Shown here: positions 1-30,342 of the stretch, piece after piece
Numbering within the stretch: the first letter of the stretch is position 1
Layout: every line of letters starts with the position of its first letter
Assembly: GCA_964534625.1 (NCBI GenBank)
Contig: CAZHRF010000039.1
Location: forward strand, 1 to 30,342
Length of the DNA: 30,342 nucleotides
DNA from: an uncultured archaeon
Lineage (GTDB): Archaea > Asgardarchaeota > Heimdallarchaeia > Heimdallarchaeales > Heimdallarchaeaceae
Direction of reading: 5' to 3'
Made by a program: the position numbers and the translations under genes
The notes under the pieces: generated by a model
Database searches by the model: none
Seen by the model: only the letters and a program-made list of their open reading frames with translations
Told to the model about the DNA's origin: nothing

Positions 1-75
1 GAGGAATTAAAAAACTATCTTTTGTCTAAAGGAGTTAAAATGAGGATTGAAACAGATCATCGGTACCTTGAATGA
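1..75 (+). CDS. 3' end of an unidentified CDS entering from the left edge (EELKNYLLSKGVKMRIETDHRYLE*)
   Basis: Frame +1 is open from base 1 to TGA 73-75. The same frame continues open to TAG 199-201. Confidence 0.4.
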   Translation, partial: EELKNYLLSKGVKMRIETDHRYLE

Positions 76-250
76 ATAATCACTAAGTCTACAAATAGAA
101 TACAACTAATAAAAGAAGTGGATTTTATGAATAATCTATCAAGTTTAAGCGTATATGAATATGGTTGGAAAAAAAGTATAGAAAAGAGAACAAAACTATA
201 GATCCATTCTATTTTTGGTTGTTTTTCTGTTTTCTATGGGTTATGTGTAT

Positions 251-451
251 TTATTTAGCCAAAATGACGTCATTGGCTTGAGGTCCTTTGAAGCTTTGTT
301 CTAGAGTGAATTCTACATCATCTCCTTCGTTTAAATCTTCGAAGAAACCATTAACTTGGGAACGATGGAAGAAAATATCGTCTTCTTCAGCATCTGTTTC
401 AATGAAACCGTATCCCTTATGGGTTAGTAATCTTTTGATTGATCCTTGCAT
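251..451 (-). CDS. cspA: Cold-shock domain protein
   Basis: 66 aa with RNP1 KGYGFI, RNP2 DIFFH and C-terminal KGPQANDV. GAGGT SD-like motif upstream. Confidence 0.93.
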   Translation of the reverse strand: MQGSIKRLLTHKGYGFIETDAEEDDIFFHRSQVNGFFEDLNEGDDVEFTLEQSFKGPQANDVILAK

Positions 452-710
452 ATCTATTTACCTCCTTAGTATTTTTTCACTTTAAAGAGTGTGATTTTCT
501 TATAAATAATCGTAAAACAGCATATGTTTGAAGTGCTTGTGAAACAATAAACTTTAACTATCTACTACGTATTTACTTATACTTGTACTCAAAAAGGGGG
601 ATATTTAAGTCCATGCATAGCAAAGATATACTATTCAACTATTGAATGGATTTGCTAAATATATTTTTAATCTTACAAAAAACATATTAAGAAATATAGG
701 GAAAAAAGGC

Positions 711-2243
711 TTATTGATCAGAATCTTTTCCCAATCTTGTTTTTCTCTTTTCCTCATGAATTAAAGCTAGTTCTTTTCTCATCTTTTTAAGTGCCTTTTT
801 ATCTAAGGGATACCAGGTCCATGAAATAATACCCAGTAACGCAACGATTCCTCCAAACAAGAAAACTGCTGCAGCGACACCAATTGTAGCCATATCAAAT
901 CCTTTTACTTGTTTTAAGGCTGTATCAATATGGTCTTCAGGATTGGCTGGAACAAGACCAAAAGCAGCAATAATCCAAGTAACTCCAGCTATAGCTACAG
1001 AAATCATAGGCTTAGAAAAAACGCAACCTACTCCAGCATAGATACTTTCTCGTCGTTCGCCTGTCGTTAATTCATCATAGTCAATTGTATCTGAACGCAT
1101 GACTTCATGGAATAAGAAATCTCCCGGGATGCCAAACCATACAATTGCGAAACCGATAGCTATCAACCATAAATTTGAAGGAACAACGTATTTATCTGGT
1201 GTTAAATTAGTACTCATTAATACAGCAAAAAAGGTAATAAAACAACCCACAGCTTCTGCAAACAATGATATAAACAACGCTTTTTTGACATCATAAGTCC
1301 TACCTACCCAAAGTAAGAAAGGAACACTAATAAAAAGGGCAACTATGGAAGGGGCAAGATAAGGTAACGCGTCTATAAATCCCCAATTTTCTACTGGATC
1401 TAAAGGATTACCCAAACCGAAAAGCCATTGGAAAAGAAACACTATGCCTGTTATCATGATGTTAATAAAACCAACACTAAAACCGTCATAGAGAATATAA
1501 ATACGACCAGAAGGATTTTTGAAGACAAGCTTAATTGATTCCCAGATCCCATATACTTTTTCAGGAATAAATTCTCTATGTTCTTTTATAGTCCGTACGA
1601 CTAATACCCATGGTATGACCGAAACAATTCCAATAATAATTACCACAATCTGGAAAGAGCGAATCATTGCTGGGTCTTGCATATCGCTTAGGAAAATAAT
1701 TGGTATAGCCATAGCTATTGCCCAACTTGATACGGTCATCAATGATTTCAAACCATTTACTTGTGTTCGTTCTTTTTGATTCATTGTCATTTGAGGTAAT
1801 AGTGAAACATGTGCAATGAAGATGGTAGTATAAAACGTATCATAAAACATTTGAGTAACTAAATACCATGCAGCCATTGCTAATTGGAATTGATTGCCTG
1901 CTACTTGATTACGCCATCCTTGAGGGGGAATGAAGACAAGAATAAATGCTACAGAAAGAGGGATCATGCTCCATTTTATCCAAGGAATGTATCTGCCCTG
2001 AGGTGTCCGGGTACGATCTTGTAATATAGCAAATAAAGGATCATTGATTACATTCCATAGAGCATATAATACTTGTGATACAACTATATACTGCCATTGA
2101 AGCCCCATCCATGCATACCAAAACAGCTGAATCTGTCCAAGAATGCTGGCAAAAAAACCTCCAGGTATTTGTGCTACTGAATAAATTAACTTTTCTTTGA
2201 ATGATAAGAAATGTGTTTCACCAGTTTGAACTAATTGAGCCAT
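711..2243 (-). CDS. MFS transporter, glycoside-pentoside-hexuronide (MelB/GPH) family
   Basis: About 12 TM segments. Motifs NDPL..LQDRTRTPQGRYIPW and DTIDYDELTTGERRES are typical of GPH. Confidence 0.88.
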   Translation of the reverse strand: MAQLVQTGETHFLSFKEKLIYSVAQIPGGFFASILGQIQLFWYAWMGLQWQYIVVSQVLYALWNVINDPLFAILQDRTRTPQGRYIPWIKWSMIPLSVAFILVFIPPQGWRNQVAGNQFQLAMAAWYLVTQMFYDTFYTTIFIAHVSLLPQMTMNQKERTQVNGLKSLMTVSSWAIAMAIPIIFLSDMQDPAMIRSFQIVVIIIGIVSVIPWVLVVRTIKEHREFIPEKVYGIWESIKLVFKNPSGRIYILYDGFSVGFINIMITGIVFLFQWLFGLGNPLDPVENWGFIDALPYLAPSIVALFISVPFLLWVGRTYDVKKALFISLFAEAVGCFITFFAVLMSTNLTPDKYVVPSNLWLIAIGFAIVWFGIPGDFLFHEVMRSDTIDYDELTTGERRESIYAGVGCVFSKPMISVAIAGVTWIIAAFGLVPANPEDHIDTALKQVKGFDMATIGVAAAVFLFGGIVALLGIISWTWYPLDKKALKKMRKELALIHEEKRKTRLGKDSDQ

Positions 2244-2569
2244 AAACTTGTTTTTGATAATTTTTTATAAACTTTCTCTATTTTTGTTATAATACAAAGT
2301 TAAACAACGTGATATCATATCTCAATGAAGGACTGGAAAGAAATGTAATTTTCATTTAATCACCACGAAAATGGTAAACATGGCGTTTTTTAGGCGAATA
2401 TTATAGTACTATAGCATATAAGCGTTATTAAATTCAACAAATATTTATTTTTATCAGACAAAAGAAGGTATTTTTATATTTTAAGGTTTGAAAAAGAAAC
2501 CATTCAAAAGCCACTCTAGTATCTTAAAGTGAGAGATGAGCAGAAAAAAAGAAAAAAGATAAGAAAAAT

Positions 2570-3787
2570 TTACCCTATAGATAATGTTCCAAACACTAAG
2601 AGGAGAGTAAGTACTATCATTATCAATCCCATTGCTATTGCATTCCGCTTAATGTATTGCTCAGGACCGATAGGCAAGCCTGCATAGGATGCACTTTTTG
2701 GAAGTACATCAATCTTTAGCCATTTTCTAAAGTAAATGAATGAACCAATTCCTCCAATTATAACATATCCTATTGATGTGCCACTAATGATAATGATTTC
2801 ATTTAAGCTAAAATCAAACATTGATATTGCTAGAGATGCAACAATACCTGCAATGAAAAAACTAGTAGCAAGGACAAATACTAGATATATAGTCCTATTC
2901 TTGGGTAGCCAGAATTGTAAAAGAGGTTGTCCACAATCAGGACAAGGTACTTGCTCTTGAACATATGATCCTTTAACCTTGTTTCTTTTTACTCTTTTCT
3001 TTTGTTCATTACACGAAGAACACCAATACCCGGGTAATGGTGGTCCATCAAGGATTTCATAAGTTTCATCGGTTTTTAGCGATTGTGTTGATACGGGAGA
3101 TTGCTGAGGGATTGGAGAAACAGTAGGCGATATTTTTCTTACTTGGTTTTCCATTGTTTGTTGTATTATTTCAGGTGTGGCTTTATTATTAAAAGTTAAA
3201 ACAATCAACGGACTCTCAATTTTTAGTACAGCAATACCAAGTAAAATAAGCCCCACAATAAACCATACAGTTGAACTGGCATACAGTTGCGAGCCAGGTT
3301 GTGATAGAAATCTGAGAACAAAATTAAATATTACAGCTATGAAGTGAAAAATTGTAAGATTATTTTCACCGAATGGGTTCAAAATTCCCTTTCTTCTCAT
3401 GAGGAGAATTAAAGGAAAATTGATAAAAACGGATAAAAGCCCTAAACCAAAGTTTAATTTAACATCTAGATCACTGAAAAAAACAAAACCAAACCCCATA
3501 ATCACAAATTCGATAGTAAGAACACCAATAAAAAAGATTTTGAGATAATCAACCATCTTAAAAAAGTAAGGAATTTTTCCTCTTGAAAATTTCAGAATAT
3601 GTTTTTTTGAGTTTACAACATATCCATTCAAAATTTTCCAACCTAGATATTGAATCTCTTGTTGCGAATAACCCAAGTATTCTGCTGATTTTTCTTGGTT
3701 AATTGGTTCTGGTTTATATTTGTTTAAAGGAATCTTGATTTTCGTTTCTAAATATTCATCTTTGGGTGATATAGTTGATGAAGTCAT
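2570..3787 (-). CDS. Hypothetical multi-pass membrane protein with a central zinc ribbon
   Basis: About 4 TM, then a Pro/Ser/Gln linker, CSSC...CPDC, then about 3 TM. Confidence 0.75.
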   Translation of the reverse strand: MTSSTISPKDEYLETKIKIPLNKYKPEPINQEKSAEYLGYSQQEIQYLGWKILNGYVVNSKKHILKFSRGKIPYFFKMVDYLKIFFIGVLTIEFVIMGFGFVFFSDLDVKLNFGLGLLSVFINFPLILLMRRKGILNPFGENNLTIFHFIAVIFNFVLRFLSQPGSQLYASSTVWFIVGLILLGIAVLKIESPLIVLTFNNKATPEIIQQTMENQVRKISPTVSPIPQQSPVSTQSLKTDETYEILDGPPLPGYWCSSCNEQKKRVKRNKVKGSYVQEQVPCPDCGQPLLQFWLPKNRTIYLVFVLATSFFIAGIVASLAISMFDFSLNEIIIISGTSIGYVIIGGIGSFIYFRKWLKIDVLPKSASYAGLPIGPEQYIKRNAIAMGLIMIVLTLLLVFGTLSIG

Positions 3788-4019
3788 TATAACAACTCAA
3801 TTGTGTACTTTGTCAAAAATTCTTTAAATAGTTTATGGGAATCTAATATTTTGGTTATTTAAATCAGCAGAACATATATTGAATTATAATACACATAATT
3901 TTTGATGCCCGGTTCGTTTAAATATTGCAATTGTAATAAGCATTCTAAAAATAAACAAAAAAAGAGCATATTATGCACTTGAATCTACATTTATATATAC
4001 TTGCTTTTATTACTAACTG

Positions 4020-4625
4020 ATGAATTATACGCTAATAAGTATCATACTTTTGATTTATCTTTGTTTCTATATTCTTGTTCATATCCCTTTAGACATTTAT
4101 ATGATGCTTAATAAAGGCGGTTCTGAATATTCTAGACCAGACACTTTATCTTCTTTAGAAATGATTCTTGCGACATTTCCAACATTAATTTTTTGGCTCT
4201 ACTTATTTTTTGTTCCATTTATTTCTTTAATTACACAAACAGATCTCTATACTTCCATTTCTATCAATACCCAGATCAAACTTATTATACAAATACCAGG
4301 CGGAATTATTTTGTTTTATGGCTTAATTGTAGGTTGCTTGGGAAGAATAAGTCGAGGTACATATTTAGTGAAAGAAAAAGCTGAACTTATTACTAGTGGG
4401 GGGCATGCATTAGCTAGACATCCCCAATATCTGTTATATATCTGTGGTTTTATTGCTTTACCCTTACTAACAACTTCAATATGGCTCATTGTTTTATTGC
4501 CAGGAACATATGGTTATTGGATGGCATCAATTAAAGAGGATCAGGCGCTAATTGAACAGTTTGGAGAAGAATATAAAGAGTATATGGAAAAGGTGGGACG
4601 TTTTTCCCCTAAATTCAATTTCTGA
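4020..4625 (+). CDS. Isoprenylcysteine carboxyl methyltransferase / phospholipid methyltransferase family membrane protein
   Basis: LITSG..ARHPQY motif and C-terminal ED..L...FGEEYKEYMEKVGRF. Confidence 0.85.
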   Translation: MNYTLISIILLIYLCFYILVHIPLDIYMMLNKGGSEYSRPDTLSSLEMILATFPTLIFWLYLFFVPFISLITQTDLYTSISINTQIKLIIQIPGGIILFYGLIVGCLGRISRGTYLVKEKAELITSGGHALARHPQYLLYICGFIALPLLTTSIWLIVLLPGTYGYWMASIKEDQALIEQFGEEYKEYMEKVGRFSPKFNF

Positions 4626-4676
4626 CAAGTTCATTAATCAAACACGGAAGAAAAATGCAATTTCTGACAAGTTCAT
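4616..4676. repeat. 19-bp exact direct repeat CAATTTCTGACAAGTTCAT, two copies
   Basis: Copies at 4616-4634 and 4658-4676, between convergent stop codons. Confidence 0.9.
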
Positions 4677-4686
4677 AATCTTTCCG

Positions 4687-6477
4687 TCATCTATCACCTT
4701 TTGTTCTAATGGGGGAGATTATCTCAAAACTATCTACATCAACTAAGCCTTTATCTGTTAATTTTAGATGAGGTATGACAGGTAAAGCAACAAATGCTAA
4801 CGCCATAAATGGTTCATTGATTGAAAGGTTGAGTTTCTGTATTGCATGTTGTAAAGTTTGTTGTTCTTTGATAACTTGTTCAAGTTTTTTTGTACTCATA
4901 ATCCCGCTGAATCCCAAGGGTACTGTGGTAATTTCATCTTTAGTGATTAAAACTTGCCCTCCTCTAATCTTTTTTATTGTTTCAATAGCTTTCAAAATAT
5001 ATTCATAGCTTGTTCCAGTGACAATGAGCTGATGACTATCATGGGCTATCGTACTGGCTAATGCTCCATCTTTAATACCTAAACCTTGGATAAAACTTTT
5101 CCCTATACTTTTTTCACTTGTATGACGATTAAGTACACATATAGGCAAAATATCATTTTTGAGATCTGGTTGAATAAAACCTTGTTTAACGGATAATTCA
5201 GCGACACGTTTTTCAGTAACCAAAGAATGTTCTTTAACGCCAATAACATGTACAGTAACTTTTTGTTTTTTTTCTCCGTCTATTGCAAGTTTTAAGTCAT
5301 TAACATTTGGTATTTCAAGGTTTTTAGTTGTGTTCAAAACACTTTGAGGCAAAGCTACTTTTTTTGTTTTGTATTGTAATTTATGGTTATTATAAATTAT
5401 TTTACCTGAGGCTATAGTAGTGAGTACATTAAAATCTTTCAAATCTTCAAAGATTGTTATATCTGCTTTTTTTCCTGGTGCTATCCCTCCTATCTTATCA
5501 GCCATTTTAAGGTGAGTTGCGGTGTTAATAGTTACCATTTGAATAGCTAAAACAGGATTTATCCCTAATTTTACTAGTTTTTTAAGAGAATAATCAAGAT
5601 GTCCTTTATGCTTAAGATCGCTAGGTGTCCTATCATCAGAGGCTATGAGAATATTTCTAAAATCAATATCTTTTTTCTTTAGTTTAGTGAAAATATTTTC
5701 TAAATCTCGAGCATGAGATCCTTCTCTTACCTGTATTTTCATTCCTAATCGTAATTTTTCTATAACTTCCTCGAAAGATGAACACTCATGATCGGAAGAG
5801 ACACCTGCTGCTATATAAGCGTTTAATTCTTTACCTGTAAGAAGAGGTGCATGCCCTTCAATTAGTTTGTTATATTTTTTCGCGCTGTTAAGTTTCTGCA
5901 TAACTTGTGAATCACCTAGAAAAACCCCCGGATAATTCATCATTTCAGCTAAAGCAAAAATTTCTTTTCGCTTTAATAATTGGTCTATTTTTTCTGCATC
6001 TATTGTAGCACCAGAAGTTTCCATTCCAGGTAAAGAGGGAACACAAGAAGGAGCTTCAATTAGATATCGTATTGGAGCTTCTTTTGCTTCTTGAATAAAA
6101 ACATTGATACCTTCTATACCAGAAACATTAGCCAATTCATGGGGATCAACTACAACTGTTGTAGTGCCATGAGGAATAATAGCCTTGGTAAATTCAGTAA
6201 TAGAAAGCATACTTGATTCTACATGGATATGTGATTCAATTAATCCAGGACTAACATAGTTCCCCTTAGCATCAATAGTGAGTGTATCTTTACCTTGAAA
6301 TTCATGGCTGTTTTTGCCTAAATAAACAATTACATCGTCACAAATAACAATATCAGAATCTAGGATTTCACATGTATAAACATTGATCAATTTGCCATTT
6401 TTAATGATCAAAGAAGCATCGTTTTTTGCCATCGCACAATCAATAATCTTTCTAGTATTAAATGAAGAATTTATCAT
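4687..6477 (-). CDS. ade: Adenine deaminase
   Basis: PGLIESHIHVESS, DPHELANV, LAEMMNYPGV, EGHAP, SDHE, REGS, IAHDSH and LPVIPHLKLTDKGL motifs. ATG 6477 preferred over the track start at 6498. Confidence 0.95.
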   Translation of the reverse strand: MINSSFNTRKIIDCAMAKNDASLIIKNGKLINVYTCEILDSDIVICDDVIVYLGKNSHEFQGKDTLTIDAKGNYVSPGLIESHIHVESSMLSITEFTKAIIPHGTTTVVVDPHELANVSGIEGINVFIQEAKEAPIRYLIEAPSCVPSLPGMETSGATIDAEKIDQLLKRKEIFALAEMMNYPGVFLGDSQVMQKLNSAKKYNKLIEGHAPLLTGKELNAYIAAGVSSDHECSSFEEVIEKLRLGMKIQVREGSHARDLENIFTKLKKKDIDFRNILIASDDRTPSDLKHKGHLDYSLKKLVKLGINPVLAIQMVTINTATHLKMADKIGGIAPGKKADITIFEDLKDFNVLTTIASGKIIYNNHKLQYKTKKVALPQSVLNTTKNLEIPNVNDLKLAIDGEKKQKVTVHVIGVKEHSLVTEKRVAELSVKQGFIQPDLKNDILPICVLNRHTSEKSIGKSFIQGLGIKDGALASTIAHDSHQLIVTGTSYEYILKAIETIKKIRGGQVLITKDEITTVPLGFSGIMSTKKLEQVIKEQQTLQHAIQKLNLSINEPFMALAFVALPVIPHLKLTDKGLVDVDSFEIISPIRTKGDR

Positions 6478-6525
6478 AATCAAAAGATGAATGTACAAAT
6501 ATTAAAAGATAATGTATAAAATAGA

Positions 6526-6634
6526 TAGTACTTCCGAAATAGTGCTTTGCTACTATAATTTCGGTAATGAAATAGGCAAAGATGCGTTTTAAATGAATAA
6601 AATCTTTAATATTTACGTTAATTCGGAAGTACTA
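6526..6634. mobile_element. MITE, copy 1 (109 bp)
   Basis: Perfect 13-bp TIR TAGTACTTCCGAA (6526-6538 and 6622-6634), flanked by a 5-bp direct repeat ATAGA (6521-6525 and 6635-6639). Homologous to 20424-20531 in the opposite orientation. Confidence 0.88.
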
Positions 6635-6796
6635 ATAGAATAAAAAGACTAATGTAATCACATTTCCAGCCATTCACTTTCTTTTTTTCTTCTTCTCTCT
6701 TTATATTTATCCTTTTAGTTAAAAAACCAATTAGAAATAGTCTTCATAAAAAAGTAAAATGATAGGATTTAAAAAACACAACACAAAAGTTAATGA

Positions 6797-7309
6797 GTGA
6801 TTATTTTGAAAGATGCTTTAGAATTACTAAAAAATAGAAGAAGTATAAGAAAATACAAATCCAAATCCGTCGAAGAGGAAAAAATCAATAAATGTCTTGA
6901 AGCTGCTAGGTGGGCACCATCAGCATCGAATAAGCAACCTTGGGAATTTTTAATAGTTAAAGATAAAAAGAAAAGAGATAAACTTGCAACACTCCATCCT
7001 TATGCAAAGTTTATAAAAGAAAGTCCTGTTGTTTTTATTCCTCTGACTGATCCTAATATTCATAAAAAATATCATCATGCGGATACAGCTTTAGCTACCC
7101 TACAGTATATGATTGAAGCCCATAGTTTGGGATTAGGTACATGCTGGGCAGGAGTAATAGACTCTTCTATTGAAGAGGAGATTAAGAAAGAATTAAAGGT
7201 ACCTGAACATTTACATGTCTTAGGCCTTGTAGCTACCGGGTATGCTGATGAAGAACCAGAAAAAACACGAAAGCCTTTAGATGACTTAGTTCATTGGGAA
7301 GAATATTAA
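6797..7309 (+). CDS. Nitroreductase family protein
   Basis: RRSIRKY, AARWAPSASNKQPWEF and AHSLGLGTCW motifs. Confidence 0.93.
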   Translation: MIILKDALELLKNRRSIRKYKSKSVEEEKINKCLEAARWAPSASNKQPWEFLIVKDKKKRDKLATLHPYAKFIKESPVVFIPLTDPNIHKKYHHADTALATLQYMIEAHSLGLGTCWAGVIDSSIEEEIKKELKVPEHLHVLGLVATGYADEEPEKTRKPLDDLVHWEEY

Positions 7310-7510
7310 GATGAACTATGAAAGTTCTCTTCACTTTTTTAATATTTTTTGAAAATTAAAGATTCCATACAAGAAGCTTACAATACGTAATCTCAACCAT
7401 TCTACATCAAATTGCACTAGATAAAATAAATATAACCATTTTGTGCTGTAATTACAAGAAAAAAAGAAAATAAAAAATACAATACAAGGAAATATTCGCT
7501 TTTATAGTAT

Positions 7511-7996
7511 TTATTCTTCCTCTCGTTTAACGTGATGATCAAATTGGAAGTCGTTTCTATATCCTTTATACATGTCTACTAAACCTGAAGAACTGGCTTC
7601 TTCTTCTACTTGTTCTTCAAGGAACCAAAGTAATAAGGATAGTGTCTCATATTCTCCTTCCTCTTGGGCTAATTTATAGAGTCCTTTAATTTTATTTGTA
7701 ATGTACACTTCATGTTCATAGGCTGCTTCTAGAATTTCTAAAATATTTTCCCAGTCTTGCTTTTGTTCTGAAATAGTAGGCCATTTAACATGTCCCCCTC
7801 TTTCAATTATTTCATGAGCAAACTTCTCTGCATGTTCATATTCCTCTTTTGCTTGTTCATCAAACCAATGAGCTAGATTATTCAAGCTTCTTTCTGCTAA
7901 CCAAGTACTCATACCTATATAGATGTAGGCAGACTCTAGTTCTTCTCGTATCTGTTCATTCAGCGCATTTTCTAAATTTTTATTAATTTCGGGCAT
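7511..7996 (-). CDS. ftnA: Ferritin (non-heme, FtnA type)
   Basis: LNEQIREELESAYIY, EEYEHA, AYEHEVYIT and WFLEEQVEEE ferroxidase motifs. Confidence 0.93.
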   Translation of the reverse strand: MPEINKNLENALNEQIREELESAYIYIGMSTWLAERSLNNLAHWFDEQAKEEYEHAEKFAHEIIERGGHVKWPTISEQKQDWENILEILEAAYEHEVYITNKIKGLYKLAQEEGEYETLSLLLWFLEEQVEEEASSSGLVDMYKGYRNDFQFDHHVKREEE

Positions 7997-8168
7997 ATTT
8001 TTTTACTCTCCGATCTATCGTTGTTATGTTACGACAAATTTGTTGTCAATATATATCATTGAATTATAATTTAAAAAAGCTCTCATGTAACAACTTTAAG
8101 ATAGAATAAGAATTGATTAATCCATACATTTAAATAAATTTTTTATTGTCTTTATACGGTGTTTCAAG

Positions 8169-8666
8169 ATGGGCACACACGGAAGAAAAATTGTAAAAGA
8201 TTTAAACATAGACGAAGTAATTGAACAGTTAAACAAAGCTCTAGCTGATGAATGGCTTGCTTACTACCAATATTGGACAGGAGCTAAAGTCGTTGAAGGG
8301 CCAATGAGTGGAGCGCTAATAGGTGAACTTGAAGAACATGCTGCAGATGAATTACGTCATGCTGGTATGTTAGTTGAGCGGATCATCCAGTTGGGTGGAA
8401 AGCCATTATTGAAACCTAGTGACTGGGATGAAAAAACTAACTGCGGATATGAAGTTCCTGAAGATTTCTTTGTCAAAGCAATTTTAAAACAAAATATCAA
8501 AGGAGAACAATGTGCTATTGATATATATCAAAAAATAGCTGAAATGACCTTTGGTAAAGATGTACTTACTTATAACATGGTCGTTGAAATACTTGAAGAT
8601 GAAGTTGAGCATGAAGAAGATCTAGAAGTTATGCTTGATGATTTCAACATGATGAAAAAATTGTAA
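8169..8666 (+). CDS. DPS-like (DPSL, thioferritin) ferritin-superfamily protein
   Basis: LNKALADEWLAYYQYW, DELRHA..LVERIIQLGG, Cys pair in NCGY and EQCAI, and EDEVEHE. Confidence 0.88.
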   Translation: MGTHGRKIVKDLNIDEVIEQLNKALADEWLAYYQYWTGAKVVEGPMSGALIGELEEHAADELRHAGMLVERIIQLGGKPLLKPSDWDEKTNCGYEVPEDFFVKAILKQNIKGEQCAIDIYQKIAEMTFGKDVLTYNMVVEILEDEVEHEEDLEVMLDDFNMMKKL

Positions 8667-8802
8667 AATAAGCTAAATTTAACCCTATTTTTTATTTTTT
8701 GTTTTTATCTGTTTTCTTTTGTGAATATAGATTTGCTGGTACTTTTTAGTAGTTGGGTTTTAATTATTACTGAAATCTAAAATGATACATTAAGAAATTA
8801 AA

Positions 8803-8939
8803 AAAACCCGCTGGTGAAAAGGTCACCTATCCCAGAGTTGGCTTTTTTGATCACAAAAAAATAAAAAGATATAAAACCTCGCTGGTGACAAGTCACCTAT
8901 CCCAAAGTAAGCTTTTTTGATCACAAGAAAATAAAAAAG
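8803..8939. repeat. ~70-bp imperfect tandem repeat (two copies), each with a GGTGA...TCACC hairpin
   Basis: Copies at 8803-8868 and 8873-8939 share cgctggtga-n-gtcacctatccca-n-gcttttttgatcacaa-n-aaaataaaaa. Confidence 0.9.
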
Positions 8940-8989
8940 TTACAAAAGAGAAAAGGATATATTAATGGTTAAATGGTAAAAGAAATTGT

Positions 8990-9184
8990 TTAGCTCCCAA
9001 TAAAGCCCATCTTCACTTATCGTATCTTATGTCTTTTCTTCAAGCAAATAATTCTCTGGCTTTCTTTTCGTAAGAGTTTTTCCATTTTAGCATATTGCAG
9101 AAAATATTTAATAGAAGATTGGAATTCAGTCATAACAGATTTATTTAGCATTTCTACATATTCTTTTCTAGCTTTAAATCTCAT
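8990..9184 (-). pseudogene. Truncated, frameshifted bacterioferritin-like remnant
   Basis: ATG 9184 reads MRFKARKEYVEMLNKSVMTEFQSSIKYFLQYAKMEKLLRKE, resembling ferritin helix A (LN....E.Q...QY). The frame stops at 9017. The adjacent frame reads PENYLLEEKT*DTISE. Confidence 0.6.
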
Positions 9185-9316
9185 AAATTTACAATGATTA
9201 TTCTTGTAATAAATTTGTGAACAATAAAATGATAGTACATTCTTTTATTTTTTTATTTCTGATAGATACTTCATTCAAGGAAAAACTTTAATTTTATCTA
9301 TAGTGTTTTAAATATA

Positions 9317-10555
9317 ATGTCACATCCCGCAGAAAGTTTACAAAATACTTTAGGTTCTGAACTAGACGGTAAAGTCATTTTACACCTGATTACCAGTTCA
9401 ATATCTTGTTTTGTTGCCCCTATGATAAGCAGAGAATTACAACGTCATGGTGCAAAGGTCATTCCTGTAATGACCGCTGAAGCAGCAAAATTTATTGATC
9501 CAATGATATTTGAGTGGGCAACAGGAATAGAACCAATAACAGCTATTGAAGGAAAAGTAGAGCATGTTACATATTGCGGTCTTTCTCAAAATAAAGCTGA
9601 TCTGGCTTTGATAGCCCCAATTACTGCTAACTCAATTTCCAAAATTGCTAATGGTATAATGGACAATCCTGTTACATTAATGGCTGGAACGGCGTTAGGA
9701 AATAAAATCCCCTTGATCATTGTTCCTACCATGCATGAAGTTATGATGCATAATCCTGCTATAATAGATAATTTAGCAAAATTAAAAAAAATGGGAGTAA
9801 AAGTGTTAATGCCCAGAATTGAAGAAGAGAAAGCCAAGATCCCCGAAAAAAGAGAGATAGTTGATTATTGTATTAAAAAACTATATAAAAACGATTTAGA
9901 CGGAAAAAAAATTCTTGTAACTGCAGGACCAACTAGGGCATATATTGATAATATTCGTTTTATTAGTAATCCATCAAGTGGAAAGATGGGTGTAGCCTTG
10001 GCACTTGAGGGGTGGTATAGAGGGGCAGACATACAATTGGTGCATGGAGCTATTACATGTACCGTTCCTGAAGTATTAAAAAACAATATTAAAGCACTTA
10101 CAGCTGAATCAATGTATGATGCGGTTATTTCTGCACTAAAAAAAGAAAAGTATGATTATGTTATCCTTGCAGCTGCAATGAATGACTTCGGAGTCAAGAA
10201 ACAAACTGAAGGTAAAATCAAATCTTCAATAGAATCATTGACATTAGAATTAATAAAAGTGAAAAAACTAGCAGATAAAATAAAGGAAATTGCTCCAGAT
10301 ACTAAGCTTATCTTGTTTAAAGCTGAATATGACAAAACAGATGAAGAATTGATTGCTATAGCGTCAAAAAGGATGGACAAAGCATCTGCTGATCTTATAG
10401 TTGCTAATGATGTCGCACCCAAAGAATATGGGTTTGAAAGTGATGAAAACAGAGTGGCAATTGTTGATAGAAAGAATAATCATAGATGGATAGATGGGAA
10501 AAAGAAAGAAATAGCAAAAGATATACTTGATGACATGATAAATTTAGGACTATAA
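9317..10555 (+). CDS. coaBC: Bifunctional phosphopantothenoylcysteine decarboxylase / phosphopantothenate-cysteine ligase
   Basis: APITANSISKIANG, VPTMH, LVTAGPT..IDNIRFISNPSSGKMG, FKAE and IVANDV motifs. Confidence 0.95.
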   Translation: MSHPAESLQNTLGSELDGKVILHLITSSISCFVAPMISRELQRHGAKVIPVMTAEAAKFIDPMIFEWATGIEPITAIEGKVEHVTYCGLSQNKADLALIAPITANSISKIANGIMDNPVTLMAGTALGNKIPLIIVPTMHEVMMHNPAIIDNLAKLKKMGVKVLMPRIEEEKAKIPEKREIVDYCIKKLYKNDLDGKKILVTAGPTRAYIDNIRFISNPSSGKMGVALALEGWYRGADIQLVHGAITCTVPEVLKNNIKALTAESMYDAVISALKKEKYDYVILAAAMNDFGVKKQTEGKIKSSIESLTLELIKVKKLADKIKEIAPDTKLILFKAEYDKTDEELIAIASKRMDKASADLIVANDVAPKEYGFESDENRVAIVDRKNNHRWIDGKKKEIAKDILDDMINLGL

Positions 10556-10981
10556 CAGGAAATCTTCAGGTAAGTGTTTTTTAAGCCTACTAACTTTTTT
10601 AAACATATCATGAAACTTTTCAAGTTCTTTTTCTGCAAGGATTTCATCTATAGCCATCCATACAAATTCTGAATGCTCCCAACTGAGCTTTACTTGCCCT
10701 TTTTTGTATAAACACCAATACATGATAAAAACCATGGGGAACTCTTTTCCTCCACGATAAAAAAATCCTGTATGAACAGGCATAATGATAGAAACATCAA
10801 GGCTTGTTTCTTCTTTAACCTCTCTAAGCAATCCCAATTCTGGAGGTTCATTTTCTTCTAATCTTCCAGTCACCATTTCTAATGTATTAGGTAAAAAATC
10901 TTTTTCATTTGATCTCCTAAGAATTAAATATTTATCCTCTTTCTCGATTATTCCTGCGATACCCACATAAAATTTTTTCAT
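10550..10981 (-). CDS. NUDIX hydrolase
   Basis: Nudix box GRLEENEPPELGLLREVKEETSL and EHSEFVW. Confidence 0.9.
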   Translation of the reverse strand: MKKFYVGIAGIIEKEDKYLILRRSNEKDFLPNTLEMVTGRLEENEPPELGLLREVKEETSLDVSIIMPVHTGFFYRGGKEFPMVFIMYWCLYKKGQVKLSWEHSEFVWMAIDEILAEKELEKFHDMFKKVSRLKKHLPEDFLL

Positions 10982-11278
10982 ACACTTTCACACTCAAATT
11001 AATGGAGTTCAGATTATTTAATACTTCTAAAGCATAGGGATGATACCATTTATTAACTATAAGAAATAAAATATTTATTTTTTGGTATATAGAGTAGTTC
11101 ATCCAAAGCTAGAATGCTAGAATAGAGAGGAACATCAGAATAAATGTTGTTCATAACAAAATGAATGAAGTTCTTATAAAAATCGGTTGGCATTTGTGTT
11201 TGTTAACTGTTAATATAATAAGTGTTATCTAACAAAAAAGTATAAATATCGCAATACTGATATACTGATAGGGCGGTA

Positions 11279-12139
11279 TTGATAGGCAAAATTATTGATA
11301 AGAAAAAAGTAATGGTGGGTATAATACTAATCTCAATCGGTACGCTATTATTACCAATAGCTATCAGCCAAGCAAATCCAATAGGCGTAATTTATTCGAA
11401 TTTTCGGGGAATTTATCCTCTGAATGATACTTCGATCGAAATAAACAGGTTTGATGTCTGTTTTGAAATCTTAGTAGAAGATTACACTATCAAAAAAACT
11501 GGTTTATTTAACATAAAAATGAACGCAAATTATTCTTTTTTTAATCCCAATGAAACAACAGCATTTACAGTAGGAGCTCCTTTTGGGTTTGGGACATCTA
11601 CAGAAGAAGGGCTTAAAAATGCATCTGTAAAGGTTAATGATGAAATACAATCGTTTGAAGTTTTGGTATTTACTAATGAAGATTTTGGTAATTTTTCAGA
11701 GTATGGGATTAGCCGCTTTGATATTTTTCTTATTTTTAATGTAACATTCAGTAAAGAAGCATTCACTAATATAAGTATTTCATATGAGAGTACGTTCACC
11801 AAGCCTAGCAATGGGCAACTCATTATTTCTTATACCATAGGCACCGCAAATGCATGGTCAGGAAACCATACTGAGGCCATTATCTATGATATTCAAGGTA
11901 AACAACCAGATTTTTATTCTCCAGAATCTCATCTGACTATATCTGAAATTTCCGACAATCAGAAACAGTATATTTGGGAATGGGAAAACGAGATAATTGA
12001 ATATACAGATGTATTGGCGAGATATAATCACTTTCAAAGCCCACAGTTTACTACTTTCTTTGGGTTTGAAGGCATATATATTGTATTAGTTATCGCATTG
12101 CTTCCTCTAACATATATGTATAAAAGAAAGAAAAAATAG
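11279..12139 (+). CDS. Secreted, C-terminally anchored surface protein (DUF4424-like)
   Basis: Signal peptide ending SQA-NP, motif YTIGTANAWSG, and C-terminal GFE + TM + KRKKK. Confidence 0.7.
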   Translation: MIGKIIDKKKVMVGIILISIGTLLLPIAISQANPIGVIYSNFRGIYPLNDTSIEINRFDVCFEILVEDYTIKKTGLFNIKMNANYSFFNPNETTAFTVGAPFGFGTSTEEGLKNASVKVNDEIQSFEVLVFTNEDFGNFSEYGISRFDIFLIFNVTFSKEAFTNISISYESTFTKPSNGQLIISYTIGTANAWSGNHTEAIIYDIQGKQPDFYSPESHLTISEISDNQKQYIWEWENEIIEYTDVLARYNHFQSPQFTTFFGFEGIYIVLVIALLPLTYMYKRKKK

Positions 12140-12161
12140 AATAATTTTTTTCCTCATTTTA

Positions 12162-14165
12162 CTATTTTTTATATTTTTCAAACCATTGACTAATTTTTTC
12201 TAGCCTATCTATGACTCTTGAGGGTTTACCTGATCTGCTGAGTTCATGCCCTTCTTCAGGATATCTAATGAAGTCTGTTTCTATACCATTTTTAGCTAGT
12301 GAAACAAAGGCTTCCTCTGCTTGAGAGATCGGAACTCGAAAATCATTTTCAGAATGAATAAAGCGTGTAGGGGTCTTGACATTATTAATATAAGCGATAG
12401 GTGAGTTTTGCCATAACTTTTCATAGTCTTCCCATGGATGCACCGTATGCTCATCTTTGGTAAAGTTAGTTATGTCAGTCGTAGTTGCAAACGAGATTAA
12501 GTTGTAAACTCCTCTTTGAGGAACAGCTGCACTAAACCTGTTGTCATGCCCTATTATCCACAAAGTAAGATAACCTCCATAGCTTCCGCCAGTAATAAAC
12601 AAGTTCTTAGTATCTATATATCCCTTTTCTATGACTTTATCAACTCCAGCTAAAACATCATTTTGTGGTTCTATTCCCCAGTTATCGATAACGTCTCTAA
12701 AGTTATAGCCTCGACCAGAACTTCCTTGAGGATTACAGTAAAAGATTACATACCCCATAGATGTTAAATATTGATATTCAAACCACATAGAACGTTCGTG
12801 TGGGGACCAAGCTGCATGAGGACCGCCGTGGATCTCAAGTACAAGAGGATATTTTTTGCTATTATCAAAATTAACTGGTTTGATTATCCAGCCTTGAATT
12901 TCTTTTTCTTTGTCTCCAGAATACTTGAACTCCTCAACTTTGGCAAGCTCTTTTTCTTTTAACCACTCTTTATTGGACTCATGTACTATTTCCATTTTCT
13001 TTTCTGGTACATTATACAATTTTAATTGGGATATCTCTTCATAAGTAGAAACATTGAGGGCTATAGTATTTTCTTCATCATTGATATCATAATCGTAGAT
13101 CATCATACTTTCTTCAATGGTTTTCTCTAGTTTCCCAGTTGCAATAGTATATTTATACAAAACTGTTTTTTCCCATTCTCCAGAAACAAAATAAAGGTGC
13201 TCATCGGTTGATCCAAACTTTGCGTTGCCTGCGTGATTATCAAAGTCTTTAGTAATGGTGTTAGTTTGATTTGTATCTAAATCCAATAGAATTAATTCTT
13301 GATTTTGTGTTGATAAATTTTCAGGATTAAGATAGCTGTAAAGTAACCACTTGTTTGTATTAGATAGGCTCATCGAAGGATAACCAAATGTTTTAGCTAA
13401 AACTTCTTCTTCTTTTGTGTCAACATTTATTTTCACTACGCTATATTGTCTACTGTCATTTAGGTTTTCTTCTACTTGGTGCTGTAACGCATAGATATAT
13501 TTTCCATCGATACTCACATGAGGATTGGAATAATATTTTTCTCCTTCTGTTACCCTTTCAATAGTATTGTCTTCAAGATCTAAAATATATACATGGTTGA
13601 ATCTGTCATCTAGATAGGTTGTACCTTTGCGATAAACAACATTTTTTATTACTCTTGGATCAACTTTTTCTTTTTCTTTTTCTTTCTTCTCAAGAGATTG
13701 TTTCTTTTGCTCTATTTTAGAAAGGGGTTCTTCTTTTTTTTCTTCCTCTTTCTTTTGTTCTCCTTGTTGTTCTTCGAGATTCACTCTATGAATGAGAGCT
13801 ATTTTGTTGTTCTTACTTACATTAAACTCTTGAATACCATTAGGTAAATTAGTTAGCTCTAATGCCTCTCCTCCTTCTAAATCTATTTTATACAATTGAG
13901 GTTTGGCATTGTCTTTTTCTCTTGTCCTAATGAAAAACAGTTTGGTAGAATTGAGTTGTAATCTGGTATCGTTTTTGTAACCAACAGTAAATTGTTTTTT
14001 CTCATTGGTTTTGAGATTGTAGGTGAAAATAGGCGTTTGGTATTGATCCTCTTGATGATTGATTCTTTTCTCTTCATAAAAAAGTAAATTTTTTGTAAGA
14101 GCTAATTTTTGTATAGTTTTGATTTTAAAGTTATCTTCCAAATTTATTCTATTGTTAGTATTCAT
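12162..14165 (-). CDS. S9 family peptidase (acylaminoacyl/dipeptidyl peptidase)
   Basis: Beta-propeller-like N-terminus, IHGGPH, GGSYGG nucleophile, DFRVP and EEGH catalytic motifs. Confidence 0.95.
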   Translation of the reverse strand: MNTNNRINLEDNFKIKTIQKLALTKNLLFYEEKRINHQEDQYQTPIFTYNLKTNEKKQFTVGYKNDTRLQLNSTKLFFIRTREKDNAKPQLYKIDLEGGEALELTNLPNGIQEFNVSKNNKIALIHRVNLEEQQGEQKKEEEKKEEPLSKIEQKKQSLEKKEKEKEKVDPRVIKNVVYRKGTTYLDDRFNHVYILDLEDNTIERVTEGEKYYSNPHVSIDGKYIYALQHQVEENLNDSRQYSVVKINVDTKEEEVLAKTFGYPSMSLSNTNKWLLYSYLNPENLSTQNQELILLDLDTNQTNTITKDFDNHAGNAKFGSTDEHLYFVSGEWEKTVLYKYTIATGKLEKTIEESMMIYDYDINDEENTIALNVSTYEEISQLKLYNVPEKKMEIVHESNKEWLKEKELAKVEEFKYSGDKEKEIQGWIIKPVNFDNSKKYPLVLEIHGGPHAAWSPHERSMWFEYQYLTSMGYVIFYCNPQGSSGRGYNFRDVIDNWGIEPQNDVLAGVDKVIEKGYIDTKNLFITGGSYGGYLTLWIIGHDNRFSAAVPQRGVYNLISFATTTDITNFTKDEHTVHPWEDYEKLWQNSPIAYINNVKTPTRFIHSENDFRVPISQAEEAFVSLAKNGIETDFIRYPEEGHELSRSGKPSRVIDRLEKISQWFEKYKK

Positions 14166-14365
14166 AATAACTACCAGTTCAAAGATTTTTTTTAACTAAT
14201 ATATGTTTTTTTTAAGCTTTTAAATAATTTACTGCTTGGCAAATAAAAAATTAGTCTAGTAATGGTTTTAGATTTTATTTAGAGCGTGGATTAAACCATT
14301 CAGCGACAAATCAATATTTGTAAAATTATGTACTAGTAAAAAGAAGAAGAAAAAGAGATACGATT

Positions 14366-16225
14366 TTAGAAAGTTACGTATCCTAAAGCTCGCCAGAAGA
14401 ATGGTAGCACAAAAGAGAGTATAATTATACCTAAGAATACAATTAATGAACCTATTTTCACCATTTCTGAGACTTTGTATTTGCCTGTACTGTAAGCTAT
14501 CATTGTTGGTGGTGTTCCTTGAGGTAACATAAAGTCAATACTTGCTCCTATTGCTGCAACAACTGCAAGTAATACTGGACTTATTCCAAAAAGGACAGCT
14601 AACGGAATAACTAAGGGTATTACAATTGCCGCTGCTCCTGTATTAGATGCTACTACAGTAATAACTACTGAGATTATTGTTACTATGAAAACGAACAGAA
14701 TGATGTATTTAAAATGCATATTGGCAAGGGAATAAGCAATAATATCCGATGTACCTGTTTCCGTCATCAAAACACCCAAGGCTAATCCACCACCAAATAT
14801 CAAGAGTGAGGCTAAGTTAAGATCATTAACATCTCGATCTTCTAGCATGCCAGGCATGAACAATAAAGTAGCAGCTATTAGAGCTACAATGGTTGAACTA
14901 AATGTAGGAATAACCCGTCTAAGAAGACTTTCAGAAAACCATAATATTAGAGCGAGAACAAAAACACAGAGCGTGTAAATCTGCTTACCGTTTAATTTAC
15001 CCATATTATGCAATTCTTTGTTTACGGCTTCTTTAGTGTATTTCATGTTTTCAATAGGTACAACGGGATGATAAATATACCATAAATATATCCAAGAGAT
15101 TGGTAAAAGGATTATGACGATTGGTAAACCAAAGATGAACCATTGAGCAAAAGTTATTTCTATTCCTAAATAATCATATAATGCTTTAATAGCTATAGGG
15201 TTAGCTGGTGTTCCAATTGCAGATCCAATACCACCTAATGATGCTGAGTAAGCAATACCCAAAACTAATGCTTTACCATATCTGTCAACGGCTTTTCTTT
15301 CTTCAATATCACCAGCTTTAAGCTTATCAGCAACAGCCATAGCAATGGGGATCATAGTCGCTGCTGTAGCTGTATTACTCATAAACATAGATAAAACCGC
15401 AGAAACAACCATCATGATTAGCATGAGGATCCGGGGATTATTTGGACTGGTTTTAACAATATTCAGAGCTATCCATTTATCTAGCTCAGTTTTATTCATG
15501 GCTTTACTGATAATGAATCCCCCAAGAAACAAGAAGATAACAGAATCAGCGAATGGTTCAAATAGAATTATTGATTCGCCCCGTATATCAACCACAGCTA
15601 AAATGCCAATGATAGGAACCAAAAAAGAAGTGGCGACTAATGGAACAACCTCAGAAACCCAAAGAATGCCAACGATAAATAACACCGCTACGACAATTTC
15701 TGTTTTGAAAGGTATACGGTAAGTAAATTCAATCCATTTAACACCCTGATAATCTTCAATTGTTCTAATAGGTGGAATTCGTTTTTCTATACTTGCTCCG
15801 TAAATTGTCAAATTTACTTGTGAAATTTCTGGTAAAGGTGCAGTTGTATTATCTTCATTTTTGATTCGAACATAAAATTGGAATTTTTCTCTAAATCCTG
15901 CTCGAACTTGTTTGTTATATCTAAAAACCAATATATAAGAAGTATTTCCAATCTTAGTCTCATTTAAGGATGTTGATGGATAGGTAACATCATCATCAAC
16001 TACCAAGATAGAAATATTTTGGTTAACTTCTTCACCTTGATACAAAGCTTGAACATTAGCTGTATATTCACCAGAAGGTAACGTACCGCTCATTAAAATA
16101 TTAGATAGGATTATTGATGAAATTATTAATAATATGACTATCGAATATTTGGTAACACTTTTCTTATGTTCACCTAAGCTGTTTAACATGTTTTTCATGG
16201 AACTCAATTGCCTTTCCTCTGTCAT
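14366..16225 (-). CDS. SLC13/DASS sodium:dicarboxylate/sulfate symporter with an extra N-terminal extracellular domain
   Basis: LFLGGF, SMFMSNTAT, IGTPANPI, ASNTGAA and FMLPQGTPP motifs. Confidence 0.92.
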   Translation of the reverse strand: MTEERQLSSMKNMLNSLGEHKKSVTKYSIVILLIISSIILSNILMSGTLPSGEYTANVQALYQGEEVNQNISILVVDDDVTYPSTSLNETKIGNTSYILVFRYNKQVRAGFREKFQFYVRIKNEDNTTAPLPEISQVNLTIYGASIEKRIPPIRTIEDYQGVKWIEFTYRIPFKTEIVVAVLFIVGILWVSEVVPLVATSFLVPIIGILAVVDIRGESIILFEPFADSVIFLFLGGFIISKAMNKTELDKWIALNIVKTSPNNPRILMLIMMVVSAVLSMFMSNTATAATMIPIAMAVADKLKAGDIEERKAVDRYGKALVLGIAYSASLGGIGSAIGTPANPIAIKALYDYLGIEITFAQWFIFGLPIVIILLPISWIYLWYIYHPVVPIENMKYTKEAVNKELHNMGKLNGKQIYTLCVFVLALILWFSESLLRRVIPTFSSTIVALIAATLLFMPGMLEDRDVNDLNLASLLIFGGGLALGVLMTETGTSDIIAYSLANMHFKYIILFVFIVTIISVVITVVASNTGAAAIVIPLVIPLAVLFGISPVLLAVVAAIGASIDFMLPQGTPPTMIAYSTGKYKVSEMVKIGSLIVFLGIIILSFVLPFFWRALGYVTF

Positions 16226-16426
16226 AGGATAATCCCTATAAGATAAAAAAAAGACGTATTTTTAAACTTAAGCAAATAACCAAATGCAAGTACTAATACT
16301 CAACATAATATAAAATATAAAGATAAAACATTTATAAAAAAAAAGAAAAAAATTAAGAAGAATAAACGCTTAAACCCCAAATTAATGAGATTTAACAGGT
16401 TTATCTTTCATTCCTTGTAAGTTAGA

Positions 16427-16606
16427 TTACACGTCTCTAGCAGAGAGTGTTTTTCTTTTGTTGGCGGCAGTTCTTTCAGCAGCTTTTCTGATCATATGCT
16501 CTACTTCTTTAGACATTGCTTCAAAGAAGTCGCTTGAAATATTGTATTCGCCTAATTCATTTACGTATTCTCTAACTTTTGATTTGACTAATAGTATGTC
16601 AGCCAT
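16427..16606 (-). CDS. Archaeal histone-fold protein, alpha3-truncated (face-to-face-like) type, 59 aa
   Basis: Hand translation: MADILLVKSKVREYVNELGEYNISSDFFEAMSKEVEHMIRKAAERTAANKRKTLSARDV*. It carries the RKTxxxxD motif and a GGTGA SD 6 nt upstream. Absent from the ORF track. Confidence 0.92.
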   Translation of the reverse strand: MADILLVKSKVREYVNELGEYNISSDFFEAMSKEVEHMIRKAAERTAANKRKTLSARDV

Positions 16607-16680
16607 TGTTTTTCACCTTTTTGACCTAAATTCTCTTTAGGTCATATCATATACGGTCACTAACCTTCTTAAACTTATCG
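16607..16680 (-). promoter_or_regulatory. Histone promoter and leader: BRE/TATA-like CGATAAG-TTTAAG, a 9-bp hairpin and an SD
   Basis: TTTAAG on the minus strand at 16668-16673. Perfect stem TGACCTAAA/TTTAGGTCA at 16622-16644. GGTGA at 16613-16617. Confidence 0.55.
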
Positions 16681-17086
16681 GAAGAGTAGGCGTTTTCTAA
16701 GTAAAGTATAATCGGTACTGATGAATAAACCCCTTTAGATGTGTATTAAACGGATTAGCGCGCATTTATGTATTTTCTGGGCTCCTTATTTATCTGTATC
16801 CTATAATTGATTATAAGACTGTTAAAAATGCTTTAGGTGCTGTTTAAGGGCACTATCGCCTAATCCCCTATTTGGGCGCTTTAAGGTTTATTCTACCTAA
16901 AGAAAAATTTAAATAGAAGTGTAATTATAATAAATTTTATAATTTTTCTGTGCTGAGACTTCCTTTTCTGTTTTTTTCTCTATAATCATAAAAGCATTTC
17001 TTGTCAAAGCAGATTTGTAAAATGATATTAAACTTTAGCTCAACAGAGCTAATCTCTATTCTATTTTTTTGTAATGGATAAAAATA

Positions 17087-17479
17087 TCATGTGTCGCCTT
17101 GTCCAATTTTCTTGATAGAAAAGAAATTACTTAGTGGTCTGAGAGATCCATCACGTTTACGTTCAGCTCTGTCCAAAGCTGAATGCACATCAGTATCTAT
17201 GATTGAGATGCTAAAATTAAAAACTAATTGATGTTCATCTAGCCACGCATGGATATATAAATCGCCTTCGATATTTCGACGAAATGTTTCAATAATTGGA
17301 TAAAAGATTTCTTCATTCAAAATGTAAGAAGGAACTTGAATACTGTATCCATCTAAAGCAACAGCAAATCCTGTTCCAGTGAAATGAGTAATAGATTTAT
17401 TGACTAAGAAACTTGAATGCTGAATAAGATATTCATACAATGCTTTTAATTGCTTATGGGAATTATCAGTAGTTTCCAT
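17087..17479 (-). CDS. Hypothetical protein
   Basis: 130-aa ORF with globular alpha/beta composition. No motif recognised. Confidence 0.65.
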   Translation of the reverse strand: METTDNSHKQLKALYEYLIQHSSFLVNKSITHFTGTGFAVALDGYSIQVPSYILNEEIFYPIIETFRRNIEGDLYIHAWLDEHQLVFNFSISIIDTDVHSALDRAERKRDGSLRPLSNFFSIKKIGQGDT

Positions 17480-17691
17480 TGATAAAAATGTTCGAGTTTG
17501 TTAATAAAAGTATGGTTATAAGAATTACGTCATTTCGTGGATGCTTTCTTATTTACTCAAATTCTTCTTGAAAAAGCTGTCCTTTAGACAATGGCAGTTT
17601 GTCTTAATTTATTTTACACAAAGTTTTTATGGTTCATTTTTAATTATTAGATTAATATATTAAATATACAAAAACAAACTTGGTGATGTAG

Positions 17692-18057
17692 CTGGCAAAG
17701 AATGTAAGTGAATTATTAAACTCACAGAAGCTGAAATATAACCAAAAATTAGCTAAAAAAAAGAGAATCAGAACAATGGCTAAAATGTTGAAAAAGAAGG
17801 ATATCAAAGTAAGTATTTTACCCAAAAACACTCTAAAAATAATAAACGTGATAAAGAAGAAAGGTCTAGTTACTCAAAAGCAAATTATAGCTGTTCTGGA
17901 GTCAGAAAATATACGTTCTATCAGTTATTCTATCAGAAGATTAATAAAATTCAATGTATTAATTAAACGGGCTAATTTTGAGGATATGAGACAATATTTT
18001 TTAGACATCAATCCCGATGTTATAGAATATCTTGAAATAAAATATGATCTAAGTTAA
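17692..18057 (+). CDS. Archaeal MarR/Lrs14-like winged-helix DNA-binding protein with a basic N-terminal extension (paralog A)
   Basis: LPK...TQK....RSISYSIRRL...NFEDMRQ. The frame is open back to CTG 17692, 5 nt after GGTGA. The ORF-track start is ATG 17776. Confidence 0.8.
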   Translation: MAKNVSELLNSQKLKYNQKLAKKKRIRTMAKMLKKKDIKVSILPKNTLKIINVIKKKGLVTQKQIIAVLESENIRSISYSIRRLIKFNVLIKRANFEDMRQYFLDINPDVIEYLEIKYDLS

Positions 18058-18202
18058 TTATTAACTCTCTCAACCCTTCTTAGGTGTTATTTTTTATATT
18101 TTGTAATATCCTGATCCCCAGTTAAACCTCGGTAAAACAATCTCTAAATTAAAATAAATAAGAATAAAATAAAACTATTAATTAAAAACGTCAAAGTGAA
18201 TT

Positions 18203-18556
18203 TTATTTGATGCTATATTTCAACCTAAGATATTCTTTAGCTTCTGGATTAACATCAAAGAAATTCTGTCGCATGTCTTCAAAGTTTGCTCGCTTGATCA
18301 ATACATTTTTCTTCACTAATCTTCTTATCGAATAACGGAGTGAACGGGGGTTTTTAGGCTTTAAAGTTTCTATAAGTTTCTTTTGTGTTAGCATACCATT
18401 TTCCTGTAATGTTGAGATTATATCTTTAGTATGCTTAGGTAATAGTGAAACCTTTATTTTTTTCTTTTTTAATTCTTTTTTCAGTTTTCGTAATTCTTTT
18501 CTTTTTCGTCGTCGCTCTTTTTTCTTTATATATAGTTTCTTCATTATTTTTGACAG
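18203..18556 (-). CDS. Archaeal MarR/Lrs14-like winged-helix DNA-binding protein with a basic N-terminal extension (paralog B)
   Basis: LPK...TQK....RSLRYSIRRL...NFEDMRQ. In-frame CTG 18556 lies 5 nt after GGTGA. The ORF-track start is ATG 18544. Confidence 0.8.
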   Translation of the reverse strand: MSKIMKKLYIKKKERRRKRKELRKLKKELKKKKIKVSLLPKHTKDIISTLQENGMLTQKKLIETLKPKNPRSLRYSIRRLVKKNVLIKRANFEDMRQNFFDVNPEAKEYLRLKYSIK

Positions 18557-18732
18557 TTATCTCACCAACACTCTTTTTTAGTTCAATACCCTTATTTATA
18601 TTTAAGACAAATTAACTAATGTGTGATTGTAATTATGTACCAATAAAAACTTTCCTAAAAGATGCAGAGTATTAGAACCACAATAAAAATTAAGTATATG
18701 TAAAATGTTAATTTAAGTACATTTTTATATTT

Positions 18733-20346
18733 TTGTGGCTATTACGTGTTATGGTGTGTAAAATAAAGAAAATGAATAAGCTATTCTTATTAATTGTATT
18801 ATTTTCATTGTTATTCATTAAGCCAATTGAAGGAATAACAACTTTTTCCAATCAAACACATAGCAATGGTATAGATTCAAATTTCCCCCTCAAGGAAGAT
18901 TTAAACCCAACTCAAATACTTAAAAACAAATTGATTGAAAATGAGAATAGCCTCTTTCTTCTTGATGAATCACCGAGTATCGTCGAACAGGTGCCAAGTA
19001 CAGAATCCCAAGTAGGCGATATAGTGTATTTTAATGCAATAGTCGATTTTGATACTTACGAATATACTATTATTGAAGCTCAGTTAATGGCTATAGGTGA
19101 ACACAGTTATGTATACTTAGAACGTGAGCGCGTAACAAGTTCTTCTACTGAAGAAGCAGAAAAATGGGGTGATGAATTTGACAATAAAATTTATTCTTCA
19201 AACATTGAATATTTTGGTCATCCCGATGGTGATTTAGGGGATATAGATGGTGATCCCCGTGTTACTATCTTCCTTTTAGATTTAGGTTCACAAATTGCTG
19301 GATACTTTGACCCTGTTCATGAATATTCTAATACATATTATAGCGTTTCAAATCAAAGAGAGATGCTCTTTATTAATGATATATTAACTGCTGACACAAG
19401 TGGTTTTAGAGTATTGGCTCATGAATTCCAACATCTTATTCACTTTAATCACGATCCATATGAATTATGGTTTATTGATGAGGGATGTGCAGAATTGGCT
19501 GCTTATATCAATGGATACTTAGATCCTAATACAAACTTAACTTCATTTGCTCGAGATCATTTTGCTTCAAATCCTCACAATTCTTTATTGTACTGGAATT
19601 ATTTTTCAGTAGGCGGATATGATGTGAGGATAGATTATGGAGGTGCATATCTTTTCATGTTTTACATAGCAGAAAAATATGGGGCAGAGACAGTTAAAGA
19701 TATTGTATCTAACACGTTAGTAGGGGCAGAAGGTATAGAAGAATCATTAAAAAATAATGGACAAACTATCAGTTTTAATCAGTTATATTTAAACTGGATA
19801 ACAGCTTTAACGATTGATGAACCAAGTATTGAAGAAGGATTATATGGATTCGAGAACATAGAATTTACTATTACAGCCTACAGTAGCTATTCTTCTTTTC
19901 CAACACAGGATATCAAAAGACATGTTTTCTATGGTTTTAACATAGCTAAAATAGATAATATGACGAAAAATCATCTGAGATTTGAAATTGATCACCCGGG
20001 AACCTCCTATGGAATTGGTATGTCTATGATCGTAAAGGATACAAATGGATGGAGTATTTATCATGACTTAAAAGATGAAAGTCTGTCTTGGGTTATGAAT
20101 GGAACGATGGTACAAAAAGGATATATTATAACAAGTATTATGAGTATGACTACTCCATTCATAAGTTACTATAATTGGAAAAATCAAATGGGATTAGGAT
20201 TTTCTACTAACCTCAATTATTCAATGCAAGAAGTTGATATAGAAGAAAGTCCTTTTGATATTCTTCAAACACCAATGATTCATAATGTTATAGGTTTGGC
20301 AGTTGTAGCTATTTTTATCATAGTGGTGAAAAGAAAAAAAAGATAA
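18733..20346 (+). CDS. Secreted membrane-anchored zinc metalloprotease (M30/hyicolysin-like)
   Basis: Signal peptide (likely start ATG 18772), DIDGDPRV, AGYF, LAHEFQHLIH, WFIDEGCAE, and C-terminal TM + KRKKR. Confidence 0.85.
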   Translation: MWLLRVMVCKIKKMNKLFLLIVLFSLLFIKPIEGITTFSNQTHSNGIDSNFPLKEDLNPTQILKNKLIENENSLFLLDESPSIVEQVPSTESQVGDIVYFNAIVDFDTYEYTIIEAQLMAIGEHSYVYLERERVTSSSTEEAEKWGDEFDNKIYSSNIEYFGHPDGDLGDIDGDPRVTIFLLDLGSQIAGYFDPVHEYSNTYYSVSNQREMLFINDILTADTSGFRVLAHEFQHLIHFNHDPYELWFIDEGCAELAAYINGYLDPNTNLTSFARDHFASNPHNSLLYWNYFSVGGYDVRIDYGGAYLFMFYIAEKYGAETVKDIVSNTLVGAEGIEESLKNNGQTISFNQLYLNWITALTIDEPSIEEGLYGFENIEFTITAYSSYSSFPTQDIKRHVFYGFNIAKIDNMTKNHLRFEIDHPGTSYGIGMSMIVKDTNGWSIYHDLKDESLSWVMNGTMVQKGYIITSIMSMTTPFISYYNWKNQMGLGFSTNLNYSMQEVDIEESPFDILQTPMIHNVIGLAVVAIFIIVVKRKKR

Positions 20347-20423
20347 TTTCTTTATTGTTTATATCTGTGATAGGAAAATGAGGAAAACTCATAGATAACC
20401 TATTACTTTTTTCATTACATTTT

Positions 20424-20531
20424 TAGTACTTCCGAATTAAGGAAAAAATTAAGGTGTCTATCTATTTACACGCTTTACTGATTTTTTTATGCTGTACGTT
20501 ATGGGATTAAAGCGCCATTTTAGAAATACTA
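20424..20531. mobile_element. MITE, copy 2 (108 bp, diverged)
   Basis: Left end TAGTACTTCCGAA, right end TTTAGAAATACTA (3 mismatches). 5-bp direct repeat ATTTT at 20419-20423 and 20532-20536. The interior aligns by eye to the reverse complement of 6526-6634. Confidence 0.85.
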
Positions 20532-20640
20532 ATTTTGCTATCTCTCCAGTAAAAATTGATAATAAGGAAAAACTGTAAAGACTTTACTTAAAACAGGTAA
20601 GAAAATTACCCAGATAAGGTTTTTAAACTAGTTTTTAGGA

Positions 20641-21393
20641 ATGAATAATATGGTTGTTATTCCAACAATAGATATTATATGGGCAGCCATCATAGGTTAT
20701 ATTTTGGGTTCAATTCCCACCTCTTTATTACTTGTAAAATGGCTGTGTGATGGATTAGATATCCGGACTGTAGGTTCGGGTAACGTAGGCGGGAGAAATT
20801 TATATCGTTCTCTCAAACATGTAGGAAAACCTGACAAAGTAGCTTATCCTTGGTTCTTTTTTGTCGCTGTTTTTGATATAGCAAAAGGATATCTTGCTAT
20901 GCTTCTAAGTCAGTTCTTGTCTTTTAGTACACAATTTGGGCAATCAGATCCATGGGTTATATGTTTTGCTGCTGTCTTCGCTGTTTTAGGCCATAATTGG
21001 CCAATCTGGTTATTGGGACCAGGAGGAAGAGGTGTAGCAAGTTCATTAGGTATCATAACTTTTTTCAATCCTCTATTTCTGCTAATTTGGTTGTTGAGTT
21101 TTGTAATAGTTGGTTCAATTGTAATGTATAGTGCTATAACTTATCTGTTAGTTTTTATAATCATGGGTATTGTGCTGTATTTTTGGCCTATAAGTTGGCT
21201 GGTTTCACCCATCGCCAATCATGTTGATGATACGACTGGTTTTGGTCTGATAGCAATGATTACTTTGTTTGCTATGACACTAGTGATCTTATCACGTCAG
21301 CGTGCAAATTTTGTAAAAATTATAAATGGTGAAGCCAAAAAGATGAAGATTTGGAAAGTTTTTATAGGGAAATTTGGAGAAGCATTCAAATAA
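20641..21393 (+). CDS. plsY: PlsY-like glycerol-3-phosphate acyltransferase family membrane protein
   Basis: GYILGSIP, motif 1 GSGNVGGRN..R, DIAKG, GHNWP and motif 2 GGRGVA. Motif 3 reads RQRAN instead of RHxxN. Confidence 0.85.
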   Translation: MNNMVVIPTIDIIWAAIIGYILGSIPTSLLLVKWLCDGLDIRTVGSGNVGGRNLYRSLKHVGKPDKVAYPWFFFVAVFDIAKGYLAMLLSQFLSFSTQFGQSDPWVICFAAVFAVLGHNWPIWLLGPGGRGVASSLGIITFFNPLFLLIWLLSFVIVGSIVMYSAITYLLVFIIMGIVLYFWPISWLVSPIANHVDDTTGFGLIAMITLFAMTLVILSRQRANFVKIINGEAKKMKIWKVFIGKFGEAFK

Positions 21394-21399
21394 AATAAA

Positions 21400-21500
21400 A
21401 TTTCCTTCATTCTTTTTCTTTATTCTTATTCTTATTCTTATTCTTTTCCTTTTCCTTTTCCTTTTTTCTTCTTGTCTTTTTCTTTTGTCTTCTTTATTTT
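21400..21500 (+). repeat. Pyrimidine-rich microsatellite (TTCTTA)n / (TTTTCC)n, probably also a U-rich terminator
   Basis: Runs of hexamer repeats directly after the plsY stop codon. Confidence 0.6.
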
Positions 21501-21623
21501 TGAATAAACCCCTTCTTCTTATTTCCACGCTAATAAATGGATTTCAGCTTATGAATTCCTTTGATAAATGATGGTCTTTTTATATTGATGCATGGTACTA
21601 GTATATTAGAGACGTGACAAAAA

Positions 21624-22271
21624 ATGAAAATTGAGAATTTAGCAATTAAGAAAAATTCTGCATTATTAGTCATCGACATGCAAAATGATTTTTTACCTGG
21701 AGGAGATCTAGCTGTAGAAAATGGCGATGAGATAATTGATGACATCAATTTGGTTAGTCAAATGTTTTTCAAAAATAATTATCCTGTAATTTTTACTCAG
21801 GATTGGCATCCAAAAGATCATAAATCTTTTGCCAGCGCTCATCCAAATAAAGAACCCGGCGATTCCATTGATACACCTGGATTAGGACCCATCCTATGGC
21901 CTGATCATTGTGTTCAAGGAACCATGGGAGCACAAATTAACAAATCAGTAAATACCAAACGAGGAATTGCAATAATAAGGAAAGGATATAGAAAAGAAAT
22001 TGATAGTTACTCAGCTTTTTATGAAAACGACAAAAAAACGTCAACAGGTCTTAGTGGATTCTTGAAAGAACTTGGTGTAGAAACAGTCTATGTGTGTGGT
22101 TTAGCCTTAGATTACTGTTGTTTTTATTCTGCAATGGATGCAAAGAAAGAAAGATTTAATGTTATTTTTCTCAAAGATTTAACAAGAGGAATAGATGAAC
22201 CTAAAGGTAATGTTGATGAATCTATCAAAAAAATGAAAGAGAAGCAAATAGAAATTCTAACCTTTGACTAA
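21624..22271 (+). CDS. pncA: Nicotinamidase/pyrazinamidase
   Basis: IDMQNDF.PGG.LAV, QDWHP..H.SF, WPDHCVQGT, KG...DSYSAF and GLALDYC motifs. Confidence 0.95.
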   Translation: MKIENLAIKKNSALLVIDMQNDFLPGGDLAVENGDEIIDDINLVSQMFFKNNYPVIFTQDWHPKDHKSFASAHPNKEPGDSIDTPGLGPILWPDHCVQGTMGAQINKSVNTKRGIAIIRKGYRKEIDSYSAFYENDKKTSTGLSGFLKELGVETVYVCGLALDYCCFYSAMDAKKERFNVIFLKDLTRGIDEPKGNVDESIKKMKEKQIEILTFD

Positions 22272-22354
22272 TAAAAAGAAAAAGAATTGAATGTTTTTTC
22301 TCTTTTTGCCTCTTTCTAAATTCATAGAGCATTTGTTTTCTAGTATGCCATTAG

Positions 22355-23506
22355 CTAACTTTTTGGTGCTTGTAGTATTAGGACACTCTTGAGTGATTCT
22401 TCAATCATCTCAGAAAGAAGTTGTCCCCCTTCGGGTGTTAAATTAATGTAATCAGAATTGATTTGAATAATCAAACTTTCTTCTTCTTGAATCTTTTGAA
22501 GCAAGAAATGTAAAACTGTCTCTAATGTTTTATCAAAACGCCCACCAAAAACATATGCATTAAGAATACCATGATTTACCACTCCTACAACTTGATCTCC
22601 AAAAATTACTGTGTTTAACTCAGACTTTTCTCGAACGATTTCTTCTAATACTTTCTCTATACCTGCCATAACAGACGCTGTAAGATCTGGAGAAATATCG
22701 TAAGAAGACATTTTTGAATCGTAGTAATAAACAGGTAAGCCACTAGATGTTGTAATCATTAGTTGGTCAACTTTTGCATTTGATACCATGATATTGAAGG
22801 GATCCATCAAAACAGTTAATGACCAAATGAACCATCCAATATCAAACATAATCGGTCGTATTAGAGAAACCAGTCCAGCTGATGTAAATGCAGCAAGAAA
22901 GGCCCAAATTAATACAAATGAGAACCCTACAATTTGCATACCTAATTGCCATCGCATTTTCTTATCTGTTGATTTTCTTATTTTATAAGCTAAGGGGAAA
23001 ATGAATGATCCTAAAAAGAAGAGTATGAGGGGAAAAATAAATAACATTACAAAAGGGCTGTATGAAGCTGACCATGAATTCACTTCCTGTATATAAACAA
23101 TTGTTGTAAAATCAGGGTAAACCAATGCAAACACTAACGCTCCTCCCAAAAAAGAAATAAAATTCAAAATTGGATGAAATCTATTCGTTCTAATATAAAT
23201 AAATGATGCAAAAATAATTATTATACCAGCAATCAAAAAAATGTTATCAATCGCCCAAAGGAGTTCGACGATACCTACATCACTAGTTGTTCCTAAATCT
23301 GATAAGACTATATAATTTTCAGGAAAAAAAGCAGTTATAAATTTAAGAGCTGAAGCGATCCACTGAAAAAACAAACCGATGCTTAGCATAATATGAGGGA
23401 GATATTTTGTCTTCTTATAGGTCCATAGAAGAATTAGAGAACCTGACATTAAAGCTATTGTATCAATAACAATTAAAACTATAGAATATAGACTAACCAT
23501 TTGCAC
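22355..23506 (-). CDS. 7TM membrane protein fused to a C-terminal longin/roadblock-like domain
   Basis: About seven hydrophobic segments, followed by a ~140-aa soluble domain LMITTSSGLPVYY...DLTASVMAGIEKVLEEI. Confidence 0.7.
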   Translation of the reverse strand: MQMVSLYSIVLIVIDTIALMSGSLILLWTYKKTKYLPHIMLSIGLFFQWIASALKFITAFFPENYIVLSDLGTTSDVGIVELLWAIDNIFLIAGIIIIFASFIYIRTNRFHPILNFISFLGGALVFALVYPDFTTIVYIQEVNSWSASYSPFVMLFIFPLILFFLGSFIFPLAYKIRKSTDKKMRWQLGMQIVGFSFVLIWAFLAAFTSAGLVSLIRPIMFDIGWFIWSLTVLMDPFNIMVSNAKVDQLMITTSSGLPVYYYDSKMSSYDISPDLTASVMAGIEKVLEEIVREKSELNTVIFGDQVVGVVNHGILNAYVFGGRFDKTLETVLHFLLQKIQEEESLIIQINSDYINLTPEGGQLLSEMIEESLKSVLILQAPKS

Positions 23507-23638
23507 TCAGATATTGAAATACAAATAAAATATTTTAATATATCTAAATGGGTAGTATTAACCCTATTGAAATAAAAAATAGGAAAATAAAAAAGTTACA
23601 AAAAGAAAATTGATAAGTAAATTTCCCTTATCCCAGTT

Positions 23639-24577
23639 TTATAATGTTACTGTTATTTCTAATTCTCTTACAAGTTCTTTATATCGATTTCTTACCGTTA
23701 CTTCTGTTACTGTTGCCGTTTCAGCTATCTCTCGTTGTGTCCTACGCTCACCTTCAGTAATACCTGCTATATAAATAGCCGCTGCAGCTAACCCCGTAGG
23801 ATCTTTTCCTGCTGTTAAATTGTGTTCTTTAGCACGATCCAAAAGTTCAATTGCTTTTTTAGCTGTTCTGCCACTCAAACGGAGTTCTGCGGAAAAACGG
23901 ACGATATAGTCACTAGGATTAGCTAGGGGTATTTTAATATTTAATTGTCTAACTATTAACCTATAACATCGACCTAATTCTTTCTTTGAAATACGAGAAT
24001 GCTCACTCATCTCGTCCAATGTTCGGGGAACACGACGAATTCTTGCAGCTGCATAGGCTACGGCGCCAATCATAGCTTCAATGGAACGACCACGAATAAG
24101 GCGCTGTTCAATTGCTTTCCGATATATGCTTGCAGCAGTTTCGTTCACACTCTTGGGAAGACCTAATTGTGATGATAATCTATCTAATTCTGACATTGCA
24201 TAGGCTAGATTTCTATCTATCGAACTGTGAACTCGAGTACGAATTTGCCATTTACGTAATCGATAAATTTGTGCCCTACGCTTGGGAGAAAGCTTTTTCC
24301 CATATACGTCCCTATCTTCCCAGCCTATCTGTGTTGATAATCCCTTGTCATGAATTGTTATAGAAGTTGGACTTCCCACCCTGCTCCTTTTACTCCTCTC
24401 TTCCGAAGTAAACGCCCTCCATTCTGGTCCATCGTCAATCATTTTATCATCGACTATTGTTCCACAATTTCTACATATCTTATCGCCTTTATGCACATCT
24501 TGAATTACATCTTCCGATCCACACTCGGGACAAATAACTTTTTCTTGTTCAAAACCATCAGAATCACTATTACTCAT
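23639..24577 (-). CDS. tfb: Transcription initiation factor IIB (TFB)
   Basis: CPECG..CRNCG Zn ribbon, GPEWRAF B-finger, RGRS, GKDP and VTEVTVRNRYKEL. Confidence 0.98.
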   Translation of the reverse strand: MSNSDSDGFEQEKVICPECGSEDVIQDVHKGDKICRNCGTIVDDKMIDDGPEWRAFTSEERSKRSRVGSPTSITIHDKGLSTQIGWEDRDVYGKKLSPKRRAQIYRLRKWQIRTRVHSSIDRNLAYAMSELDRLSSQLGLPKSVNETAASIYRKAIEQRLIRGRSIEAMIGAVAYAAARIRRVPRTLDEMSEHSRISKKELGRCYRLIVRQLNIKIPLANPSDYIVRFSAELRLSGRTAKKAIELLDRAKEHNLTAGKDPTGLAAAAIYIAGITEGERRTQREIAETATVTEVTVRNRYKELVRELEITVTL

Positions 24578-24955
24578 AAATAATCACAACCCACTAAGCA
24601 ATATTATCCTATGAAACATTAAAACAGACTGAATTATATTGCACCTATATTGAATTGTAATCATAACAATCATTTTTTGCAATCTGCTGAAATGCTCCCT
24701 TAAATTTAGTTGCTCTGTGTCTCTTAATCAATTTATAAACTTATTGGATATATTTAAATGTTTCGGTTATCTGTTTATTTATCTGGCTAAAAACAAGGTG
24801 AAACCGACAAAAAAAGAAAAAGAGTTTTGAACAATATATTTCTAAAAATATTTATATAAGTATAAGGAACGAATAAAAGAAAAGGCAGATCTAAAAGAAT
24901 GATTTGTAATTGAATACTTGATTACGGATAAGAAGCGCAAGGGAGTACTATAAAG

Positions 24956-25960
24956 ATGAGAAGCATGGTAACCGATTTTGTTAATACTACCAAAAGAGAA
25001 TTTTATGCAAAGAGAGTTTTATTATCTTTCACCTGTTTTTATTTTGTTTATTTGCTCGTTTTATCAACAATTAGCAAGAAAAATGCTTTTTCTCTTACTC
25101 TCATTTCAGGTGCTCTATTATTTTTAATAGTTATAATGTCAATTGCTTTTACAAGAATAACATTTTTTCATAAATATAGTCTATCAAACTCGATGGTCGG
25201 TTCTTTTTTAGATCTCTTTCCATTATTTCTCCTTTGGTTTGGATATGAAAGTTTTTCTAAAGTAAAAGAAAATCTCCTTTATCACAGAGTCAACACTTTG
25301 TGGCTATATGAGACTGAACAATTTCTCTTCAGATGGCTATTCAATTCCTCACCAAATGAATGGTTTGCAACAACTTTTAACTCTCCAATAGTCGATTTAT
25401 TCTTTGGCTTGTTCTATTTATTACATGTATTTCCTCCATTTGTTTTAACAGTTTTTTTCATTCTAAAAAAAGATAAATTCAACTATTTTTATCTCATGTA
25501 CAATTTGTTATTGTTTTGTTTATTGTGTTACATTACATTTGTGATATTTCCAACAAGTCCGCCGTGGTACTTTCGAGAATATGGAACAATAAAACCCTCT
25601 GTTGGTATTAACTATTCTGAACATGTCGTTGCTGACTTAAAACGGGCAGAAAGTTTACTGGGAATACCGATTTTCTCTTTTTATTATGGGAATTTTGAAT
25701 CTAACGCTTTTGCAGCTTTACCGAGTATGCACGCAGGGCTTATGTATGTATCCACTTTTTCTACAGCCAAAAAAGAGAAGAAAACACTGTGGATTATGAT
25801 CCCCTTTACTCTAATTATATTATTTGGGGCGCTCTATTTCTATCATCATTATATACTTGACTTGCTAGTAGCTGGTATATATGCTATTATTTCGCATTAT
25901 ACTACGCTTATCCTTTGCAAAAAAACGATGGAAGATGATATACATAAAGAGGCGGAGTAG
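24956..25960 (+). CDS. PAP2-superfamily protein of the Aur1/inositolphosphorylceramide synthase-like (PAP2_3) type
   Basis: FPTSPPWY, FAALPSMH and HHYILDL motifs. Multi-TM. Confidence 0.85.
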   Translation: MRSMVTDFVNTTKREFYAKRVLLSFTCFYFVYLLVLSTISKKNAFSLTLISGALLFLIVIMSIAFTRITFFHKYSLSNSMVGSFLDLFPLFLLWFGYESFSKVKENLLYHRVNTLWLYETEQFLFRWLFNSSPNEWFATTFNSPIVDLFFGLFYLLHVFPPFVLTVFFILKKDKFNYFYLMYNLLLFCLLCYITFVIFPTSPPWYFREYGTIKPSVGINYSEHVVADLKRAESLLGIPIFSFYYGNFESNAFAALPSMHAGLMYVSTFSTAKKEKKTLWIMIPFTLIILFGALYFYHHYILDLLVAGIYAIISHYTTLILCKKTMEDDIHKEAE

Positions 25961-26114
25961 ATAGACCAAATTATGCTAGTTCATTTTATCTGCCATTCTT
26001 CTAGGCAAATATTTGAATTTTTATATTTCTCATCACAAGACATGCCGCTATGCTAAACATTTATTTATGTGTATAATTCAACATATAACAATCAACATAA
26101 GCTGAGGTATACAT

Positions 26115-26270
26115 ATGAGTGAAGAAAAAAAGATTGATGAAGAATTGAAAAAAGAATTACTCGGTAAAGCCCAAGAAGAGCAATCAAAAAGAGAAAAAAG
26201 AAAGAAAGATTTTGAGGAAGCATCAAAAAACTTAGAAGGCAAAATTCCTACTAAAAAGAAGGAAGAATAA
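26115..26270 (+). CDS. Small, highly charged protein (51 aa)
   Basis: MSEEKKIDEELKKELLGKAQEEQSKREKRKKDFEEASKNLEGKIPTKKKEE*. GAGGT SD at 26104-26108 and a T-rich tract downstream. Absent from the ORF track. Confidence 0.75.
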   Translation: MSEEKKIDEELKKELLGKAQEEQSKREKRKKDFEEASKNLEGKIPTKKKEE

Positions 26271-26428
26271 GGCATAACGCTACTTTCGTATTTCTCTCTT
26301 ATTTTATTTCTTTTTCAGTGTATTTCTTGTTTTCTAAGTTTACTTTTTGATTTATGAAATTATTCAACAAACGGGTCTGTAGCCGACACTAGAGTTAAAG
26401 TTATTATTGTGTTTAACTCAGTCTTTTT

Positions 26429-27148
26429 ATGTCATCTAAAACAAAAGAACTCTTGGAAACATTTATTAGAAATTATGAAAATAAAAAGACCGATAAGCAT
26501 TTTTCTCTTGTTAAAATATCCGTTGATTCTACAGAAGGTATTGAAATATTTTATTTAATCAATAAACCCGATAAAATTGAACTTATATCTGCTGAACAGT
26601 CCAATACATCGTACAGTACGGAATTTGATATAGGTATAAAACTTACAGAAGAAACCCTTACCAAATTATCTATAGGTGCTTATTCACCTCTTACAGCTGC
26701 TGGACGGGCTAATGTACATGAACCCGCTCCGCTTGATTTTGAACTCCCACCTGGAAAACAGTTTTCAATGGAGTTATATCATGCAATAATTCAGTTTATT
26801 CAACGTTTTTTCAACCCCTTTGTTCCAGAGAAAATATTTATTGATCCTAATAATACACGCAAAGTACATGGGGCCGATGTTGTTGCTCTTTTCGCTGGTG
26901 AAGGATTTAGGAGTGGATTTTATAGTGTCAAAAAAGGAGATAGATTAAATGAACCTAGTGACACTAATCCTTTTCCACAGGCTTTTATTATCCTTTCAGG
27001 TGAGGGGAAAGCAAAAATTGGATCTATAGTTACTGATCTCTTACCTAACCAAGCCATATATGTACCCCCTAATTCAGAGCATACAATATGGACAGAGAAA
27101 GATGAACCTGTTACTTTAATTTGGTTTGCTTGGGGAAAAGGAGCATAA
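26429..27148 (+). CDS. Cupin-domain protein with an N-terminal SCP2-like domain
   Basis: C-terminal cupin (QAFIILSGEG...AIYVPPNSEH). N-terminal pattern LTEETLTKLSIGAYSPLTA resembles SCP2. Confidence 0.7.
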   Translation: MSSKTKELLETFIRNYENKKTDKHFSLVKISVDSTEGIEIFYLINKPDKIELISAEQSNTSYSTEFDIGIKLTEETLTKLSIGAYSPLTAAGRANVHEPAPLDFELPPGKQFSMELYHAIIQFIQRFFNPFVPEKIFIDPNNTRKVHGADVVALFAGEGFRSGFYSVKKGDRLNEPSDTNPFPQAFIILSGEGKAKIGSIVTDLLPNQAIYVPPNSEHTIWTEKDEPVTLIWFAWGKGA

Positions 27149-27221
27149 TATCCAAAGAAAGAGGTGATTAAGAGGAGAGGGAACAAATTTTAAATACTCT
27201 ATTTTTTTCTTCATTTCTGAT

Positions 27222-29393
27222 TTGGTGAAGTCGTTGAAACAAGAGAATTTGAATGTGGAGAATCAACATGAAAAAAAGAACAATAAGAAGTATTTCATTG
27301 TAAAAGCTATTTTTTATGGATTTGCCACTTTGTGTTCAATGTTTTTTTTATTCAATAGTATAGCGGTAGTAATAGGTATTATATTCTTTTTTTTCTTTAA
27401 GGATAAATGGAAAATTCACGGATTGATATTGACATTAGCCACATCCTTATCTAATATCGCCCCGCAACAAGAATTGATAGGTTTAAAGGGTATTTATCCC
27501 TTTGCTTTGGTTGTAGCGGTTAATTGGGGCATACTGGGCTTCTATTTTATATTCTTAATTTTAAAACATTTATCTTATATCACAAAGTTTACGGAGTTTA
27601 TTCAAAAAAGATTTACTTATACACTTTTTCATAGTAAAAAGAAAAAAAGAATTACCTTACAAATTTTCATGTATTTCTTGGTGTTATCTTCTTCTGTCAT
27701 TTGGCTGTGGAGTAATGTTAACTTCCAAGTAATGCTTAACAACAATCCCTCCTTACTGTGGGTTCATGTTCCCTCTACAACACGACCAAATGAGCCTTTT
27801 ACTGTGACAGTTCAATCTTGGGATAAATTTCAGCGTAATTCAGCTGTCTATGATGGGACAATAAGCTTTGATCTCATATCCTATAATTACTCTACTCTAA
27901 CTATAATCAATGAAGTGGATAAAGTTTTACCTTCATCTTACACTTTTACTGCCAGTAGTTTACCTTCAGATGTAGCACATAGGCGAAACAACCAAAAAGA
28001 TAATGGTATGCAGGTATTTGAAGCTGTTATAGTGACCCCCGGTATCCATTATATTCTTGTTTCAGATTCTTTTACTGGGGAAGCATTTTATTCTAATCCT
28101 ATTCTTGTTAGGGATGATTATTATGATATTTATTGGGGTGATGTTCACACGCATTCCATCTATAGCGATGGTAGTGGTACTCCAGAACAAAATTTTTTCT
28201 TTGCAAGATATGTTGCTAAATTAGATTTTTATGCCCTTACAGAACATGGGGAGATTATTAGCCTTCTGCAATTAATGGATAGTTACATAAAAAAAACGCA
28301 GAAAGTCAACATACCTGGAGAATTTGTAACTTTTCTGGGAATGGAATATACTAATCATAACACAGGGCATTTTGTGTGCATATTCAATGGCGATGAACTA
28401 ATGACGGATCCAGTAATTAGCTATAGATCTTTAGATACACCGTTTGATCTTTGGGACGCATTAGATGGATTTACAGCAGAAACTGGTTCAAAGGTACTTG
28501 CTATCCCTCATCATACTATAAAAGAGCGGTATATGCAGGATTGGACTTATTATAATCCTAAATATGTCAAAATAGCTGAAGTAACATCTGTTCACGGAGA
28601 TAACTTGTTTGAATACCACCATCCATTAAATTATCGGGGTAGTACAGCTCCACCGCCGTATCCAATTAATGGTAGTTCAATAATTGATGCTTTAAGAATG
28701 GGGTTACATTTAAGCTTAAATGGAGGGTCAGATGGACATGATGGTCATCCTGGCAGATCTATATCCCATACTGATGCATACATTACCCATCAAAGACCTT
28801 ACACTTTTTGGTGGACCAGGATCGATAAACCGTATCCTGGGGGTATAACCGCTGTTATTTCACCCAGTTTAAGTCGCTCAACTATCTTTGATCAATTAGA
28901 AAACCGTTTTGTTTATGCCAATTCTGATCATGGACGTCCTTTACTTAATTTTACAATTAGTGGGCAACCAGTAGGCGGAAATTCTACTATTTATGTTCCT
29001 ACAGCAGAGACAGCTAGAGAAATCGAGATATTTCTTGCTCAAGATGGTGCCCCAGCAAGAAAAGTATTTACTGCGGCTTCTATAACTAACAATTGGGTTC
29101 CAAATTGGAATGCAAATATTGAAATTATTAAAAATGGTGAAATCTTTAAGACCTTTTCAGTTAATGAGCCTGTAGTTAGATTGAGTTTTACAGATTCAAC
29201 ACCTATAGCAGGTGCCATCTATGGCAAAGAGAGTTGTGTACTAAAAGATGGTAAGTATTACATAAACGAGTATAGCGATAATCCTGTTGACCCAGACACA
29301 CTAAATACTGGTGGAATAGATTTTTACATCATCCGTGTAGTAGGACAAAATGGCAGACATTCGTATATAGGACCAATCTTTGTATCTGTATAA
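27222..29393 (+). CDS. Membrane-anchored PHP-like metallohydrolase (DUF3604/CehA-McbA-like)
   Basis: N-terminal TMs, WGDVHTHSIYSDG, LTEH, GMEYT..GH, IPHH and GGSDGH. Exact start uncertain. Confidence 0.8.
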   Translation: MVKSLKQENLNVENQHEKKNNKKYFIVKAIFYGFATLCSMFFLFNSIAVVIGIIFFFFFKDKWKIHGLILTLATSLSNIAPQQELIGLKGIYPFALVVAVNWGILGFYFIFLILKHLSYITKFTEFIQKRFTYTLFHSKKKKRITLQIFMYFLVLSSSVIWLWSNVNFQVMLNNNPSLLWVHVPSTTRPNEPFTVTVQSWDKFQRNSAVYDGTISFDLISYNYSTLTIINEVDKVLPSSYTFTASSLPSDVAHRRNNQKDNGMQVFEAVIVTPGIHYILVSDSFTGEAFYSNPILVRDDYYDIYWGDVHTHSIYSDGSGTPEQNFFFARYVAKLDFYALTEHGEIISLLQLMDSYIKKTQKVNIPGEFVTFLGMEYTNHNTGHFVCIFNGDELMTDPVISYRSLDTPFDLWDALDGFTAETGSKVLAIPHHTIKERYMQDWTYYNPKYVKIAEVTSVHGDNLFEYHHPLNYRGSTAPPPYPINGSSIIDALRMGLHLSLNGGSDGHDGHPGRSISHTDAYITHQRPYTFWWTRIDKPYPGGITAVISPSLSRSTIFDQLENRFVYANSDHGRPLLNFTISGQPVGGNSTIYVPTAETAREIEIFLAQDGAPARKVFTAASITNNWVPNWNANIEIIKNGEIFKTFSVNEPVVRLSFTDSTPIAGAIYGKESCVLKDGKYYINEYSDNPVDPDTLNTGGIDFYIIRVVGQNGRHSYIGPIFVSV

Positions 29394-29591
29394 GACTAAT
29401 TTATCTTTTTTCCCCTTAATGATGTTCAATGTAGTGTATATCGTCTTGTATTGCCTATTTAGAATAAAATCTTCAATGAAATCTTTCTTTACTTTAAAAA
29501 AATAAAAAGTAAAAGTAAGTAGTAAAACAGAGTAATCTTTGTTTATTTATTATTTAATCAAAGATACGGGTACTAAATGAACTACAACTTA

Positions 29592-29873
29592 TTACAATTC
29601 TATAACTATTTTCTTTACATTAGTTTTACAGACTTTTCTGACACCATGATCACCAGGTTCGTATCTGCTCTTAAGTACACCCGCTTTTTCTAAGAATTTT
29701 ATTTGAGCTGAAACATTTGCTTCTGTTTGCCCTAATTCTTTGGCTAACTCATTAATGTTCATCTCTTTTTCTACTAAAAGCTTGGCTATTTTATATCTAG
29801 TATCAGAAGAAAGAGCCTTAGCTAGTGCAATAATGTCCGCTTCTCCAACAACATCTAAAACGTCACTCATCAT
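29592..29873 (-). CDS. ArsR/SmtB family transcriptional regulator
   Basis: KALSSDTRYKI, MNINELAKELG, NVSAQIKFLEKAG and PGDHGVRKVC. Confidence 0.9.
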   Translation of the reverse strand: MMSDVLDVVGEADIIALAKALSSDTRYKIAKLLVEKEMNINELAKELGQTEANVSAQIKFLEKAGVLKSRYEPGDHGVRKVCKTNVKKIVIEL

Positions 29874-30060
29874 TTATCACTCATGTTAACTTAAAAAAAA
29901 TGTTTAACTATTTTAATTTAACGCTTTTTAGTATATAAAGGTGAATGAGAAAATCTTAACACAAAAGCAAACTGATTCTTAGAGAAATAAATTATGGTAT
30001 TTTAAACATTTAATTGCTTATGTTAAACATTAGGATAGTTATTTAATGATGAGTTCTTTT

Positions 30061-30342
30061 GGGTACAACTGGGTACGTAACCCAATACACCCGCCAGTGT
30101 ATCACCTCACCCAACTGGACACGTGATAAAAGGAGAACAACACAAGAATACCAAGGTATCCAGTGTTGTTACACCTGGGAGCGATAAGTGTCAAGATTAC
30201 ACCAGCAATCTACAAGATTAACGCCAGTGTGTGGGTTCATCGCGACATTCTTCCCGGGACTCATTACTGGCCCAACTAGGCTTACTTGGCTCTCCTGAGG
30301 AAAGCTACCACCTCCGGGATGATAGCTGATACGTAAGGTAGA
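30061..30342 (-). ncRNA. Candidate large structured non-coding RNA (3' part; runs off the window), family unassigned
   Basis: GC is 138/282 (49%) against an AT-rich background. Several nested helices pair with G-U on the minus strand but would be C-A mismatches on the plus strand. No convincing ORF. Confidence 0.55.

Follow-up and report, generated by a model that had tools for sequence, protein, structure and literature searches.

The GC-rich, strongly folded segment that closes the window (the whole stretch of 30,342 nucleotides that was analysed, which is contig C39 of a 3.37-Mb assembly of 120 contigs that is 90% complete) is, with a probability that we put at about 80%, the right-end half of an element of 571 bp that has no gene, derives from a tnpB insertion sequence of Heimdall-group Asgard archaea and has a TnpB omega RNA scaffold as its interior. 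The assignment was made because this RNA sits directly 3' of tnpB in related genomes. Judged from sequence, it belongs to a known functional class, the TnpB omega RNAs, and is carried here on a gene-less, PATE-like derivative; the earlier note on this DNA had put it forward as a candidate unassigned large non-coding RNA, a label which does not stand as the RNA occupies the omega RNA position immediately 3' of tnpB in relatives. The novelty lies in a family that is new to Rfam, in a large scaffold and in unusual ends, the functional class being already known.

An omega RNA family that is absent from Rfam is now defined, with a covariance model and approximately 50 members in four genera, and the RNA is linked to a divergent, Cas12f-like clade of TnpB in the archaeal group closest to eukaryotes. 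The pair of RNA and TnpB is testable as a compact RNA-guided nuclease and bears on how systems of the TnpB/Fanzor type travel with different transposons, and the finding of AT-core, IS607-like ends without a linked transposase raises a small question on how such elements move.

A multi-copy element with precise ends

The GC content was 48.9% over positions 30061-30342, compared to 29.4% over 29600-30048 and 32.3% over the whole window. The sharp rise from 29% to 49% that was first noticed in this segment is real, but its edge lies at 30049/30051, where a repeat begins, and not at 30061 as had been stated. The 294 nt from 30049 to the contig end are the right-end-proximal part of this 571-bp repeat, which has no ORF (Table 1), and they are 83-92% identical to the copies on contigs C20 and C5, in addition to the closer copies given in the table. 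Contig C39 terminates inside the repeat and many other contig ends break off 33-55 nt into it; the contig end is an assembly break within the repeat and not a chimera, a possibility that the earlier note had allowed for.

The only complete copy (C27:21602-22172, 571 bp, 44.8% GC) contains no ORF of 60 amino acids or more, and the open frames of the A and B subfamilies are in different phases, therefore no coding content is conserved. The copy number, which the earlier note had proposed to check, is at least 14 near-identical (A-type) copies in the genome, with 98-100% mutual identity, plus older subfamilies; a total of 21 left-type and 11 right-type junctions were counted, mostly at contig ends. 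Searching with nhmmer and a profile of the family gave approximately 35 loci in the genome, which can be sorted into four groups: type A, of 571 bp; type B (C1 and C94), with approximately 60-70% identity to A; a 240-bp short form ending at an internal ...GGGACTCAT (four B copies and one on C11); and minimal 38-bp forms (C4:125491-125528 and C4:111330-111367). Nothing but the right-end repeats and their hairpin is present in these 38-bp forms, with ATG at one edge and CCCATG or CCCATC at the other; they are either solo ends or deletion products. The window-left end is common to all four groups and comprises ATGAGTTYTTTT followed by a 10-bp motif and its second occurrence, which forms the 5' arm of a hairpin, with the end motif and the hairpin arms co-varying among the subfamilies (GGGTAC, AGGCAG/AGGAAC, AGAGAA).

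In the orientation of the window, all copies read flank-Y/ATGAGTTCTTTTGGGTAC ... AAAAACCCATG/G-flank, where the slashes mark the junctions. A metagenome contig (L058, OMKS01039176.1) was found to carry a 97.9% identical copy with other flanks, and an uninterrupted paralogue of these flanks on contig C49 represents the empty site, reading ...TTTTAGG-AT-AGGTAAAG... compared to ...TTTTGGG-AT-(element)-AT-GGGTAAAG... at the occupied site. As AT flanks the element on either side and occurs a single time in the empty site, insertion is precise, the insertion site being CC-AT-G. This AT is either a crossover core or a 2-bp duplication, an AT core and a target duplication of 2-3 bp being indistinguishable from the junctions. 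Targeting of start codons, considered for the ATG at the junctions, was rejected, as right flanks read from the terminal ATG meet stop codons immediately. The last 60 or so nucleotides of the metagenome contig (L058:1920-1981) resemble a sequencing adapter (CTGTCTCTTATACACATCT...) and hence are non-genomic.

A large, probably minus-strand RNA structure

The window contains 294 nt, the 3' part, of an RNA-like unit of approximately 500 nt, which is the interior of the 571-bp multi-copy element and has a structure that is conserved with covariation. The earlier note had offered two readings, the 3' portion of a large minus-strand structured RNA and the RNA part of a mobile element, and both are thus borne out. 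When the full 571-nt element was compared with shuffled sequences, both strands folded better than the shuffles, the minus strand more so (z -3.97, with 0 of 100 shuffles as good, versus z -2.31 for the plus strand), supporting the folding excess proposed for the minus strand. The consensus pairs contained 41 G.U cells compared to 10 A.C cells, and so the asymmetry between G-U and C-A that had been seen by eye is real, although the count is somewhat biased by the structure having been derived on the minus strand. A plus-strand RNA ending at the hairpin and T8 was set aside on the grounds of this asymmetry, the z-scores and the orientation of tnpB in relatives.

Table 1. Positions in the window of the element, its right end and the elements of RNA structure
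Feature	Position	Strand	Remarks
Right-end-proximal 294 nt of the 571-bp ORF-less mobile element	30049-30342	-	99.7-100% identity to the C27, C15 and C80 copies
Flank at right end, possible guide 5' CAUUAAAUAACUAUCC...	30029-30048	-	Proposed by analogy with TnpB systems (PMC10055086; 10.1101/2023.11.20.567912)
AT dinucleotide	30049-30050	.	Every copy has it at each junction; single in the empty site
Right-end terminus GUACCCAAAAGAACUCAU (RNA strand)	30049-30066	-	Direct repeat of the hairpin 3' arm (10-bp end motif); predicted to mark the 3' end of the scaffold RNA
Terminal hairpin UGGGU-UACGU-ACCCA	30070-30084	-	Arms covary: GGGU/ACCC, UUUUAGG/CCUAAAA, AGAGA/UCUCU in subfamilies
Hairpin UAUCAC...GUGAUA, loop GUGUCCAGUUGGGUGAG	30100-30128	-	Block with the highest conservation in the family
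Subfamily-specific long hairpin AACAACAC/GUGUUGUU, cap GGAUACC-UU-GGUAUUC	30136-30170	-	
Nested helices GCGAUGA/UUAUCGC, CACUGGC/GCUGGUG, AAUCU/AGAUU	30181-30243	-	In helix 8, both sides of three pairs have changed
Three-way junction, closed by UCCCGG/CCGGGA	30252-30319	-	Matches model R1 positions 73-141, E 1e-13
AUGAGU	30259-30264	-	Inside the three-way junction; can pair with the 3' terminal ACUCAU
Three-way-junction hairpin GCC-UAGUUG-GGC	30270-30281	-	
Three-way-junction hairpin GCUUUCC-UCA-GGAGAGC	30289-30305	-	
CUAUC, 3' strand of a stem	30321-30325	-	5' partner GAUAG lies beyond the contig end

Read 5' to 3' on the minus strand, the RNA has a hairpin GUACU-CGGSC-AWU-GSYCG-AGUAC, a GAYAG/CURUC stem and a three-way junction with two hairpins, closed by CCYGG/CCRGG, and then a 3' module of approximately 240 nt which can be closed by AUGAGU...ACUCAU and which contains the conserved loop CCAGUUGGGUGA and the terminal hairpin before its end at ...GAACUCAU. 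The loop motif of the most conserved hairpin was found at 22 sites in this genome and its GGGUUGGGAAGAG block is invariant in the other genera, which have CACCUCC/GGAGGUG at the position of the nested helix CACUGGC/GCUGGUG.

Two sets of sequences were used to assess covariation. Alignment A1, of 11 minus-strand sequences of this organism (10 from the assembly and the L058 copy), gave 55 pairs in 9 helices with 92.4% of cells paired, compared to 36-46% when the partners were slid, and 10 pairs (25 cells) had changed on both sides, compared to 0-2 pairs (0-3 cells) in the slid controls. The second was made with R1, a covariance model of the 5' domain of the RNA with 149 positions; in 30 distinct sequences from 11 genomes, 94.5% of the cells in 36 pairs were paired, 26 of these pairs had changed on both sides and the covariation score was 0.445 compared to 0.13 or less for slid controls, pairing figures which are somewhat favoured by the alignment being fitted to the model. 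The covariation that the earlier note had made a check of its claim was therefore found in both sets, far above the slid controls. RNAalifold applied to the 3' module within genera g2 and g4 gave 1 covarying pair; variation within these genera is too low, and hence the support for the 3' module comes from the comparison between subfamilies.

Several of the helices which had been folded by hand were recovered in the comparative structure, namely GCGAUGA/UUAUCGC enclosing ACACUGGC/GCUGGUGU and AAUCU/AGAUU, in which the middle helix has compensatory changes between subfamilies, and the subfamily-specific AACAACAC/GUGUUGUU helix with its GGAUAC hairpin cap. A terminal hairpin was also recovered, but at 30070-30084 in place of 30061-30092. 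The long-range pairing of 30270-30281 with 30109-30120 was not recovered, and neither was a 10-bp helix between 30318-30327 and 30303-30312, which is present in the minimum-energy fold but competes with the three-way junction at 30252-30319, and it is the three-way junction that the comparative data back.

Relatives of the RNA and their tnpB genes

A search of the whole window against Rfam at gathering scores gave 0 matches, and over the segment and the full element only noise was returned (E > 2, with E of approximately 9-10 for the segment), no family being matched among RNase P, SRP, rRNA, group I and II introns, HEARO and others. Both strands were covered by the Rfam search, as the earlier note had recommended, and nothing matched, so that the RNA falls in no known Rfam family; an archaeal RNase P, put forward there as the alternative, was rejected, as neither strand matched an Rfam family even when E values of up to 10 were allowed. 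Strict motif searches beyond this genome found nothing in 82 genomes of the class, in 399 of the phylum or in viral contigs, and a strict motif search of a genome contig collection gave 6 matches, to bacterial MAGs, which is approximately the number estimated by chance. A weak DNA match in a sister genus had the same layout with different letters. The negative result of the strict motifs is misleading, as the covariance model later detected relatives: of the 30 further genomes that belong to the same family, 10 (in three genera) have 2-11 copies of R1 each, while 52 genomes from the other families of the class gave 0 matches.

At most of the R1 loci a long ORF lies upstream on the same strand, and the RNA domain begins approximately 20 nt before the stop codon of this ORF. 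The predicted product (477-507 amino acids, C-terminus ...CxxCGY..NADLNGAKNIAKR...) matches Pfam PF07282 (Cas12f1-like TNB) with E values of 3e-14 and 5e-9 and NCBIfam guided_TnpB with E values of 1e-20 to 5e-23, at 74-82 bits and hence below the curated cut-off of 100, and also has Cas12f2-like similarity. Full-length elements with the RNA directly 3' of tnpB on the same strand were found in 7 related genomes. In the relatives the RNA runs for 264-340 nt to the element end ...ACUCAU (in genome G024, 264 nt from the stop codon to an end reading ...AACTCAT). Conservation does not extend past ...ACUCAU in any copy of this genome, nor past ...ACUCAU or ...AAUCAU in the relatives, and the flanks differ.

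These parent elements are 1.79-1.85 kb long, have tnpB as their only gene and lie beside neighbour genes that vary by locus. Their left end starts with CATG and has two direct repeats, with a TTTTTATAGG box approximately 30-50 nt upstream of the tnpB start, and the right end repeats the left end imperfectly and in inverted orientation. All 6 full copies (1.79-1.85 kb) in the complete genome G007 have CC/AT ... AT/G flanks. The tnpB-only parents have been recently active in the complete sister genome, and the copies examined there are without a transposase gene. ORF-less versions, with left end, promoter and RNA, are present in genomes G001, G005, G016, G017 and G043.

The present genome has relics of tnpB (C1:15331-15477, C94:5829-6113 and C17:2-109), C-terminal relics preceding the B-type copies, and no intact tnpB of this clade was found in the 90%-complete assembly. 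The window-type element, on the minus strand, consists of the left end, short direct repeats, an archaeal TATA box (TTTATATA), approximately 190 nt of a probable gene relic, a scaffold of approximately 335 nt, a homologue of the RNA found 3' of tnpB in relatives, and the right end ...GAACUCAU. The left end and TATA box of the A element are homologous to the left end of the full elements, and no ORF-less copy, in this genome or in five others, has lost the TATA box.

Proposed working and alternative explanations

The promoter at the left end would transcribe the scaffold and continue into the flanking DNA, and this read-through would supply a 3' guide. A TnpB made elsewhere would bind the omega RNA of the element and would cut empty CC-AT-G sites that match the guide, favouring retention or copying of the element, while the DNA itself would move by precise insertion at AT, the likeliest enzyme being an IS607-type serine recombinase acting in trans. 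Five points of this scheme are inferences: that the element is transcribed, that a guide is formed, that TnpB binds, which motif lies next to the target and which enzyme serves as transposase. The motif of the left flank (CC-AT, loosely a non-T base followed by CAT) differs at one position from the right terminus (UCAU), and discrimination of self from non-self by CCAT versus UCAU is an unproven possibility. As the assembly has relics only and no intact cognate tnpB, it may be that the copies, 14 or more in number, are orphan RNAs. Nor need the compensatory changes be later than the loss of the gene: if all of them are older, they would be no proof that the gene-less copies still function.

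In one alternative explanation the copies are ordinary MITEs with a dead piece of a tnpB element as their interior, spread solely by way of ends that a transposase recognises and with an RNA that is no longer made or used. Such an origin would agree with the lack of an intact cognate tnpB, although an assembly that is 90% complete and breaks at repeats has possibly missed a copy, and also with the near identity of the A copies (at least 14, 98-100% identical), which therefore carry no signal of selection, with the truncation or interruption of older copies and with the existence of the 240-bp and 38-bp derivatives. Against it are the presence of a TATA box in every ORF-less copy, in this and five other genomes, and the retention of pairs by diverged ORF-less copies (C5, 83%; C20, 92%), and we consider it unlikely.

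It is less likely again that hairpins and repeats alike serve as signals in single-stranded DNA for an element of the IS200/IS605 (Y1) type, inserted 3' of CCAT and with a TCAT end, the RNA structure being incidental. The CCAT left flank and TCAT right terminus do fit a scheme of target motif and cleavage motif, there is no duplication past the AT, and tnpB is usually found in that family (PMC10055086), but each end here carries two direct 10-bp repeats, in inverted orientation, and not matching subterminal hairpins. A Y1 transposase is absent here and the single one in G007 lies away from all the end-motif sites listed there, and approximately 300 nt of covarying helices lie far from the ends, where they have no role in that mechanism. 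That the segment is a stand-alone host non-coding RNA gene (RNase P-like or regulatory) duplicated by chance is scarcely credible for, although it is GC-rich, structured and without an ORF, it has no Rfam match, is present in multiple copies, which have defined ends and different flanks and for which there is an empty site, and is fused to tnpB in relatives.

The mobilising enzyme

For the gene-less omega RNA element that we favour, IS607-like recombination in trans is the best guess as to how it moves, with about even odds of being correct. Searches of this genome for a Y1 transposase (PF01797) gave no match, while a Y2 search was silent in its control genomes too and so carries no weight. 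The resolvases of this genome are unlinked to the element, its one IS110 has an unrelated upstream region, its multi-copy ORF families are TnpB fragments only and no transposase was found on its short contigs; in all, no autonomous partner was found within this genome. No serine tnpA was found within or beside any copy in the genomes examined, and the IS607-type tnpA genes present in G001, G005 and G024 accompany a different TnpB clade and different ends. At four loci in these three genomes (L116, L120, L115 and L124) a serine-recombinase TnpA, with a MerR-like N-terminal helix-turn-helix, is followed by an ORF of 475-481 amino acids from an unrelated clade; these IS607-type elements are present in several copies, some with stop codons, and have ends unlike those of the omega RNA family.

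We give an outside chance to the element family being moved by an enzyme that is not yet tied to TnpB elements, such as an AT-core recombinase elsewhere, or to the large RNA having a mobility or retention role of its own beyond guiding TnpB, against a background of at least 14 near-identical gene-less copies alongside relics of tnpB only.

Comparison with known systems

The RNA resembles the TnpB omega RNA (reRNA) of IS200/IS605 and IS607 elements in being on the tnpB strand, overlapping the last codons of tnpB and running to the right end, in having a structured and conserved scaffold and in the flank past its end being positioned as a guide. It differs from them in having no sequence or Rfam match to the described families, in its extra 5' three-way-junction domain and in the divergence of the partner TnpB, which is below the NCBIfam cut-off and has Cas12f2-like similarity. 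Measured from the first conserved hairpin, the scaffold is 273-358 nt, which is long for a TnpB scaffold.

PATE-like elements have omega RNAs which are acted on in trans by TnpB (Meers et al., PMC10055086). Like those derivatives, the element described here has kept both ends and a guide-RNA scaffold without a protein gene, is multi-copy and would need both transposase and TnpB in trans; unlike them, its ends are direct-repeat arrays with an AT core instead of IS200/IS605 hairpins, it has kept its own archaeal promoter and no intact cognate tnpB is visible in this genome. It is also unlike IS200/IS605 elements themselves in that the genome has no Y1 HUH transposase and the ends are direct repeats, not matching subterminal hairpins.

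IS607 ends are marked by an imperfect inverted repeat at unequal distances from the termini, short direct repeats, a dinucleotide shared by both ends and the target, and the lack of a duplication (Chen et al. 2018, PMC6188088). The present ends are similar, in that one dinucleotide occurs at each junction and singly in the target, nothing beyond it is duplicated, short direct repeats are present and the imperfect inverted repeat lies 7 nt from one end and 18 nt from the other, but the core is AT here and GG there, and no copy has a serine tnpA. In the Clostridium botulinum IStron TGGG resembles TCGG (Zedaveinyte et al., 10.1101/2023.11.20.567912), and the CCAT left flank resembles the UCAU right terminus in the same way.

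Observations at individual copies

The complete A copy on contig C27 (C27:21560-22580; L009:4050-5580) lies between an N-terminal fragment resembling isoleucyl-tRNA synthetase and the C-terminal 135 amino acids of a TnpB of a different family. These mismatched flanks suggest a rearrangement between copies or a mis-join via the repeat, and a complete-looking ileS is present on C4. The TnpB relic was considered as a partner and rejected, since other copies of that TnpB diverge past the junction, making it a coincidental neighbour from another TnpB family.

An older A copy (C61:1-57 and C20:1-60; L005) was found to be split: a second insertion sequence, which has terminal inverted repeats of 20 bp (TACCGTACGAAACTGTTTTT) and is itself unassembled, lies in the loop of the copy's terminal hairpin. 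Two contig ends (C30:40781-40845 and C8:76974-77015) share the end motif (TTTGGGTACTTTTGGGTAAG) and run into a different unassembled repeat (AGAGAGTGAGGGATTTAAATAGGAAC...), which may be another element using the same end.

The 83%-identical copy at C5:56640-56900 is followed on the RNA strand by a 56-amino-acid ORF with a histone-fold-like appearance, a neighbour seen only at this one among the copies examined. In the window, an ORF for a 93-amino-acid ArsR-type winged-helix protein is present on the strand of the RNA (29592-29873, minus strand), approximately 175 nt past the right end of the element, and read-through out of the element would enter it.
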